The position numbers and the translations under genes were made by a program. 64,000 nucleotides of DNA from an uncultured Nitrososphaerota archaeon (GTDB lineage: Archaea > Thermoproteota > EX4484-205 > JAAOZO01), in assembly GCA_964408285.1 (NCBI GenBank), contig CAYOYV010000003.1, positions 96,001 to 160,000 on the forward strand, written 5' to 3'. Shown here piece after piece: positions 1-64,000 of the stretch (position 1 is the first letter of the stretch; every line of letters begins with the position of its first letter). The notes under the pieces were generated by a model. The model saw only the letters and a program-made list of their open reading frames with translations. It ran no database searches and had not been told where the DNA came from.

Positions 1-860
1 TTAGAAACAGGAATGGTGAAGCATTCCAAGAATTTCGTCGTGATCGTTTTCCAGAAATCGTGTCTGATCTTGTTTTGACTTGCTCCTTTGAAATATACCA
101 GAGGAAGATTCTCAGAGATCCTATATCCATTCTTCTTCAGAAAGTAATCTTCGAAATCAGTAGTCCATGGAATCTGGCCAGCGCCAGCGTAATTTGGCTC
201 ATCTGTGAATATGCCCGGCATGAACTCACCGAAATCCTCCTTGAAATCAGACGCATAGGCATCATAGGTCGTGGCCAGGAATGCTTCTGTGACCTTCGGA
301 TCAAGCAAGTCAACATAGCTTTCACCATTGTACCAGTTGCTCGTCGGCGAAATGGCTTGAACGAAGGCAAAGAGCCTTCCCCCGTCTATCGGTTCTTCTC
401 CCTTGGGGTGGATCTGTCTCACGGAGAGAATGACCTGATCGCTGACATGCAAGGAGAATATGGCTACGAGATTCCCATTTTTTTTGAGGTCATTGATGTC
501 TTCGTGTCTGATCTCCTTAGCCTCGATGCCCTTCGCTCTGAATTGCTCTGACTGTGCGGGTACATATCCGCCGGCAAATCCACTGGGCCACTTATCTTCA
601 TCATAGAGCCAAGATTCCATGTCCGCTTTCCGGCCTTCTTGGACGCAGGTTCGGATTCTGTCCATCCATTCTCTGGAGAGGTAACTCGTGATCAGGCCGA
701 TTCTCGAGTGCATGAAATAGCCACCGAAGCCCTTCTCGCTCATATCCCTGACCTGCCACGCAAGTTCGTCACCGGTCAGTCTATCATTCCAAGACCAGAA
801 TGGACATGGTCTGTATTCCTTGGGGGGATTCAGGAATCCAGTGCGCAGCAATTCACTCAT
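1..860 (-). CDS. Glycoside hydrolase, GH106 (alpha-L-rhamnosidase-like) family, 5' part; runs off window start
   Basis: Not in ORF track (no stop in window). Hand translation from ATG at 860: MSELLRTGFLNPPKEYRPCPFWSWNDRL...GFGGYFMHSRIGL..YLSREW...WLYDEDKWPSGFAGG; the same frame at the window edge reads DFWKTITTKFLECF. These motifs are typical of GH106 N-termini. Confidence 0.8.
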   Translation of the reverse strand, partial: MSELLRTGFLNPPKEYRPCPFWSWNDRLTGDELAWQVRDMSEKGFGGYFMHSRIGLITSYLSREWMDRIRTCVQEGRKADMESWLYDEDKWPSGFAGGYVPAQSEQFRAKGIEAKEIRHEDINDLKKNGNLVAIFSLHVSDQVILSVRQIHPKGEEPIDGGRLFAFVQAISPTSNWYNGESYVDLLDPKVTEAFLATTYDAYASDFKEDFGEFMPGIFTDEPNYAGAGQIPWTTDFEDYFLKKNGYRISENLPLVYFKGASQNKIRHDFWKTITTKFLECFTIPVS

Positions 861-1146
861 GTATTAGAGAGGCAGGAGTGGCTATTCATAAATCTCCTCT
901 CCGATCCGCACAAAACCAAGTCCCCACAAGCGCAAGTTGGAGATTCAGCCTCACAGACGATAGATCCTTACGAATGAATCTCTAGTCGAAGACCACAGGG
1001 TCACTCGGTTCTGCAACGTAACACTCATCACGACTATTGCTAGCCCACCGGCGATACGATTTGCCAGAAATGGATTTCGCCACACTTCGAGAGGGAAAAG
1101 CATATTTAGGTTCTGGCCGGATATCTGGCGAGGAAATCCGATCTGA

Positions 1147-2367
1147 TTGGGAAAAGACCGTGACCTTGTGATCGGCTTTACATATAACTTATTGGCTCCA
1201 ACGAAGGATTACACGCTTGACTATCTCCGAAGATATTCCGAGTGGGATTCGGCGACGAAGATAGAGTCGATTACTAGGGCACTGGAGGAGACAGGAAACA
1301 GAGTCATTCAGATTCCAGTTGATAGGGATATACTGAGCAAACTCAGATCTGTGAAGGAGAAGATTGACATAGTATTCAACATCGCTGAGGGGCTTTCCTC
1401 AGAATTGATAGAGGGAAACCTCCGAGAGGCTCTTATTCCTACCTTCTTGGAATTTCTCCAAATCCCCTATACCGGGTCCGGTCCCATGTCACAGGCTGAG
1501 TGTCTGGACAAGGCAAGGGCAAAGGACATAGCAGGTGCATTTGGCGTCAGGAGTGCGAAGTCGCAACTTGTGTGGGAGGTGCCTTTCAGAATGTCGGAAG
1601 CTCTCCAGTTCCCGATAGTCGTAAAACTGAATTCGGAGGGTTCCAGTCTCGGCATGACACAGGCCTCGAGGCTCGATTCAGCGAATCATGTGGACAGGCT
1701 TGTGCGGCGTCTGATTAAGGAATACAGACAACCAATTCTGATTGAGGAATTCATTGGGGGAACTGAATACACTGTCGGCATCGTCGGGAATCTCATTATG
1801 CCAGTCATGAAGGTTGAGCTGTCCAAGCTACCCAATAGCCCTTCGTTGAGGGATCAGGAAGTGAAGGATTTGGAGCCTGAATATACCTTCTTGAACAATC
1901 CTTCTTCTGACAAGAATGCCCTGACCTTGGCTCAGTTCAGCGGGCTCTATGATGAGCTAGCGTGGATGGCTGCCACCGCCCATGAAGCATTGAGGTGCAG
2001 AGACTTCAACAGGCTTGATTTCAGGGAAAGGAAAGGTCGACCATATATGCTTGAGCTAAATCCTCTACCAGGAATGCACCCAACGGACGGGGACCTGCCA
2101 GTGATGGCAAGGGCAGCCGGCATAGACTTTGGCTCACTCGTGAACATGGTGCTCCTTGAGGCAATAAAGAGATATCGTGCAGATGATCGATTCTCCGAAC
2201 GATTCGCTGCAAGGAGGACTAATGCAATAGCTGAAAGGGTGAACAAGATGGTATCAAGGTTGGGCTTCTTTCCGAAGAAAATCACAACGTTTGGAAAAGA
2301 GTACTGTCTCCTGAGACCTTCAGATTCAGTACAATGCGCATCAGTCTTTGCAGAACCGGCGTGCTAG
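1147..2367 (+). CDS. D-Ala-D-Ala ligase-like ATP-grasp peptide ligase
   Basis: Motifs DIVFNIAEG, IPYTGSG, DKARAK, VKLNSEGSSLG, LIEEFIGGTEYTV, RLDFR, ELNPLPG. Confidence 0.85.
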   Translation: MGKDRDLVIGFTYNLLAPTKDYTLDYLRRYSEWDSATKIESITRALEETGNRVIQIPVDRDILSKLRSVKEKIDIVFNIAEGLSSELIEGNLREALIPTFLEFLQIPYTGSGPMSQAECLDKARAKDIAGAFGVRSAKSQLVWEVPFRMSEALQFPIVVKLNSEGSSLGMTQASRLDSANHVDRLVRRLIKEYRQPILIEEFIGGTEYTVGIVGNLIMPVMKVELSKLPNSPSLRDQEVKDLEPEYTFLNNPSSDKNALTLAQFSGLYDELAWMAATAHEALRCRDFNRLDFRERKGRPYMLELNPLPGMHPTDGDLPVMARAAGIDFGSLVNMVLLEAIKRYRADDRFSERFAARRTNAIAERVNKMVSRLGFFPKKITTFGKEYCLLRPSDSVQCASVFAEPAC

Positions 2368-2446
2368 CGAAGACTCTCAATAGGGCCAAGGAAGGAACTG
2401 GGCCCTTTCAAAATAGGGGAGCATTGAATAACATGAGTGCGAAGAG

Positions 2447-2452
2447 TTTAAA
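2447..2452 (+). promoter_or_regulatory. Archaeal TATA box (TTTAAA) with purine-rich BRE-like flank
   Basis: gaagagTTTAAAcc starts 30 nt before ATG 2477. The same 30-nt spacing recurs at 16424 (TTATAAA, ATG 16454), 23221 (TTTTAAA, ATG 23251) and 46989 (TTTAAA, ATG 47019). Confidence 0.65.
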
Positions 2453-2476
2453 CCGGGTAGACGTGGGCTGAGACCT

Positions 2477-3208
2477 ATGGAGAGAGGATTCTTGATAACC
2501 GGACATAGAGGCGCGTCTGCATTCTTTCCGGAGAACACAATAAGATCCATACAAGGCGCTATCGAATGTGGGGCAACAGCCGTAGAACTCGATGTGAGGT
2601 CCACTTTGGACGGTCATCTAGTGCTTTCGCATGATCCGACGCTGGAGAGGACGTGTGGATTGTCTAAGCAGATATCAGAGATCAAACTGTCAGAGGTGCA
2701 GACCCTGCGGACTAGGGGCGAAAAGATACCAACACTTGAAGAAGCAGTTCGTGCAGTCGCTGGGCGCATGAATTTGGATCTTGACATTAAGCTAGTTGGG
2801 TGCGAAGAGCAAATAGTGAACATAGTCAGGGAGCATGATCACTTGGGGAATACGCTCTTCACTTCATTCTTCCCCCAAGTAGTCTACAGGATTAACCAGA
2901 TAGCTCCTGAGGCAAAAAAGGGTCTGATAACTATGGGTACAACAGAGGAGGCAGTTCTGATATGCCCTGAAATTGGAGCTTCCACGATCGTCCCGTTTTG
3001 TGGCGATCTGGATGACAAACTATTGAGAATCGCGAAGTCAAGTGGACTGAGCACAATAGCTTGGACGGTCAATGAGCCGGAGGAGGCAAAACGACTTCTT
3101 GAGAAAGGAGTTGATGGGATAATAACAGATGATCCATGCGGTCTTGCCAAGGCCATGAGCGAATCCGGCGACCGCCGCCAGAGGCGAAAGGGCTCGCGTC
3201 GTTCATGA
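2477..3208 (+). CDS. Glycerophosphodiester phosphodiesterase (GDPD/UgpQ family)
   Basis: GHRGAS..PENT, VELDV, HD.TLERT, IPTLEE, WTVN, GVDGIITD. Confidence 0.93.
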   Translation: MERGFLITGHRGASAFFPENTIRSIQGAIECGATAVELDVRSTLDGHLVLSHDPTLERTCGLSKQISEIKLSEVQTLRTRGEKIPTLEEAVRAVAGRMNLDLDIKLVGCEEQIVNIVREHDHLGNTLFTSFFPQVVYRINQIAPEAKKGLITMGTTEEAVLICPEIGASTIVPFCGDLDDKLLRIAKSSGLSTIAWTVNEPEEAKRLLEKGVDGIITDDPCGLAKAMSESGDRRQRRKGSRRS

Positions 3209-3248
3209 ACGAATTATGCATTGGCAAGGATCTCTCCTTGTGTTTTGG

Positions 3249-4376
3249 TCACCGCAATAACGATCTGTAGATGCCTTCTATCTGCTTTGTGATGAGATTC
3301 CAATCGAAACCCCTGACGGCTTTTGATCTAGCATTCGATGCTAGATGAGTCCTGAGCTTCTTGTCCTGCAGGAGATCTACTATTGCACTTGCCAACTCGA
3401 TCTCTGAACCTGGTTTTACGAGCAGCCCCTCATTGTGATCAGCAATGATCTCGGGAACTCCGCCTGTCCTTGAGGCGATAACCGGCAATCCACTGGACAT
3501 AGCCTCTAGAAGAACCATGCCAAAGGACTCTGCATATAGTGAAGGCAGTGCAAACAAAGCTGCATTAGCATAGATGCTCGGAAGCATCTCCGGACTGACA
3601 TCACCTAGGAATTCGGTGTTACCACTTATTCCGAGATCATGCACCAAAGACTCTAGATTGAGTCTCATGTATCCGTCTCCAACGAATGTCAGCTTGGCAT
3701 TGGGTTCTTTTCTGAGAACCCTCTTGAACGCCTTCAGTAGCACATGTGGTCCTTTCCTATGAACTAGCCTACCCACGAACAGTATCTGATTTTCATTCCC
3801 ATCCTTCCTCAAATCAGGTGTGAACCTTGTAGTGTCGATACCGTTTGGTATGATATCTATTGGAGCATAATCGATAAAGAGGCTTATGAAGTCAGCCGCC
3901 GCCTGGCTGACAGCTATTGCGTGGTCAGCCAGATTCAGATAATACTTGATTGGTTGAAGAAGGGAGCTAGCACTAGGCCAGACTGACCCGATGTCATACC
4001 ACCCTCCAGGTATAGAATGATTCGTTACCACTGAAGGAATACCGCTCTCATTTGCGACGGAAAGCCCAACTAGAGGCATTGCCGTAAAGGCATGATGGGA
4101 ATGGACGATATCGAACTTCTCCTTCCTGGTGAATTGCTCGATTTCGTCTCGAGCGGGCGGCATAAGGGGAAAGTTGAATGGAAAGGCTGGACTTATGCGA
4201 ACAATCCTAGTGTTCTCAGAGATATCCTCAACAGGTCGCTTCATCCCCCGGACTTTCTTCGTGAAAATCGTGACTTCGTGGCCCCTTTTGTCCAGCTCGT
4301 GCGAGAGGCCCTCCACATGAGAGCTGACTCCTCCCTTGACGGGAAGGTACCACTCGGTGAAAAGTGCGATCCTCAT
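3249..4376 (-). CDS. GT4 glycosyltransferase (PIG-A/PimA-like)
   Basis: N-term EWYLP..GGVSSHV, DIVHSH, IPNGID, FVGRL..RKG, ESFGMVLLEAM. Confidence 0.9.
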   Translation of the reverse strand: MRIALFTEWYLPVKGGVSSHVEGLSHELDKRGHEVTIFTKKVRGMKRPVEDISENTRIVRISPAFPFNFPLMPPARDEIEQFTRKEKFDIVHSHHAFTAMPLVGLSVANESGIPSVVTNHSIPGGWYDIGSVWPSASSLLQPIKYYLNLADHAIAVSQAAADFISLFIDYAPIDIIPNGIDTTRFTPDLRKDGNENQILFVGRLVHRKGPHVLLKAFKRVLRKEPNAKLTFVGDGYMRLNLESLVHDLGISGNTEFLGDVSPEMLPSIYANAALFALPSLYAESFGMVLLEAMSSGLPVIASRTGGVPEIIADHNEGLLVKPGSEIELASAIVDLLQDKKLRTHLASNARSKAVRGFDWNLITKQIEGIYRSLLR

Positions 4377-4538
4377 GCCGTGAAGGACTTAAGGCGTCTC
4401 CGATTAAAAACTATTGCGAATTCTTGGTCCATGAACACCTTACTATCCTGCTAGATCCCCTCCCAAGGAATCGTGGAGCCGCATTTGAAAATCGAAGATA
4501 TGGAATTGGGATGTGAAAAAAATAGGCAGGGGACGAAT

Positions 4539-4895
4539 TCAGGCCAATTGGGATTGGGTTGGAATGGCGATAAGGTCGCTCTTGCTCTTACTCATGAACT
4601 CGAAGAATTCGCCGAATTTCGAAGCGAAATCGTGAAGCGCCCGAACTCCCTGCTCTGCCATAAAGTACCTCCTCTTGACCCTTCTTCCTCCCTCATCCAC
4701 CCTCTGGCTGAATATCAGTCCAAGGCGTTCCATCTTATACAGCATCGGGTACAATGCACCAGACGTGAACTTCTTCCCGAAAAGCCTCGAAAATCTGGTC
4801 AGAATCTCATATCCGTGGGAGGGTGCTTGGGAGAGCATCCAGAGGATGATTAGGTAATTTATATTCTCAAGGGGGGTGCCCTTGCCCTTCGACAT
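4539..4895 (-). CDS. PadR family transcriptional regulator
   Basis: PSHGYEI, SGALYPMLYKME..GLI, RRYF..EQG; likely start ATG 4895 (ORF open to 4955). Confidence 0.88.
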   Translation of the reverse strand: MSKGKGTPLENINYLIILWMLSQAPSHGYEILTRFSRLFGKKFTSGALYPMLYKMERLGLIFSQRVDEGGRRVKRRYFMAEQGVRALHDFASKFGEFFEFMSKSKSDLIAIPTQSQLA

Positions 4896-5034
4896 CTGTC
4901 TTCCACCTTCCTCCTTGTGAGCAATGCTTATAACTCTTTCTTTGGCGTAAGCCAATCTGACAATATTTTAAATCGAAGAGGATGAGGGCCTTCTAGAATA
5001 GTAGAATATGGGCAATCTGATTCGATTTGAGCCT

Positions 5035-5544
5035 CTAATCCCCAAAATCCCTTCCTCCCCCGTCGTCGACCGGGGCAAGCCGGGACAGGGCCCATTTCAG
5101 GACTAGATACGTCAGGATGCCTCCAATTGCTCCGCCCAACAGCCAAGTTGAGGGTGCTCCTGTCTCCAGGAGATACCTAATCGCCGACAGAATGAAGACA
5201 GAGCAGGCCGCTGCTACTGGTGCCCAACGCAAGATTCGATCTCTCGGCTTTCCTTGGTCCTTTGGTCTCTCCTCTGAGGGGGTACCCAATTCTTTGAGCA
5301 ACTCTGCTCCTTTCGGGGTAATGGAATAGATCTTGATCGTACCAATCCCACTCTCCGTGATCAAGCCGATCTCCATCAGAATTCGAAGATGATGGTTGGC
5401 CAATTGCCTTGATATTCCAAGTGCCTTTGTTACCTTGCCAACGCTAGAGGGTTCCCTATTGAGCAAGCTCATGATTTTGATTCTGACAGGGCTTGATGCA
5501 ATCCTGAACGTTCTTATCCTGTCCTTGTTCTCGTCCGCAATCAA
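5035..5544 (-). CDS. ArsR-type winged-helix protein with two C-terminal transmembrane helices
   Basis: SSPVRIKIM..L, LGISRQLANHHLRIL..GLI, YSITPKG, then two hydrophobic segments; probable TTG start 5544 just after the upstream stop. Confidence 0.8.
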   Translation of the reverse strand: MIADENKDRIRTFRIASSPVRIKIMSLLNREPSSVGKVTKALGISRQLANHHLRILMEIGLITESGIGTIKIYSITPKGAELLKELGTPSEERPKDQGKPRDRILRWAPVAAACSVFILSAIRYLLETGAPSTWLLGGAIGGILTYLVLKWALSRLAPVDDGGGRDFGD

Positions 5545-5551
5545 GCGAGCT

Positions 5552-6808
5552 TCAGGGCACCGTATTGCAGTATTGGCAGAAATACCGATTAAGCTGCTCG
5601 GACCATCCAAGTCTCGATCCACAGACTGGACAATTGATTGAGGACTCTAGCAGACCCTTTCCAGTGGGTTTCTTCTTCGACCACGTGATGAGGGGATCCT
5701 CCATCTTCGCGATCAAATCTAGGGTTCTCATCCAATCGCTCTCTTCTTCCTCCTTCTCCTTTACGCCCATCATTTCCTCGGCCTCTGCTTGCTCGCCAAC
5801 AGCTTGAACCTCAAGGGGCATTGGGAAGAATTCCTCTGCGGGCTTCTCAGGAGTGGGTTGCTGTTCAGGAGGGGCTATGATTCCCTCACCTTTTGTCAGA
5901 ATGGGTGACACTTCGGGAGGCGCAGCCAAGGCCTCCTCCATTCCGAAGACGGGCACAGACACTTCGGGTTTTTCCTCCATCTCTTCCGGAATCTCGGCCG
6001 TTTCCACCACGGGCACTGCGGTCTCTTCCCTAGGCGCTTCCTGTATCGGGACCTCTTCTGCGAGCTGCTTTGTCATCTCCTCTGTGACGGCTTCCTCCTC
6101 GATCTTAGCTTCCTCTGTTTTCTCAAGGGCTACCAGCTCTTGCTCTGGCACCTTTTCCTCTGGCTTCTTTTCGAGTGCGGGCTCCCTTTTGAGCGGCTCT
6201 ATGCCTCTGCCTGGAACGGATGGCCTGACTGGAGGCCGTTCCTCCCTTGGACTGAAGATGAATCGTCCGAGGAGAACACCCGTAATAGAGGCGATTATCG
6301 AGCCCGACACGTAGGATATCGCAGTTGTAGCCATTGCTGCGTTGACCAATTGCGTCCTGGCTTGCTCACTGAGATTCACGAAGGGGGGACTAAGGTAAGA
6401 ATTGACGAGGAATGCGGCTATGGCTGCTGCCAGCACGCCAGCTATCAGGGCATTTATTCCCCTCTCGATATTTGTCCTTGAGAGAATCGCAGTCACGAGA
6501 CCGCCTGCTACATATACTGCTATTGAGAAGTACAGCCAGTCAGGAGAAAGGGCTGAGAATGTCTCCAGGATCTCGGAAGACTGAGCCCCTATCAGGACCA
6601 CATAGGGAGATCCCATCCCAAGAAACGTCACGAACATTATGTCAGGGAGATTCCCGGCTGCTGTCTCTATCTTGCCACCCTCTGGCAATGCAACCACGGA
6701 TGGCCTGAGAACGAAGTTCGCAGCGAAGAACGGCAAGAGAAAGATTGTAACTAGAATAGCTAACATGATGATTATGTCCCTTGCCGGGGAAAATCTCAAT
6801 TCACTCAA
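5552..6808 (-). CDS. Membrane protein with N-terminal TM bundle, Glu/Pro-rich linker and C-terminal zinc ribbon
   Basis: About 5 hydrophobic segments, acidic low-complexity linker, CPVCG...RYFCQYC. Confidence 0.75.
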   Translation of the reverse strand: MSELRFSPARDIIIMLAILVTIFLLPFFAANFVLRPSVVALPEGGKIETAAGNLPDIMFVTFLGMGSPYVVLIGAQSSEILETFSALSPDWLYFSIAVYVAGGLVTAILSRTNIERGINALIAGVLAAAIAAFLVNSYLSPPFVNLSEQARTQLVNAAMATTAISYVSGSIIASITGVLLGRFIFSPREERPPVRPSVPGRGIEPLKREPALEKKPEEKVPEQELVALEKTEEAKIEEEAVTEEMTKQLAEEVPIQEAPREETAVPVVETAEIPEEMEEKPEVSVPVFGMEEALAAPPEVSPILTKGEGIIAPPEQQPTPEKPAEEFFPMPLEVQAVGEQAEAEEMMGVKEKEEEESDWMRTLDLIAKMEDPLITWSKKKPTGKGLLESSINCPVCGSRLGWSEQLNRYFCQYCNTVP

Positions 6809-6877
6809 TTCTCTGACCCATAACCTGAGGGCGGCATTCTATTAAATCCTTGCCCGCAGGTGAAATCGACCTTTATA

Positions 6878-7501
6878 CTAGCTTTTCTGTATTGCTTTAT
6901 AAACGGTTTCAATTCCTTCCACTTTCTCTATCAAATTCCTTCTCCACATTTCGTATAGAATCGCGTCAGCTTCGGCGTCGGTCATACCCATCAATCGCAT
7001 GACATCCTCCAATGACGCACTCTCTTGGCTATTGATGAAAGTCAAGATCTTGCCAATTCTCACCTCCTTTGTCCTTTCCGAAAGGTAGATCTCAGCACCG
7101 ACTAATCCGAAGAGCATTGTTCCGACCATTGACAGCGCAAACGAGAAGAGGGCAGGAAATGCGTAGACGCCCCCAACGAAGCTTGTCAGCGCCAATAGGA
7201 GGTAGTTGAAAGCCAATGCCCTTCGACTCAGAGTTCCGACGAACGCCGGGTATGCCCATAGAAGATTGAGTATCATGACAGCGAGTTGGGGTCCTTGAAC
7301 GAACACATCGAACTTCGGCCCAAAGTCTACTACCCTAAGCGGGGAAAACATCGCAATGATGAAAAAGAAAGGAAAGGCGAATCCAACGAGACTGATCTCG
7401 GATGCCAAGTCATAGAGTTTATTCCTGTCGAAGATGAGCATGGCCGCTCCCATTGCTGATATGGCCATGCTACCCAAAATGAAATAGTCTTGGAATAGCA
7501 A
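6878..7501 (-). CDS. Multi-pass membrane protein with C-terminal winged-helix domain
   Basis: About 5 TM segments then KILTFI...ASLEDVMRLMGMTDAEADAILYEMWRRNLIEK; start uncertain (TTG 7501; ORF open to 7588). Confidence 0.7.
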   Translation of the reverse strand: MLFQDYFILGSMAISAMGAAMLIFDRNKLYDLASEISLVGFAFPFFFIIAMFSPLRVVDFGPKFDVFVQGPQLAVMILNLLWAYPAFVGTLSRRALAFNYLLLALTSFVGGVYAFPALFSFALSMVGTMLFGLVGAEIYLSERTKEVRIGKILTFINSQESASLEDVMRLMGMTDAEADAILYEMWRRNLIEKVEGIETVYKAIQKS

Positions 7502-7647
7502 TATCGAGAGGAGATGTCTTCGGGATGAAATAAACGTTCTGCCCGAGCACTTGATCCGCTGGATAGATGTATGTAGAATCGGATCCATCAGGAGCAGATC
7601 CCTGTTTCAAGGAAAGGTTGAATAGTTCTTTCCACTTCAATTGGGGT

Positions 7648-8871
7648 ATGAAGGCTCTGGGTACATCGGACATTAGGAATGACTTCCCGATACTCCAGAG
7701 AAAGCTGGGGGGCAAGCCTCTTGTGTATCTGGATAATGCGTCCACCTCGCAAAAGCCAAAACAAGTATTGGATGCTATGGACGAATTCTACCGCAACTCA
7801 AATGCGAATGTGATGAGAAGCACGAACTCGCTAGGCCTCGAAGCAACCGAGATTTATCATGGAGCTAGAAACAGGGTTGCCGAGATGATTGGTGCAAGCC
7901 CCAAGGAGGTGATATTCACCCGGGGAACCACTGAGGGCCTTAATGTTCTAGCCCGGATCTTGACAAAGAAATACGTTTGTTCAGGTGGAAAAGTGATCAC
8001 AAGCATACTCGAACACCACAGCAATATCCTGCCATGGAGAAACTCTGTTTCCGTTGTTGGTGCCAAGTTGGCAGTGTTGCCGGCCAATAGGTCTTGGACG
8101 ATGGATCTAGACAGACTCGAGGCGGAGCTCTCAGATGGAGCCGATATTGTTACAACTCTGCATGTATCGAACGTTCTTGGTACCATAAATCCCGTGAAAG
8201 AGATCTGCAGGTTGGCGCACGACCATGGTGCACTTGTGGTATTGGACTCGGCACAAGGGGTCCCTCATATGCCGGTCGATGTAAAAGAGATTGATGTTGA
8301 TTTTATGGTGTTTAGCTCACACAAGATGCTAGGGCCAACTGGAGTGGGGGTACTCTATGGAAAGCAGAGCCATCTTGAGGACCTCGAACCATGGGAGCTT
8401 GGTGGAGGCATGGTGAAATCCGTCACCGCTGACGAAGTGAGCTATGAGGATCTGCCTACTAGGCTGGAGGCTGGCACTCCTAACATAGCCGGCGTGATAG
8501 GATTAGCCGCTGCAGTTAATTATCTTCAGGATATCGGCATGCAGAGCATAGTGGATCACGAGAGGCGGCTGCTTAGGCATGCCTTCGAGGTCCTTCCCAA
8601 GGAGATCCTAGAATTGTATGGCCCAACAGAGGCCTATTCCCACTCTGGTATGTTGGCATTTAACGTGAAAGGGATCCACCCTCACGATGTGGCTTCTGCT
8701 CTTGACAAAGAAGGAATAATCGTGAGGGCCGGCCATCATTGTGCTCAGCCGCTAGTCAACGCTCTAGGTACGACAGCCACGGTGAGAGCGAGTTTCTACC
8801 TCTACAACTCACACGAAGAAGTGGACCTGTTGGGCCAAGGCTTGAGGAGGTCGGTGGAGATTCTGACATGA
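7648..8871 (+). CDS. sufS: Cysteine desulfurase SufS (group II)
   Basis: YLDNASTSQKP, EHHSN, FSSHKMLGPTG (PLP Lys), RAGHHCAQP. Confidence 0.95.
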   Translation: MKALGTSDIRNDFPILQRKLGGKPLVYLDNASTSQKPKQVLDAMDEFYRNSNANVMRSTNSLGLEATEIYHGARNRVAEMIGASPKEVIFTRGTTEGLNVLARILTKKYVCSGGKVITSILEHHSNILPWRNSVSVVGAKLAVLPANRSWTMDLDRLEAELSDGADIVTTLHVSNVLGTINPVKEICRLAHDHGALVVLDSAQGVPHMPVDVKEIDVDFMVFSSHKMLGPTGVGVLYGKQSHLEDLEPWELGGGMVKSVTADEVSYEDLPTRLEAGTPNIAGVIGLAAAVNYLQDIGMQSIVDHERRLLRHAFEVLPKEILELYGPTEAYSHSGMLAFNVKGIHPHDVASALDKEGIIVRAGHHCAQPLVNALGTTATVRASFYLYNSHEEVDLLGQGLRRSVEILT

Positions 8872-9278
8872 CAAATGAGAATTCAAGCAAGCAGCGCGTC
8901 TTAGACCATTACAGGAATCCAAGAAACTATGGGGTGATCGAAGATGCCGATCTCGTTTCCAAAGAGGCGGGTCCGCCATGCGGAGACGAGGTGCATTTCT
9001 ACCTGAAACTCGATCGCAACAGAATAACTGATATTCGATTCACTTCAAGCAGCTGTGCAATCTGCAAGGCATCTGCCTCCATGCTTTCCGAGATGATTAA
9101 AGGCAAGGAAGGAGACTATGTGATGAATCTTGGGGAAAAGGACATCATGGATATGTTCGGCATGGATCTGGAGCCAAACAGAAGGAAATGTGCACTTCTT
9201 CCTCTCGCAGCCATTAAGAAAGGAATCACCAGCCAAAGAACGCAGCAGAAGAGAGCTGTTTCAAGTGATAGAACATGA
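8868..9278 (+). CDS. Fe-S scaffold / sulfur-transfer protein, SufU/IscU family
   Basis: LDHYRNPRNYG, PCGD, CAICKASAS, RRKCALL; ATGA overlap with the sufS stop. Confidence 0.92.
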   Translation: MTNENSSKQRVLDHYRNPRNYGVIEDADLVSKEAGPPCGDEVHFYLKLDRNRITDIRFTSSSCAICKASASMLSEMIKGKEGDYVMNLGEKDIMDMFGMDLEPNRRKCALLPLAAIKKGITSQRTQQKRAVSSDRT

Positions 9279-9355
9279 AGGATTGCTCTGTCTGCAGGTG
9301 TTTCAGTAACTAATACAGGCGAATGATTATTTGGGGCTTTTGAGCCTCTATCACC

Positions 9356-10684
9356 ATGGGAAACGTCCGTGAGGAGTGGGCTAAGATTGTACTCCTATTG
9401 GCTATTCCAGCGGTTGTCACAACTTTGGTGTTGGCCGAGGCCAGCCGGGGCATCAATTCATCGACATCGTTTGAGCAGTCCTTCCTTAATGTCACTGTGT
9501 ACCAGGTGAACGTCGCATACGTTGTTTCAAAGCTCAAAGTGAATTTCGTCAACAACACTGCAGAAGCGATCTTGCCCGGGACAATGATAGCGGAGACTCT
9601 CAGAGTCATCTCGCCCGAGATGCCGCGTTTCAGGTTCCTCGCAGGGGGGAGTTCCGCATCATTCATCCAGGAGGGAGATACCGTAACTGTAAGGGCTGAT
9701 GGTCAGGTTTTCTCTGGGAAGTATGCTGGAACGCGAGAAGGCTATCTAGTTATTGACATGGGAGGGAACAAGACTGCTATGGTAGCGCTAGCCAAGATCC
9801 TGTCGATTGAGCTGGCTAAGTCGTCGAATATTCCGAAGCCGGTCACTGGAATCAGAGTGAGGTTTGAAGGCCAATATTCAGGACAGGTGGAGCTGACAAT
9901 CGGGTATCTGTCGAGGGGCCTAAGCTGGAGTTCTGGAGCGGAGCTGGAGACTTCAAGCGACATGCTCACCGGGAAAGCGTTTCTTACTAGCTCAGACAAT
10001 TGGACAAGCACCTACGTCACCTTGGTCCTCGGAGAACCCAGAGTTGTATTCTGGGGTCCTATGACATACAAGGACGAGAGAGGGATTGCTCCCAGCTCGA
10101 CATACGCTATTCAATTCACAGGGCCTTACTATAGCTTCAGGCTCAAAGACAGAATCTCAATTTCGGCCGGAGAAGAAGTGGTAGTATCGCTGTTCTCCGG
10201 AAATGTCAAGACAGTGGATTATCATCTGTGGGTTGGATCCGACCCTCGCTATCAGGCTCAATTGGTTTCTGCACTTCTGACGATCAACCTGACGAACACT
10301 CTAGATCAACCTATCCCATCGGGTGTGATTAACTTCTTCTCCGGGTTGGATTGGATCGGCTCTGATTCCAACGCATACATACCCAAGGGATCAACCAGCA
10401 CTTTGACAGTTGGATATTCTCGAGACATAACGATCACGTCGACAATCATGTCGGCGGAGAAAGTGGAGTCATCAATGAGGTATGTAGTGGCCCTTACCTC
10501 CACGAACTATGGAAAGGATAAGGCGACAGTTGTACTGAAGCAGAACCTTCCCTCAGATGCATTCAGGGTATCCGCTTCGCCCGACCCTGTATCGAAAGGA
10601 TTGACATTGGTATGGTCCATTACCCTGGGCCCTCAAGAATCAAGGACGATCACCTTCACCTTCGAGGTTCCGATATATAGGTAG
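9356..10684 (+). CDS. DUF4139/DUF4140-like secreted or membrane-anchored protein
   Basis: N-terminal hydrophobic helix, NVTVYQ..AYV, YLSRGLSW, beta-rich C-terminus (LVWSITLGPQESRTITFTF). Confidence 0.65.
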   Translation: MGNVREEWAKIVLLLAIPAVVTTLVLAEASRGINSSTSFEQSFLNVTVYQVNVAYVVSKLKVNFVNNTAEAILPGTMIAETLRVISPEMPRFRFLAGGSSASFIQEGDTVTVRADGQVFSGKYAGTREGYLVIDMGGNKTAMVALAKILSIELAKSSNIPKPVTGIRVRFEGQYSGQVELTIGYLSRGLSWSSGAELETSSDMLTGKAFLTSSDNWTSTYVTLVLGEPRVVFWGPMTYKDERGIAPSSTYAIQFTGPYYSFRLKDRISISAGEEVVVSLFSGNVKTVDYHLWVGSDPRYQAQLVSALLTINLTNTLDQPIPSGVINFFSGLDWIGSDSNAYIPKGSTSTLTVGYSRDITITSTIMSAEKVESSMRYVVALTSTNYGKDKATVVLKQNLPSDAFRVSASPDPVSKGLTLVWSITLGPQESRTITFTFEVPIYR

Positions 10685-10762
10685 CCGCCAAATCCATCTC
10701 GGGCAAGGCTGGCTTTATGATAGAGTTATAATCGGCTATGGACCGCTCTACGAAGTCGATCT

Positions 10763-13009
10763 ATGAGGGAATCGAGAAGGCTGGTAGTTAGGGGGCTGGT
10801 CCAAGGGGTCGGATTCAGACCCTTTGTCTTCAGACTGGCAGATTGCCTTCATCTCAAAGGGCAGGTTGCCAATAGCGGCAAAGGCGTTGAGATATTGCTG
10901 GAGGGGGAGACAGCTGATATACGGGAATTCCTGAAGAGGATGAAACAAAGGCCTCCCCCCAGATCGATAATAGAGAGCATCGTAGTTGAAAGGATCGAGC
11001 CAACAGGATTTACCGCTTTCACCGTCATACCAAGCACAGTTGAAGGACTGGAAACGACTCCGCCGCCCGACCTTGCCCTCTGCGATGATTGCAGAAGAGA
11101 GTTATTCGACGAGCGGGATCGAAGAAGAGGCCATCCTTTGATAAGCTGCATGAATTGCGGCCCAAGGTTCTCGATTCTCCTCTCAATGCCATATGATAGG
11201 TCAAGAACCACCATGAAGCACTTTCAGCTATGTCCTTCCTGCGAAGGCGAATATTCGGATCCATCCAATAGGAGATTCCATGCCGAGCCGATTTCATGTT
11301 GGGAATGCGGACCAAGAGTCTGGTTCATGAAGAATGGAAAGAAGGTCAATGAGGGAAATCCAATCCTCTTGGCAGCGGCAGAGATAGACAGGGGAAAGAC
11401 AGTTGCGGTCAAAGGGATCGGCGGATTCCATCTTGCGGCCGATGCAACTAATGAAGAAACCATCAAGCAACTCAGGAGCAAGAAGCAAAGGCATCGCAAG
11501 CCATTCGCGATCATGGCAAGGGACATGGCGGCAATAGAATCCATAGCGCTTGTGAATCCTGAGGAGGAGAGGCTCCTCAGATCTGCGATTTCGCCAATAT
11601 TACTACTGAAGAAGAAAGCTACATCCACGATAGCTGAATCTGTCGCGCCGATGCTTGACGAATTCGGAATCATGCTGCCATACACAGCGATTCACAACCT
11701 TCTGCTGGAGAGGACGAATTCCAGATTCTTGGTGATGACGAGTGGAAATCCGAAGGATGAGATAATCATCCATGACAACCGGACTGCTCTGGAGAGACTC
11801 TCGGGTCTTGCCGACTCTTTTCTATTGCATGATCGCCGGATAAGGAATTTCGCAGATGACTCCGTGGTCAGAGTAATAAACAATGGCATGGTGTTAATCA
11901 GGAGATCTCGCGGATTCGTCCCCATGCCAATGGAATCCCCGGTTGACGTAGACGGCGTCCTTGCAGTTGGAGGAGATCTCAAGAATGCATTCGCGATTGG
12001 AAAGGGAAAAAGGATTTTCATAAGTCAACACATCGGTGATCTTGATTCAGCTTCTACGAGAGAGGAATTCATCCGATATATTCGTAGCTTCTCGAATATG
12101 TTGGATTTTGATCCGGACCTTGTAGCACATGACATGCACCCCGGCTATGTCTCGACCATGATAGCTGAATCCAGATGGAAGAGTAGGTTAGGTGTACAGC
12201 ATCACCATGCTCATCTTGTTTCCGCTTTGGCCTCAAACTCTTCGTCTGAGGAGTCCCTGGGCCTGGCCTGTGATGGGACGGGCTATGGGGCGGAAGGTGA
12301 GTCATGGGGATTCGAGCTGCTTAGGTTTGATCTATCCGGATATGACAGAATCGGGCATCTGAGGCAATTCCAGCTTCCTGGCGGGGATTCAGCCGTTCTG
12401 GATCCACGTAGGACCGCCTTCTCTGTGTTGTTGGATTCGATCGGAAGCGAAGCTTATGGCATTGAGCTCGGCCTCTCAAGGTCGTTTGAGGAGGATTTGG
12501 CGGAAATGATGGCAAGCCAGATCAATAGCCCTTCTGTCTCAAGCTGTGGAAGGCTTTTTGATGCGATCTCCGCGATACTCGGAATATGCAACGGTTCTTC
12601 GTATGAAGGGGAACCAGCGGCAGAACTCGAAGCGATTTCTGATTCTGAAGAAACCGATTCCTATCCCTTCGAAATAGTTGCTGATGGCACTATTACGCTC
12701 GACTATAGACCGATTGTAGGGGCTATGCTCCAGGATCTCAAGCAAGGCATGAGAAAAGAGAGAATAGCTGGGAAGTTCCATAACTCACTGTGTGAGGGAA
12801 TGGCAGGAATGCTAGAACAAGCTTCCTCAAGTGAGGGACTGAGCAACATTGTGCTCAGTGGGGGTTGTTTCGTGAACAGAACACTGCTGACAAAGCTAAC
12901 GAAGATGCTGGTTGCGAATGACATGCGAGTCTACACCTCAAGGGCTGTTCCTCCAAACGATGGCGGTCTCTCGTTTGGCCAAGCACTCGTGGCAGGCAAG
13001 ACGAGGTGA
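10763..13009 (+). CDS. hypF: Carbamoyltransferase HypF
   Basis: GLVQGVGFRPF, CxxC zinc fingers, KGIGGFHL, HDMHP, QHHHAH, NDGGLSFGQ. Confidence 0.97.
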   Translation: MRESRRLVVRGLVQGVGFRPFVFRLADCLHLKGQVANSGKGVEILLEGETADIREFLKRMKQRPPPRSIIESIVVERIEPTGFTAFTVIPSTVEGLETTPPPDLALCDDCRRELFDERDRRRGHPLISCMNCGPRFSILLSMPYDRSRTTMKHFQLCPSCEGEYSDPSNRRFHAEPISCWECGPRVWFMKNGKKVNEGNPILLAAAEIDRGKTVAVKGIGGFHLAADATNEETIKQLRSKKQRHRKPFAIMARDMAAIESIALVNPEEERLLRSAISPILLLKKKATSTIAESVAPMLDEFGIMLPYTAIHNLLLERTNSRFLVMTSGNPKDEIIIHDNRTALERLSGLADSFLLHDRRIRNFADDSVVRVINNGMVLIRRSRGFVPMPMESPVDVDGVLAVGGDLKNAFAIGKGKRIFISQHIGDLDSASTREEFIRYIRSFSNMLDFDPDLVAHDMHPGYVSTMIAESRWKSRLGVQHHHAHLVSALASNSSSEESLGLACDGTGYGAEGESWGFELLRFDLSGYDRIGHLRQFQLPGGDSAVLDPRRTAFSVLLDSIGSEAYGIELGLSRSFEEDLAEMMASQINSPSVSSCGRLFDAISAILGICNGSSYEGEPAAELEAISDSEETDSYPFEIVADGTITLDYRPIVGAMLQDLKQGMRKERIAGKFHNSLCEGMAGMLEQASSSEGLSNIVLSGGCFVNRTLLTKLTKMLVANDMRVYTSRAVPPNDGGLSFGQALVAGKTR

Positions 13010-13015
13010 ATCGGC

Positions 13016-13231
13016 ATGTGTCTAGGAATCCCGGGCATCATCGAGTCGATAGAAGGGGAAGAAGCGATGGTCGACTTCGGCGGGGCAAAGAGGAGAGTCA
13101 GGATTGACTTCATTGATCAACCAAGGATCGGGGATCACGTAATAGTGCACGCAGGATTCGCAATTCAGAAGTTGGCAGAGGAGGATCTCTCGTTGATTAT
13201 GACCACTATAGAAGCTCTGGGTGAAAGCTAG
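13016..13231 (+). CDS. hypC: Hydrogenase maturation chaperone HypC
   Basis: MCLGIPG, GDHVIVHAGFAI. Confidence 0.96.
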   Translation: MCLGIPGIIESIEGEEAMVDFGGAKRRVRIDFIDQPRIGDHVIVHAGFAIQKLAEEDLSLIMTTIEALGES

Positions 13232-14300
13232 GGCCTTGACAATTGGTCCCTCGAACAGGAGAATCGCTCAGAGACTGTTATCCCTGATCTCAGATTTGAA
13301 ACCCGAGGGTATCCAATTCATGGAGGTCTGTGGAACCCATACTGTCTCGCTTTCGAGATTCGGGATAAGAGCATTGCTGCCAAAAGGCATGAGAATTGTC
13401 TCAGGGCCAGGCTGTCCCGTGTGCGTAACCACCAATTCTGATATCTCAAAGGCATTCCAAGTTGCCAGCCGGGAAAGGTATGGCCTGGCTACCTTCGGGG
13501 ACATGATGAGAGTCCCATTGGGCGGAGTGACTTTGTTTGACCTGAAAGCAAAAGGAGGAGATGTCCGAATAGTCTACTCTCCGATGGAAGCTTTGCATTT
13601 AGCCAGGACAAAGGAAGTGGTCTTCCTAGGAGTCGGTTTTGAGACGACGAGTCCGGCAATCGCGAGCTTGCTGGATCAGGCGAGAAATCAGATGATCTCC
13701 AATATCTCATTGCTCTCATTCTTCAAGCTGATACCGCCAGCTCTCAGGGCCCTTCTCGATAATGGTGAAAGCAAGCTAGACGGATTCCTCTTGCCCGGTC
13801 ATGTCAGCACCATCATAGGAATGCAGCCGTACGAATTCATCGTCAAGGAGTATGGAATACCCTGCGCAATTGCCGGGTTTGAGCCCGTCGACATTCTATT
13901 GGCGATCTATGCATTGGCCAAGATGAGGGCCGCCAAGAGACCCGCTCTCGTCAACACATACACGAGAAGTGTGAGGAAAGAGGGGAATAGAAGAGCCTTG
14001 GAACTGCTGGAAAAGTACTTTCAGCCGGTTGGGGTTAATTGGAGAGGTCTAGGCTTTATCCCCCAAAGCGGACTGAAGCTGAGGCCTGAATATCAAGACA
14101 TGAACGCGGAAACAAGATTCGAATTCAAACAGATCGAAATACCTGAACCAACAGGTTGCAGATGCTCTGATGTAATAAAGGGGGCGATCTTGCCCAATGA
14201 GTGCCTTCTTTTCAGAAGGTCATGTAAGCCCGAGTCTCCGATCGGACCCTGCATGGTAAGCTCAGAAGGAGCCTGCGCCGCCTTCTACAGTTACGGGTGA
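13221..14300 (+). CDS. hypD: Hydrogenase maturation protein HypD
   Basis: MEVCGTHT, GPGCPVC, GFETT, PGHVS, GPCMVSSEGAC. Confidence 0.97.
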   Translation: MKARALTIGPSNRRIAQRLLSLISDLKPEGIQFMEVCGTHTVSLSRFGIRALLPKGMRIVSGPGCPVCVTTNSDISKAFQVASRERYGLATFGDMMRVPLGGVTLFDLKAKGGDVRIVYSPMEALHLARTKEVVFLGVGFETTSPAIASLLDQARNQMISNISLLSFFKLIPPALRALLDNGESKLDGFLLPGHVSTIIGMQPYEFIVKEYGIPCAIAGFEPVDILLAIYALAKMRAAKRPALVNTYTRSVRKEGNRRALELLEKYFQPVGVNWRGLGFIPQSGLKLRPEYQDMNAETRFEFKQIEIPEPTGCRCSDVIKGAILPNECLLFRRSCKPESPIGPCMVSSEGACAAFYSYG

Positions 14301-14304
14301 TGGG

Positions 14305-15312
14305 ATGTCTCATATCAATCTGGAACATGGTGCCGGGGGAAAACTAAGTCACGATTTGGTCAGGTCGATATTCCTCAGAAGCTACGGTGGGCCATTGTTC
14401 AGAAAGGCAGGAGACAAGGCAGTTGTGTCGATAGCCGGAAAGAAAATTGCCTTCACGACAGATGCGTTTGTTATGTCGCCAATGGACGTGCCTGGATGCT
14501 CTCTTGGAGCTCTATGCGTCACTGGCACAATAAACGACTTGCTCACTTGCGGGGCACGCCCCCTTTTCATGTCGGTTTCTTTCATACTGGAGGAAGGTTT
14601 CCAGATGGACAGATTGGTTGCGATATCGAAGGACATTGCCCGAGCAGCTCACCTTTCTGGAGTGGCAGTTGTCACCGGGGATACTAAGGTTGTGGAAAGA
14701 CACAAAGCGGACGGCGCATACATTACAGCTTCTGGAATAGGAGAGGTGATCGAAGGTGTCAATGTATCTGGCTCTAACGCGAAAGTTGGAGATCATGTCA
14801 TAGTGACGGGGGACATCGGGAATCATGGTGTGGCGACTATGCTGGCAAGGGGAGAATTCAATATTGCAGCAAGGACCAAGAGTGACTGTCGGTCGTTGGC
14901 AGATCTGATCCTGCCGATGCTAGAGAATTTCAAGAACAGAGTCCATGCTTTGAGGGATCCAACTAGAGGAGGCATATCGACGACCCTGAACGAAATAGCT
15001 TTGGAATCTAATGTCGGAATTGAGGTCGACGAGTCAGAGCTGCCGATAGCGAAGCCGACAAGAACCGCATGCGAACTGCTGGGAATAGATCCCCTCTTCA
15101 TGGCCAACGAGGGTATAATGGTGCTTGTCATTGATCCTTCCAGCTCTGAGAGAGCGGCGGAGTTACTGAGGCGGAGAAGATTCGGGCATCGCTCGGCAGT
15201 GATAGGGCGTGTTGTCAGGAATCACAGAGGCAAGGTCAAGATGAGGACCCTCATCGGCGGTGAGCGATATCTAGAGATGCTTCGAGGAGTCTCCCTGCCC
15301 AGGATTTGCTGA
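14305..15312 (+). CDS. hypE: Carbamoyl dehydratase HypE
   Basis: HGAGG, GTINDL, TGDTKVV, RDPTRGG, C-terminal PRIC. Confidence 0.97.
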   Translation: MSHINLEHGAGGKLSHDLVRSIFLRSYGGPLFRKAGDKAVVSIAGKKIAFTTDAFVMSPMDVPGCSLGALCVTGTINDLLTCGARPLFMSVSFILEEGFQMDRLVAISKDIARAAHLSGVAVVTGDTKVVERHKADGAYITASGIGEVIEGVNVSGSNAKVGDHVIVTGDIGNHGVATMLARGEFNIAARTKSDCRSLADLILPMLENFKNRVHALRDPTRGGISTTLNEIALESNVGIEVDESELPIAKPTRTACELLGIDPLFMANEGIMVLVIDPSSSERAAELLRRRRFGHRSAVIGRVVRNHRGKVKMRTLIGGERYLEMLRGVSLPRIC

Positions 15313-15326
15313 CCCGAGTGGATTCC

Positions 15327-16157
15327 CTATCCAAGCAGTTTCAGTGCGTCCTCTGCACTGGCGTCGTTGTGGACTATCGCAACTATTGCTTTCATCATTT
15401 CAGTTGGCTTCTCACTCTGGAAGACATTCCTGCCTACAACCACGCCTGCGGCGCCTGCGTCCATAACGGCCTTGACGACCGCGAGGAAGTCCGCTGGGTT
15501 GTCCGCCTTTGCCCCGCCTGACATTAGAACAGGCACCGGAGTGGCCTTGACGACCTCTGCGAATGTTTCTCTAGACCCCGTATAGTAGGTTTTGACCAAG
15601 TCGGCCCCGACTTCGGCGGCAGAGCGAGAAGCATATCTTACGATTTCCATGTCTTCCTTCTTCTGCATGTGCGCTCCCCTCGGATAGGCCAGGTTTAACA
15701 AGGGCATTCCATATACTTCACATTCGGCCGCAATCGCCGTGAAATTCGCGAGCATCTTGGCTTCCTCAGCCGATCCCCAATAGATTGTTGCAGCAACACC
15801 ATCCGCTCCTAAGGCTAGGGCATCCTTGACGGTGCCTATTGGATCCTGAGTGTATTGGCTCTCTGAAGGTCGAAGGTTGGTCTTTCCCGTTAGCTTGATT
15901 ATGATTGGAACTCTGTTCGCCCACACGTCCCAAGTCAGGCGGGCCAAGCCCCTCGGAATCATTATGGCATCAACTCTTCCTTTGACGACTCTCTCCAAAA
16001 TTGCCCTTGGATCGAGATGCTGCCGAGGAAAATCCTTCGGCCCATGTTCAATACCATGGTCCATCGCGAGTATGACCGCTCTTCCTTTCCCGCCACCCAA
16101 TATTCTCTGAAGCCTGATATTCTTCCCGACTGCCGACGCAGTGTAGACTGGTTTCAT
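15327..16157 (-). CDS. fba: Archaeal-type class IA fructose-1,6-bisphosphate aldolase (DhnA family)
   Basis: AMDHGIEHGP, YPRG, GADLVKTYY (Schiff-base Lys), SGG, GRNVFQ. Confidence 0.85.
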   Translation of the reverse strand: MKPVYTASAVGKNIRLQRILGGGKGRAVILAMDHGIEHGPKDFPRQHLDPRAILERVVKGRVDAIMIPRGLARLTWDVWANRVPIIIKLTGKTNLRPSESQYTQDPIGTVKDALALGADGVAATIYWGSAEEAKMLANFTAIAAECEVYGMPLLNLAYPRGAHMQKKEDMEIVRYASRSAAEVGADLVKTYYTGSRETFAEVVKATPVPVLMSGGAKADNPADFLAVVKAVMDAGAAGVVVGRNVFQSEKPTEMMKAIVAIVHNDASAEDALKLLG

Positions 16158-16453
16158 CTATTTGTACCTCGTTGTCGAATCGATTCAGTAGATATAAAGG
16201 ATTGTTGCCCCAATACAGTTGATCCCTCGCCAATGAATGATCCTTTTTGATCTAGATGAAATCAGTGACTCGATCGAGGATGTGAACCGCATGTGGGGCA
16301 TCCCGAGACACAAAAGGTCCCGGGCTTACTCTGTCTTAGTTGCCCGGAGTTGTGACTACACCCACTGGCAATCATATGGCCTAGTTGCTCTCGCGGAGCC
16401 TCATTAGTGTCCTGACGGTAATATTATAAAACGGACTCATCTGGACACAATCG

Positions 16454-17083
16454 ATGGAGAAGATCAGGGGCGATCAAGGAGCATTGATCGTCAAAGCAGC
16501 TCGCAAGGCGATAGTCGATTATTTCAGAACTGGCACTGTCTCAATTGCTGATCTCCCTGATGGATTGGATTTTGAATGCGGAGTATTCGTTACCCTGAAG
16601 AAGCATTCTGCCAGGGGCGAGAAGCTCAGAGGCTGCATAGGGTATCCTGAACCAATATACCGCCTCTCCAGGGGGCTGTCCAAATCAAGCGTGTCGGCAG
16701 CGGTGTCCGATCCGAGGTTCTCACCTGTTCAAGAGACGGAGTTAGAAGGACTGATAGTCGAGGTGACCCTTCTCTCGAAGCCTGAGGAGGTGAGCCATAT
16801 CGACCGAAGTCAACTACCTTCTCTAATCGATATTGGAAAGCATGGCCTCATCATAGAGAAGGGAATTCACAAGGGTCTCCTCCTGCCACAAGTGCCGGTC
16901 GAGGAAGAGTGGGATCCGGAGGAATTTCTCTCCTATTGCTGCCTGAAGGCGGGACTCCCTCCGGACGAATGGCTCGACAGGGGAACGAGCGTCTTCGTCT
17001 TCACCGGTAGAGTGTTCAGGGAATTGGAGCCCAAGGGAGAGATCGTGGAGGAATTCCTCAAGTCCAAGACCGGCAAAAGGTAG
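16454..17083 (+). CDS. AMMECR1 family protein (TIGR00296)
   Basis: GVFVTL, LRGCIG, DPRF, GLLLPQV, CLKAGL. Confidence 0.93.
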   Translation: MEKIRGDQGALIVKAARKAIVDYFRTGTVSIADLPDGLDFECGVFVTLKKHSARGEKLRGCIGYPEPIYRLSRGLSKSSVSAAVSDPRFSPVQETELEGLIVEVTLLSKPEEVSHIDRSQLPSLIDIGKHGLIIEKGIHKGLLLPQVPVEEEWDPEEFLSYCCLKAGLPPDEWLDRGTSVFVFTGRVFRELEPKGEIVEEFLKSKTGKR

Positions 17084-17251
17084 TTTCCAATGAGGAAATG
17101 GATCTCTGTGACCGGGTTTCACCTTCCAGGTAGCATAGCCAATCCGGTGGCAGATTCAGGGCAACCGCTGTTCAGTCTCTGGTTGGAATCTCCATACGAA
17201 TCGTACGCTTCCCTTAATAGGCAATTCCGCACATTAATTGCTGGAAGTCAA

Positions 17252-17914
17252 ATGCGTGGTTTCACAAGACAAAAGGGGCTCGGTCTGCTTACCCTTGCGT
17301 TAGTGGCAGCTGTGCTAGTGGGCGCTTCGAGCTATTGCCTGCTTGGAGTTAATGCGGATTCAGATAGCGAACTGGAGATCGGGGAGAAGTTCACTGTGAG
17401 CGGCAGAGGTTTTGCGTGGACCAAGAGTGATGGGCAGATCTTGAGATCGACTTCAACGATAGAACTCGAGGCCAGAATCACTGATTTGGAAGTGGAGGAA
17501 ACCACTCTGAAGGAATGGTACAATGGGCTTCCAGAGCAAGCCAAAGAGAAGGTGATCGCGCGTCTCAAGGGGATTGCGACAAGGATTGCTGAAAAGTGGA
17601 ATCTGGATCCGGAGGAGGTCCTGCAGAAGCTTCTCGTGAGACTAGCTGAGAAGAAGATAGTAGTCTACAAGGTGAGCTTTGAAGTGAAGAACGGACACAT
17701 CACGATTGGGGAGGAACGGTTCCCCATCACCTCAGGCACTGGAACCTATGTTCGAGTAGGGCGAAGGTATTGGGCGTTCAAGATGGCATTAGAAGCCTCA
17801 GGGCAGGGAGGAAAGAAGAGCATCAACCTAGCTGGCTGCATGTCTTACGCAAAAGGCAGAATCATAGGCGAAAGCCTGCGATACGTACTAGGTTACAAGC
17901 TAACGATTGGGTAA
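17252..17914 (+). CDS. Hypothetical secreted protein (beta-rich with helical insertion)
   Basis: Signal-peptide-like MRGFTRQKGLGLLTLALVAAVLVGASS; start chosen after AT-rich promoter-like sequence (ORF open from 17090). Confidence 0.6.
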   Translation: MRGFTRQKGLGLLTLALVAAVLVGASSYCLLGVNADSDSELEIGEKFTVSGRGFAWTKSDGQILRSTSTIELEARITDLEVEETTLKEWYNGLPEQAKEKVIARLKGIATRIAEKWNLDPEEVLQKLLVRLAEKKIVVYKVSFEVKNGHITIGEERFPITSGTGTYVRVGRRYWAFKMALEASGQGGKKSINLAGCMSYAKGRIIGESLRYVLGYKLTIG

Positions 17915-17927
17915 GCCACATATTTTT

Positions 17928-18170
17928 TCATGGTTTTTGCCCCCTCAATCTAGATAGCACGAGCTTCGTTTCGGTCGATTGCACGCCCGGGGCCTCTCTG
18001 ATCTGCCTTATAGCCTGGGTGAGCCCTTCAGTGCTTTCAAAGGTCAGAAGGACCAGTATCTCTCTAGTTTCCAGCAGCATCACATTGTCTACCCCATTGA
18101 TCCGAACTAGTCTCTCAGCCAAGGATTCCGCATTTTTGCCGTTGGACCTGACGAGTATCAGTGCCTGCAA
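17928..18170 (-). CDS. Stand-alone Lrp/AsnC ligand-binding (RAM) domain protein
   Basis: ALILVR...LAERLVRINGV...IREAPGVQSTETKLVL. Confidence 0.75.
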   Translation of the reverse strand: MQALILVRSNGKNAESLAERLVRINGVDNVMLLETREILVLLTFESTEGLTQAIRQIREAPGVQSTETKLVLSRLRGQKP

Positions 18171-18198
18171 CCTTGGATTCCCCCTACTGCTGATCGGC

Positions 18199-18456
18199 TC
18201 ATATCTTCCACTCTTTCAGGACTTTTCTGACATCGAACGAAGACAATCTCGTATCATCGGATAGTCTCTTCCTGAACCATTCCAGTTCACTTTCGGAAAG
18301 TGCGTTGACAATCGCTACGATATCATCGTTGCCAGTAACCATGAAAACATCCGATATGCCTTCTATCTTGCTCAGGGACTCGGCGACCTCTCCGATTCCT
18401 CTTATCTCCTTCGCAAACAGTACAGCAGTAGCGACCAAATCAGAATTCACCATCAA
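18199..18456 (-). CDS. Stand-alone Lrp/AsnC ligand-binding (RAM) domain protein
   Basis: VAESLSKIEGISDVFMVTGNDDIVAIV. Confidence 0.8.
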   Translation of the reverse strand: MMVNSDLVATAVLFAKEIRGIGEVAESLSKIEGISDVFMVTGNDDIVAIVNALSESELEWFRKRLSDDTRLSSFDVRKVLKEWKI

Positions 18457-18744
18457 TCGACTGTGCCAATATAAAGGCTTGTCCGCCCTCTCGACTCAAT
18501 AGAACATAGTGAATTTTTCCAGCGCAAACGCTTCAGGTGCGCAAACATCACAAACTATCAACTAGTGAAGCTGACATTAGACACTGCAGATGTCCAACTT
18601 CACAAGTTGGTGGTATTATGTCGTGCCGCATTGCATCCCAGCCAGTGAGAATCGTTAAGATGCGAGGTGGCAGCCTTTTTCCACTGGGCGTTATGAGATC
18701 GAAATAGCCATTATTGACCTGCTGACCCAGTTCGCGGGTTGTGT

Positions 18745-19152
18745 CTAGTATCTTCTGCCGCGGAAGCGTCCTCTAGGCCTGTAAGCTGCTTCTCCGAAGT
18801 TCTTCTCTGACATGTTGTTTGTCTGACTCACTTCTCCTAGATCAGTCTCAGATTTCGCTATGGACCCATATCTGCCAACATTCAGCCTCATGCTGCCTTT
18901 GAAGAATGAAACATATCCGTTCTTTACCTGAAGCGTAGCACCGGGACTTGCCAGATCAATATTCTCATTCCAGAAGGTCATAAGCACCGTTCCGGTTTCG
19001 TCTCCAACTAGAGCTTCGGCAACTCTATTTGTTTTTCCACTGAACCTGTCCGTGACTTCTCTGCTTTCAGATAGGCTCACGACCTTAACAGTTATGTCGA
19101 CATTTCTTGCGTCAGGACCTAGTTCCGCAACCTTGAATCGCTTCGTTTCCAA
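18745..19152 (-). CDS. ssb: Single-stranded DNA-binding protein, single OB fold (TACK type)
   Basis: NVDITVKVV, VGDETG..MTFW, NGYVSFFKG.MRLNVGRYG, basic RG-rich tail. Confidence 0.9.
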   Translation of the reverse strand: METKRFKVAELGPDARNVDITVKVVSLSESREVTDRFSGKTNRVAEALVGDETGTVLMTFWNENIDLASPGATLQVKNGYVSFFKGSMRLNVGRYGSIAKSETDLGEVSQTNNMSEKNFGEAAYRPRGRFRGRRY

Positions 19153-19212
19153 TATCCCTTTACCTCGTTCTGCCCTGAAATCTCCGGTTTATAATCCTAT
19201 TGTCCCATCCAC

Positions 19213-20325
19213 TCAGAGAGTGATGTTGAATCTTTCCTTGATTTTTCTGCTGAGGTAATCGGAATATACATGCTGCAGCTCTTTCGCATGCTTGGTCAAG
19301 GCGTTGAACGCCTCGAGCTCGGTCTTTCCATGATTGTCCACGAACCAGCTATTCTCTTTCAGCCAATATCCACCATCGCCCTGCATATACGGCAGCGATG
19401 CATTGTCTTGCGCTGCTTTCATGTCCTCTTCGGTCATTGGCTCAAGAACGATCTTCTTGACAGGTGCAAAAAAAGCCTCCATATCCGAAGTTTCAAGCCC
19501 TATGAATCTTGCATTTGGAGCCGATAACTTCGATATATGGGCAGATTGGATGGATCCGTATATTATGTTCGCCGCGATCCTAAGGCTATATGGATTCAAG
19601 TCCGTGAAAATGGCTATCGGGACACCATAGTCGCTGAACTTCCTGAGCATCCTCCTCATCCCTCTCGATGGCTGCCCTCCCAGCATGGCAATCCCTATTT
19701 TCATATTCTCCGGAATGCCGAATTCCATTAGGTTCCTATAGATGCCTTCCTTTTCTATCGCAACGAGCGCCCTAATGTCGGCCCTTTCTACGTCTATGTA
19801 TTCAACGTTCCCCGGAATAGAATATCCATCACCACCCGTCCTGAGGCAATTGATCATCATCTTGGGCTCTCTCAGGGTAATGTCACCGTAGAGATAGCCC
19901 TTTGATTGTGCAATAACGCCAAAGCTCTCCCTGCTGAGTTCGTATATGACCTCTGATATCCGTATGATGTCATCTGATTCAGCTTGATTGGATGGTATCA
20001 AGAGAGGGTGTCTTGATTTCTGAAGATAATAGTAGTCCCTCTTTGTTGTCGAGAGCCCTATTTCAAGTCTCTCTATCGCAATCCTAGCCAGGAATGCAAA
20101 GGCGGCAAGTTTTTTTAGGCTTGATTTACGATCACCTCTCGCTTCGGCGAGGGAATCCTTCAATTCATATGAGTGGGCCTCAAGATCGAATTCCACATTT
20201 GCTTTGCTCAATCTCTTATATTGCACTGTAGGGACCTCGCCTGATTCCAAGTCAGACTTGATGCCCAGTCCAAGTTGTCTCAATCTTCTAGTTACCTGTT
20301 CGGTCGTAATCTTCTCCGTCATCAC
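19213..20325 (-). CDS. top6A: DNA topoisomerase VI subunit A (divergent)
   Basis: TKRDYYY (catalytic Tyr region), Q.ESD, IEKEG, GQP, FTDLNPY, K.ELEA; directly downstream of top6B. Confidence 0.88.
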   Translation of the reverse strand: MMTEKITTEQVTRRLRQLGLGIKSDLESGEVPTVQYKRLSKANVEFDLEAHSYELKDSLAEARGDRKSSLKKLAAFAFLARIAIERLEIGLSTTKRDYYYLQKSRHPLLIPSNQAESDDIIRISEVIYELSRESFGVIAQSKGYLYGDITLREPKMMINCLRTGGDGYSIPGNVEYIDVERADIRALVAIEKEGIYRNLMEFGIPENMKIGIAMLGGQPSRGMRRMLRKFSDYGVPIAIFTDLNPYSLRIAANIIYGSIQSAHISKLSAPNARFIGLETSDMEAFFAPVKKIVLEPMTEEDMKAAQDNASLPYMQGDGGYWLKENSWFVDNHGKTELEAFNALTKHAKELQHVYSDYLSRKIKERFNITL

Positions 20326-21983
20326 TAGGCATGCGCCTCCTCTCGGTCCGGAGGGAATTGGGAGAATATCCTTTCGAGAGTGCTATTGAAAGATAGATTC
20401 TCGACTCCGGTTATCTGTCTCACCTCCTCCGACAGTATCTCGTAATAACCATGGAAATACTCGTATCTCTTGGCAACCGATTCCTCTCGTCTTTTCCTAT
20501 GAAGATATTCTCTGATTCTTCTTCCCAGTTCCTGAAGGGCCAAAGTCAGCTCCTCATGAATCTCCAGAACGCTTGCCACGGCGAATTTCCCTGGGTTGCT
20601 GTAAGGCACCTTACTTGCAACCAGGGATGTAACGAAGACAATCGGCTCAGCTGCTTCACCTCCATCAGTGGTTTCCAGCCCATAGTTCTTCCAGTCTATG
20701 TCCACTACTGCCTTGTACAGTTCACAATCAGCAGAGTCATAAGGAAGAGGGACTCTATTGGCCAGTCTTATAACGGGCATTTTCTTTTGCTGTGAATAAT
20801 TCTGCACGCTGGATCCGCCGGCGGCCGCAGCCGCCTCGATCTGAAACGGAATTCCCTGATAACTCCAAGGTGGCCTTGAAACTGCCTCGATGAATTCGGC
20901 ATCTGGAAACAGATTTCTGATTGAAGCCTTGAGTTCATTCTCTCCTATGTTACTCAGAACATCCAGCCTAGGTCTTCTCAGGTTCATCCTTCTTGCTGCC
21001 TTAAGAATCCTATCGGCCTTGATGCTCCTCGGCTTTAGACTGGGCGGCAACATAGCCCTCTGAAGAATCTTGCGCGCAGTCTTGGGAGACATGACCGCGA
21101 AGTGCTTTGCTAGGAAGCTCGCAATCGTCCTGCAATCATCATCCATTTCGGCCATTCGTTGAAGAATCCCTGGATCGACTGATGTGAGGTGAGGCTTGAT
21201 TTCATGTGCCTCTCTGGGAATTATCTGGCTTGTCCTCGCCACTACGATCTCTGAATTGGTGTCTGCAATCTTCTTCATAACAAGTATCCTAGCGTTGGGA
21301 TTGCCGATTGAGAGCTCCTTGATGTATCTCTCCAACTTCTCGTCGTAACGACCAGGCAGAAAGACCTCCACTGAAGTTCCATGTTCCACATCCCACTGAA
21401 TGTCTGACTCCTCAACAATGATCGGCTCGTTTCTCTCCACATCTATCTTGAGAGCTACGCGCCTTGCCTTCTCTGAGCCCGCGACCTTGCTGATGACGGT
21501 GGCAGGCCTCAGACTCGAGAGCTGTGAATAGAGTATGACTGCTGATATGCCAATCCCTTGCTGTCCCCTTGTCTGTTTCATGGTGAATAGCTTCGAACCG
21601 AAGAGCAATTTGCCGAGAGAACGCGCAACTTTTTCAGGCATTATCCCGATGCCGTTATCCTGGACTCTCACTCTGAACAGGTCAGCCTTCCTTATCTTGC
21701 CTGCTTGGGAGGGCAGTGTGATTTCCTCCCCCATGTCCTCTATCTCTATGGTCAGTTCAGGAAGGATCTTGCCTAGTTCAGTAGCATCCAGGGAATTGTC
21801 CAGCATTTCTTTGATCGTCTGAAGCATTGCGTGCTCGGGGTCGCTGAAACCCAGCTGATGCAGATTCCTTTCGAAATACTGCGCTGGGTTGGCTTCCCTC
21901 ATCCTTGCAGCCTCGGCCTCAGCAACCATTCTGAGGCTGAGATCATTCCCCTGTATGCTCACAGAGACTCTTTCTTCTGACAA
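20325..21983 (-). CDS. top6B: DNA topoisomerase VI subunit B
   Basis: KEMLDNSLDA, DNGIGI, QTRGQQGIGIS, HGT, RLANRVPL, SKVPY. Confidence 0.93.
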   Translation of the reverse strand: MSEERVSVSIQGNDLSLRMVAEAEAARMREANPAQYFERNLHQLGFSDPEHAMLQTIKEMLDNSLDATELGKILPELTIEIEDMGEEITLPSQAGKIRKADLFRVRVQDNGIGIMPEKVARSLGKLLFGSKLFTMKQTRGQQGIGISAVILYSQLSSLRPATVISKVAGSEKARRVALKIDVERNEPIIVEESDIQWDVEHGTSVEVFLPGRYDEKLERYIKELSIGNPNARILVMKKIADTNSEIVVARTSQIIPREAHEIKPHLTSVDPGILQRMAEMDDDCRTIASFLAKHFAVMSPKTARKILQRAMLPPSLKPRSIKADRILKAARRMNLRRPRLDVLSNIGENELKASIRNLFPDAEFIEAVSRPPWSYQGIPFQIEAAAAAGGSSVQNYSQQKKMPVIRLANRVPLPYDSADCELYKAVVDIDWKNYGLETTDGGEAAEPIVFVTSLVASKVPYSNPGKFAVASVLEIHEELTLALQELGRRIREYLHRKRREESVAKRYEYFHGYYEILSEEVRQITGVENLSFNSTLERIFSQFPPDREEAHA

Positions 21984-22484
21984 CTAATTAAGCATTGCCG
22001 CCAATTGCCGGACAGATTAGCGAGAATCAAGTCCCATGATGGCGGATCGACTGCCGGCTGGATCCCATTCAAGCATTCTTCCGATTTCAGCAGTGTGCAG
22101 AGGCCATGGAAAGTGACAGGCAGCTTCAAAAGGAGAGTGAAAAATGTTGGGCTGTTCACGAGCCGATCGGACCTCATCTTCCGCAGCTATCTCGCGAAGC
22201 GTGGATACGCCTGCAGCGATCCAGACATTGTTCTACCTAGCCGTCTGTGGAATCCGTGGGATCTCGTCGCGCGCGTGAGGCCAGCCTCCGCTGGCTCCAA
22301 AGATTAATGTATGGCTCATTTCTCGGTGTTCGGAGTCAACTATTGAAGCTTGTGATCTCAGGATTTCGCAGAAAAACCCTTCCTGAGTACGCTTCCACTG
22401 GAATTGAGGGTTACTCAAGCGATCTTCAATTGCTTCCATTGGAGCCTCACGCATCATCCATATCTCTCAGAACGGTGAACTAAT

Positions 22485-23234
22485 ATGAGAAAGCTCAGGG
22501 AGAAAGACAGGCTCGGATTGGTGGGGGCGATCATCTTTGATGCAGATGGGACGCTGTTCGATTCGAGCAATGCTTTCTACCACTTGGTAAGAGACATATT
22601 CTCAAAAAGAAAATGGCCCCTCAAGAGCAAGGAAAGCATCGTTTCCGTCCTAGGGATGACGAACAAGCAAATAGCGAATGTCTTGATCCCGAAGAAGCTG
22701 AGAAGCAACAAACAGGTCATCGCTGAATGGGAGAGGGATATGGAGAAGAGATGGCTAGAACACTATCTCCCAAGGCATGTCAAGCTCGCGGTAGGAGCAA
22801 AGCAAGTTCTGAAGGAACTTCATAGGATGGGATTCAGGATCGGTCTAGTTTCTAACGGTAGCGCGAAAGAGATTCCCTTGTACATAAGACATGCCAGCAT
22901 TGAGAGTCTCCTTGAAGTCGTAGTGACTGCGGATGATGTCAGAAGACCGAAACCATTCCCAGATCCCCTAGAGGAGGCCGCCAAGAGATTGGGCATGCCA
23001 ATCAGCAGAATATTCTATGTTGGCGACACTGTCATGGATGCAGAGTCGGCCAGAAGTGCTGGGGCGCGCCTGGGGCTAGTGTTGTCTGGCATAGGGAATA
23101 GGCAAGATCTGATCGAACAGAATCCCGACATATTGCTGGAATCGATAGGGGATCTTCCGGAATCGATTGTCCAGTTTATCCGGGCAAACCGGTGCGTGCC
23201 TCCAAAATCAAGCCTAAAGCTTTTAAAGGCATGA
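22485..23234 (+). CDS. HAD-IA hydrolase (phosphoglycolate phosphatase-like)
   Basis: FDADGTLFDS, SN, KPFPDP, YVGDT..D. Confidence 0.9.
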   Translation: MRKLREKDRLGLVGAIIFDADGTLFDSSNAFYHLVRDIFSKRKWPLKSKESIVSVLGMTNKQIANVLIPKKLRSNKQVIAEWERDMEKRWLEHYLPRHVKLAVGAKQVLKELHRMGFRIGLVSNGSAKEIPLYIRHASIESLLEVVVTADDVRRPKPFPDPLEEAAKRLGMPISRIFYVGDTVMDAESARSAGARLGLVLSGIGNRQDLIEQNPDILLESIGDLPESIVQFIRANRCVPPKSSLKLLKA

Positions 23235-23250
23235 ATCAACTGCCGCACTC

Positions 23251-24186
23251 ATGTCCTTCTACGAAGACCTCAGTCCAGCAGCCGTCCAGAAAGTCATTCC
23301 CTCCGTTGTAAACATAAGCACAATTCAGGTTGCCTGGGAATTCCTCTTCAGCACTGTTCCTGTGAAAGGCATCGGGTCTGGTCTCATCGTCTCATCGGAC
23401 GGTCTGATCGCTACGAACTACCACGTAATAGACAATGCAGAAAGGATCTCCGTAACCCTCTCCAATGGGGAAGCTATGAACGGTCAGCCACTCGGCGGCG
23501 TGAGGACAATGGATCTGGCGATCTTGAGAATAGCTGCCACTGGGTTGCCGGTAGCGGAGTTCGGCGACTCAGATACGCTGAGGATAGGACAGCCCGTATT
23601 GGCAATAGGCAATCCCTTGGGTCTGGCTGGGGGACCAACTGTAACATCAGGTGTGATCTCAGCACTAATGCGCAATCTGAGCTCCGGAGAAGTCCGGTTG
23701 GAAGATATGATACAGACTGACGCTCCAATCAACCCAGGGAATAGCGGCGGGCCATTGATCGATCTCAGGGGAAAAGTGATAGGAATAAACACAGCTGTAA
23801 TACCCTATGCTCAGGGCATAGGATTCTCAATGCCAATCAACTCAGTTAGGAGGGTCGTTGATGACGTCCTATCCTATGGTCGCCCGAGGTTCCCTTGGAT
23901 TGGCATCTACGGGATAGATATTACTCCTGCCTATTCAAGTCAATACAGTCTGCCGACTACTGAGGGAGTCTGGGTTACCCTCGTGATAGGCGGAGGTCCG
24001 GCTGAAACGTATGGAGTCAGACCATATGATGTCATTGTCGGAGCCGACGGAGGGCCCGTGAGGAATTTCTCTGACATAAAGAGAACACTGAGAAGGAAAT
24101 ATCCCGGGGACTCGGTCCAGTTCGAACTACTAAGATCTGGCCGCAGGTACAACGTAGGGGTTGTATTAGGTGAGGCGCCGGACTGA
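23251..24186 (+). CDS. HtrA/DegP-family serine protease with PDZ domain, no signal peptide
   Basis: TNYHVI, DLAIL, QTDAPINPGNSGGPL, C-terminal PDZ. Confidence 0.93.
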   Translation: MSFYEDLSPAAVQKVIPSVVNISTIQVAWEFLFSTVPVKGIGSGLIVSSDGLIATNYHVIDNAERISVTLSNGEAMNGQPLGGVRTMDLAILRIAATGLPVAEFGDSDTLRIGQPVLAIGNPLGLAGGPTVTSGVISALMRNLSSGEVRLEDMIQTDAPINPGNSGGPLIDLRGKVIGINTAVIPYAQGIGFSMPINSVRRVVDDVLSYGRPRFPWIGIYGIDITPAYSSQYSLPTTEGVWVTLVIGGGPAETYGVRPYDVIVGADGGPVRNFSDIKRTLRRKYPGDSVQFELLRSGRRYNVGVVLGEAPD

Positions 24187-24222
24187 GGGAAGATGTATAT
24201 ATAGGCTCAGCATCGGGCACCA

Positions 24223-24546
24223 ATGGCGAATCTCAAAATCGAAGAGTTCCAGAGACTGGACTTGAGGGTTGGGAAGGTCATATCAGCCAAACGCGTTGAG
24301 GGAACAGATAAATTGATGGCACTGGAGGTGGATATTGGAGAAAGAAGGAACCTCGTTGCCGGCATCGCCGATCGATATAGTGTTGAGGATGTCGTCGGAA
24401 GGCTTGTCGTTGTTCTGACCAATCTTGAGCCAAAGAGGATAAGAGGCATAGAATCCCGGGGGATGATTCTTGCAGCAGCTGTCGGTGAATCTGCATTCCT
24501 TTTAGCTCCAGATTCCGAGGTACCGGTCGGCAGCCGCGTCCTTTGA
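24223..24546 (+). CDS. tRNA-binding OB-fold protein (Trbp111/MetRS C-terminal/CsaA family)
   Basis: LDLRVGKV, NLEP..IRGIESRGMILAA, GSRV. Confidence 0.92.
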   Translation: MANLKIEEFQRLDLRVGKVISAKRVEGTDKLMALEVDIGERRNLVAGIADRYSVEDVVGRLVVVLTNLEPKRIRGIESRGMILAAAVGESAFLLAPDSEVPVGSRVL

Positions 24547-24607
24547 GCCCCTTATAAGTTTTTTCAAATACATATTTAACAATCTAATATTATACTGACA
24601 TAAAGAA

Positions 24608-25567
24608 ATGAGCTTGCCCCTGGGCCAGCTGACGCCTTCTCAAGTTACAGAGTTGACATCAGGGCTGATTCCATTCTCGAGAATCAGGAGGCCGGTCATT
24701 GGAGTTGACGAGGAAATGGTGGTTATGACGCATGCTCTAATGACTGAACCTCCCGAGCTCCTTGGGTTTCTCGGGGGGAATCTCCCATTGGCTTCCTTGG
24801 TTGCCACTGCCTCCCACATCCTACTCGCCTCGTACACGACCGTTTTCCCCATCGCCACCGAGAGCGTGTATGCCAGGCGTGTCTTCACTGCCTTGGGAAA
24901 GGAAATGAGGAGAGTGAGGATCACCGCTTCTGAGTTGTCTGTCTCTGTCCTACCCGGTCTATCTTCGCCTATCCTCTCCAATGGCATGATTGGGTTATTT
25001 AGGAGGCAGAGGGCCAAGCCCGTCAAGAAGGGGGACATAGTCATATTGGCAGGAAGGCCGCTGGCAGAACTCGCCCTACGCTGTTCTCACGAGAGGCCTG
25101 AGCTAATTGAATCAGTGGGAGGGAATCCCAAGTATTTGAGAAATGCCTACACCAAGATCTCGGCGGTGGAGTCGGTTGCAGCCATGTTGGAGGTCGGCAC
25201 GAAGAGGATCTCCCTTGCTGGGGACAACGGCATCGTAAAGGCATCAAAAAGGATCTCAAAGGAAATAAAGATGGGACTGATGATAGATCTCGATAGGATC
25301 GCATGGGATGAGGTGGGGCTGAAGATTGCCAGAACATTCGATGGGGATCCGGCCTCTGCTACCTCCTACGGCGCAGTGATTGGCATATTGGAGAAGAATG
25401 ATGTGGACCGGAAATTGGACGAACTCTCGAAGAGGAAGATATCTGCATATCGGATTGGCACAGTCACGGGTGGCATCGGAGTTTGGAAGTCGTCTGGCGG
25501 TCCCTTGACACAACACAAGGATGTCTACTCTCTGATAAGTCCTACCCCCTCTTTCCTACTGCCGTGA
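24608..25567 (+). CDS. Divergent AIR synthase-related (PurM/HypE-like) protein
   Basis: Overall layout (LPLGQL, KGDIVIL, DP...SYGAVI, A.RIG.V) fits the family, but catalytic acidic motifs are absent. Confidence 0.55.
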   Translation: MSLPLGQLTPSQVTELTSGLIPFSRIRRPVIGVDEEMVVMTHALMTEPPELLGFLGGNLPLASLVATASHILLASYTTVFPIATESVYARRVFTALGKEMRRVRITASELSVSVLPGLSSPILSNGMIGLFRRQRAKPVKKGDIVILAGRPLAELALRCSHERPELIESVGGNPKYLRNAYTKISAVESVAAMLEVGTKRISLAGDNGIVKASKRISKEIKMGLMIDLDRIAWDEVGLKIARTFDGDPASATSYGAVIGILEKNDVDRKLDELSKRKISAYRIGTVTGGIGVWKSSGGPLTQHKDVYSLISPTPSFLLP

Positions 25568-25707
25568 CAACAACGCGGCGTCCCTAGCGATGACGTAGCA
25601 CATTCGCTCCTTTCACGTGAGTGCGAACCCGATGCTTCGAAGTTCATCTCGCCGAAGATGACGGGATTCAGGAATCTAGGATCCCATAGGTTCAGGGCTC
25701 ATGGATC

Positions 25708-26286
25708 TCATCTTCCTCTAGAGCTTGCTCTCAAGTTCTTGAGCATCGTGTCGATTGTCCAACCGATACCGTTCACGATCTCTTTCAACCGCGTCCTGTC
25801 TCTGAAGTTCCTTATGACAATCTTTTTCAAGAAAGGCCCCTCCACCTGTATGTCGTAGGATAGAATCTGATCAGGTCTGAGAATCCCTCTTGCTACCGAT
25901 TGAGTATCCGATTGCCTCATTCCCTCCAAAACCTTGTTAATGAAGAACGCATCGAATGGGCGAGTTGATGTGGACAATTCCAGTGTCATGTCTGGCTCTA
26001 TTGTCACGCTTTCTCCAGTCACTGACACTTTTCCATAGTTGCTGCCCTTATAGATGATATTCAGGGCTTCCTTTTCGAGAGGTGGCCTCGCTTGGGCCTG
26101 GAGTTCCTCGGCAGGCATCTTGGATTCTGCGATTTCGCTCGCTTTCCTGAAGCTAACCGAGGCCAATTTCTCGTCCACAAGTGATGATGCCTGCCGCAGC
26201 AGGCTAGCGTCCTCTTGAAGCTCCGCTATCTTGTCTTCAAGTCTTTTCTTCAGGTCAGCTAGTGCCTTTTTTTCCTCTTCGCTCAT
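25708..26286 (-). CDS. Hypothetical protein with N-terminal coiled coil
   Basis: Heptad-like N-terminus followed by a globular region (PFDAFFINKVL..M, IVIRNF, EIVNGIGW). Confidence 0.7.
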   Translation of the reverse strand: MSEEEKKALADLKKRLEDKIAELQEDASLLRQASSLVDEKLASVSFRKASEIAESKMPAEELQAQARPPLEKEALNIIYKGSNYGKVSVTGESVTIEPDMTLELSTSTRPFDAFFINKVLEGMRQSDTQSVARGILRPDQILSYDIQVEGPFLKKIVIRNFRDRTRLKEIVNGIGWTIDTMLKNLRASSRGR

Positions 26287-26409
26287 CTAAATGGGTGATG
26301 AACATCTAGCGAATAAGTCTTTCCATCTTGCGATCAGGGGCCGCGCCGGCTTTCTCAGCTCCTCAGGAATGGCAAGGGCTTTTGCATACCCCTATAGTCT
26401 CGAGCGCCC

Positions 26410-27765
26410 CTATGGACTCCTATCATATCCCTTCTCCTTCATATTTGTCAGTGACGAATAATACTCCCTATCGAATCTCTGCAATTCCTCAGGGGGATTG
26501 CTCTTCGACCAACTCTGAGCCGTCCTCCAAATGCGTGCGTGACTGATTAAGGCAGCCTGGATATCCTCGGCTTTGGGTACGACTGTGTGATATCCAGGCA
26601 ATCCCATCGAACCGTAGTGACACCATAGCCCAACGGAGTTGCTGATCTGATGTTGGCTAACGCTGTATCGGAGGAAAGTATCCCTCTCAAGTCCATCGCG
26701 GCCGGCCTCTCCACTCAGGACGTAATCAGCATAGCAATAAACAAAGGGAGGGTAGACTCGGCACGTTCCATAGGGTTCGGTGCTCGAATGTAGGTAAAGC
26801 AATCTTTCTCCCAAGATAGCCCTCGCTTGTCGCACCATGTAGTAGGCTGGCCGAAAGTCCTCACGATGGCCACACCAACCATCAAAATATAGGCCATCAA
26901 CGCCGAATTCACTCAAGATCCTTTTCATCTCATATGATAGATCAGGAGCATTTGAGTAATAGGGACTGAAATACACAATGAACTTCATACCGAGCCTGTG
27001 AGCAGAATCCCGTACTCTTGCGAATTCGCCCGGGTCTCGCGGTACTGGGTGGTCCGTCTCCCACGGCCTCGGACGTGGATAGCTGGCACCAGGAGGATTT
27101 TCAGCCCATTCAGGTTCATCAGCAGCCCAGGCTTCGTGAATGGTGAAAACCTTGCAGTGTCTGCCATCTCCCTCGATTATCTCCGTTGAAGGATACGGCT
27201 CTTGAGAGCTTCCCTCATGTGCAACAGATTCATAGTATCTTTCCATATTTCGTTCGCGAGGAGGACAGATCGACAGCCAGAGCTCATCCCATCTCCCGAT
27301 GTGAATCGATAGAGCAGATTCATTCGATTTCGTGGTCGAGAGTTCAGTGGGTCTGCAAGGTATTCCAAAGAATCCGCAACCCCCATAGTTATCGAGAAGA
27401 AGTCTATTTCCCTTCACTTCCTGAGAATAGCAGGGGCTGAAGTGAAAATCGAATCGCAATCTGAGGCTCTGCTGAGGTGTCAGGATTATGCAAGAATCTC
27501 CCTGAACCTTGAGGGTCAAACCATTTCCCCTCAGAACGACCCTGAAGGGTGTCTGCTTGTAGATTCGCAGTGGCATCAAGTGTTTAGGCAGTTGACAGCT
27601 TAGCAGCCTTCTCCGACTGCCTATGAGTTGTTCCATCTCAAGCATTCCCTGATTATCCAGTGCAAGTGAGGCCCCTGTCGATCGGATCAGTATGCCTCTT
27701 GACCCGGATCTGGCCTCCTCAATACGCATTCCCATAAGGACTTGCTCTTCCGTATATGGTTCCAC
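26410..27765 (-). CDS. Hypothetical protein, probable glycoside-hydrolase-like TIM barrel
   Basis: AHRLGMKFIVYFSP, FGVDGLYFDG. Confidence 0.55.
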   Translation of the reverse strand: MEPYTEEQVLMGMRIEEARSGSRGILIRSTGASLALDNQGMLEMEQLIGSRRRLLSCQLPKHLMPLRIYKQTPFRVVLRGNGLTLKVQGDSCIILTPQQSLRLRFDFHFSPCYSQEVKGNRLLLDNYGGCGFFGIPCRPTELSTTKSNESALSIHIGRWDELWLSICPPRERNMERYYESVAHEGSSQEPYPSTEIIEGDGRHCKVFTIHEAWAADEPEWAENPPGASYPRPRPWETDHPVPRDPGEFARVRDSAHRLGMKFIVYFSPYYSNAPDLSYEMKRILSEFGVDGLYFDGWCGHREDFRPAYYMVRQARAILGERLLYLHSSTEPYGTCRVYPPFVYCYADYVLSGEAGRDGLERDTFLRYSVSQHQISNSVGLWCHYGSMGLPGYHTVVPKAEDIQAALISHARIWRTAQSWSKSNPPEELQRFDREYYSSLTNMKEKGYDRSP

Positions 27766-27832
27766 GGAATTTCAGGGGTAGCCTCTCAGAATATAAGACT
27801 AATCTGAGGCAATTCAGCACGCGGAATCCTTG

Positions 27833-28720
27833 TCAAAGGGCCTTGAATTTGCTTCCATGAAGAACAACCCTGTGCACGATCCTTTCGTCCTGTAACGGCT
27901 CATCTGGCTTTGATTCTGCGATCACTTCGACGTAGTTTTCCAAAGGTCCGCCAAATATCTTCTTGAAGAGGGTTTCTTGGATCTGGAAGATGCCTGCACT
28001 ATTGGACATCTTGATATGAATTCCTATTGGGCAATCGGTTCCTTTTTCGATCTTGACCTCTTCTATGCTCAAGGCAGACACTGTGTGAATGTTGACATTG
28101 CCGCTGTCGAAGGCCATTCTTCCGCGACCTTTTGTCATATCGGTTCCATCGCTTATGCCGATAAGGGCTGCCTCAGTTGTCAGATCTCTGACTTCGAATT
28201 CGTGCGAGTATATACATCCAAGTATGTGGCTTCTGATTTCATACATCAACTCCGCATCTTCGTAGATCTCTGGGAGAAGACGATCAAGAATCGGTATCGC
28301 GAGGTACACCCCATGAAGATTGTGATGTTCCCTATGAACTTGATTGCCAATATCATGCAGTAGGCCTCCAGCGAGTACGACGAGGAATTGATCATCCAAA
28401 TCCCCAGCCTTTAGTCTGACTATGTCACCTACAAAGCCATGCTCATCGAGTAATTGCATCATTCTAAGTGCATTAGCTGCAACGATCTTCATGTGGATCT
28501 CTCCATGATCGTTGAAGTGAAGCATAGACACCGCTATGTAATTCGACATATCCCAGTCCGCGTTTACCTCAGCATCTTGCTGCATCAGCAACCAAAGCTT
28601 CATGGCTTTTGGCTTGCTCTGAAGGACATTCGTTATCTCTGATTCGGCTGCATGTTTGAGCTTGTCATAGCTCTCAGGGAGCTCAAGTTCGAATCCTTTT
28701 CCGGTAGCTATCTTGACCAT
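27833..28720 (-). CDS. HD-domain phosphohydrolase
   Basis: NDHG..H, LLHDIGNQVHR..H, DGTDM..GR. Confidence 0.88.
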   Translation of the reverse strand: MVKIATGKGFELELPESYDKLKHAAESEITNVLQSKPKAMKLWLLMQQDAEVNADWDMSNYIAVSMLHFNDHGEIHMKIVAANALRMMQLLDEHGFVGDIVRLKAGDLDDQFLVVLAGGLLHDIGNQVHREHHNLHGVYLAIPILDRLLPEIYEDAELMYEIRSHILGCIYSHEFEVRDLTTEAALIGISDGTDMTKGRGRMAFDSGNVNIHTVSALSIEEVKIEKGTDCPIGIHIKMSNSAGIFQIQETLFKKIFGGPLENYVEVIAESKPDEPLQDERIVHRVVLHGSKFKAL

Positions 28721-28854
28721 TTGAAATCGGATATCGCCATCAACTGCTACTATAAATCGATTATCACGGGCTGTAGTCCGACAATGATATTGGATCCGCA
28801 TAGTAGGTAATGCTTAATTGCCTAACTCAGAACTGATGACGGCAATATAGGATA

Positions 28855-29934
28855 TTGGATCGAAGATCTAGTGTCACCATTGCTACAAAGAAGTTGAGTA
28901 AGGGCTCCACTGCATCGTTCTCAGGCCACGGAAGGGTGACGGTGACAAGTGGCAGAGTCGAGGTCTTTGGCGCCACTCTTGCAGTCAAGAGCAGTTTCCG
29001 GGTAAGGCTAGGTCGCCAAATGCCTGCATTCGCAAGGGATGAAAGTGCTTCTCTAGAGATAGCAGGTCGCATCAAATTCTTTATCAGCCATGGAGACCCC
29101 TTACCTTCTTCTTGGAGAAAGATACCTGATTTATTCCTGTTCAGGAACATGCCCACTGTAATGGTTCTGGGTCCGGTAGACTCAGGTAAGAGCTCCTTCT
29201 GCACATTTCTCGCGAACACGGCGTTGAATGTCTCAAACAATGTCGGACTGGTCGACGGAGATCTTGGTCAGGCCGATATGGGCCCACCAGGGTGCATCTC
29301 AGCTGGATTGGCAACCAAGCAGTTCACGGACCTGAGGCAAATAAGACCCGTTTACACTGGATTCGTAGGTGCCATCTCTCCCTCGCTTGATGTCAATGGT
29401 TGCATTGAACAACTCAGAAGGTCTGTCCAAGTCATCCGTTCGTTCTCACCTTTTTACCTTCTCATCAACACGGATGGTTGGGTTGACTCGGAGGGATTGA
29501 AGCACAAGAGATCGGTGGTCGATGAGATAATGCCGGATACTCTAGTCTACATAGATGCCAGCCAAGCATCGAACCTGAATTCGCTCGGCAGAGAGATAGT
29601 CACTGTGGAACGCCCGGCCAACGTCTTGAGAAGAGGGCCAGAAATCAGGGCGAGAGCCAGACTGGCCAATCTCATGCGATTCTTCAGGGGAAGCCAATTG
29701 AAGTCTATACCAAGGGAAAAGATCGAAGGGAGGGATTTCTGCGAGCCGGAAGAAGGGGCATTGGTCGGATTCTATGAATCTGGCAACTTCGTTGGTCTTG
29801 GACTCTGTGAGGGCAGGTCCAATAAGGATTCCCTAGCGATTCACACAAATGTGGAACACTATCAAATCGTCAGAATAGGCAAGTCGGCCATACCGGAGCT
29901 GCTTGATATCTTGAAGAGAACGAGAGGGTACTAG
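28855..29934 (+). CDS. Clp1/Grc3/Nol9-family polynucleotide 5'-OH kinase
   Basis: GPVDSGKSS, DGDLGQ..GPPG, INTDGWV, R...R lid motif. Confidence 0.9.
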   Translation: MDRRSSVTIATKKLSKGSTASFSGHGRVTVTSGRVEVFGATLAVKSSFRVRLGRQMPAFARDESASLEIAGRIKFFISHGDPLPSSWRKIPDLFLFRNMPTVMVLGPVDSGKSSFCTFLANTALNVSNNVGLVDGDLGQADMGPPGCISAGLATKQFTDLRQIRPVYTGFVGAISPSLDVNGCIEQLRRSVQVIRSFSPFYLLINTDGWVDSEGLKHKRSVVDEIMPDTLVYIDASQASNLNSLGREIVTVERPANVLRRGPEIRARARLANLMRFFRGSQLKSIPREKIEGRDFCEPEEGALVGFYESGNFVGLGLCEGRSNKDSLAIHTNVEHYQIVRIGKSAIPELLDILKRTRGY

Positions 29935-30968
29935 AAAGTCTGTTCCATGAAGCCTATCAGTTCATGATCCAGAGGTCTTGTACCTGCAAGTCCTTCGACA
30001 ATCTCAATGTCCGCGATTCTTGTTCCCCGCAGCACTACCATCCTTCCGAATCTCCTCTGATGAGCAAGTTCAGCGGCGAGAAGCCCGAATCTAGTTGCCA
30101 ACACCCTGTCAAACGCTATAGGTTTCCGGCCTCTGATTATGTGTCCCGGGATGACAGCTCTGGTCTCGTAACCAGTCTGTTCTTCTATCTCCTTCGCAAG
30201 GAATTCTCCAATGCCACCAAGCATCACATTTCCGAATTGGTCCCTTTTAACATCCCTGGTAATGGCCCCCGCATAATCCATTATTAGGGCGCCCTCCGCA
30301 ACAACAATCAGAAGAGAGGCTTTTCCCCCCGCCTTTTTCTTCTTTATGAAGTCTATGACCTCTGGGATTCTGAAGGGTTTCTCCGGCACCAATATAAGGT
30401 CCGCACCTGCGGCAATCCCGGAATAGGCCGCTATCCACCCTGCGTTCCTTCCCATGATCTCAGCAACCATTATTCTCTCATGGGAAGCACCGGTTGTTCT
30501 CAAATTATCTAGGGCATCTGCTGCCTCCTCAACCGCAGTGAGGAATCCAAATGTGAAGTCCGTTCCGGGGACATCATTGTCTATGGTCTTTGGAACGCCT
30601 ATGACACTTACTCCCATTTCGACAAGTTTCTTCGCAACGCTGAGCGTGTCGTCTCCGCCCACTGCTATAAGGCAGTCAAGATTCAGTTTGGTCATGTTCT
30701 CCAATATCTTCCCAATACCGCCAGGGCTTTTCAGAGGGTTAGTTCTCGACGTAAGCAGGATCGTTCCCGCTTGATCCATGATATCTCCCACGTCGTCGTA
30801 TCTGAGGTTGACCGTTTCGACATTGTCTAGCAATCCATTCCAGCCTCTTCTGATCCCGATGACCTGGTGGCCGAGGTCACCTGCCCTCTTGACCACTGCT
30901 CTAATGACAGCATTTAGTCCTGGTGCGTCTCCACCTCCTGTGAGAATCCCAATTCGCATATTCTTCAA
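29931..30968 (-). CDS. 6-phosphofructokinase, PFK-A family, PPi-dependent signature
   Basis: TGGGDAPGLN, GGDDTL, PKTIDND, MGR.AGW. Confidence 0.92.
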   Translation of the reverse strand: MKNMRIGILTGGGDAPGLNAVIRAVVKRAGDLGHQVIGIRRGWNGLLDNVETVNLRYDDVGDIMDQAGTILLTSRTNPLKSPGGIGKILENMTKLNLDCLIAVGGDDTLSVAKKLVEMGVSVIGVPKTIDNDVPGTDFTFGFLTAVEEAADALDNLRTTGASHERIMVAEIMGRNAGWIAAYSGIAAGADLILVPEKPFRIPEVIDFIKKKKAGGKASLLIVVAEGALIMDYAGAITRDVKRDQFGNVMLGGIGEFLAKEIEEQTGYETRAVIPGHIIRGRKPIAFDRVLATRFGLLAAELAHQRRFGRMVVLRGTRIADIEIVEGLAGTRPLDHELIGFMEQTF

Positions 30969-31079
30969 AGCACAATCAAGCCAAGTCGTTGGGAGGATTT
31001 ATCCTTAAGCCCGCGAATTGAGATCATTCTCAGGGCGATGCCCGGATGAACCTCGCGAAAGAACTAAAAGCGATTTGGT

Positions 31080-31886
31080 GTGCCCTTCTACATGGTCGGC
31101 TGGGTGCTATTGGATTTAGATGGGGTCATATACAGGGGGGATTCGCCCATCGAAGGATCCAGAGAGGCCATAGAGTCCCTCAATCGCAACGGCTTCAAAA
31201 CTAGATACCTGACCAACAATGCCACACTGACCGGAGAGGAATTCGGCCAGAAGTTGGCCAGAATGGGAATCAGAGTCAGGGCAGATGACATCTTGACCTC
31301 GGGGAAAGCTGCCTCGATGTACCTGAAGGAAAGAAAAGGCCAGTTGCTCATCTATCCTGTCGGAAGTAAGGCGCTTGAGTTCGAGTTAAGGCAGCAAGGT
31401 CACAGAATAGTGGATTGGAGAGAAGCGCAAGCGGTCGTGGTATGCCTTGATTTCAATTTTGACTATGCCAAGTTGGCGAACTCGTCAAGCGCCATTAGAA
31501 ACGGAGCTCTTTTCGTGGCAACCAACAGGGATTCGGTCATCCCGGTGGAGGGGGGCCTAATTCCTGGAGCAGGGGCGATCATATCGGCAATAGAAGAAGC
31601 TTCAGGCGCAAGGGCCATGTCAATAGGCAAGCCTGAGACGGAAATTTTCTCAATCGGGTCTCGAATCTGGGGGCTCTCGGAGAAGGACGCAATAGTAGTA
31701 GGAGATAGACTAGATACGGACATGGCGCTAGGGAATAGAATTGGAGCCATCACAGCCCTTGTCCTTACGGGATTCACCTCCTCCTCTGATGTAACCCTGG
31801 CCAAGTCTTCAGAGGAAGTGCCCAAGTATGTTTTCAAGAATCTCAGGGGATTCTCTGAATCCCTCATAGAAGGAAAAATCGTTTAA
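31080..31886 (+). CDS. HAD-IIA hydrolase (NagD family)
   Basis: DLDGVIY, LTNNAT, ATNRD, GKP, VGDRLDTD. Confidence 0.92.
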   Translation: MPFYMVGWVLLDLDGVIYRGDSPIEGSREAIESLNRNGFKTRYLTNNATLTGEEFGQKLARMGIRVRADDILTSGKAASMYLKERKGQLLIYPVGSKALEFELRQQGHRIVDWREAQAVVVCLDFNFDYAKLANSSSAIRNGALFVATNRDSVIPVEGGLIPGAGAIISAIEEASGARAMSIGKPETEIFSIGSRIWGLSEKDAIVVGDRLDTDMALGNRIGAITALVLTGFTSSSDVTLAKSSEEVPKYVFKNLRGFSESLIEGKIV

Positions 31887-31910
31887 TTTCTGCCTTCGTT
31901 CCTTGCAAGG

Positions 31911-32195
31911 ATGGCAAAGCCCGAAGTCAGGGCTAGAATAAGGGTCTTCGGTCGAGTCCAAGGCGTTTTCTTCCGACAGAATGCCCTGCGCTATGCCATG
32001 AAGATCGGGATTAGAGGCTATATACGAAACCTCGAGGACGGTTCCCTCGAAGCTGTCTACCAAGGTCCAAAAGACAAGGTGGATCAGATGCTCCAATGGA
32101 CGAAAAGAGGTCCCCCCTATGCCTTCGTATCCAGCTATAGAATACGATGGGAAAATCCGGCGGATGATTTCTCGGCCTTTGAGGTCATGTACTGA
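31911..32195 (+). CDS. acyP: Acylphosphatase
   Basis: GRVQGVFFR, GYIRNLEDGS. Confidence 0.95.
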   Translation: MAKPEVRARIRVFGRVQGVFFRQNALRYAMKIGIRGYIRNLEDGSLEAVYQGPKDKVDQMLQWTKRGPPYAFVSSYRIRWENPADDFSAFEVMY

Positions 32196-32332
32196 AAGCG
32201 AGGAACCGAGCCTATCGGCCTTTCGCAGAATCCAGTCCATGTTCCGGATCAGTCTCCCTGCGACTGTAGCACCGGATCCGGCTCCCAAATAGGGGGATGC
32301 TTTCACTTCTGCTATTCTAGTGGTCAGCCGAG

Positions 32333-33160
32333 TCACAGTCGGGCTGGAGAAAGCCTGTTCTCAGAAAGCTCAAGAACAGTCGGGCTAACCCCATAGAACC
32401 TACAACTGAATACCGTATGGAGCCTACCCCTCATCCCCACGGAGTATCCATTTGGTCTTGGCTCGTGGCTCCTTATCATCGCCTTGAGGCCATTCCCGTC
32501 GAGGAACTCGTCCAGAACATCTGGGCCGAAGTAGTAGGTTCCCGGCCCCCTATCATTCGTTTCGAATCCTTCGATGAATTCATTGGGATCGTTCCACAGG
32601 AGCTCGAAGCAAATGGGATCCAGACTGTATTGGTGTTTGGGCAGTCTCTCCAAATCAGCTATTGTCCGAAGCTGCCTAGCGAGTCCTCCATGGACCGCAA
32701 GGAATTTCCCATTGACGATTGCGGAATAGGACAAGTTCGAGAAAAGCTTCTCGTAATTGGAATAGAAGCTGGAGCCATAAGTAGCCTTTACCCTTCCAAA
32801 GAATCCATAATGGATGTTTGAGTCCTTGGTTTCGTGATTGCCTCGAAGCAGGACAAGTCTCTTGGGATGTGACTCCTTCTGCTGCAAAAGGAAGTTGAGA
32901 TTGGCGATTTGATACAATCCTCTGTCAACGTAATCCCCAAGGAATATCACCAGCCATCCATGGTCAAGGTATCTCTTGGCAACGTAGACGCTAGTAAGCA
33001 GATCGCCATGAGTATCCCCAACGAACGCCACATTTCTCGACTCGATTCTTATCGATGAAGGCTCTTCACGGAGCAGGCTGGAGACATTGTCGATCAAAAT
33101 GGAGGCCTCATGCCTCTTCATTTCCTCCAGTGATGTCAGGCGCCTGAATTCCTCCTCCAT
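32333..33160 (-). CDS. PPP-family Ser/Thr protein phosphatase
   Basis: GDTHG, GDYVDRG, LRGNHE, HGG, LLWNDP, IRSHE, TVFS. Confidence 0.93.
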   Translation of the reverse strand: MEEEFRRLTSLEEMKRHEASILIDNVSSLLREEPSSIRIESRNVAFVGDTHGDLLTSVYVAKRYLDHGWLVIFLGDYVDRGLYQIANLNFLLQQKESHPKRLVLLRGNHETKDSNIHYGFFGRVKATYGSSFYSNYEKLFSNLSYSAIVNGKFLAVHGGLARQLRTIADLERLPKHQYSLDPICFELLWNDPNEFIEGFETNDRGPGTYYFGPDVLDEFLDGNGLKAMIRSHEPRPNGYSVGMRGRLHTVFSCRFYGVSPTVLELSENRLSPARL

Positions 33161-33253
33161 GATCGGCCATGGGCTGTATCACACCGCGGTTTATTTTCGT
33201 TTTTTGGGCCTGTATTCTTCGAGAATAGAGGGGAATCCTTTAAAGTCTCCCTA

Positions 33254-33586
33254 GTGCTCTGTCGCGAAGCGTTGGAAAAGCTAGCGAAACTGGACTGGCG
33301 CCGCCACATGGCAGATCTAGCGAAAGGTATGGCCCTCGCGTTGGTCTTGGGGCTTTTTGCCAGGTATGAAGCGGTCGACAATCAGCACAAGGTCGCGAAT
33401 GGTCTTCCATTTGCCTTTGTCATCCAGACTATCAGCATATCCAATGGCGAGTTAATGTCAATATCATTGGATTCTCTTGGTCTCATGATGGATATACTGC
33501 TGTGGACGCTATTCGTCAACCTTGCAGATCGGATCAGCGGGATCGTCCGTTCGCAGTTACATCGGACCAGGCGTACCATAGCGTGA
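33254..33586 (+). CDS. Small hypothetical membrane protein
   Basis: Two hydrophobic segments, GLPFAF motif; start may be ATG 33308. Confidence 0.5.
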   Translation: MLCREALEKLAKLDWRRHMADLAKGMALALVLGLFARYEAVDNQHKVANGLPFAFVIQTISISNGELMSISLDSLGLMMDILLWTLFVNLADRISGIVRSQLHRTRRTIA

Positions 33587-33634
33587 CCGGCTCGATGCTG
33601 AGATTTTTATCCCCTCGAAAGCGCACCTCTTTCC

Positions 33635-34303
33635 ATGGAAGGAGCAGGGGGGCGGCCGATGGAGGTCGACCTTCTTGGCAAAGCGGTGAGAAGATGGCAG
33701 CCCATCCGAGGAGGTTGGCTCGTCGAACTTGACTGGGAACGGAATTACAACTCCCTGATAATTCTCAAGAGATCTATCCGATTCACATTCGATTCGACCA
33801 GAAAGTACGTCGCGACAATGGTGATGGTTTCACCGGAAGAGATGAACGACGCTTGGAAACAGACATTCATTGGGATATTGGGGGGTCAAGCTGACCTTTC
33901 ATGGACAGGTATGCTTGTAAGGAAGCCCTTGTTCAGGATCTCTCCTGATGTGGAGAGAATCAAGAAGGAAGCTCCTGAACTGAAGGTCACCAATGATCTG
34001 GTTGATGCATTGAATTCAGACAACCAACTACTGAACCTTGTCTCAAGAATCAGACCAGAAGAGCTCAAACTTGGCCTAACCATGCTGACTCCAACAGAAT
34101 CGGGAATGCTTCCTGAAATAGGGCAATTCGTTGAGAACCCGACGGAGATAAGCTGGACGATCGGCATTGAGAAGTACCTGACAAGAGGGCTAGAGTTCCC
34201 GAAGCTTGTTAGATTTTCACTGGATGCAATGGACATGATGCTTGGACATGCAAAATCGTTCACACTGAGAGTCAATAGTGCTTTCACCAAGAGAGATTCA
34301 TAG
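33635..34303 (+). CDS. Hypothetical protein
   Basis: 222-aa ORF fills the space between genes; no motif recognised. Confidence 0.6.
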   Translation: MEGAGGRPMEVDLLGKAVRRWQPIRGGWLVELDWERNYNSLIILKRSIRFTFDSTRKYVATMVMVSPEEMNDAWKQTFIGILGGQADLSWTGMLVRKPLFRISPDVERIKKEAPELKVTNDLVDALNSDNQLLNLVSRIRPEELKLGLTMLTPTESGMLPEIGQFVENPTEISWTIGIEKYLTRGLEFPKLVRFSLDAMDMMLGHAKSFTLRVNSAFTKRDS

Positions 34304-34445
34304 GTTCGTGGATTCTAATGCGCGATTTCGGCACTGGAACAAGTAAGAATATCTGTCCTGGATCTGAAGCATGCTATCCGTCCCCTCTTCTGGGCATCGC
34401 CAATATCTCGAAACCGTTAAATGGTCGAGGGGCAGCGCAAGCCCA

Positions 34446-35123
34446 ATGCTTGGTACTATTGCCAACGCCCTTGCGATAGTTGCAGGCTCAATTATGGGGC
34501 TCTCGCTGGGGAAGCATCTTTCAGAGAGGCAGATTGATTCGTCAAGAAAGGCAATGGGCCTAGTAGTAGGTTACATCGGGATAAGAATGCTGTCAGAAGA
34601 GGCTTCTTTGTTGGCGACTCTCCTTGCTCTTGTCGTTGGCACAATTCTAGGGGAAGCCTTAGACATTGACTCATTTGTGAAGAGGATCGGAGACAGGCTA
34701 AAGTCGGCGGTCAAGAACGAGTCCGATTTCAGTGCTGGCTTCTATTCGTCAACGATACTCTTCCTGACCGGCCCAATGGCCATATTGGGTCCGATAAGGG
34801 AAGCAACTAGCGGAGATCTGTCCTTGCTGTTAAGCAAATCTTTCCTCGACGGTTTCTGCTCGCTCACAATGTCAGCTTCTATGGGTGTTTCTGTGGCCTT
34901 CTCATCAGTGCCAGTGATTATCTATCAGGGATGTATGTATCTGCTCGGAATGGAGCTAGGACAATTCCTGCCAGCCAAGATGATAGGTGCCGTGACTGCA
35001 ACAGGAGGCGCGCTGGTGCTGGCTATAGGATTGAATCTGCTTGATGTAACAGATCTGAGAGTGGGTAACATGATTCCTTGTCTGATCATCGTTGCGATTC
35101 TAACTTCCTTTCCTCTACCATAG
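34446..35123 (+). CDS. DUF554 (YdfK/YqgA-like) membrane protein
   Basis: MLGTIAN, GPMAILG, KSFLDG, YQG, GG.L.LAIGLNLL, N.IP. Confidence 0.9.
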   Translation: MLGTIANALAIVAGSIMGLSLGKHLSERQIDSSRKAMGLVVGYIGIRMLSEEASLLATLLALVVGTILGEALDIDSFVKRIGDRLKSAVKNESDFSAGFYSSTILFLTGPMAILGPIREATSGDLSLLLSKSFLDGFCSLTMSASMGVSVAFSSVPVIIYQGCMYLLGMELGQFLPAKMIGAVTATGGALVLAIGLNLLDVTDLRVGNMIPCLIIVAILTSFPLP

Positions 35124-35163
35124 GACACCTTTAAATATCAGTGGGGACGCTCACAACGCAATT

Positions 35164-35898
35164 TTGCCAAGGAAGCTCCTGCTTTTTCTCGTCCTTGCAC
35201 TGTCATCGGCCATCTTCCTAGTGACGATCGCGAGAGCAGAGGACGATCATGTCTACACCTTCTCCCCGGAGTTGGTTAAGGAAAGAGACGGCATTATTGT
35301 TCTTATAAAACCTCCCGGCATTTCAATAACGGCCATTGTGAACGAGACAAAGGGCTTTGGTCACATCCTCCGGATAGCATCTAACGAAACAGCATATGAG
35401 ATTCCACAATACATGACTCCTCCGTATTCTCTCGTGGAGCTCTATCCAAATGGGACAATATATGCACTGACAATATCGTTTAGGACATACTCAACGGCAT
35501 CGGTTCATTATGGTGCCATAACGATAAACAGGAACAACTATCCGGGCAGGGAATACGTCCGACTGAGCGACATCTATTATTTTGCCCGCTTCTCCTCTGT
35601 TTCAGGTCTGCCGCCCGGAGATTACACACTCCGATTTCAGTTCGTTATCCAGAAGAGTTCCTCCTCTTCAGGGCCGTTTGAGGGTATCGTTATTCCTCCC
35701 TTTATCAACATGATCGCCTTTCTTGTGATTGCGGCGGGAGCCATCTATGCTGAGAGCTTCCTCTTGGTCGTATCATTCTTCAAGACCAGAACGGGCGGTC
35801 TTAGCAACTATTGGAAGGTAGGAATATTGGCATCCGTGCTCATTTCAGGGTATCTTCTGTATTGGGCATATTCGCATCTTGTCGTTGGCTCAGCCTGA
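35164..35898 (+). CDS. Hypothetical exported membrane-anchored protein
   Basis: Signal peptide, beta-rich domain, two C-terminal TM helices. Confidence 0.65.
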   Translation: MPRKLLLFLVLALSSAIFLVTIARAEDDHVYTFSPELVKERDGIIVLIKPPGISITAIVNETKGFGHILRIASNETAYEIPQYMTPPYSLVELYPNGTIYALTISFRTYSTASVHYGAITINRNNYPGREYVRLSDIYYFARFSSVSGLPPGDYTLRFQFVIQKSSSSSGPFEGIVIPPFINMIAFLVIAAGAIYAESFLLVVSFFKTRTGGLSNYWKVGILASVLISGYLLYWAYSHLVVGSA

Positions 35899-36025
35899 TA
35901 GCTTCAGAGGGTGCTCGAAATCGCCTCAGCAATCCCATTGGCCATTACTTTGGCCCCCATAAATGACAGAATTGTTTTTATGCAGCATGTTAGTAGCTGT
36001 CAAAGGATTAGGGTAAAAGCCGGTA

Positions 36026-38725
36026 ATGGTTGAGGCAGAAGAAGAGCAGGAATTCGAGTCTGAATGGTGGTTTTCCCGGAAGGCGCTTAGGGTCATTTTC
36101 GGTCCTCTTCTGTACCTGACTTCCTGGCAATACAGACTATGGCAATTCCTACAACAACCTCCCGACATAAGAAGGAGGAAGGCTGAGTCCGAGGCCAAGA
36201 GGATAAGGAAAAGCCACGACTTCCCGACAGTTCAACCCGGTGATGCGGTGGGGAGAGAGAAAGAGTTCAAACAGGTAATGCTCAGCATCAAGTATCACGT
36301 TTTTCGTGACAAAGAGGTCAGAAGATCTGCAACAGCCCTGCCACCGAAGCTGTTCCTTATCAAGGGGGGAAGCGGGACTGGGAAGACATACTTCGCGGAG
36401 GCTGTAATGCGTTGGGCCTTTGAGGAGGGCCTCAACTATGGACTTCTCGTCAACCACGCCTCCCTCAAGCCTGAGGATGTCTATACAATGTGGTATGGCC
36501 AGAGCGCTCAAAGGCTAAGTGAGTTCTTCCAATCAACTTTCATGAAGCCGAGCATAGTCTTAGTTGATGAATTCCAGGCGTTCGGTAAGAAGTTCAGCTC
36601 CTCAACTGAAGTGGGAATGGAGGAGACTCGCGTCCAGACTGTCTTCCTTGAAAAAGTTGACGAACTCCAGAAGAGGAATTACAGGACCGTGTTATTCATA
36701 TCAACAACGAGCATAGAATCCGTGATAGACACGATCAGGAGAAGAGGTGTTGTGGGCACAATAGATCTGGACGCTGGAATCAACAGGGAGAACTTGATCA
36801 GGATAGCGGCTACGCAGTGCGTGAAGCACGGAATTACACTCAATCCCGAACAAATCGTCGATGGTCTTGAGGAGTCAATCAGGGCGATCGGGGGGACGTC
36901 GATCACCCCTGCCGACATTGTAAACGGATTCAACATTGTGATCAACAAGAAGATGCAAGCTTTGGCAGACTCCCTTGGAGAAGGTCAGGAGAAAGGTGAG
37001 GTCAAAATAGGACGAACGGTGACCCTTGAGGATTTCAGATTGGCTGCGAAATCAGTCAAGTCATACTCGGCCGAAGAAAGGACTGAAGCAGCGAAGAGGG
37101 CCGCCCAGAGGGTTCGACCCCAAGAGACCTACGAGCACGTCGGCGGCCTCAAGGGAATCAAGGAGGAAGTCATAAAGGAGCTTTCTGTTGCTCTGAACGC
37201 TGAGCTGGCTCTCAAGGCGAAATACATACCCCCAAAGGGATTCATCTTCAACGGGCCGCCGGGAACGGGTAAGACCCTTCTGGCGAAAGCCATAGCAAGA
37301 GAAAACAATGTCTGGTTCTATGAAATAAACGGTCCATCGATACTGCAAGGACTCTACGGCGATCCAGAGAGAACCATAAGGAATATATTCGAAGATGCCA
37401 GGAAGAATTCGCCAGCGATAATATTCTTTGACGAGATAGATTCCATAGCCCCGCGAAGAGGAACAACTGATCCCCTCTTGGACCGGGTGACAAGCCAATT
37501 GATTACAGAGATAGACGGTTTTGTCCCGTTGACTGGGGTTGTTGTAATAGGAAGCACCAATAGGCTCGAAGCATTGGACCCAGCACTTCTTGAACGTTTC
37601 ACCCACCATTTCCAGTTCACGTATCCGAAGAGCATCAATGAGAAGGAGGAAATCGTACAAATCCATCTAGGCCAATACTTGGACATAGCTCATGAGGAAG
37701 TGACAACAAGCGCTGTCATGGAGCTCTTTAGCGGCAGAGTACTTAGCCCTCGAAAAATAGCAGATGTGATAAACGAATCAAATAGACTTAGGACAAAGGA
37801 ATTGGATGGTGCCAGGGTATTGGTGAAGGCTTTCGATGACGGACCCAAGGAGCTATCAAAGGCCAGATCGATCTACTCTCAGGAGGAGCACCGCCTCTCG
37901 GAGGTACTAGGGGTCTCAGAGGACTTTGAAATCTTGCTGCCCTTATTGCGTGACATAGATCCTTCGAGCTATCCACTTCGGCTCTATCATATCCGAAAGG
38001 CGATTGAGCAAAGCTCTGAGGAGACCGTGGAAGAAGCAAGGAAAATGATATCAAGCACTGTAAGAGCGGAAACCGCCGAGATCGGCAAAGCTTACGGACT
38101 GGTCGCTCTGGGCGAAGGCTCCGCCGGCGGTTTCGTGACAGCAGTTGAGGTGGTCGTCAATCGCATGGGTTCAGGGCAAGTGAGGGTAATAGGTAGCGAA
38201 TTCGGAGAAAGCATCAAGGCAAGCGCAGAGGATGCATTCGTTTTCATCAACTCGATATCGGACTGGAGATACAAGAACTACGACTTGTTCGTGGAATTGG
38301 TGACTCCTGCAAAAGGAATGGAGAGGGCCCCGGCTGGCTTCGGGATTACCGCAGCACCAGTTTCAGGTCCATCAGCAGGAATCGCAATATCGGTCGCAAT
38401 GATATCTTCACTGACCGGTCTCAAGGTTGATCCGACTGTTGTCGTTACTGGAGCGATCACGGCCAAAGGCGAGGTATGGCCAGTTGGTGGCATGGATTAC
38501 AGGGGAATGGGAAAAGTGGAGGCCGCTTTGGCTGATAAGTACGTCCGGAAACTAGTCATTCCTGAATACAACTTGAGGAAGCTGAACGAAAGCGGAGGTC
38601 TCGAGGCCCTTCAGAAAGTAGGCATAGATGTGAGGGGGGTGAAGGATGTAGTGGAGGCAGCAATAGAATGCCTGGAGGGTCAGATAGACAAGCAAGCCCT
38701 GACCAAGGCCCTGCTTCATGGCTAG
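36026..38725 (+). CDS. Tandem AAA+ ATPase (CDC48-like D1/D2) fused to C-terminal Lon-type (S16) protease domain
   Basis: D1 GGSGTGKT/VLVDEF; D2 GPPGTGKT/IFFDEIDS/STNRLEALDPALLERF; C-term SGPSAG...TGAIT.KGEVWPVGG...KVEAA. Confidence 0.85.
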   Translation: MVEAEEEQEFESEWWFSRKALRVIFGPLLYLTSWQYRLWQFLQQPPDIRRRKAESEAKRIRKSHDFPTVQPGDAVGREKEFKQVMLSIKYHVFRDKEVRRSATALPPKLFLIKGGSGTGKTYFAEAVMRWAFEEGLNYGLLVNHASLKPEDVYTMWYGQSAQRLSEFFQSTFMKPSIVLVDEFQAFGKKFSSSTEVGMEETRVQTVFLEKVDELQKRNYRTVLFISTTSIESVIDTIRRRGVVGTIDLDAGINRENLIRIAATQCVKHGITLNPEQIVDGLEESIRAIGGTSITPADIVNGFNIVINKKMQALADSLGEGQEKGEVKIGRTVTLEDFRLAAKSVKSYSAEERTEAAKRAAQRVRPQETYEHVGGLKGIKEEVIKELSVALNAELALKAKYIPPKGFIFNGPPGTGKTLLAKAIARENNVWFYEINGPSILQGLYGDPERTIRNIFEDARKNSPAIIFFDEIDSIAPRRGTTDPLLDRVTSQLITEIDGFVPLTGVVVIGSTNRLEALDPALLERFTHHFQFTYPKSINEKEEIVQIHLGQYLDIAHEEVTTSAVMELFSGRVLSPRKIADVINESNRLRTKELDGARVLVKAFDDGPKELSKARSIYSQEEHRLSEVLGVSEDFEILLPLLRDIDPSSYPLRLYHIRKAIEQSSEETVEEARKMISSTVRAETAEIGKAYGLVALGEGSAGGFVTAVEVVVNRMGSGQVRVIGSEFGESIKASAEDAFVFINSISDWRYKNYDLFVELVTPAKGMERAPAGFGITAAPVSGPSAGIAISVAMISSLTGLKVDPTVVVTGAITAKGEVWPVGGMDYRGMGKVEAALADKYVRKLVIPEYNLRKLNESGGLEALQKVGIDVRGVKDVVEAAIECLEGQIDKQALTKALLHG

Positions 38726-38781
38726 AGGAACTCTAGGAAATTCGTCTTCGTCGAAAAAGGATTTTCCCATTATGAGGGATC

Positions 38782-39840
38782 TCAAACACTGCTTAGGGCC
38801 TGCTTTATCTCATCCCTAAACTGTGGATGGGGAATCGGGTAGACGAAGAAACAGATCCCCTGTGCTCCCATTGTCATTGCCAGCTGCGTCGCTTTGCCAA
38901 TGTCCTCGCTCTTTCTGAGAAAACCCAGCAATATTCCAGCCATGATCATCTTGCCCGTCGAGACGCCTTCCGCAACGGCTTCTCCAATCCATTCAACCGG
39001 CTTTCCATAATACTCATGATATATCATTGGCTCCAGATGATCAATCGGCCATGAGCCCCAGCGTTGGAAGACGTATCTGTATGCAAGACCTGGCGTTGCG
39101 AAGACCGCAGCTGAGGTTTCGATTTCACTATCGAATGCCTTGACGGACTTGTGGAATCTAGATACGAAGGCAGTGATTCTGTCAGCCCTCCATGAAACCC
39201 ATGTGTACCATGGCCTGGTTCCGAATTCAATATCAATTGGATCTATTCCATGGTCTTCCTTGAACCGATTTCTGCACGTATCGCAATAGCAGAAATCGAA
39301 TTGGCTTTGATAGACCTCCTTCTCCCTCTCTAGGCCATAGTTCTGCCTCAGTCCTTCTGGAAGGAAAATATCAGGTAGCCTTATGTAGTCCAAATGGACG
39401 CCATCCAAATCGAAGAACTGCAGCAATTCCTGGATCCCGCCAAGCATGAATTGCGTCGGACCTTGTTGACTTGGACATAACCATAGATAATCTGGAACGT
39501 ATGCAGGTTTGTCAATGCAGCTTTCCTTGTTCCTGTTCAAGATGTACCACTCCCTGTGAGAAGACACCAACTCATTGCTGGGCCGATTGAATGCGACTAC
39601 CCAACCATGAACCTTCATGCCATGTTTCTTGGCCTCCTTGACGACAGGTCCTAGGAGATCCCTTTTCCTCGCCTTCTCAGCTGATATGAAGATCCTGCTC
39701 GGATAAAGCGCCCCTTGGCCAACTATGGATAGGAGAAAGAGCTCGTCTGCCCCCAAGTATCTCAATTCCTGCATGTGCTTTTCCGGACTATCCAAAATCG
39801 CCTCTGTGTTGACCCAGAAGGATCTCACATACCTTGCCAT
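38782..39840 (-). CDS. GHL10/DUF187 glycoside-hydrolase-like protein
   Basis: AKKHGMKVHGW, LDGVHLDYIRLP, CYCDTC, QRW..W. Confidence 0.85.
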   Translation of the reverse strand: MARYVRSFWVNTEAILDSPEKHMQELRYLGADELFLLSIVGQGALYPSRIFISAEKARKRDLLGPVVKEAKKHGMKVHGWVVAFNRPSNELVSSHREWYILNRNKESCIDKPAYVPDYLWLCPSQQGPTQFMLGGIQELLQFFDLDGVHLDYIRLPDIFLPEGLRQNYGLEREKEVYQSQFDFCYCDTCRNRFKEDHGIDPIDIEFGTRPWYTWVSWRADRITAFVSRFHKSVKAFDSEIETSAAVFATPGLAYRYVFQRWGSWPIDHLEPMIYHEYYGKPVEWIGEAVAEGVSTGKMIMAGILLGFLRKSEDIGKATQLAMTMGAQGICFFVYPIPHPQFRDEIKQALSSV

Positions 39841-40013
39841 GCGTTACATACCACTGCCTTGCTCTATATTCCTTTGTCGGACTTCCCGTTGAATCGATTT
39901 TTCCTTGGATTGTGCCTCCTCTGCCCGTACCTGCGTTGACCGTATCGTCCCCGTTTCCTCCAGGCCAGGAATCGGGCGATTCTTTCTGTCCGTCTCGTTC
40001 TAATCAAGCCTAG

Positions 40014-40460
40014 CTAGGATATCGGTCTTATCATGAAGAAAGCATCTGTTCCGTCGGGATAGTAGCTGGGCAGAATTCCTGCAATCCTGAATCCTCGATT
40101 CCTGTAGAAGGAGACTGCCTCTTCATTTCTGACTGAAACCTGCAGTTGAGCTCCTTTGGCTTTTCCTCTCACCATCTCCAAAGCGGAATCCAGCAATAAC
40201 GATCCTAATCCCTTTCTTCTGTAGCCTTGCCGAACAGCTATCGATACTATTACAGCGACTGCCCCTGGTTTGACGTCTACTATGATGTAACCCGCGAGCT
40301 GATGATCAATGCGCCCGACCAATACGCATGACTCCTTTCGATCTAGATAATTACGAAAAGTGGCCATGGAGTAGGGATGCACGAACGATTGCATCTCGAT
40401 ATCCATGATCTCTGTGAGATCATCGGCATCTCCGAATTCAATCCTCGGTGTTGGAATCAC
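40014..40460 (-). CDS. RimI/Ard1-type GNAT N-acetyltransferase
   Basis: IEMQSF, SIAV...RRKGLG, LQV...N..A..FY...GF, YY.DG.DA. Confidence 0.9.
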   Translation of the reverse strand: MIPTPRIEFGDADDLTEIMDIEMQSFVHPYSMATFRNYLDRKESCVLVGRIDHQLAGYIIVDVKPGAVAVIVSIAVRQGYRRKGLGSLLLDSALEMVRGKAKGAQLQVSVRNEEAVSFYRNRGFRIAGILPSYYPDGTDAFFMIRPIS

Positions 40461-40657
40461 CCGAAATCCGATACCATTAGGGCTGATGCCCTTTATCCTT
40501 TAAGCTTTGCTTCGAAAACAAGAGGTCTTCCTCAGACTGTGTCGGAGGAACCAAGGTAAATGACATGGTCAGAACGAATCTTCGTTTCCAGAGGTAGGAT
40601 CGCGAGCAAGAAGCAATATGGCTTTTCGGTGAAAAGCATAATTGTACGCTGAATCTC

Positions 40658-41320
40658 ATGAGGCGGAGTCTGTTGAAACGGCCTCCTGGAGTGAAGGTGA
40701 TATCACTGGATCTGATCGGCACGATTCTCAAGCGTGATTTTATCGATGACTTCTGGGAAGAGGCAATCCCCGGCGCGGTTGCAATCCAAAGACGATGGCC
40801 ATTCAGAAGGGCAAAGAGATGGGTTCTGGGGGAGTACAGAACGATCAGCACGAGCGACATCAGGTGGCACTTGCCCTCTTATTGGATATCCCGCTTCAAT
40901 CTACGCGGGGGTCACGCCAGACTACTTGGACATTCGGTCGGCCTCATCAGAGAGTACGACGACGCCCAGACCGTCTTACGGCGAATGTCAAAGGACTATC
41001 AGCTGATCATTTCGACGAACGTTTCAAGGGATTTTCTGATCCCGGCCTTGCTGAAACTCAAGGTGCAATTTCAGGCAGCATATTCTTCAGTATCAGATTA
41101 CTCTCTTCCTCTTAAGCCTCCTGAATTCTACTCCTCCATAGCAAGAGATCTGAACGCTGATCCTAAGACCATATTGCATATTGGGGATGATCCCGTGCAG
41201 GATTATCTGAATCCAAAAAGAGCAGGGTTGAATGCAATACTTCTAGATAGGAGCGGAAGATGCAAGAGATTCCGCCCCATTCGAAGTCTAGTGTCGATAG
41301 ACTCTCGCTTGTATCTCTAA
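40658..41320 (+). CDS. HAD-superfamily hydrolase (motif I variant DLIGT)
   Basis: SLDLIGT, STN, KPPEFY, HIGDD..QDY. Confidence 0.8.
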   Translation: MRRSLLKRPPGVKVISLDLIGTILKRDFIDDFWEEAIPGAVAIQRRWPFRRAKRWVLGEYRTISTSDIRWHLPSYWISRFNLRGGHARLLGHSVGLIREYDDAQTVLRRMSKDYQLIISTNVSRDFLIPALLKLKVQFQAAYSSVSDYSLPLKPPEFYSSIARDLNADPKTILHIGDDPVQDYLNPKRAGLNAILLDRSGRCKRFRPIRSLVSIDSRLYL

Positions 41321-41377
41321 ACGAAATTAAACGCAGTAGCGGACATTGTTCTCTGAGCCCTACGATCAGGTCAAGTC

Positions 41378-43621
41378 TCACAATTCGCCTTCAATCTCGC
41401 TGACCCTTCTGGCCCTCTTCTGTCTAGCGGATTGCCTCTTCCATAGATTGGCGAAAAGATAGACGAATACGATGATCAGCATGCCAGTGATGAAGAGCAT
41501 TGTCCCCTGGGGTCCTACTTCAGTCGGAGGTTGGGAAGGCCCACCAGGGCCTATCACAACGGGGCTTACCTTTGCGGCCAGATCTGGCTGCAGAAGTGTC
41601 ACAGTTGAGACTTCTGTTTGATTGCCCAGACTGTCTCTATAGAATATTAGTGCTTCGAATCCCTTTCTTATCACGAGTTGCGCGTGGGTTGTCCCGCCCC
41701 AAGTGAATGTCACGTTGTTCTTGCTCAGTGGGGAGAAAATAGGTATACATACCGAACCTCCGATCGTCCATGCCCCGAGACTCACAATGTTCTTGACAAT
41801 TGATTTATCCAGAGACGTGAAGTTCCAGAATTCAAACGCGGAACTGGAATTCAGGACCACATACTTGACGAACGAGGGTCTGTCGCCGGTTGTAGGCAAT
41901 AGTTCAGCAAGTCCGGTGGAATTCCAAGCAATGAGCCTCAAAACCCGTTCATTCACTGCAATGGCCTCTGGAGATAGATATCGAAGCTTCTCCGTCTCCG
42001 CCTGCATCGTGATCGCGTCGAAGCGGAGTTCTGCTGCGGCCAGCCTCAGATCTGCAGCCTTCTTACTTATCTCCAGCGTGAAATCAACACTATTGTTGAC
42101 GCTTGCGAAAAGCATTGATGACATATTTGAGAGCACATTGGAGCTATTCCTGTCAAATACCCCGATGCTTTTCAATCCCTCGCCAGCCTTGCTCAGGGCA
42201 GCAGACATTGCGACCACCCCTTTCTGCATCTCAGCTAGGGAATCAGAATAGGATTGAAGTGTCTTCTGAACGTCTGTGGCATTCAACTGAGCTAGAATCC
42301 CGTCTATTGTGTCCAGTGATTCAATCATTTCTCCTACTCGCTGATTTCTCTCAGAATTCTGATCATAGATCCTACCTACGATGGCTATGCTGGTGAGTAT
42401 TTGCGTCCTTTGCTGGGGATCTGTCGACGAATTCAGCAAGGCCGTCAAGGTTGAGTTCAATTCAAGGAGAAGCTCCATTTCCTCCGATTGAGAGTCCAAG
42501 ATGAATTGGAGCTCGACCTTCTGGAGATATATGGAGTCACGAACGAGTCTTATTGTGGCATTGATCCTTTCCGTGGATGCCTCCTTCATAAGTGAATCCA
42601 ATGAGAACCTAAGCTGATCCAGAGTTGTTGCAGTATTATTCACTTGCCTGCTTATCATTATGAGTGACTTCCCTATTTCGTCTGTAGCTCGCCCTGTTGC
42701 ATTCATCGCTGAGCTCAGGACCTTCAGATATTCAGCGAGTCCTGCAATAATTGCGGCCGAGGAATTGACTGATCGCCAAATGCCTTCTAGGAAATCCGCT
42801 GTCGCGTTCAGACTGAGAGCTCTTGCCTTCATGGAACTTGCGAATGGCCCGTATAGGTCAGAAACATAAGAGATCACGATGGGCGATAGGGTAGCTATGC
42901 CCCATTCCGACAACTTCGAGACTCTTACCTTCAATCGCATTTCAACGGAATCCTTGACCAGAATCGTCCATTGATGTTCTCCGGAGCTTCTTGTCGAGTT
43001 TGGTTTTGGGATTGTGTCCATCACTTCGAAATACCTAGTATCTATTGCGACCATTACCATGAGGGGGATGGGGATCCTCCATGAACCATTTGACTTCCCC
43101 CAATTGGAGTTCAATATCTTGACCGTCCAATCCAACTGGTCGCCTCGCTTAATCGTTATGAATCTGTAGGCCCCTATATTCGTCACATTCGGCGCCAATC
43201 CATTAACAAGCAGATTCTGGACTGCAACGAAAGGCAGCTGGGTAGGTCTGGCCGTAATCTCATAGGTGGACTTGCCTGGCGCACAATTGAGCAACAAAGT
43301 CCATTCGGATACCTTTCCTAGGTCTGTGGAGCTGAGGACTTTCACACTTGGTGACGATATCCTTACGGAATCAAACCCAATGTCATGGAACGTTAACTTA
43401 ATGACATGTGAGGTGGAATTCATGCCTGGATTTTCTGCCGTAAGGGAATACGAGAACGACTCTGCTTGCTGTCCTGAAATCGGATCTAGCTGAAGCGAGT
43501 ATATGCTCTCGCCCTTCAGACTGATCATGCTTTGGTCAGATTCACATGATCCTCGGCCGAAAACCGATGAGATTAGGAGCACAGCAACGAGGAATATCGC
43601 GTTTCGCTCCGTTCCTCTCAT
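41378..43621 (-). CDS. Large exported, C-terminally anchored coiled-coil glycoprotein associated with ABC exporter
   Basis: Signal peptide, beta domain, long heptad region, C-terminal TM helix plus basic tail; overlaps the ATPase stop. Confidence 0.7.
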   Translation of the reverse strand: MRGTERNAIFLVAVLLISSVFGRGSCESDQSMISLKGESIYSLQLDPISGQQAESFSYSLTAENPGMNSTSHVIKLTFHDIGFDSVRISSPSVKVLSSTDLGKVSEWTLLLNCAPGKSTYEITARPTQLPFVAVQNLLVNGLAPNVTNIGAYRFITIKRGDQLDWTVKILNSNWGKSNGSWRIPIPLMVMVAIDTRYFEVMDTIPKPNSTRSSGEHQWTILVKDSVEMRLKVRVSKLSEWGIATLSPIVISYVSDLYGPFASSMKARALSLNATADFLEGIWRSVNSSAAIIAGLAEYLKVLSSAMNATGRATDEIGKSLIMISRQVNNTATTLDQLRFSLDSLMKEASTERINATIRLVRDSIYLQKVELQFILDSQSEEMELLLELNSTLTALLNSSTDPQQRTQILTSIAIVGRIYDQNSERNQRVGEMIESLDTIDGILAQLNATDVQKTLQSYSDSLAEMQKGVVAMSAALSKAGEGLKSIGVFDRNSSNVLSNMSSMLFASVNNSVDFTLEISKKAADLRLAAAELRFDAITMQAETEKLRYLSPEAIAVNERVLRLIAWNSTGLAELLPTTGDRPSFVKYVVLNSSSAFEFWNFTSLDKSIVKNIVSLGAWTIGGSVCIPIFSPLSKNNVTFTWGGTTHAQLVIRKGFEALIFYRDSLGNQTEVSTVTLLQPDLAAKVSPVVIGPGGPSQPPTEVGPQGTMLFITGMLIIVFVYLFANLWKRQSARQKRARRVSEIEGEL

Positions 43622-44517
43622 CTAGTAGACCTCCGTATTGAATCCAGTTCGTGGAGCCTATTTCTCAACTCGATCTCATCTATCTGCCCATCTATGAATC
43701 TTCTTTTGGTCACTCTCTCCTCCAATTCAAACAAAGATGAGAAGAAATCTATCCTCTCCCTCATCTCTTGGATTGGTGGGTGGGCGACCCTAGCAGCGAG
43801 GAACGATTGAGGAGGTTTCTCATGCAATTGCCCCCCCTTCATGAATCTGATACTGGGTGCGATCGAGGCGACTTCTGGATTATGAGTGACTATGATGAAT
43901 GTCAACCTGAGTGAAGAATTCAGAAACCTCATCATTGAAATCAGTCTAGCGGACGATTCCAGATCGAGGTTGCCTGTCGGTTCATCGGCCAATATGAAGG
44001 ACGGGTTGTTGGCGAGGGCTCTAGCTATTGCAATCATCTGTTGTTGACCTCCGCTGAGCTGTCTGGGAGTGTTCCTAAACCTCTCCTGTGGCAAGCCCAC
44101 TATCCTTAGAAGAAGATCTGCCCTTTGCTTCGATTCTGTAGTGTCGTATTTCCTCGACAGCAACATGGGCAGGGTGACATTCTCGATTGCAGTGAGATGA
44201 GTTGCTAGATTGAAGAACTGAAAAACGAAGCCAATCTTGTCTCTCCTGAATCTAGATAGTCTGGTTTCGTCGAAATTCGTGATGTCTGTGCCGTCAATGT
44301 ATACGCTTCCGCTTGTTGGTTTGTCCAAGGTTCCCAAGATGTGCAATAGCGTTGACTTGCCTGATCCGGATGGTCCCATCAACGAAATGAGTTCACCGCG
44401 GTTGGCCTCGAAATCCACGCCCTTTAGCGCTTCGATCTTGAAGCCGCCGAGCTCGTATGTCTTCGTGACCTCGACACATCGAATGGCCTTCCGTTCATTC
44501 ATATCTAAGCGACTCAA
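43618..44517 (-). CDS. ABC transporter ATP-binding protein (LolD/MacB type)
   Basis: GPSGSGKST, GFVFQ, LSGGQQQ, ADEPTGNLD, VTH. Confidence 0.95.
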   Translation of the reverse strand: MSRLDMNERKAIRCVEVTKTYELGGFKIEALKGVDFEANRGELISLMGPSGSGKSTLLHILGTLDKPTSGSVYIDGTDITNFDETRLSRFRRDKIGFVFQFFNLATHLTAIENVTLPMLLSRKYDTTESKQRADLLLRIVGLPQERFRNTPRQLSGGQQQMIAIARALANNPSFILADEPTGNLDLESSARLISMMRFLNSSLRLTFIIVTHNPEVASIAPSIRFMKGGQLHEKPPQSFLAARVAHPPIQEMRERIDFFSSLFELEERVTKRRFIDGQIDEIELRNRLHELDSIRRSTR

Positions 44518-45655
44518 TCGGTCTCACCTTGGTTGCGTTCCAAGATGGGATTATGCTGGCCACGATGCTCAGAATCAATGCAACGCTGAATCCTCTGAAA
44601 TATGCTCCCAAGTCAAAAATAAATGGAAACTGGAGCCCGATTGAGATGAAATTCGGAAGGAACGTCTTCAGAAGCAGATAGGTCAGAGCATAACCGGCCG
44701 CGCCTCCGATCATGCCGCCTATTGCACCTAGAATGATGCCTTGAAGCATGAATATGTACAGCACATGCCAGTTGTCGGCCCCAATCGACTTCAGCACTCC
44801 TATCTCTCTTCTCTTTTCCGCCACACTCATCGCGATGGAATTCATTATGCTCAGGCCTGACACTGCGAGGCTGACAAGGCTAACGGAGAACATGAGCGCG
44901 TCCAGGGTATCGATTATGTTGCCCAGATTCCTCAGAAGATCTCTTTCCGTTAACACCTTTGTCCTAGGAAAGGTGGCCTTGATCTCTCTTATGACTTGAT
45001 CCGCTACCGCGACATCAGAGACTCTGACTATGAAGTAGGTCGCATATCCTCTGACGTTCAGCATGCGCTGTGCGTTACTTATTCCAGTCACTATGACGGA
45101 TCCGGTACCGGCTGCCAGTCCTTGGAAGAACCCTCCTATTTCCGTGGTACCAACGAGCTGCATATTCAATCCAGCCGACATGTATTGAGTGATGACTTTC
45201 AGAGAGCCGTTTATTTTGAGGCGGAGGCTTGAGGCGCCAAAATCCGTCGTAATGAATTCAGCAACGTCATCAGAACTGGGAAGGCGCCCTTGAGGATAAG
45301 GAACGAACGAGAGAATCTCACTGACAGGTACTCCTAGGAGTATTCCCGGCTCTCTCATCGCTATACATCCACCTATCACCACAGGAACAACGGATCTAAC
45401 GCCAGCAATCTGCTGCATTGTATCTGCGATATAGATAGGAATAGGCGCAAGGTCGGTATCACTGACCAATATAGCAGAGCTTAGCAGAGATTCTATGTCT
45501 TCCTTGATGCGTGTCTTCATCGACAAGGTCAGACTCGTGAGCGAAACCATGAAAGCAATGCCGATAATGATGCCCAATATTGTCAACACTGTTCTTGTCG
45601 GCCTAGCAGTCAGGTCCCTAATGGAATATCTGGTAAGGTGGCCGACTACACTCAT
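44495..45655 (-). CDS. ABC transporter permease (MacB/FtsX type)
   Basis: RTVLTILGIIIG, EKRREIGVLKSIGA, P...A....P.ESLRYE. Confidence 0.93.
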   Translation of the reverse strand: MSVVGHLTRYSIRDLTARPTRTVLTILGIIIGIAFMVSLTSLTLSMKTRIKEDIESLLSSAILVSDTDLAPIPIYIADTMQQIAGVRSVVPVVIGGCIAMREPGILLGVPVSEILSFVPYPQGRLPSSDDVAEFITTDFGASSLRLKINGSLKVITQYMSAGLNMQLVGTTEIGGFFQGLAAGTGSVIVTGISNAQRMLNVRGYATYFIVRVSDVAVADQVIREIKATFPRTKVLTERDLLRNLGNIIDTLDALMFSVSLVSLAVSGLSIMNSIAMSVAEKRREIGVLKSIGADNWHVLYIFMLQGIILGAIGGMIGGAAGYALTYLLLKTFLPNFISIGLQFPFIFDLGAYFRGFSVALILSIVASIIPSWNATKVRPIESLRYE

Positions 45656-45790
45656 CTGTGGCCCAGGAGGGACTTCAATGGGCCTCTCCTATTTAGGACT
45701 TTAAGACAGAGTCCGAAAGTCAGATGGCAAGGTCATGAGTCCTGCCTTATCAGCCGCTAGCCCCCTGACTCTCCTCCCGATTCCGCCCAA

Positions 45791-46888
45791 TCATGATATG
45801 ATCCTGCCAATCTCGATCGCAGCTTTCTGAAGGAGAACTGCTGTACTGGCCATGGACTCCTCTAGACTGATTGGTCCCTGGGCTATACTGAAGAATGCAT
45901 CGAACGGAGGTCTCAGCATCTCATATCCGTTTCCCAATTCTCCCGCAAGCCCTATCACCCTTCTTCCTCCGATTCCTTTGAAGGCCTTCGCTACGACGAG
46001 AGGAGCTTTGCCGAACGATGTCTGCCCGTCAAGTCTTCCCTCACCTGTCACCAGTCCATCTGCCCTTGAAGCCTTCTCATCGAATCTCGCCAATTCAAGT
46101 ACTATCTCTGCCCCCAATCTGACTTGTCCTCCAATCGCAATGGCCGCCGCTCCCATTCCCCCTGCTGCCCCGGATCCCTGCCTATCTCCTATCGCCTCGG
46201 CCGTTTTCTGCTCGAGCAGGTTGCGCCATCTGGACATGGCTGGCTCAAACTGAATCGCTAGATCCGATGTTACACCCTTCTGTGGGCCATAGACCATCGT
46301 TGCGCCTTTTGGTCCGGTCAGAGGATTTAACACATCAGCTGCAATAACCAAGCTTCTGCCCTCCAGCTTCTCGAGTGGCACGGAGATATCGATGTCCTCG
46401 ATCTGCAGTAGGCCTCTACCTCCTCTCTCAGTCGTTCCCTTGGCCTTCGCTCCGAGACCGATCAAGAGCCCAAGCCCGCCATCGTTCGTGGCACTACCTC
46501 CTATTCCCAGGATTATTCTGCTCGCCCCTTTTTCGATGGCATCTGACATTAGCTCGCCTGTACCAAATGAGCTCGCTTTCAGAGGGTCAAGTCTTTCACC
46601 TCTTAGCAGAGCCAAACCACTTGCCTTTGCGCTTTCCATTATGGCGGTGTCGCCCATTCTCAAGTAGTTTGCCTCTACGATCCTCCCAAAAGGATCGTGA
46701 ACATGAACCGCCACAAGATCCCCCATCATGAGGTATCTGAAGACCTCCAGAGTCCCGTCCCCTCCATCTGCGAGAGGGAAAACCAACGTTTCGACTTGGG
46801 AGTCCTGAAGTCCCTTCGCCACACATTCGCTCGCTCCTATGGATCCCAATGCGCCCTTGAATGCGTTCATAGCTGAAACGACTAACAT
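45791..46888 (-). CDS. Glycerate kinase, class I (GarK/GlxK family)
   Basis: FKG, ADGGDGT, GIGGSATNDGG, GPQKG, GAAGG, TGEGRLD.QT..GK. Confidence 0.93.
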   Translation of the reverse strand: MLVVSAMNAFKGALGSIGASECVAKGLQDSQVETLVFPLADGGDGTLEVFRYLMMGDLVAVHVHDPFGRIVEANYLRMGDTAIMESAKASGLALLRGERLDPLKASSFGTGELMSDAIEKGASRIILGIGGSATNDGGLGLLIGLGAKAKGTTERGGRGLLQIEDIDISVPLEKLEGRSLVIAADVLNPLTGPKGATMVYGPQKGVTSDLAIQFEPAMSRWRNLLEQKTAEAIGDRQGSGAAGGMGAAAIAIGGQVRLGAEIVLELARFDEKASRADGLVTGEGRLDGQTSFGKAPLVVAKAFKGIGGRRVIGLAGELGNGYEMLRPPFDAFFSIAQGPISLEESMASTAVLLQKAAIEIGRIIS

Positions 46889-47018
46889 GGCCTACACCAT
46901 TCCTGCGTGGGATGTATGTAATAAATTGGTGTGCCCTCTACCTCCAAAGCCCTCACCACTTGCGTAATGAGGCCTATGGGAAGTCAAGTTTAAACCCCGT
47001 CAAGCGATTCGTGGGAGC

Positions 47019-48029
47019 ATGGGAAAGCCTAGGATATTAGTCACTCATCCTCTCGTCTTTTTGACCGATGAAGATCTCACACGGAGATTTGACATCAGGC
47101 AGCTCGATTCAGAGCTCCCCATTGGAGGCGAGCAACTCAAACATGAGCTCGCTGGCAAGGACGGTGCAGTCTGTTTCCTGATCGATAGATTCAGTGCTGA
47201 TGTCCTACAGGCCACGAATGATCTCAAGGTGATAAGTAGCGTAAGCGCCGGCCTCGATCATATTGATCTCGCAGAAGCGACTGCCAGGGGCATATATGTC
47301 ACCAACACCCCAACTGCGCTCACCAACTCCGTGGCTGAATTCGCAATTGCGATCATGCTAGCCCTTTCCCGAAGAATCACTGAAGCTGATGCCATCGTAA
47401 GAAGCGGACAATGGAAGGGAGGGTGGGGCCTTACCTATATGTTGGGCTCTGAATTGAAGGGGAAATCGGTTGGCATAATAGGACTAGGCCGGATCGGGAC
47501 AGCAGTTGCAAAGAAGCTTGGAGCCTTCGATGTGTCTCTGAGCTACTGCAGCAGGACTAGGAAGATCGAGGCCGAGCAATCACTCGGGATACGCTACCTT
47601 TCCCTAGACGATTTGCTCAGCATATCGGACTATGTCATAATCTGCGTGTCACTAAGTGACCAGACCCGAGGAATGATCGGCGAAAGAGAGCTCCTTCTAA
47701 TGAGAGAGTCTGCCTATCTAGTGAACGTTTCGAGAGGGCAGGTGATTGATGAAGCGTCATTGGTCAAGGTACTTCGCGAGAAGAAGATTGCGGGAGCGGC
47801 TTTGGACGTGTTCGAGAAGGAACCGATCGGAAACGATCATCCGCTCGCGCAGCTGAAGAACGTATTCCTAAGTCCCCACATTGGAAGTGCCACGAAAGAG
47901 GCAAGAAGGGCGATGGTCCTTGATGCCATTGAGAATTTGACGGCTATCTTCGAGGGAATCGAAGCACCCAATATCGCGAATCCAGAAGTCATGAAAAGGA
48001 GACCGCTGAAAGTTGTGAAGATGCTTTAG
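47019..48029 (+). CDS. gyaR: Glyoxylate/hydroxypyruvate reductase (D-2-hydroxyacid dehydrogenase)
   Basis: VTNTP, GIIGLGRIG, VN.SRG, LDVFEKEP, PHIGSAT. Confidence 0.88.
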   Translation: MGKPRILVTHPLVFLTDEDLTRRFDIRQLDSELPIGGEQLKHELAGKDGAVCFLIDRFSADVLQATNDLKVISSVSAGLDHIDLAEATARGIYVTNTPTALTNSVAEFAIAIMLALSRRITEADAIVRSGQWKGGWGLTYMLGSELKGKSVGIIGLGRIGTAVAKKLGAFDVSLSYCSRTRKIEAEQSLGIRYLSLDDLLSISDYVIICVSLSDQTRGMIGERELLLMRESAYLVNVSRGQVIDEASLVKVLREKKIAGAALDVFEKEPIGNDHPLAQLKNVFLSPHIGSATKEARRAMVLDAIENLTAIFEGIEAPNIANPEVMKRRPLKVVKML

Positions 48030-48135
48030 ATCGGTACCACATGCCCATTTGGAAAATGCGAACTAGTACATCACTCGGACTGTCAAGACTTCATCAATAT
48101 CGAAGCGACATTCAACGGAGGCTACGGCATTTGGT

Positions 48136-49068
48136 CTAATGGATTATGCTGACAAGTATTGCTTTCTGGGCATGAAGTCTATTCTCTGCCTGGTCATACA
48201 CCACGGATTGCGGCCCATCGATGACCTCTGAAGACACTTCCTCTCCTCTATGAGCAGGGAGGCAGTGCATGAATATGGAGTTGGGCTTGGCCTCTGACAT
48301 GATCGCGGAATTCACCTGAAAAGGGCCAAACGCCTTCCTCCTTTTGTTTATCTCTTTTTCTTCGCCCATGGAAACCCAAACATCGGTGTAGACGACATCA
48401 GCATCTCTTGTGGCCTTAGCGGGATCATTCGTGATGACCAGCTCCGAACCCGAGTGCCTACAGAGATCAGTTGCACTCCTCAAAACCTGAGCCTTGGGTT
48501 CATATCCTCCCGGCGTGGCAATGGAGAAATCGGCCCCCAGCATGCACGAGGCCAGCATGAGGGAGTTCGCAACATTATTGGCATCACCCACGAAGGCCAA
48601 TTTGAGTCCCTTGATTTTTCCTCTCTTCTCCAAGATCGTCAGAAAATCCGAGATGGCTTGGCAAGGATGTTCAACGTCTGAGAGCCCATTTATGACGGGG
48701 AAGTCTGAGCTGGCCGCAAGTTCCTCAATATCAGAGTGTCTCTGCGTCCTTGCTACCAAACCGTCCAGATATCTGGAAAGAACTCTCGCCGTGTCTTGAA
48801 GCGTCTCGCCCCTTGACAACTGAAGCTCAGATGACGCAAGGTATATGGCGTGGCCTCCCAGCTGATGCATCGCAACCTCGAACGATACACGTGTCCTCGT
48901 AGAAGGTCTGGTGAACAGCATCCCAAGGATCTTCCCTGAGAGATAATGGAATGAATCCGACTGAGGGATTCGGGCCTTTAGCCTCTCCGCAAGGTGCAGA
49001 AGAGCAAGGAATTCGTCAGGCTCTAGATCAGCAATCGATAGAAGGTCTTTCTTTCGAAGTCTCATCAT
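48136..49068 (-). CDS. argF: Ornithine carbamoyltransferase
   Basis: STRTRVSF, HPCQ, YTDVWVSMG, HCLP, QAENR. Confidence 0.95.
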   Translation of the reverse strand: MMRLRKKDLLSIADLEPDEFLALLHLAERLKARIPQSDSFHYLSGKILGMLFTRPSTRTRVSFEVAMHQLGGHAIYLASSELQLSRGETLQDTARVLSRYLDGLVARTQRHSDIEELAASSDFPVINGLSDVEHPCQAISDFLTILEKRGKIKGLKLAFVGDANNVANSLMLASCMLGADFSIATPGGYEPKAQVLRSATDLCRHSGSELVITNDPAKATRDADVVYTDVWVSMGEEKEINKRRKAFGPFQVNSAIMSEAKPNSIFMHCLPAHRGEEVSSEVIDGPQSVVYDQAENRLHAQKAILVSIIH

Positions 49069-49095
49069 GATGCCCTCTGCTGCTATGAAAGAGTA

Positions 49096-50241
49096 TTATC
49101 TCTTGCTCTCGTCTAGGTCGTGAGATGCATAACGCTCTGCGGCCGCCATTAATGAGTTCAGGTGACTCAACGGGGTCCCCGGGGCAATGTTGTAGCCATC
49201 TCCAAGCGCATAGCCTCCTAGCCCATCGAATAATTCAATATACTCCCTACACGAATTGATTATTCTTTCCTCAGGGCCTTCAAGTATTAATGACGGACTA
49301 GGCCCACCATAGAGTAGGACTTTTCCTCCCATTACCTTCGCGAGTATCGTAGGAGAAGTCACCCAGCCGAAACCGTCAAGACTGTGTATCCTCTCCTCTC
49401 TCACTAACAGCTCAAGAAGATGATCTATCTTCCCGCAGAGATGGATGCCCCTTTCTTTGGTGCCGAAGGCCTCATAGATTCTGTGATGATAGGGCAGGGC
49501 GAATTCCCTGTACTGGTCAGGGGAAAGATATGCGGCGAAATCATCTGCCAGACCCATCCCGCAGTCTTTGGGGATGCCTGCCATTTCCCTGAGATGATGG
49601 TTGTAATCGATTATCTTCTCGGTGACCAAGTCCATCATCTCGTGTACGAGCTGAGGATTCGTTATGATGTCCGAGAGCAGATTCCTTGCACCTCTAATCC
49701 AAGAAACATTAGTGAGAGGCCCGTCGGTCCCCATTCCGGATCCTAGATCAATCTCGATCGGACCATCTTCGAGCACCATTCTCCATTCTCCGATCAGGTC
49801 TCTCATGTGCGCCATATATTCGACGATTCTTCCTGTGAGCCCGAGTTTTGTCATATCTGCTCCCTTGAGCTTCTGAACATCAGGTGGGATCCTGATTATG
49901 GGCTCCTTTATCCATGGGAATCCTTCCCTGAATGTGAGTTCACAACCGAGCCCTGAAGCCTCTCTCACATTCTGGAAGTCTGGACTGACTGTAATACCAT
50001 ACCTATCGTCTCTTATGTTCTCCATTATCCACTTTGATGCGACTAATTGGGCTTCAAGCATTTTCCTAGGAGAGGACCAATATTCCTCAAAGCTCATTCC
50101 GAGGATTGGAAGCCAAAATCTTGTTCCTATTCCCAGCCTGACCGGCAAGCGATCTGGTCTCCCGAATCTCCCTCGAATTTCCCATCTTTCCTTTCTTTGC
50201 TGTAGCTCTCTGGAATTGATTCTGATCGAAATGTCTGCCAA
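49096..50241 (-). CDS. Uroporphyrinogen decarboxylase / MtaA-CmuA family protein
   Basis: ADDFAAYLSPDQYREFALPY, IHLCG, PGTP..H. Confidence 0.82.
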   Translation of the reverse strand: MADISIRINSRELQQRKERWEIRGRFGRPDRLPVRLGIGTRFWLPILGMSFEEYWSSPRKMLEAQLVASKWIMENIRDDRYGITVSPDFQNVREASGLGCELTFREGFPWIKEPIIRIPPDVQKLKGADMTKLGLTGRIVEYMAHMRDLIGEWRMVLEDGPIEIDLGSGMGTDGPLTNVSWIRGARNLLSDIITNPQLVHEMMDLVTEKIIDYNHHLREMAGIPKDCGMGLADDFAAYLSPDQYREFALPYHHRIYEAFGTKERGIHLCGKIDHLLELLVREERIHSLDGFGWVTSPTILAKVMGGKVLLYGGPSPSLILEGPEERIINSCREYIELFDGLGGYALGDGYNIAPGTPLSHLNSLMAAAERYASHDLDESKR

Positions 50242-50408
50242 GGATGGGTCAAGGGTACTGATTTCAGTTGGTATAAACTCTTTCCTCTACTCCAGGATCT
50301 TTCTCAGATGCATTTGATTCTGAGATACGAACCCCGCAATGAGGAGTCAGAACCGAAGCGGAGGCCTCCGGAGAATCTTATTAAATCATATCTCGATTCA
50401 TGCCATAG

Positions 50409-51488
50409 ATGACTGCATCAGGAAAGAGCCGCAGCCTTTTGCCCTATGCCGCGACAGCGCTTATATCGTGCGTCGTCCTGATCCTGTTCGGATATTACAT
50501 GACCATGCAGGAATCGCCAACTGAGGGCGTGGCGATAAATTTCACTTCTTTGCCGCTGAAGACGCTCGAGGTTAGGTTCTTCGGCTGGACAACATCCTCA
50601 GAGACAAGCATAGATTCCTTTGTGCGAAATGCAGATCATTTCACGTGGGTTTCTCCAGCCCAATTGCACATTGATATCGATGGAAATCTCATCGGAAAAA
50701 TCGATGAAAGGATCATAGAATCTGCAAGAAAGAACAACGTAAGCATCATACCTCTCGTTGCAAACGCAGATTTCAACAGGGATCTTATGCATAGAATCCT
50801 GACCGACGAGGGAATAAGGAAAGGGACAATAGACTCCATAGTCCGATTTGTGATCGAGCATGATTTCGCGGGTGTGAACATCGACTGGGAGAACATACCC
50901 CCGGAGGATAGGACGGCCCTGAATCTGTACATGAAGGAACTTGCAGAAAGACTTCATGCCTCCAGCAAGCTAGTGACAATAGACGTATCCGGAAAAACGA
51001 CAGATGAAACAACTGGATGGGGCGGCGCTTGGGACTATCGGAGCCTCGGTCAGATATGTGACTACATTTGCATTATGGTCTACGACTATCACTGGTCGGG
51101 GGGGTCCCCAGGCCCGATTGGTCCCTTGGGTTGGCTAAAGGACGTAATTCAATATGCTCTCCTATCAATCCCCAGGGAGAAAATAATCATTGGGATACCT
51201 TTCTATGGATATGATTGGATAGGTAATAAGGGCAATGGTATCACCTTCAACGGAGCGGTCGATCTGGCGACGAGGGTGCATGCGAAAATCACATTCAGCG
51301 AAAGAGACGGAGAATATACCTATACCTACGAATCAACAGATGGCAAGCATGAAGTCTGGTTCCAAGGTGCTCTGTCAACCCAGATGAGAATCCTGACTTC
51401 GATTGATCTAGGAATAGGCAGGATTGCGGCTTGGAGCGTTGGACAGGAAGACCCTAGGACATGGGAGGTAATAAACAGGAAGGTCTGA
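50409..51488 (+). CDS. Membrane-anchored GH18 glycoside hydrolase (chitinase/YaaH-like)
   Basis: N-terminal TM, FAGVNIDWE, MVYDYHW, GIPFYGYDW, W.VGQED. Confidence 0.9.
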   Translation: MTASGKSRSLLPYAATALISCVVLILFGYYMTMQESPTEGVAINFTSLPLKTLEVRFFGWTTSSETSIDSFVRNADHFTWVSPAQLHIDIDGNLIGKIDERIIESARKNNVSIIPLVANADFNRDLMHRILTDEGIRKGTIDSIVRFVIEHDFAGVNIDWENIPPEDRTALNLYMKELAERLHASSKLVTIDVSGKTTDETTGWGGAWDYRSLGQICDYICIMVYDYHWSGGSPGPIGPLGWLKDVIQYALLSIPREKIIIGIPFYGYDWIGNKGNGITFNGAVDLATRVHAKITFSERDGEYTYTYESTDGKHEVWFQGALSTQMRILTSIDLGIGRIAAWSVGQEDPRTWEVINRKV

Positions 51489-51589
51489 CGACGAAGGCAG
51501 TCTGGATTCCGTCAGATGATATCTGATATCACGGAAGAAGGAGATCCCATATGCTCTCTCTCTAAAGCTTTTATGGATTGCACAACTGA

Positions 51590-52339
51590 ATGGAGAAGAT
51601 GAGCCAAGCACAGATCGCAATAGTCGCCGGAACCGGCATAGCCGACCTTTTCAATGTGAAGCAGTTCGAGGAATTCAACACGTCCTATGGACCGTCATCA
51701 CTTGGCCGCCTTCGCATAGGCTCAAGGGATGTGATTATTCTGCTCAGGCATGGTATCGGGTACACAATCCCCCCTCACAGGATCAATTACAGGGCGAATA
51801 TATTCTCCCTTAAAGAATCAGGGGTCAAGAGCATCTTCGCAAGTAGCGCCGTCGGGTCAATGAGGCGATCGATGAAGCCAGGCGATCTAGTTCTAGTTGA
51901 CCAAGTCGTAGACTTCACAAAGGGCAGGTCACAGACATACTTTGATGGAGAATCAGGCAAGGTCGTATTCACAGATGTGACGAATCCCTATTCAGATCAC
52001 CTTAGACACGTCATACTAAAGGCCACGAAGAAGCTTCACGTGAAGATGCATCAGAAAGGCACCTACTTGTGCACAGAGGGTCCAAGATTCGAGACGGCGG
52101 GAGAAATCAGGCTGTTCCGCAAACTCGGCTGTGACGTAGTAGGCATGACTGGATGTCCCGAGGTCTTCCTCGCGAGAGAGCTCGGTATGGACTATGCCTC
52201 GATTGCAATTGTGACTAACTGGGCTGCTGGCATAGCGCAGAAGGTCACCCATGAAGAAGTGCTGGAGATGATGCGAGAGAAAGGACCCATTGCCAAACTG
52301 ATAATCGAAGAGGCGATCAGTTCGATCGGAGAGAAATAG
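51590..52339 (+). CDS. 5'-methylthioinosine/5'-methylthioadenosine phosphorylase
   Basis: RHG...PPH.INYRANI, EGPRFET.GE, VGMT..PE, VTNWAAG. Confidence 0.9.
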   Translation: MEKMSQAQIAIVAGTGIADLFNVKQFEEFNTSYGPSSLGRLRIGSRDVIILLRHGIGYTIPPHRINYRANIFSLKESGVKSIFASSAVGSMRRSMKPGDLVLVDQVVDFTKGRSQTYFDGESGKVVFTDVTNPYSDHLRHVILKATKKLHVKMHQKGTYLCTEGPRFETAGEIRLFRKLGCDVVGMTGCPEVFLARELGMDYASIAIVTNWAAGIAQKVTHEEVLEMMREKGPIAKLIIEEAISSIGEK

Positions 52340-52341
52340 AG

Positions 52342-53688
52342 ATGGGGGCGATTCTTCGTAACGGGATAGTCGTCTCCGACAAGGGCCCTATCTTCGAAGG
52401 AGCGTTGGCATTTGAGGGAGACAGAATATTGGGCGTCGGAAGTGCGAGCGACATCTCGAACCGGTTCCGTGGATTTGAGGACATAGACGTAGGCAATTGC
52501 ATAGTGATGCCTGGCTTTGTCAATGCTCATACCCACACCGCTATGTGTCTCCTCAGGGGCTCAGCTGAAGACATGTCTCTCCATGACTGGTTGGAGAAGA
52601 GGATATGGCCATTGGAGTCTCACTTGACTCCAAGGGATATAGAGATCGGCGCTCTCTTGGGTGCATACGAGGCCCTCCTTTCAGGGACAACGACCCTGAA
52701 TTCCCAATACTTCTACTCCCCGCAAGGAAGTGAGGTTCATGCCTTTGCCAAGTCTGGTATCCGGGCAATTGTTGGTCATGGCTTCTTCGAACAAACTCGA
52801 GAGGAAGGCCTCAGGCTGACTTCCGAGATGGCAAAGAAGTGGCATGGTTCTGAGAATGGCAGAATAAGGATAAGTGTTGATCCACATTCTGCCTACTCAA
52901 CTGGGCCGGGAGCTTACAAGGACGCGCATGAGCTGATGCTCGAGCTGAACGATCAATTGGGGGACAAGGGACAAGTTTTGCTGCACACACATGTCGCCGA
53001 ATCGCCCGCGGAGGCCAACATGGTCAGGAGCAACTTCAATGTGCACTTTGATGGGGGAGTTGTGAACTATCTGCACAACCTGGGGGTCCTGTCAGAAAAC
53101 ATGCTCGCCGTCCATGCCGTTCATGTCAGCGATGAAGAGATCGCCCTGTTAGGAAAGGCAAATGTGGCAGTTGCTCTGAATCCGGTTTCGAATCTCAAGG
53201 TGGGAATGGGTGTTGCGCCCTATGTCCGACTCAAAGCTGGCGGAATTCAAGTGGGTTTGGGCACTGATGGAGCGGCATCCAACAACACTCTCGATATGTT
53301 CGAGAGCCTCAAGCTCTTGCCTTTGCTGCAGAAGGGATTGTCTGGAAATGCAGCGAGCGTTCCTGCCATCGAAGCTTTTGAGACTGCCACATTTGGTGGA
53401 GCCAAAGCATTGAAATGGAATGATGAGATCGGCCTGATCAGAGAAGGCTACAAGGCCGATATCGTTGTTCTTGATACATCGAACATGCACTCGCAGCCTC
53501 TGTACAATGTGTATAGTCACTTGGTCTATTCCGCGAGGTCTTCTGACGTTCGACATGTTTTCGTGAACGGAAGACAACTTGTCAAAGATGGAAGAATCGT
53601 AGGACTGGACTACACAGGCTTTTTGAAGGATGTCAAGAGAACGAAGGAAGCTCTCCTGAATCGAGCGGGCGCGCCGCAAGCCATCTAG
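52342..53688 (+). CDS. mtaD: 5'-methylthioadenosine/SAH deaminase (amidohydrolase)
   Basis: PGFVNAHTH, HTHVAES, NP.SNLK, GTDGAASNN; adjacent to the phosphorylase. Confidence 0.85.
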   Translation: MGAILRNGIVVSDKGPIFEGALAFEGDRILGVGSASDISNRFRGFEDIDVGNCIVMPGFVNAHTHTAMCLLRGSAEDMSLHDWLEKRIWPLESHLTPRDIEIGALLGAYEALLSGTTTLNSQYFYSPQGSEVHAFAKSGIRAIVGHGFFEQTREEGLRLTSEMAKKWHGSENGRIRISVDPHSAYSTGPGAYKDAHELMLELNDQLGDKGQVLLHTHVAESPAEANMVRSNFNVHFDGGVVNYLHNLGVLSENMLAVHAVHVSDEEIALLGKANVAVALNPVSNLKVGMGVAPYVRLKAGGIQVGLGTDGAASNNTLDMFESLKLLPLLQKGLSGNAASVPAIEAFETATFGGAKALKWNDEIGLIREGYKADIVVLDTSNMHSQPLYNVYSHLVYSARSSDVRHVFVNGRQLVKDGRIVGLDYTGFLKDVKRTKEALLNRAGAPQAI

Positions 53689-53795
53689 GCTGCCAGCAGA
53701 GTCTGCCTTGCTCCCTCATGCTACCAAAGGCCTAACAGAATCCTCTGCCCCAAGGTCAAAGGAGGAGCTTGGCTAGGTGCCTCCGGGACGTGTTT

Positions 53796-55976
53796 CTAGT
53801 ACTCAATGAGAATGGCCTCATAGAGACTGAGTTCAGGGAGAATGATTGTCATACTACCTTCTTTCCATATTGATTGAAGAGGCGTCTCCGACACAAGTGC
53901 TTTCACTGACGATGGCTTTCTCTCTGCTTCTGTTGTGAACGAGATGTTCTCCACAGGGAATACGTGACTGAAAGGTCGTCTCAAAGCATAGGCGAAATTC
54001 ACGACATGAATCAACGACCAGTTCTCGCCTTTGAAGCTGGTTATCTCGACTGTCTCAGGAGCATCAACCTGAATGTCCCTGACTTGGCCGCCTGCCCATC
54101 CTATGGAATTCTCTATGATCTTTAGATAGTCGAGGAAACCGTTATTCCAGTACTGCCCTGCAAAGGTGCCCGGGAAGTACACGACCCTTCCTTTGCCATA
54201 TTGAGAACTCGTGATAGTCGGGAATCTTGTCTCTTGGGTGAGGTCACCATATCTGGCCCTGGCTGGCTCCAACTGAAGTGCAATCTTATTCGCCTCAGGG
54301 ACTTGCGTTTGGAGGAGGAACTCCGGACTGGGGATTAACCTCTGGTCGGTATAGTGCGACTTCGAGGTGGGAATCCCTTCTACAACCGGATGATCCTTCT
54401 TTATGACCATGTAATCCCACTTGAGAGCCCCCATCACTTCTTCGCCTGCTGATGCGTTCAATACATCCTTTAGTCCCAAGTCTGCCCTCTTGTCCCCAAG
54501 TTCGTTGAACATCGAAGTCTTGTATGAGGCAATGAGGCCCCCTCCCGATTCAACGAAGACCTTGACATCTTCTATCTGTCCGTCGCTCATACATGCAACA
54601 TTGGGGAGAATTAGCACGCGATATCTAGCCAGTTCTTCGGAATTCAGGTTCAGGTCACTGATTAGGTCAAACGGAACATGGAGTCTCAAGAGAGCCTCGT
54701 AGAAACCTCTGGCTTCCTCAACTATCCTTTTTTCGCTCTCGAATTTCCAAGCCGCGATCCTTTGAGCTTCTAGGAAGTCGCCGGCCTGCACCCCTGGAGT
54801 CTGCCCTTGGGCCATTTCGACCCTAGCCTGGGCTTCCTCGGAGATCGCTTTCGGCGGAATCTCAAAGAAGAAATCACCAGTTCTTCTCGACCAAACGACG
54901 GCTATCCTTGCCCTGGACTTTGAGTTCTGGAAATATCTCTCATACTTCCTTGCCGTATCGAATATCCTCCTTCCCTCTGGTAAGGCGTCTCTCGCAAACC
55001 CGGAGTCTTCAAACATTTCTGCCCCATTCGCGAGTCCCTGAACCTTACCGACTAGGTACTCCGTATCTGGTATGTTTTGCCTGTACCAAGGCTGGTGCGA
55101 TGTTGACAAGAAGAGGCAGAAGGGTTTTCCTCTTTTGATCGAATTCGCCAGTTTGGTTGTCCATCCCTGGAACCACATCGGGACTCCTGAGGGAGCCGTG
55201 TAATACTGATAACTCTCCATGCCAATGATGCTCTGGCCTCCATAGGCGTCCTCTGCGCTCAAAGCAAAGCTCCACGAGGGCCAGACCTGGCCGCTATTGT
55301 TGCTGTAAAGGAGCGATTTGTATCCTCCTTCCCTCAATACGTCCTGTCCTTGCTCCAGGAATCTCGCTATGGAATGATATCTGAACATGACAAATCTCCT
55401 CCACTTGGGATTTCTCCAATCCTCCCGCGCTGGTAAATCGAACCCATATTCCTCCCTGAACCTCCCCGCACATGATGCACAATAGCAAGCCCCTGGGTAA
55501 TAGGCTGGACCATCTAGAAAAATGACATCGACCTCCCTATCCGCAATCTCCCGAATCAATGTGTAGATCTTGTCTCTATAGGACGTGTTTACACACATGC
55601 TGTACCCGTGCCCATACAACGTGTCAATAGGGCTTCCATCGGCTTTGATTTGGGCCCAATCTTTGTGCTCTAAGTAGAAATCATCTCCGTAGAAGTGAGC
55701 GTTTAGATAGGTCCTTGTCTTGAGGCCAAGACGATGCGCTGCCTCTACCTGTTCTCTGAGAAGATCCCTGTCACCTGCCTTCTCCCATTTCGGCAAGACC
55801 GAGCTGTCAAACAGCGTGTATTCGCGGTTTATGGTGCCGGTGTAGGAAACAGTTTCAAGCAGATTGCAGTTCCTGTCGAAAGCATCTCTCGCAACTTTCT
55901 GTATGTCCTCCGTTCGATATTCGCCATAGTTGCCCCAAGTCAGCCAGATGAATCGATTCTTCCACCATTCGCCCAT
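53796..55976 (-). CDS. GHL6/GH42-like glycoside hydrolase with beta-galactosidase trimerisation (GATase-like) domain
   Basis: AAHRLGLK, HKDWAQ, VIFLDGP, CYCASC, LILPNVACMSD, FV.SGG.LIA; likely start ATG 55976. Confidence 0.75.
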   Translation of the reverse strand: MGEWWKNRFIWLTWGNYGEYRTEDIQKVARDAFDRNCNLLETVSYTGTINREYTLFDSSVLPKWEKAGDRDLLREQVEAAHRLGLKTRTYLNAHFYGDDFYLEHKDWAQIKADGSPIDTLYGHGYSMCVNTSYRDKIYTLIREIADREVDVIFLDGPAYYPGACYCASCAGRFREEYGFDLPAREDWRNPKWRRFVMFRYHSIARFLEQGQDVLREGGYKSLLYSNNSGQVWPSWSFALSAEDAYGGQSIIGMESYQYYTAPSGVPMWFQGWTTKLANSIKRGKPFCLFLSTSHQPWYRQNIPDTEYLVGKVQGLANGAEMFEDSGFARDALPEGRRIFDTARKYERYFQNSKSRARIAVVWSRRTGDFFFEIPPKAISEEAQARVEMAQGQTPGVQAGDFLEAQRIAAWKFESEKRIVEEARGFYEALLRLHVPFDLISDLNLNSEELARYRVLILPNVACMSDGQIEDVKVFVESGGGLIASYKTSMFNELGDKRADLGLKDVLNASAGEEVMGALKWDYMVIKKDHPVVEGIPTSKSHYTDQRLIPSPEFLLQTQVPEANKIALQLEPARARYGDLTQETRFPTITSSQYGKGRVVYFPGTFAGQYWNNGFLDYLKIIENSIGWAGGQVRDIQVDAPETVEITSFKGENWSLIHVVNFAYALRRPFSHVFPVENISFTTEAERKPSSVKALVSETPLQSIWKEGSMTIILPELSLYEAILIEY

Positions 55977-56163
55977 CTTGGGTCTCGGTCTCCTTGGAAG
56001 CCCCCAGCATTTAACGCTTGAACCACATCCATCTGAATTACTTTCTGCAGATTGGACAAGAAATGGATGTTCCGAGAGATCCATGTACGGATTTGTTGAT
56101 TTTCCAGCGTCTCCGGAAAAAAGGTTTTGTATTGACTGTTCCCAAGGAAGGTGAGGACGTGAG

Positions 56164-57105
56164 ATGCCTAGGCTCGTGGTCACAGGGGCGATTAACTGGG
56201 ACATCAATCTGTTCGTTCAGGACTTCCCTCGGATAGGGGAGGAGGTTCCGGTGGTGAAGATAACTCGAGTTCCAGGAGGAAAGGGCGCCAACGCCGCTGT
56301 CGCGGCTGCGAGAATTCTTGGTAAGAATCAAGTCGCCCTCATAGGGGCTATCGGAAAAGACGAAATCGGAAGAACGCAATTAAGAATACTTAGGAACGAG
56401 CACATCTTGACCCCTGGCATCAAGGTTAGCAGGCAATCCGAATCCGGGCAAGCGTACATAGCTGTTGACAACAAGGGTAGGAACGTAATACACACGCTCT
56501 TCGGCGCTAACACAGACATCACCGCAGAGGATTTCAGGAACAAGAAAATCAGTGGTCTTGTTGAGGGTTCCCATGCTGTGGTGGTGATTGATCCGCCGAT
56601 GGATGCAATAGAGGAGATCATTTCCCAAGCTTGGGAGGCTGGCAAAACGGTAATCTGGGACGCGGGAGTGAGAAGCAAGCTGGGTCTTGAGGCATTGAGA
56701 GACTTACTCAAGCGTGTGGACTACCTGGTGCTGAACGAAGTCGAATATGAAAACGTCTTTGGCACCTTCTTCTCCGAAGACGCTCAAGGGATCCCCCAAC
56801 TGCAGGAAATGAAGCCGAAAATCCTGGTCAAATTGGGAGAAAGGGGCGCGATGCTATTCGACAGAGGGAGGATGATCAAAGCCGAAGGCATCAACTTGGG
56901 GAGATTTGGGCTCAAGGTCGTGAATACAGTTGGCTGCGGAGATGCTTTTCTCGGCGCTTTCGCGTCGTACTTGTCGCTCGGTAAGAATGAAGAGGAGTGT
57001 CTAGCAATGGCGAATCTGGCCGGGGCATTCAAGGCAACGAGACCTGAGACAAGGGGCAGTCCCACAGAGAAGCAACTGATGGATCTGATGAAGAGAATTC
57101 AATAG
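56164..57105 (+). CDS. PfkB/ribokinase-family carbohydrate kinase
   Basis: GGKGANAAVAAAR, N..E, KLGERG, NTVGCGDAF. Confidence 0.92.
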   Translation: MPRLVVTGAINWDINLFVQDFPRIGEEVPVVKITRVPGGKGANAAVAAARILGKNQVALIGAIGKDEIGRTQLRILRNEHILTPGIKVSRQSESGQAYIAVDNKGRNVIHTLFGANTDITAEDFRNKKISGLVEGSHAVVVIDPPMDAIEEIISQAWEAGKTVIWDAGVRSKLGLEALRDLLKRVDYLVLNEVEYENVFGTFFSEDAQGIPQLQEMKPKILVKLGERGAMLFDRGRMIKAEGINLGRFGLKVVNTVGCGDAFLGAFASYLSLGKNEEECLAMANLAGAFKATRPETRGSPTEKQLMDLMKRIQ

Positions 57106-57128
57106 TCAGGTACTACGCGGGCGAATGT

Positions 57129-58340
57129 TTACGCCCCTGGCAAGTCTGATTCGCGAGTCCTCAGAATTGCTTCCCATAATGTTTCGAAACTCTCTCTTTC
57201 GCCCAGAGCTTGTTCTATTGCGCCCTTGATGTCGGAAGCATACGCAGGGCAGAAATCGACGAAAATTCCTTCTCCATCGTGAGCACTTGAGCACCTGCCA
57301 ACAATCACATTTTTCTTGCCTTCTCTTGGAATCGCCTTTGGCCCGATAACTATTGCCAGCCCGCGCGCTCGGGCGAGCTTGTCGATTCCGATTTCCTTCA
57401 TGGCCGTACCCAATGACATCAAGCAACTTCCACATGGTTCTCCCTTGATCAGCTCGATATTCTCCAACTGTGATGCGATTTCATTGGGATCTGGCCATTC
57501 AGCAACCTTTTCCCTATTCTTCTCGCCCAGTTTCTTCGCGTCTTCGAGGGTGAGGCCGCTCAGCTCAACCTTGCTCAAATCAATCTCCCCAAGCCCCAAC
57601 TCGTAGGCGCATCTGATGTGATCTATCTTCATAGGTTCCCAACCCATGCAAGTAGCAGCGAGAGAATCGATGGCGACTGAATCATCGCTGGCAAAGATGT
57701 AGCCCAAGGGATAGAGACTCCCATCGTGGACGATGCTGATGCCATCCATGACCGTCAGCCTTGGTCTCAATACCTGATTTATCTCTGCTAGACCCCAATT
57801 CAGGCTCGAGCGGTGGACTCTATGCCTCGTGCTTGGAGCAACCAACCCATACATATTCTTGAGACTTAGGGTCACACCGAGCAAGGCATGCCTCCTCATG
57901 GCAGGCACGCTCACTATGAGGTCAGAATCCAGTGCTATCCTCGCGAATGCATACCAGCCACAGGATCTTGAACCTGGCACCTCGATGGGAACGTGCTCCT
58001 CCTCCCTGAGATTGAGTACGGGGACTCCCGAAGCCCTTCTCAGTTGCTCAATCTCAGGACTCGAAAACATCTTTCTGGAAGGTACATCGACTACCGGGTT
58101 CTCTCCTATCTTGACATCGCATCCGAAATCCTTGAAAAGCCTAGCGACAGCCCATGGAATCCTTCTGTCGACCATGGCCGATGTCGAGTATGAGCAGAAG
58201 TTTGGTTTAACGAGAACTTTTCTTCCTGGGTTCGAGAATCTGCCCGGCCCCCCCATCGTATCCACAGCGCTTCTGACAGCCTGCATAACCTCGTCGTCGA
58301 ATGACTTGTTTGGGATCTTTACTGCAGTTATCTTGGACAA
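57129..58340 (-). CDS. DUF362 family protein (putative Fe-S)
   Basis: KVLVKPN, VTLSLKN.YG, D.VA.D, GLGE.D, C-terminal CxxC/C/CP; likely TTG start 58340. Confidence 0.85.
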   Translation of the reverse strand: MSKITAVKIPNKSFDDEVMQAVRSAVDTMGGPGRFSNPGRKVLVKPNFCSYSTSAMVDRRIPWAVARLFKDFGCDVKIGENPVVDVPSRKMFSSPEIEQLRRASGVPVLNLREEEHVPIEVPGSRSCGWYAFARIALDSDLIVSVPAMRRHALLGVTLSLKNMYGLVAPSTRHRVHRSSLNWGLAEINQVLRPRLTVMDGISIVHDGSLYPLGYIFASDDSVAIDSLAATCMGWEPMKIDHIRCAYELGLGEIDLSKVELSGLTLEDAKKLGEKNREKVAEWPDPNEIASQLENIELIKGEPCGSCLMSLGTAMKEIGIDKLARARGLAIVIGPKAIPREGKKNVIVGRCSSAHDGEGIFVDFCPAYASDIKGAIEQALGERESFETLWEAILRTRESDLPGA

Positions 58341-58480
58341 TTCGCACTGTTCCGATTTGATATTGTGAGATATAATCGCTTCTGCCCGGTTGGCTCGGTG
58401 GGCAGATCCAGCAACCATCGAGAACACATGTCGGGCCAATCAGTCAGGTCGTCAGAATGATCATTCAAGCTGAGTCACTC

Positions 58481-59536
58481 CTAGAGGTCAGATAGATCTC
58501 GTCTCAGAGCTTCTCGGATCTCAGGTGGAGTGCCATCGTATATGAAGAATACCACGCCCTGTGCTCCACTATCCAGGCAGGCTTTCGTGGAGGACAACAC
58601 GTAGTCAATCGTCCTTTCCCTACTCCATCTCCTTCCCCCTTCCCTAGATCTGACGACTTCAGGGGCAGAGAGGACAACAGGGGTAAGGCTACATGTCCCC
58701 GCTACAACCGACTTTGCTCTCTTGACCAGAGTCCTGATATGGTCAGGAGACACCTCATACGTCGTCGGGCACAATGTATCAAGGAATTTTGAGAAGTATG
58801 GCCAGTCTTGATATGCGGCCTCTATGGCGGTTACGTAGTCCGTGAACACGTAGGCTGAGATTTTCTTCCCCATTTCACGAGCCAATCTAGAGAATTCCTC
58901 AACTGAATTGGAGACATTCTCGCACATGATAGATACGTAATATCGGTTCTTGATCACGTCGTTAGCCGGCAATTCATAGCCGTACTCCTGCTTGAAATGA
59001 TCCCTGCATCTAGGGCAGTAGCAGTAGTATCTACCTTCGACTGCTTCAGGATACCGTATATAGTCCAGATGGATTCCGTCCACCTCGTAGTTCTCTCCGA
59101 CTTCCTTCATGAGAGATGTTAGATAGCTACGATAGCCCGGGTCGCTCGCGCAAACCCAATACCTACTGTAACGAGCATCCACCTTGCTCCAGGTTGGCTC
59201 CTCGATGTTGGTCTTTCCGAACCTGTTTACAAGCAAGGCTTCCGGGTGATTCTTCAGATAGTCACTTGGATTTTGGGAGCTCTCGATGTAACAGCAGAAC
59301 CATGCATGGATTTGTATGCCCTCGTTCTGCGCCTTCCTCGTTATGTCCCCAAACGCATCGAAATCAACTCTCGTTCTTGACTTCGCTATGCTGCTTCTGT
59401 ATGTCACCATTCCATCGCCGTCTTTTGCCAGGAGGTATATCCTGGTAACACCCAGATCGCCCCATTTCGAGACAAGGTTCTGTGCGGAGCTTGGATCAGT
59501 GACACCGTTACAAGTAGCATAGAATGCCTTTTCCAT
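58481..59536 (-). CDS. GHL10/DUF187 glycoside-hydrolase-like protein
   Basis: GIQIHAW, VDGIHLDYIRYP, CYCPRC, QDW. Confidence 0.85.
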   Translation of the reverse strand: MEKAFYATCNGVTDPSSAQNLVSKWGDLGVTRIYLLAKDGDGMVTYRSSIAKSRTRVDFDAFGDITRKAQNEGIQIHAWFCCYIESSQNPSDYLKNHPEALLVNRFGKTNIEEPTWSKVDARYSRYWVCASDPGYRSYLTSLMKEVGENYEVDGIHLDYIRYPEAVEGRYYCYCPRCRDHFKQEYGYELPANDVIKNRYYVSIMCENVSNSVEEFSRLAREMGKKISAYVFTDYVTAIEAAYQDWPYFSKFLDTLCPTTYEVSPDHIRTLVKRAKSVVAGTCSLTPVVLSAPEVVRSREGGRRWSRERTIDYVLSSTKACLDSGAQGVVFFIYDGTPPEIREALRRDLSDL

Positions 59537-59686
59537 TCACAAACGCTAAGAGTAGTGAGGGATTGATATTTTAACATGGTGGCAAGACCTCGACTCCCGT
59601 AGGTCAGGTCGTTGACCGCGGTGACTGGATTGCGACTTAGAATAGTCAGCTTTAGATACTATGGCTCGAAGGCGACCAGCTCCAAG

Positions 59687-59932
59687 ATGATCGACGACCT
59701 GAGGCTGTCAATACCTCGATTCCTTGATCTTTCACAGGAGCCGGTTGATTTCTCGAAACTATCTAGAGCCACTAATACAAGCCAGGCCGAACTCGCCGCA
59801 GAGCTTGCAATACTAGTCAGCGACAGAAATGAGGTAAGGATAGTGCAGAATAGGGATGAGCAATACTTCGAGATAACCGAGAAGGGCAAGAAAGAACTCC
59901 AGAACGCAGAACATTATCGCTCATCTTCCTAA
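59687..59932 (+). CDS. Small winged-helix-like protein
   Basis: Helix-turn-helix then YFEITEKGKKEL wing motif. Confidence 0.5.
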   Translation: MIDDLRLSIPRFLDLSQEPVDFSKLSRATNTSQAELAAELAILVSDRNEVRIVQNRDEQYFEITEKGKKELQNAEHYRSSS

Positions 59933-59995
59933 TCTATTTCAGAGCCCTTTCTCATGGCCTTCCTTGGCTTTGAGAATCGGGACTATCTCTGATTC

Positions 59996-61356
59996 TCATC
60001 CTCGTTCAATGTCTTCTAGGAAGTCGGTCAGTACATCCTCCAGATTCGGAAGGCCGATCTCTTTCAGCTCATATCTGACATGGACTGCGGCCTTGTTGAT
60101 CTTGAGCAATCCATTAAGCCTGATGGGAGTTGCGCTCACAACAACGTCTGCTGTTGTGCTATTTATCGTTTCTTCTAACTCCTTCATCTGCTGAGGCCCG
60201 TATCCCATCGCCGGAAGGACCTTTGTAACATGCGGAAAGCTCTCGAATGTCCTCTTCAGGCTACCGACTGCATACTCAATTGGATTCACGATCTCACTCG
60301 CCTGGAATTGCCTTGCTGCAAGATATCCTGCCCCGTACGACATGCCTCCATGGGTTATGGTTGGTCCATCCTCTATGACAAGAGCTCGTTTTCCCCTAAT
60401 CATCTCAGGCTTCTCGACGTAGATCTCTGAAGATGCTCTGACAATGAGTGCATTCGGGTTTTTGGATCGCACGTTGTCCATCACGATGGAGATGCTTCTC
60501 TCGCTTGCAGTATTCACTTTGTTGACTATTATTATGTCCGCCATTCTGACGTTAGTCTCGCCAGGGTGATATTCTATCTCGTCGCCGGGACGCATGGGAT
60601 CGACTACTGTTATGAGGAGATCCGGCTTGAAGAAGGGGAAATCATTGTTGCCTCCATCCCACACGATCACATCTGCTTCCTTCTCAGCCTCTTTCAAGAC
60701 CATGCTGTAGTCCACGCCAGCAAAAACAACTATTCCTCTCTCGAGATGAGGCTCATATTCCTCTCTTTCTTCAATCGTGCAACGTGCCCTGTCGAGATCA
60801 TCGAATCTCTCGAATCTCTGAATTGCTTCTTCCAGGAGATTTCCATATGGCATCGGGTGTCTGACGACAACCGGGTTCTTTGCCTTCTTCCGCAATATGT
60901 CAACGACCCTCCTTGTGGTCTGACTCTTTCCTGATCCAGTCCTACCCGCGCAAATCGCTATAAGTGGCTTGCTTGATTTCAGCATCGTATCGTTAGGCCC
61001 AAGCAGCATGAAGGACGCCCCTGACGAAAGCACCTCACTGGCCTTGTGCATGACATATTCGTGAGATACATCGGAGTATGAAAACACAACAAGATCAACC
61101 CTCTGATCTCTTATTGTCTCGGAAAGGTCTTCTTCAGGGATGATCGGTATTTCGTTTGAATAAAGCAAACCTGCCAATGATCGGGGATATCTCCTATTCT
61201 GGATGTTCGGGATCTGGGTCGCCGTGAACGCTACAACTTCATACTGGGAGTTGTCTCTGAAGAAGACATTGAAGTTGTGGAATGCGCGGAGTGCAAGAAT
61301 ACTTGCCCTCGATCGCGTCCCGCGGCTCCCATAATGATCACCTTGCGTCTTGCCAG
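59996..61356 (-). CDS. COG2403 P-loop protein (arginine synthetase ArcE / cyclic 2,3-diphosphoglycerate synthetase-like); two exons 61356-61312 and 61282-59996
   Basis: FTATQIP, RTGSGKSQT, RHPMPYG, EEREEYE, WDGGNND, EDGPTITHG, LPAMGY. The N-terminus LARRKVIIMGAAGRD is in another frame and joins FHNFN only after removing 29 nt. Spliced product is 443 aa from CTG 61356, downstream of SD GGAGGTGA. Confidence 0.88.
61283..61311 (-). other. Putative 29-nt bulge-helix-bulge (BHB) pre-mRNA intron
   Basis: mRNA: GGA-CGCG-AU^C-GAGGGCAAG-UAUU-CUUGCACUC-CGCG-CA^U-UCC. 4-bp central helix with two 3-nt bulges; excision gives GGA CGC GAU UUC CAC (G-R-D-F-H). Confidence 0.85.
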
Positions 61357-61362
61357 GTCTCA

Positions 61363-61370
61363 TCACCTCC
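61363..61370 (-). promoter_or_regulatory. Shine-Dalgarno sequence GGAGGTGA
   Basis: Strong anti-SD complement 6 nt upstream of CTG 61356. Confidence 0.7.
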
Positions 61371-61494
61371 GTAATAGTTTAATGAGTTTCTATCCTGCAT
61401 CCTAGTTCCAGCTATTTATCCTTGAACATTGAAGCTTTCCTTGCCGGTTTCAGTGCAGGCCCGACAGGAATTCCAGGGACTCCCGCGAATCGCA

Positions 61495-63609
61495 TTACCT
61501 AGCAGTTCTTCCTTCAAGCCATTCAGGCCGATATCGGCTCAATGATAAGGAATTCAACGTCACTGTCATCGAACTCAATGCCATGGCCAGAGCAGAGAAA
61601 ATGGGACTTAGGAGGACACCAGTCAAAGGGTACAGAACGCCAGCTGCAAGAGGAATCAATGCTACGTTGTAGACGAAGGCCCAAAATAGGTTCTCCCTAA
61701 TTTTCCTGGAAATGAGTCTGCTCACGTCAATTGCCAGTGCAACTCCTCGGGGATCGTCGCCGACCAATATGATCTGACCTGTCTCCTTCGCTACATCAGT
61801 TCCACCTCCCATTGCAATGCCCACGTCCGCTGCCGCTAAGGCGGGCGCATCGTTTATCCCATCACCGACCATTGCGATGATCCGGTTCTCTGACCTAAGT
61901 CCTCTTACAATGTCAATTTTGTCTTGGGGGAGGACCCCGGCGATGACCTCACCTATCCCAAGTTTCCCAGCTATGGCGTCTGCCACAATCTGGTTATCGC
62001 CCGTGAGCATGGCTGTTTCTATGTTTCTGCGAGCCAGTAACTCGACTGCTTCCCGGGAATGGATTTTCGGCACATCGGCCACAGCAAGGATGCCAATCAA
62101 ATCACCATCCAATGCAACCAGAAAAGCTGTATTCCCCAGATTCTCTGATTCACTTAGCTTTTTGGCCATTTCTTGATCCAAGCGCAGTCCCTCTGTCTCG
62201 ATCAGTCTCTTTGTCCCGACAATGACCTGCCGACCATTCACGACCGAGCGCAATCCTCCCGGCAGAACCTTGGTCAGATCTGCGCGATCCGGCTTTATCT
62301 CTCTTCGTTTGGCCTCCTCAAGTATCGCCTTTGCGATGGGATGTTCAGAACCGGCCTCTGCAGAGGCAGAGAATAAGAGAACGTCGAGTTCCCGCATGCC
62401 ACCACGTGGCAATATTGAGACAACAGAAGGTCTTCCCGTCGTAAGCGTTCCTGTCTTGTCGAACACAACCATAGTGACCTTTCTTACTCGTTCTAACTCT
62501 TCCCCTCCCTTAATCAGTACCCCAAATTGAGCGGCTCTTGAGAATCCTACGGTCAAAGCAGCTGGGGTTGCCAAGCCGAGGGCACAGGGGCAAGCTATTA
62601 TCAGAACCGCAATCGCAGTCGTCAGGGCAAAGCTCAACGGCATCCGACCGAGAAAAAGCCAGATGCTGAAGGACAGGATCGATGTCAGAACCACAATGGG
62701 TACGAATCTGCTCGCTATAGCGTCTGCTAATTTCTGTGCTGGTGATCGAGTGAGAATTGCTTCTTCTATCAGGCCAGTTATTTGAGAAAGGGTCGAATCC
62801 GCTACCGTTCTGGTAGTCCTTATCTTGACAAACCCATTGAGATTCACTGATCCGGCGAAGACTTGGCTTCCCGGGGATATGTCAACTGGTATCGACTCAC
62901 CCGTAATAGGCGACATGTCCGCAGATGAGGAACCTTCCATGACTTGTCCATCAACTGGAATCCTCGATCCGGGTCTGACAGCTAATGTGTCATCCACTCT
63001 GACCTCCTCCACTCTTACCTCCTTCTCTAGGCCATCTTGAACGAGAGTGGCCATGGGTGGCTGAAGCTCCAGTAATCTTGTCACCGATTCAGAGGCCCGC
63101 TGTTTGGTCGAATGCTCTAGGAACCTGCCGAGGAGGATCAGCCCTATTATGAGTGCCGAATCAGCGAAATAGGTCGGCGGCATCTCGCCCGCTCCTTGCT
63201 GGATCATCTGGGGAAAGAACGTTGCAACAACGCTGTAGAAATAGGCCGCGGATGTCCCGATAGCTATGAGTGAGTCCATATTCGCTTGCCTAGACCTCAG
63301 TGCGTCAAGAAGTCCTCTATAGAATACATAACCAGCCCCAAACTGGATTGGAGTGACTAGAAGAAAAATGGCTACTCGTGTGAGTTGGGTGTCAGGAGAA
63401 ATCGCCACAAAATCTGATAGCATAGTCATCGCACCCACCGCCAAGCTGATGATTGACAGATCTCTGTATCTCCTGATTTCCCTTTCAGGCCTCAGGAACT
63501 CGTCGTAGCATGTCCTACTGCAGAAGTAGTAGGTTCTGCCTCTTCTGTCCAGTCTGAATCGGGTCGTGTTCTCATCCACATACATGCCGCACACTACGTC
63601 CCTTGCCAT
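61495..63609 (-). CDS. copA: Cu(I)-transporting P1B ATPase with N-terminal TRASH/YHS domain
   Basis: DVVCGM...YYFCS..C, TGES, CPCALGLA, DKTGTLT, SEHP, GDGINDAP, YN and MALSS Cu+ motifs. Confidence 0.95.
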   Translation of the reverse strand: MARDVVCGMYVDENTTRFRLDRRGRTYYFCSRTCYDEFLRPEREIRRYRDLSIISLAVGAMTMLSDFVAISPDTQLTRVAIFLLVTPIQFGAGYVFYRGLLDALRSRQANMDSLIAIGTSAAYFYSVVATFFPQMIQQGAGEMPPTYFADSALIIGLILLGRFLEHSTKQRASESVTRLLELQPPMATLVQDGLEKEVRVEEVRVDDTLAVRPGSRIPVDGQVMEGSSSADMSPITGESIPVDISPGSQVFAGSVNLNGFVKIRTTRTVADSTLSQITGLIEEAILTRSPAQKLADAIASRFVPIVVLTSILSFSIWLFLGRMPLSFALTTAIAVLIIACPCALGLATPAALTVGFSRAAQFGVLIKGGEELERVRKVTMVVFDKTGTLTTGRPSVVSILPRGGMRELDVLLFSASAEAGSEHPIAKAILEEAKRREIKPDRADLTKVLPGGLRSVVNGRQVIVGTKRLIETEGLRLDQEMAKKLSESENLGNTAFLVALDGDLIGILAVADVPKIHSREAVELLARRNIETAMLTGDNQIVADAIAGKLGIGEVIAGVLPQDKIDIVRGLRSENRIIAMVGDGINDAPALAAADVGIAMGGGTDVAKETGQIILVGDDPRGVALAIDVSRLISRKIRENLFWAFVYNVALIPLAAGVLYPLTGVLLSPIFSALAMALSSMTVTLNSLSLSRYRPEWLEGRTAR

Positions 63610-63615
63610 TCTCGG

Positions 63616-63873
63616 CTACCTCTTCTGTAACATCGGTCTATATCCAGATCGCACAATCTCCTTCTCCACTTCGTCCAGTGTAGCGTCGTCGCCGATGTAT
63701 CTGACTTTTATCTGCTGCGTGACGAAATTTAGAGTGGCTTCTTTTATTTTCTCATTTCTCTTGAAGGCCGATATCATTGATAGCCCACAGCTGTAGCAGT
63801 CAAGGCCCCCTATCCTATATATCGCGGTCTTTTCCGTTTCCTCTCCTCTCGTACCATGGGCGACCTCGTTCAT
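63616..63873 (-). CDS. Heavy-metal-associated (HMA) copper chaperone-like protein
   Basis: IGGLDCYSC, I...GY. Confidence 0.85.
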   Translation of the reverse strand: MNEVAHGTRGEETEKTAIYRIGGLDCYSCGLSMISAFKRNEKIKEATLNFVTQQIKVRYIGDDATLDEVEKEIVRSGYRPMLQKR

Positions 63874-63876
63874 CTG

Positions 63877-64000
63877 CTATCTCGCTAGCGATTTCTTGAG
63901 ATCCCCAACGCACATGGGACACAAGTAGTAAGTCTTTCCTGCCACGAATATCCTCGTTGCCGTTCTCGCGTCAACGAGCATCCCGCAGAAGGGATCCTTC
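63877..64000 (-). CDS. C-terminal TRASH/YHS domain of upstream protein (partial; possibly CopT/CopR-type regulator)
   Basis: Hand translation KDPFCGMLVDARTATRIFVAGKTYYLCPMCVGDLKKSLAR*. Confidence 0.75.
   Translation of the reverse strand, partial: KDPFCGMLVDARTATRIFVAGKTYYLCPMCVGDLKKSLAR

Follow-up and report, generated by a model that had tools for sequence, protein, structure and literature searches.

The 29 nt at positions 61311-61283 (minus strand) of the window, the 64,000-nt stretch of DNA analysed here, are very probably a BHB intron in a COG2403-like coding sequence, which would be spliced by EndA and RtcB. This reading is drawn from the conservation of the insertion site, a BHB that stays constant at variable intron length, compensatory base changes, intact open reading frames, selection on exon 1 and the presence of EndA and RtcB. 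A BHB intron outside cbf5 had been the original prediction, and the comparative sequence evidence set out below supports it.

Anatomy of the insert and its host gene

The insert lies at a codon boundary and separates the Asp and Phe codons of the motif GAAGRD|FHNFN. On the minus strand, positions 61320-61279 read GGA CGCG AUC GAGGGCAAG UAUU CUUGCACUC CGCG CAU UCC and correspond to a complete hBHBh' motif, the geometry of which is kept in 53 variants (see below). The outer helix h has 3 bp only, with the 5' strand GGA (61318-61320) paired to UCC (61279-61281) in the Phe-His codons. The central 4-bp helix is composed of an exon-encoded CGCG (61314-61317; letters of the Arg and Asp codons) and an intronic CGCG (61285-61288). 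It separates two 3-nt bulges on opposite strands, AUC (61311-61313) on the 5' side and CAU (61282-61284) on the 3' side. The inner hairpin h' (61289-61310) is formed by GAGGGCAAG and CUUGCACUC with 8 of 9 positions paired and is closed by a UAUU loop. The exon half of the BHB is supplied by the Gly-Arg-Asp and Phe-His codons themselves.

Archaeal EndA cleaves each bulge 3' of its second nucleotide. Cuts are accordingly predicted after U 61312 and A 61283; they remove 61311-61283 (29 nt) and join GAU to UUC. The predicted spliced junction is GGACGCGAU|UUCCACAAC and the junction-spanning peptide is DFHNFNVFFR. In the pre-mRNA, the exon segments GGA-CGCG (Gly-Arg-Asp codons) and UCC (Phe-His) would pair mutually and with the 3'-terminal part of the intron, and would thereby present the two 3-nt bulges with the 4-bp helix between them. 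A two-subunit, crenarchaeal-type EndA would then cut in both bulges, and RtcB would join ...GGA CGC GAU to UUC CAC..., restoring M..IIMGAAGRD|FHNFN and with it a conserved protein that would be unobtainable from the unspliced message. We infer cleavage, ligation and translation of the spliced product from these features of the sequence.

Thermodynamic folding of the window motif as a single sequence gave z = -1.44 against shuffles, which is not significant. In the nearest-neighbour model, the MFE fold adopts a shifted register (-21.8 kcal/mol) and is more stable by 2-5 kcal/mol than the canonical BHB (-16.9 kcal/mol, or -19.6 kcal/mol with the outer pairs). No tRNA was detected in the window by ARAGORN; for the genome, ARAGORN -i returned 21 tRNAs, which are partly doubtful.

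As seen by gene callers, the host gene is an ORF of 456 aa with a GTG start (59996-61366, minus strand), and it is recorded in the database as P0002 (455 aa). That callers would be misled by another open frame running through the insert had been anticipated. The frame of exon 2 stays open across the intron and thereby acquires a 28-residue N-terminus, MRPGKTQGDHYGSR... (MRPGKTQ...), which is unrelated to the family. The coding part of exon 1 was identified by frame reading at 61312-61341 (minus strand) and encodes (M/V)IIMGAAGRD, an N-terminus also found in 117 of the 120 homologues listed. Its frame opens after TGA 61362-61360, and GTG 61341 or ATG 61332 is the likely start codon. Unspliced, this upstream frame reads LARRKVIIMGAAGRD and ends after 41 residues at TAG 61233-61231. 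Exon 2 (59996-61282, minus strand; 428 aa) extends from FHNFNVFFRD... to the stop codon and is 62-75% identical to full-length homologues over 98-100% of the length (120 proteins listed). GAAGRDFHNFN occurs within the first 40 residues of 117 of these 120; the exceptions are the unspliced ORF of the window, a 75%-identical relative starting VLRVFHNFN and one protein with FHNFI. In the window gene, this motif is reconstituted only after removal of the intron. Thus the anatomy first described (helices, bulges, 8/9-pair hairpin and 29 nt), the 41-residue unspliced frame and the restoration of the family motif by the cuts were all reproduced.

Close homologues are named 'GTPase' or 'cyclic 2,3-diphosphoglycerate synthase' by their sources. 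Searches of the host protein against Pfam and NCBIfam gave no dedicated family, the Pfam matches being weak P-loop hits only. The only solved relative is the cyclic 2,3-diphosphoglycerate synthetase 9sxb, matched weakly over residues 222-336 (E = 8.7e-7), and the term 'COG2403' was not found in the literature searched. The gene is here called COG2403-like, and its metabolic ('ArcE', cDPG synthesis) or GTPase-like function is putative.

Distribution and conservation of the structure

For the genome scan, a pattern fixing the coding flanks only was applied to the phylum (401 genomes). In 17 genomes an insert interrupts the gene at this codon boundary, and 6 further matching genomes were spurious. 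The 17, among them relatives of Ca. Caldarchaeum, comprise G000, G002 and G004, which belong to the window's own family, and 14 of the 17 genomes of family f13; in G034 (f13), the gene neighbours are Ca. Caldarchaeum proteins. Though the pattern fixed the coding flanks alone, the BHB was present in 17/17 true matches, all of which read GGA CGYG AYN (hairpin) CRYG NNU UCC with inserts of 23-30 nt. One extra case, a 19-nt insert, was found in an 'uncultured archaeon' record. The other 86 distinct loci examined, all bacterial ones among them, are without insert.

The metagenome scan matched 63 contigs, 55 of which are true. Here the outer helix, and in part the central helix, were set by the pattern, and free observations in this set are R/Y covariation, the hairpin and stop codons only. 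Genomes and metagenomes together gave 53 distinct variants from 73 loci, with inserts of 18-37 nt. At this length, self-splicing group I and group II introns, which have a ribozyme core of hundreds of nucleotides, were rejected as candidates.

The outer helix is invariant (GC, GC, AU) in 53/53 variants, having been fixed by the metagenome pattern and not by the genome pattern. The central helix reads CGUG/CACG in 30 variants and CGCG/CGCG in 20, with wobble pairs in 3 and mismatches, which the pattern allowed, in none; all 4 central pairs are kept in 53/53 variants, partly imposed by the pattern for the 55 metagenome loci. At least 4 bp of inner hairpin extend inward from the bulges in 49 of the 53 variants (shuffles: mean 1.47, maximum 6 in 1000), versus end stems of 0-1 bp in the chance matches of the metagenome pattern (n = 7). 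The hairpin sequence differs among variants and the pairing stays.

Base pairs were counted on a MAFFT alignment of the variants (A1). Paired cells amounted to 95.9%, compared with 82.1% in shuffles, and cells changed on both sides to 122, compared with 43.8. The covariation score was 0.435 versus 0.179 in shuffles and was reached by 0 of 500 shuffles, with slid controls at most 0.123; these shuffle statistics overstate independence, because many variants are related to each other. Changes on both sides occurred in 7 of 13 pairs, and compensatory changes in all 6 h' pairs. The proposed alignment of orthologs for presence or absence of the insert and for compensatory changes therefore turned out in favour of the intron, with inserts at the same site and covariation well above that of shuffles.

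Two EndA subunits (proteins with PF01974 and PF02778) and RtcB are encoded in the genome, all above Pfam cut-offs; the EndA genes lie at C4:48740-48997 and C8:13446-13700 of G000. By PDB neighbours, one EndA paralogue is closest to the crenarchaeal catalytic subunits 2cv8_A, 3p1z_B and 2zyz_B, and the other to 1a79 and the N-terminal half of 5x89. The cbf5 gene of the same genome carries the classic intron at the position given in the accessible text of PMC2738675; it was located by homology, as a family match interrupted at a single position of the profile, and not by genome-wide motif scans. Such scans of G000 had no discriminating power. A loose BHB and ORF filter returned 2560 candidates and a filter without hairpin requirement 2513. 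A stricter filter recovered the known intron among 148 candidates, compared with 127 in a pseudo-pairing control, and a compact-hairpin filter gave 169 motifs, mostly inside intact ORFs. The wider claim that the lineage splices mRNAs of 'ordinary metabolic genes' probably holds for one such gene; the plural is not borne out, the classic cbf5 intron being the only other one found in the genome.

In the gene tree, 4 or more groups that stand apart from one another keep the insert at one site. A 56-row IQ-TREE phylogeny contains 3 intron changes, of which starred branches force 1, and is compatible with a single origin; this tree omitted 48 of 104 distinct loci: of rows L037-L116, ten selected loci (mostly archaeal-titled records) were kept, and two thirds of the remainder were dropped. 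An 83-row FastTree phylogeny, with a weak backbone, needs 6 changes, of which starred branches force 4; it omitted the same 48 loci together with 11 partial metagenome rows of <300 aa and duplicates.

Reading frames and competing explanations

The frame is broken by the insert in 53/53 variants. In 34 the frame is shifted, and the 19 in-frame inserts all contain a stop, with 5.1 expected. In 52/53 variants, a stop within the intron closes the exon-1 frame (about 16 in shuffles), compared with 14 and 12 of 53 for the other two frames. The predicted cuts restore GAAGRD|FHNFN in all 53 variants, by construction of the parse.

The window carries the sole variant of the 53 that lacks an in-intron stop in the exon-1 frame, which fits a reading in which the real product is the unspliced 456-aa ORF from GTG 61366 or ATG 61363, and the BHB-like fold is irrelevant or acts in cleavage or regulation only, with the exons left unjoined. 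Both start codons lie directly 3' of GGAGG and the ORF is open and recorded by gene callers, so that an unspliced product with a foreign N-terminus could be made. A BHB that affects expression from a 5' UTR is also described for Haloferax in the available text of PMC7714728. However, the unspliced product would be without the VIIMGAAGRD that 117 of the 120 homologues listed have, and exon 1 is conserved in its own frame. In G002 and G004, moreover, the corresponding frame is closed by a stop, and no ATG, GTG or TTG lies between this stop and the intron. Among the introns of other lineages all three length classes modulo 3 are represented, and an alternative N-terminus is consequently not conserved. 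The unspliced ORF is therefore considered an improbable sole product.

Ribosomal recoding, either a programmed frameshift or a translational bypass of the phage T4 gene 60 type, would leave the insert in the message. A hairpin follows the last exon-1 codon and, in many variants, a stop stands right behind that codon. Such a hairpin and a stop after the take-off codon are also characteristic of gene 60. Bypassing depends on a landing codon that matches the take-off codon, however; the take-off codon here would be GAU/GAC, whereas the intron ends with the triplet GCA in the window and with GAG, GAA, GAU, GUA, GCU or GAC elsewhere. A simple +1/-1 shift is excluded by the insert lengths, which span 18-37 nt and include all classes modulo 3. 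The conserved feature, furthermore, is the BHB geometry with its 3-nt bulges and 4-bp helix, which has no role in bypassing. Recoding is accordingly rated very unlikely.

With its broken frame and its presence in 12 of 41 relatives, the gene might also be regarded as decaying, the insert being a disabling insertion in a pseudogene locus. Against this, the downstream ORFs are intact (each genome locus has one of about 420 aa, and 45 intron-bearing rows have 300 aa or more), internal stops and further frame breaks are absent, and the variation in exon 1 is synonymous only. In its Ala-Ala codons, third positions vary freely and positions 1-2 are invariant or nearly so; judged from this codon pattern, purifying selection acts on exon 1 in its own frame. 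Retention at one site in at least 4 gene-tree groups, with compensatory changes, likewise speaks against a pseudogene. Decay in the insert-bearing orthologs, named in the original prediction as a contrary outcome, was not seen, and such a locus is scarcely credible.

An assembly or sequencing artefact, for which no supporting points were found, has a negligible probability, given that the insert is crossed, free of indels and joints, by contigs of 4 sequencing runs from 4 studies and that same-site inserts occur in 17 genomes and 55 metagenome contigs. The insert is hence genomic, as had been presumed; in the same runs, matches to intronless homologues from other organisms break off at 61282/61279. 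Of the sequencing runs listed as containing this DNA, 10 are DNA runs and none is an RNA run.

Relation to known introns and significance

The BHB pre-mRNA intron of cbf5 in Crenarchaeota is among the closest known systems and was reportedly described by Watanabe in 2002. As of Yokobori 2009, no other pre-mRNA splicing had been confirmed, according to the accessible part of that article (PMC2738675), and the accessible part of Schwarz 2020 (PMC7714728) states that the cbf5 intron is the only additional one of BHB type to have been reported. No paper on an intron in the present gene was found in a search that covered sources other than subscription journals and supplements. Within the literature searched, as far as its accessible text extends, the COG2403-like gene would be the second archaeal host gene for a BHB intron in a coding sequence, after cbf5.

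Several properties are shared with the cbf5 intron as it is described in the accessible text of PMC2738675. Both are short BHB introns inside a coding sequence that split a strictly conserved catalytic or binding motif, vary in length, are sometimes in frame, and show a patchy distribution with lineage-specific loss. Both occur in lineages with a two-subunit EndA. The outer helix, as read from the sequences, is GGA/UCC in both. The host gene is COG2403-like, metabolic or GTPase-like here and an RNA-modification enzyme there. The present intron is located 10-14 codons from the start and at a codon boundary, whereas the cbf5 intron lies inside a codon; an in-frame stop in 52/53 variants is a further difference. 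Splicing was demonstrated experimentally for cbf5 and is deduced from sequence here.

Opposite 3-nt bulges 4 bp apart and flanking helices are shared with canonical hBHBh' introns of pre-tRNAs and with rRNA processing stems. At tRNA position 37/38, an outer helix is followed by the 3'-strand bulge, the central helix, the 5'-strand bulge and the intron hairpin. The window motif has the same order, and the same enzymes presumably act on it. Unlike in pre-tRNA and rRNA, the substrate is an mRNA without tRNA body, and the exon strands of its helices must also serve as codons (Gly-Arg-Asp and Phe-His).

The 5' UTR intron of HVO_1309 in Haloferax volcanii likewise places a BHB in an mRNA; it is EndA-dependent and affects expression, according to the available text of Schwarz 2020 (PMC7714728). 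That intron resides in an untranslated leader, whereas both exons here encode parts of one conserved motif, so that exact ligation would be required. In eukaryotes, unconventional splicing of HAC1/XBP1 is carried out by IRE1 and tRNA ligase/RtcB. Removal of a short, frame-changing mRNA intron by protein enzymes, independent of the spliceosome, and RtcB-type ligation are common to both systems; the endonuclease and the recognition structure are different, and nothing in the present data points to stress regulation. HAC1/XBP1 splicing is mentioned in the accessible text of PMC13149111.

The 53 natural variants constitute a comparative data set on what EndA needs in mRNA and on how the intron was gained and lost, for which the gene tree requires no fewer than 4 changes. 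The frame-specific stops provide a testable clue to how translation and splicing are kept separate in cells without a nucleus. A tentative and rather doubtful extension is that the intron, rather than being an isolated relic, is a dynamic BHB element of TACK archaea, repeatedly gained or lost at a 'pre-adapted' site and selected to abort unspliced translation, with EndA/RtcB splicing acting as a post-transcriptional gate on which production of the enzyme would depend. Independently of this, the finding exposes an annotation problem, since the database entries for the gene have either a false N-terminus (P0002) or a truncated start (P0003 and a 404-aa ORF in L010). If the idea of a dynamic element were true, it would imply that mRNA introns of this kind form a hidden class and are systematically misread by gene callers as wrong N-termini.

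The split motif and the insert

Re-reading of the minus strand confirmed all coordinates and pairings of the original prediction, with the full motif (61320-61279, minus strand) reading GGA CGCG AUC GAGGGCAAG UAUU CUUGCACUC CGCG CAU UCC. The exon-1 frame codes LARRKVIIMGAAGRD and, without splicing, runs for 41 residues until TAG 61233-61231 (minus strand). The exon-2 frame (FHNFNVFFRD...) comprises 428 residues and is separated from the exon-1 frame by 29 nt (61311-61283). It is also open backwards across the insert to GTG 61366, and the resulting 456-aa ORF is the version recorded by gene callers (P0002), in line with the prediction that an open frame through the insert would hide the intron from them. 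For the window sequence by itself, an energy model favoured a shifted register (-21.8 kcal/mol) over canonical BHB (bulge-helix-bulge) geometry (-16.9 kcal/mol, or -19.6 with extra outer pairs); with 3-nt bulges such a preference is expected, and it decides neither way.

With exon 2 as sole query, thousands of homologues were retrieved. GAAGRDFHNFN, predicted to be the family motif split by the insert, was present in the first 40 residues of 117 of the 120 listed homologues; the insert therefore lies exactly between its Asp and Phe codons. Exceptions were the window's miscalled ORF, one FHNFI variant and a 75% identical metagenome protein (P0003) starting VLRVFHNFN, which probably represents the same situation as the miscalled ORF. 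Intron-bearing copies, as given by databases and ORF callers, begin at arbitrary codons that are internal or foreign (VLRVFHNFN... in P0003; MAFTAAQIPGI... at L010:1549-2763), and N-termini are therefore systematically wrong for this family in intron-bearing lineages.

The insert was spanned by contigs of four runs from four studies, which carried the 29 nt unchanged (no inserted or missing letters, no joints), as predicted for a genomic insert. Short contigs of other organisms from the same runs matched 61250-61282 only and diverged beyond; by reading, their loose-end consensus encodes ...VIIMGAAGRD directly. These contigs are intronless homologues, with the match ending at the predicted 3' splice site.

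Three genes were located directly upstream of the host gene, all read from translations of the minus strand: a 704-aa ORF with DKTGT and CPC motifs (61495-63609), which resembles a heavy-metal P-type ATPase, a small heavy-metal-associated-like protein (63616-63873) and a short Cys-rich ORF (63877-63981).

Distribution and pairing of intron variants

The host gene was found in 12 of the 41 genomes of the relatives sample. On inspection of the loci, G002 and G004, of the same family as the window's genome, proved to have 29-nt inserts at the Asp-Phe codon boundary (hairpin quite different), and G034, from another family, one of 27 nt with an in-frame TGA; copies of G001, G003 and five others were intronless. 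In G034, the host gene is located between genes for a [LysW]-lysine/ornithine hydrolase and a LysJ-type aminotransferase (L010:260-1342, 2740-3921), identified by exact-cluster look-up as proteins of the LysW pathway of Ca. Caldarchaeum (placed by NCBI in Thermoproteati/Nitrososphaerota). These neighbours hint at a role in lysine or arginine metabolism; no LysW-type neighbours were found in the window.

For the phylum, 401 genomes were scanned with a pattern constraining the coding flanks only (GGNMGNGAY, 15-60 nt, TTYCAYAAYTTYAA). 23 genomes matched, 17 of them true; the six spurious matches were due to unrelated sequence or to a run of GxD codons upstream. True matches comprised the window's genome (G000), G002, G004 and, in family f13, 14 of 17 genomes (genus g15, 12/12; genus g94, 2/2). 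All 17 read GGA CGYG AYN (hairpin) CRYG NNU UCC, though this was not demanded by the pattern, with inserts of 23, 24, 25, 26, 27, 29 or 30 nt. A scan of named genomes yielded one further case (19-nt insert, 'uncultured archaeon'); every bacterial copy was intronless, as were records titled Thermoplasmata/Thermoplasmatota, Aciduliprofundum, Thermofilum and Methanodesulfokora and a Bathyarchaeia copy.

Metagenome contigs were scanned with GGACGYGAY N{9,39} CRYG NN TTCCAYAAYTT (63 contigs). Parsed jointly with the genome loci, these yielded 60 distinct segments. 53 were true variants (upstream ...(I/L/V)xGA(A/G), downstream FHNF...), drawn from 73 loci, 18-37 nt long and of all three length classes modulo 3. 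The seven chance matches served as internal negative control and had inner-segment end stems of 0-1 bp.

The central helix, in which the census pattern left R opposite Y free, was CGUG/CACG in 30 variants, CGCG/CGCG in 20 and contained a G-U wobble in three, with no mismatch; the synonymous C/U of the Arg codon therefore covaries with intron G/A. The inner hairpin, constrained by no search pattern, had at least 4 consecutive pairs inward from the bulges in 49/53 variants (composition-matched shuffles: mean 1.47, maximum 6 over 1000 trials). In a plain MAFFT alignment (A1) with analyst-specified structure, 95.9% of cells were paired vs 82.1% in shuffles, 122 cells were altered on both sides vs 43.8 ± 6.4, and covariation was 0.435 vs 0.179, reached by 0/500 shuffles; these pair statistics come from mutually related sequences, and in the metagenome subset the search pattern itself dictated helix 1 and part of helix 2. 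When the partner was slid by 1-3 columns, covariation fell to 0.123 or less. Compensatory changes occurred at 6/6 pairs of the inner hairpin (h').

Coding consequences

The reading frame was disrupted in 53/53 variants (34 frameshifts, 19 in frame), and a stop was present in 19/19 in-frame variants vs 5.1 expected from shuffles. An in-intron stop in the exon-1 frame occurred in 52/53 variants (other two frames 14 and 12; shuffles about 16, maximum 27); the sole exception was the window's own intron, with an identical metagenome copy. This frame specificity suggests selection for terminating translation of unspliced mRNA. Purifying selection acts on exon 1 in its own frame: in the two Ala codons preceding GGA, positions 1-2 were invariant or nearly so, with any of the four letters at position 3. 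The unspliced ORF, open in the window, might alternatively be the conserved product. Universal frame disruption, frame-specific stops and exon-1 selection argue against this, and in G002 and G004 its frame contains a stop, with no ATG, GTG or TTG between that stop and the intron. Decay to a pseudogene is excluded by the same three features together with the intact ORFs downstream of the insert.

Splicing machinery, cbf5 introns and evolution

G000 encodes RtcB and two proteins each with both tRNA-intron-endonuclease domains. The 194-aa protein was nearest to catalytic subunits of crenarchaeal heterotetramers (2cv8_A, 3p1z_B, 2zyz_B); the 217-aa protein was nearest to 1a79 and the N-terminal 'EndA-like' half of 5x89 and, by reading, lacks an obvious catalytic His. 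The pair fits the two-subunit type, which PMC5829648 and PMC3082918 associate with TACK lineages, Aigarchaeota among them, and with a broad range of substrates.

G000 cbf5 contains an in-frame TGA and, by DNA reading, a 15-nt in-frame BHB mini-intron (L119:1697-1711 = G000:C6:39016-39030, plus strand; CGGGA CCCU UG^A GUGAAUUC GGGG AA^A UCCUG) at the site classic for cbf5 introns. An mRNA intron of the one kind documented in archaea is therefore already present in this organism. CBF5 profile matches were split at about position 70 into two adjacent pieces in 31/41 genomes (table count); in G000, G027 and a second cbf5 copy of G011 the match was in one piece and contained one internal stop. BHB mini-introns could be confirmed in G002 (16 nt), G013 (13 nt) and the Ca. 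Caldarchaeum relative G034 (14 nt), and G028 cbf5 failed the strict BHB test. The cbf5 intron range here is wider than that reported in 2009, which comprised Desulfurococcales/Sulfolobales. An outer helix GGA/UCC with adjoining G+C-rich 4-bp central helix is common to the present intron (61320-61279) and the cbf5 introns (L119, L195, L196, L198); the shared GGA/UCC may reflect recognition preference or common origin.

In gene trees, intron-bearing copies were scattered among intronless archaeal and bacterial copies. A 56-row tree (IQ-TREE, quick) needed 3 changes, 1 forced by well-supported branches; an 83-row tree (FastTree) needed 6, with 4 forced by starred branches. In the latter, one 31-nt-intron copy clustered with two intronless Bathyarchaeia-like copies, and a 37-nt-intron clade with an intronless genome. 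The pattern reflects either many losses of an old intron, some of them before transfers to bacteria, or repeated gain at a single site. What makes this site special is that its Gly-Arg-Asp/Phe-His codons dictate exon letters GGA-CGYG...UCC, half a BHB ready-made. The close relatives G003 and G001 (L004, L005; same family, genus g2) are intronless with differing site codons, GGG/GGA AGG/AGA GAC TTT CAT, and their copy occupies a separate long branch, a position that points to replacement of the gene and not to simple loss of the intron.

In a search of openly accessible articles, no intron was described for this gene, and no coding-sequence BHB intron except that of cbf5. Schwarz 2020 (PMC7714728) names cbf5 as the only one and reports a further case from a Haloferax 5' UTR; for pre-mRNA, the NAR papers of 2018 and 2025 refer to cbf5 work alone, and the Caldiarchaeum genome paper reports tRNA and rRNA introns and a heterotetrameric endonuclease, with no mention of an mRNA intron.

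The feature is real. Site conservation, compensatory changes and the encoded enzymes support the predicted BHB-spliced intron outside cbf5, and from sequence the insert is best explained as an mRNA intron spliced by EndA/RtcB. Comparative support is unusually rich for this kind of element, and the frame-specific stop codons are one new property of this BHB intron.
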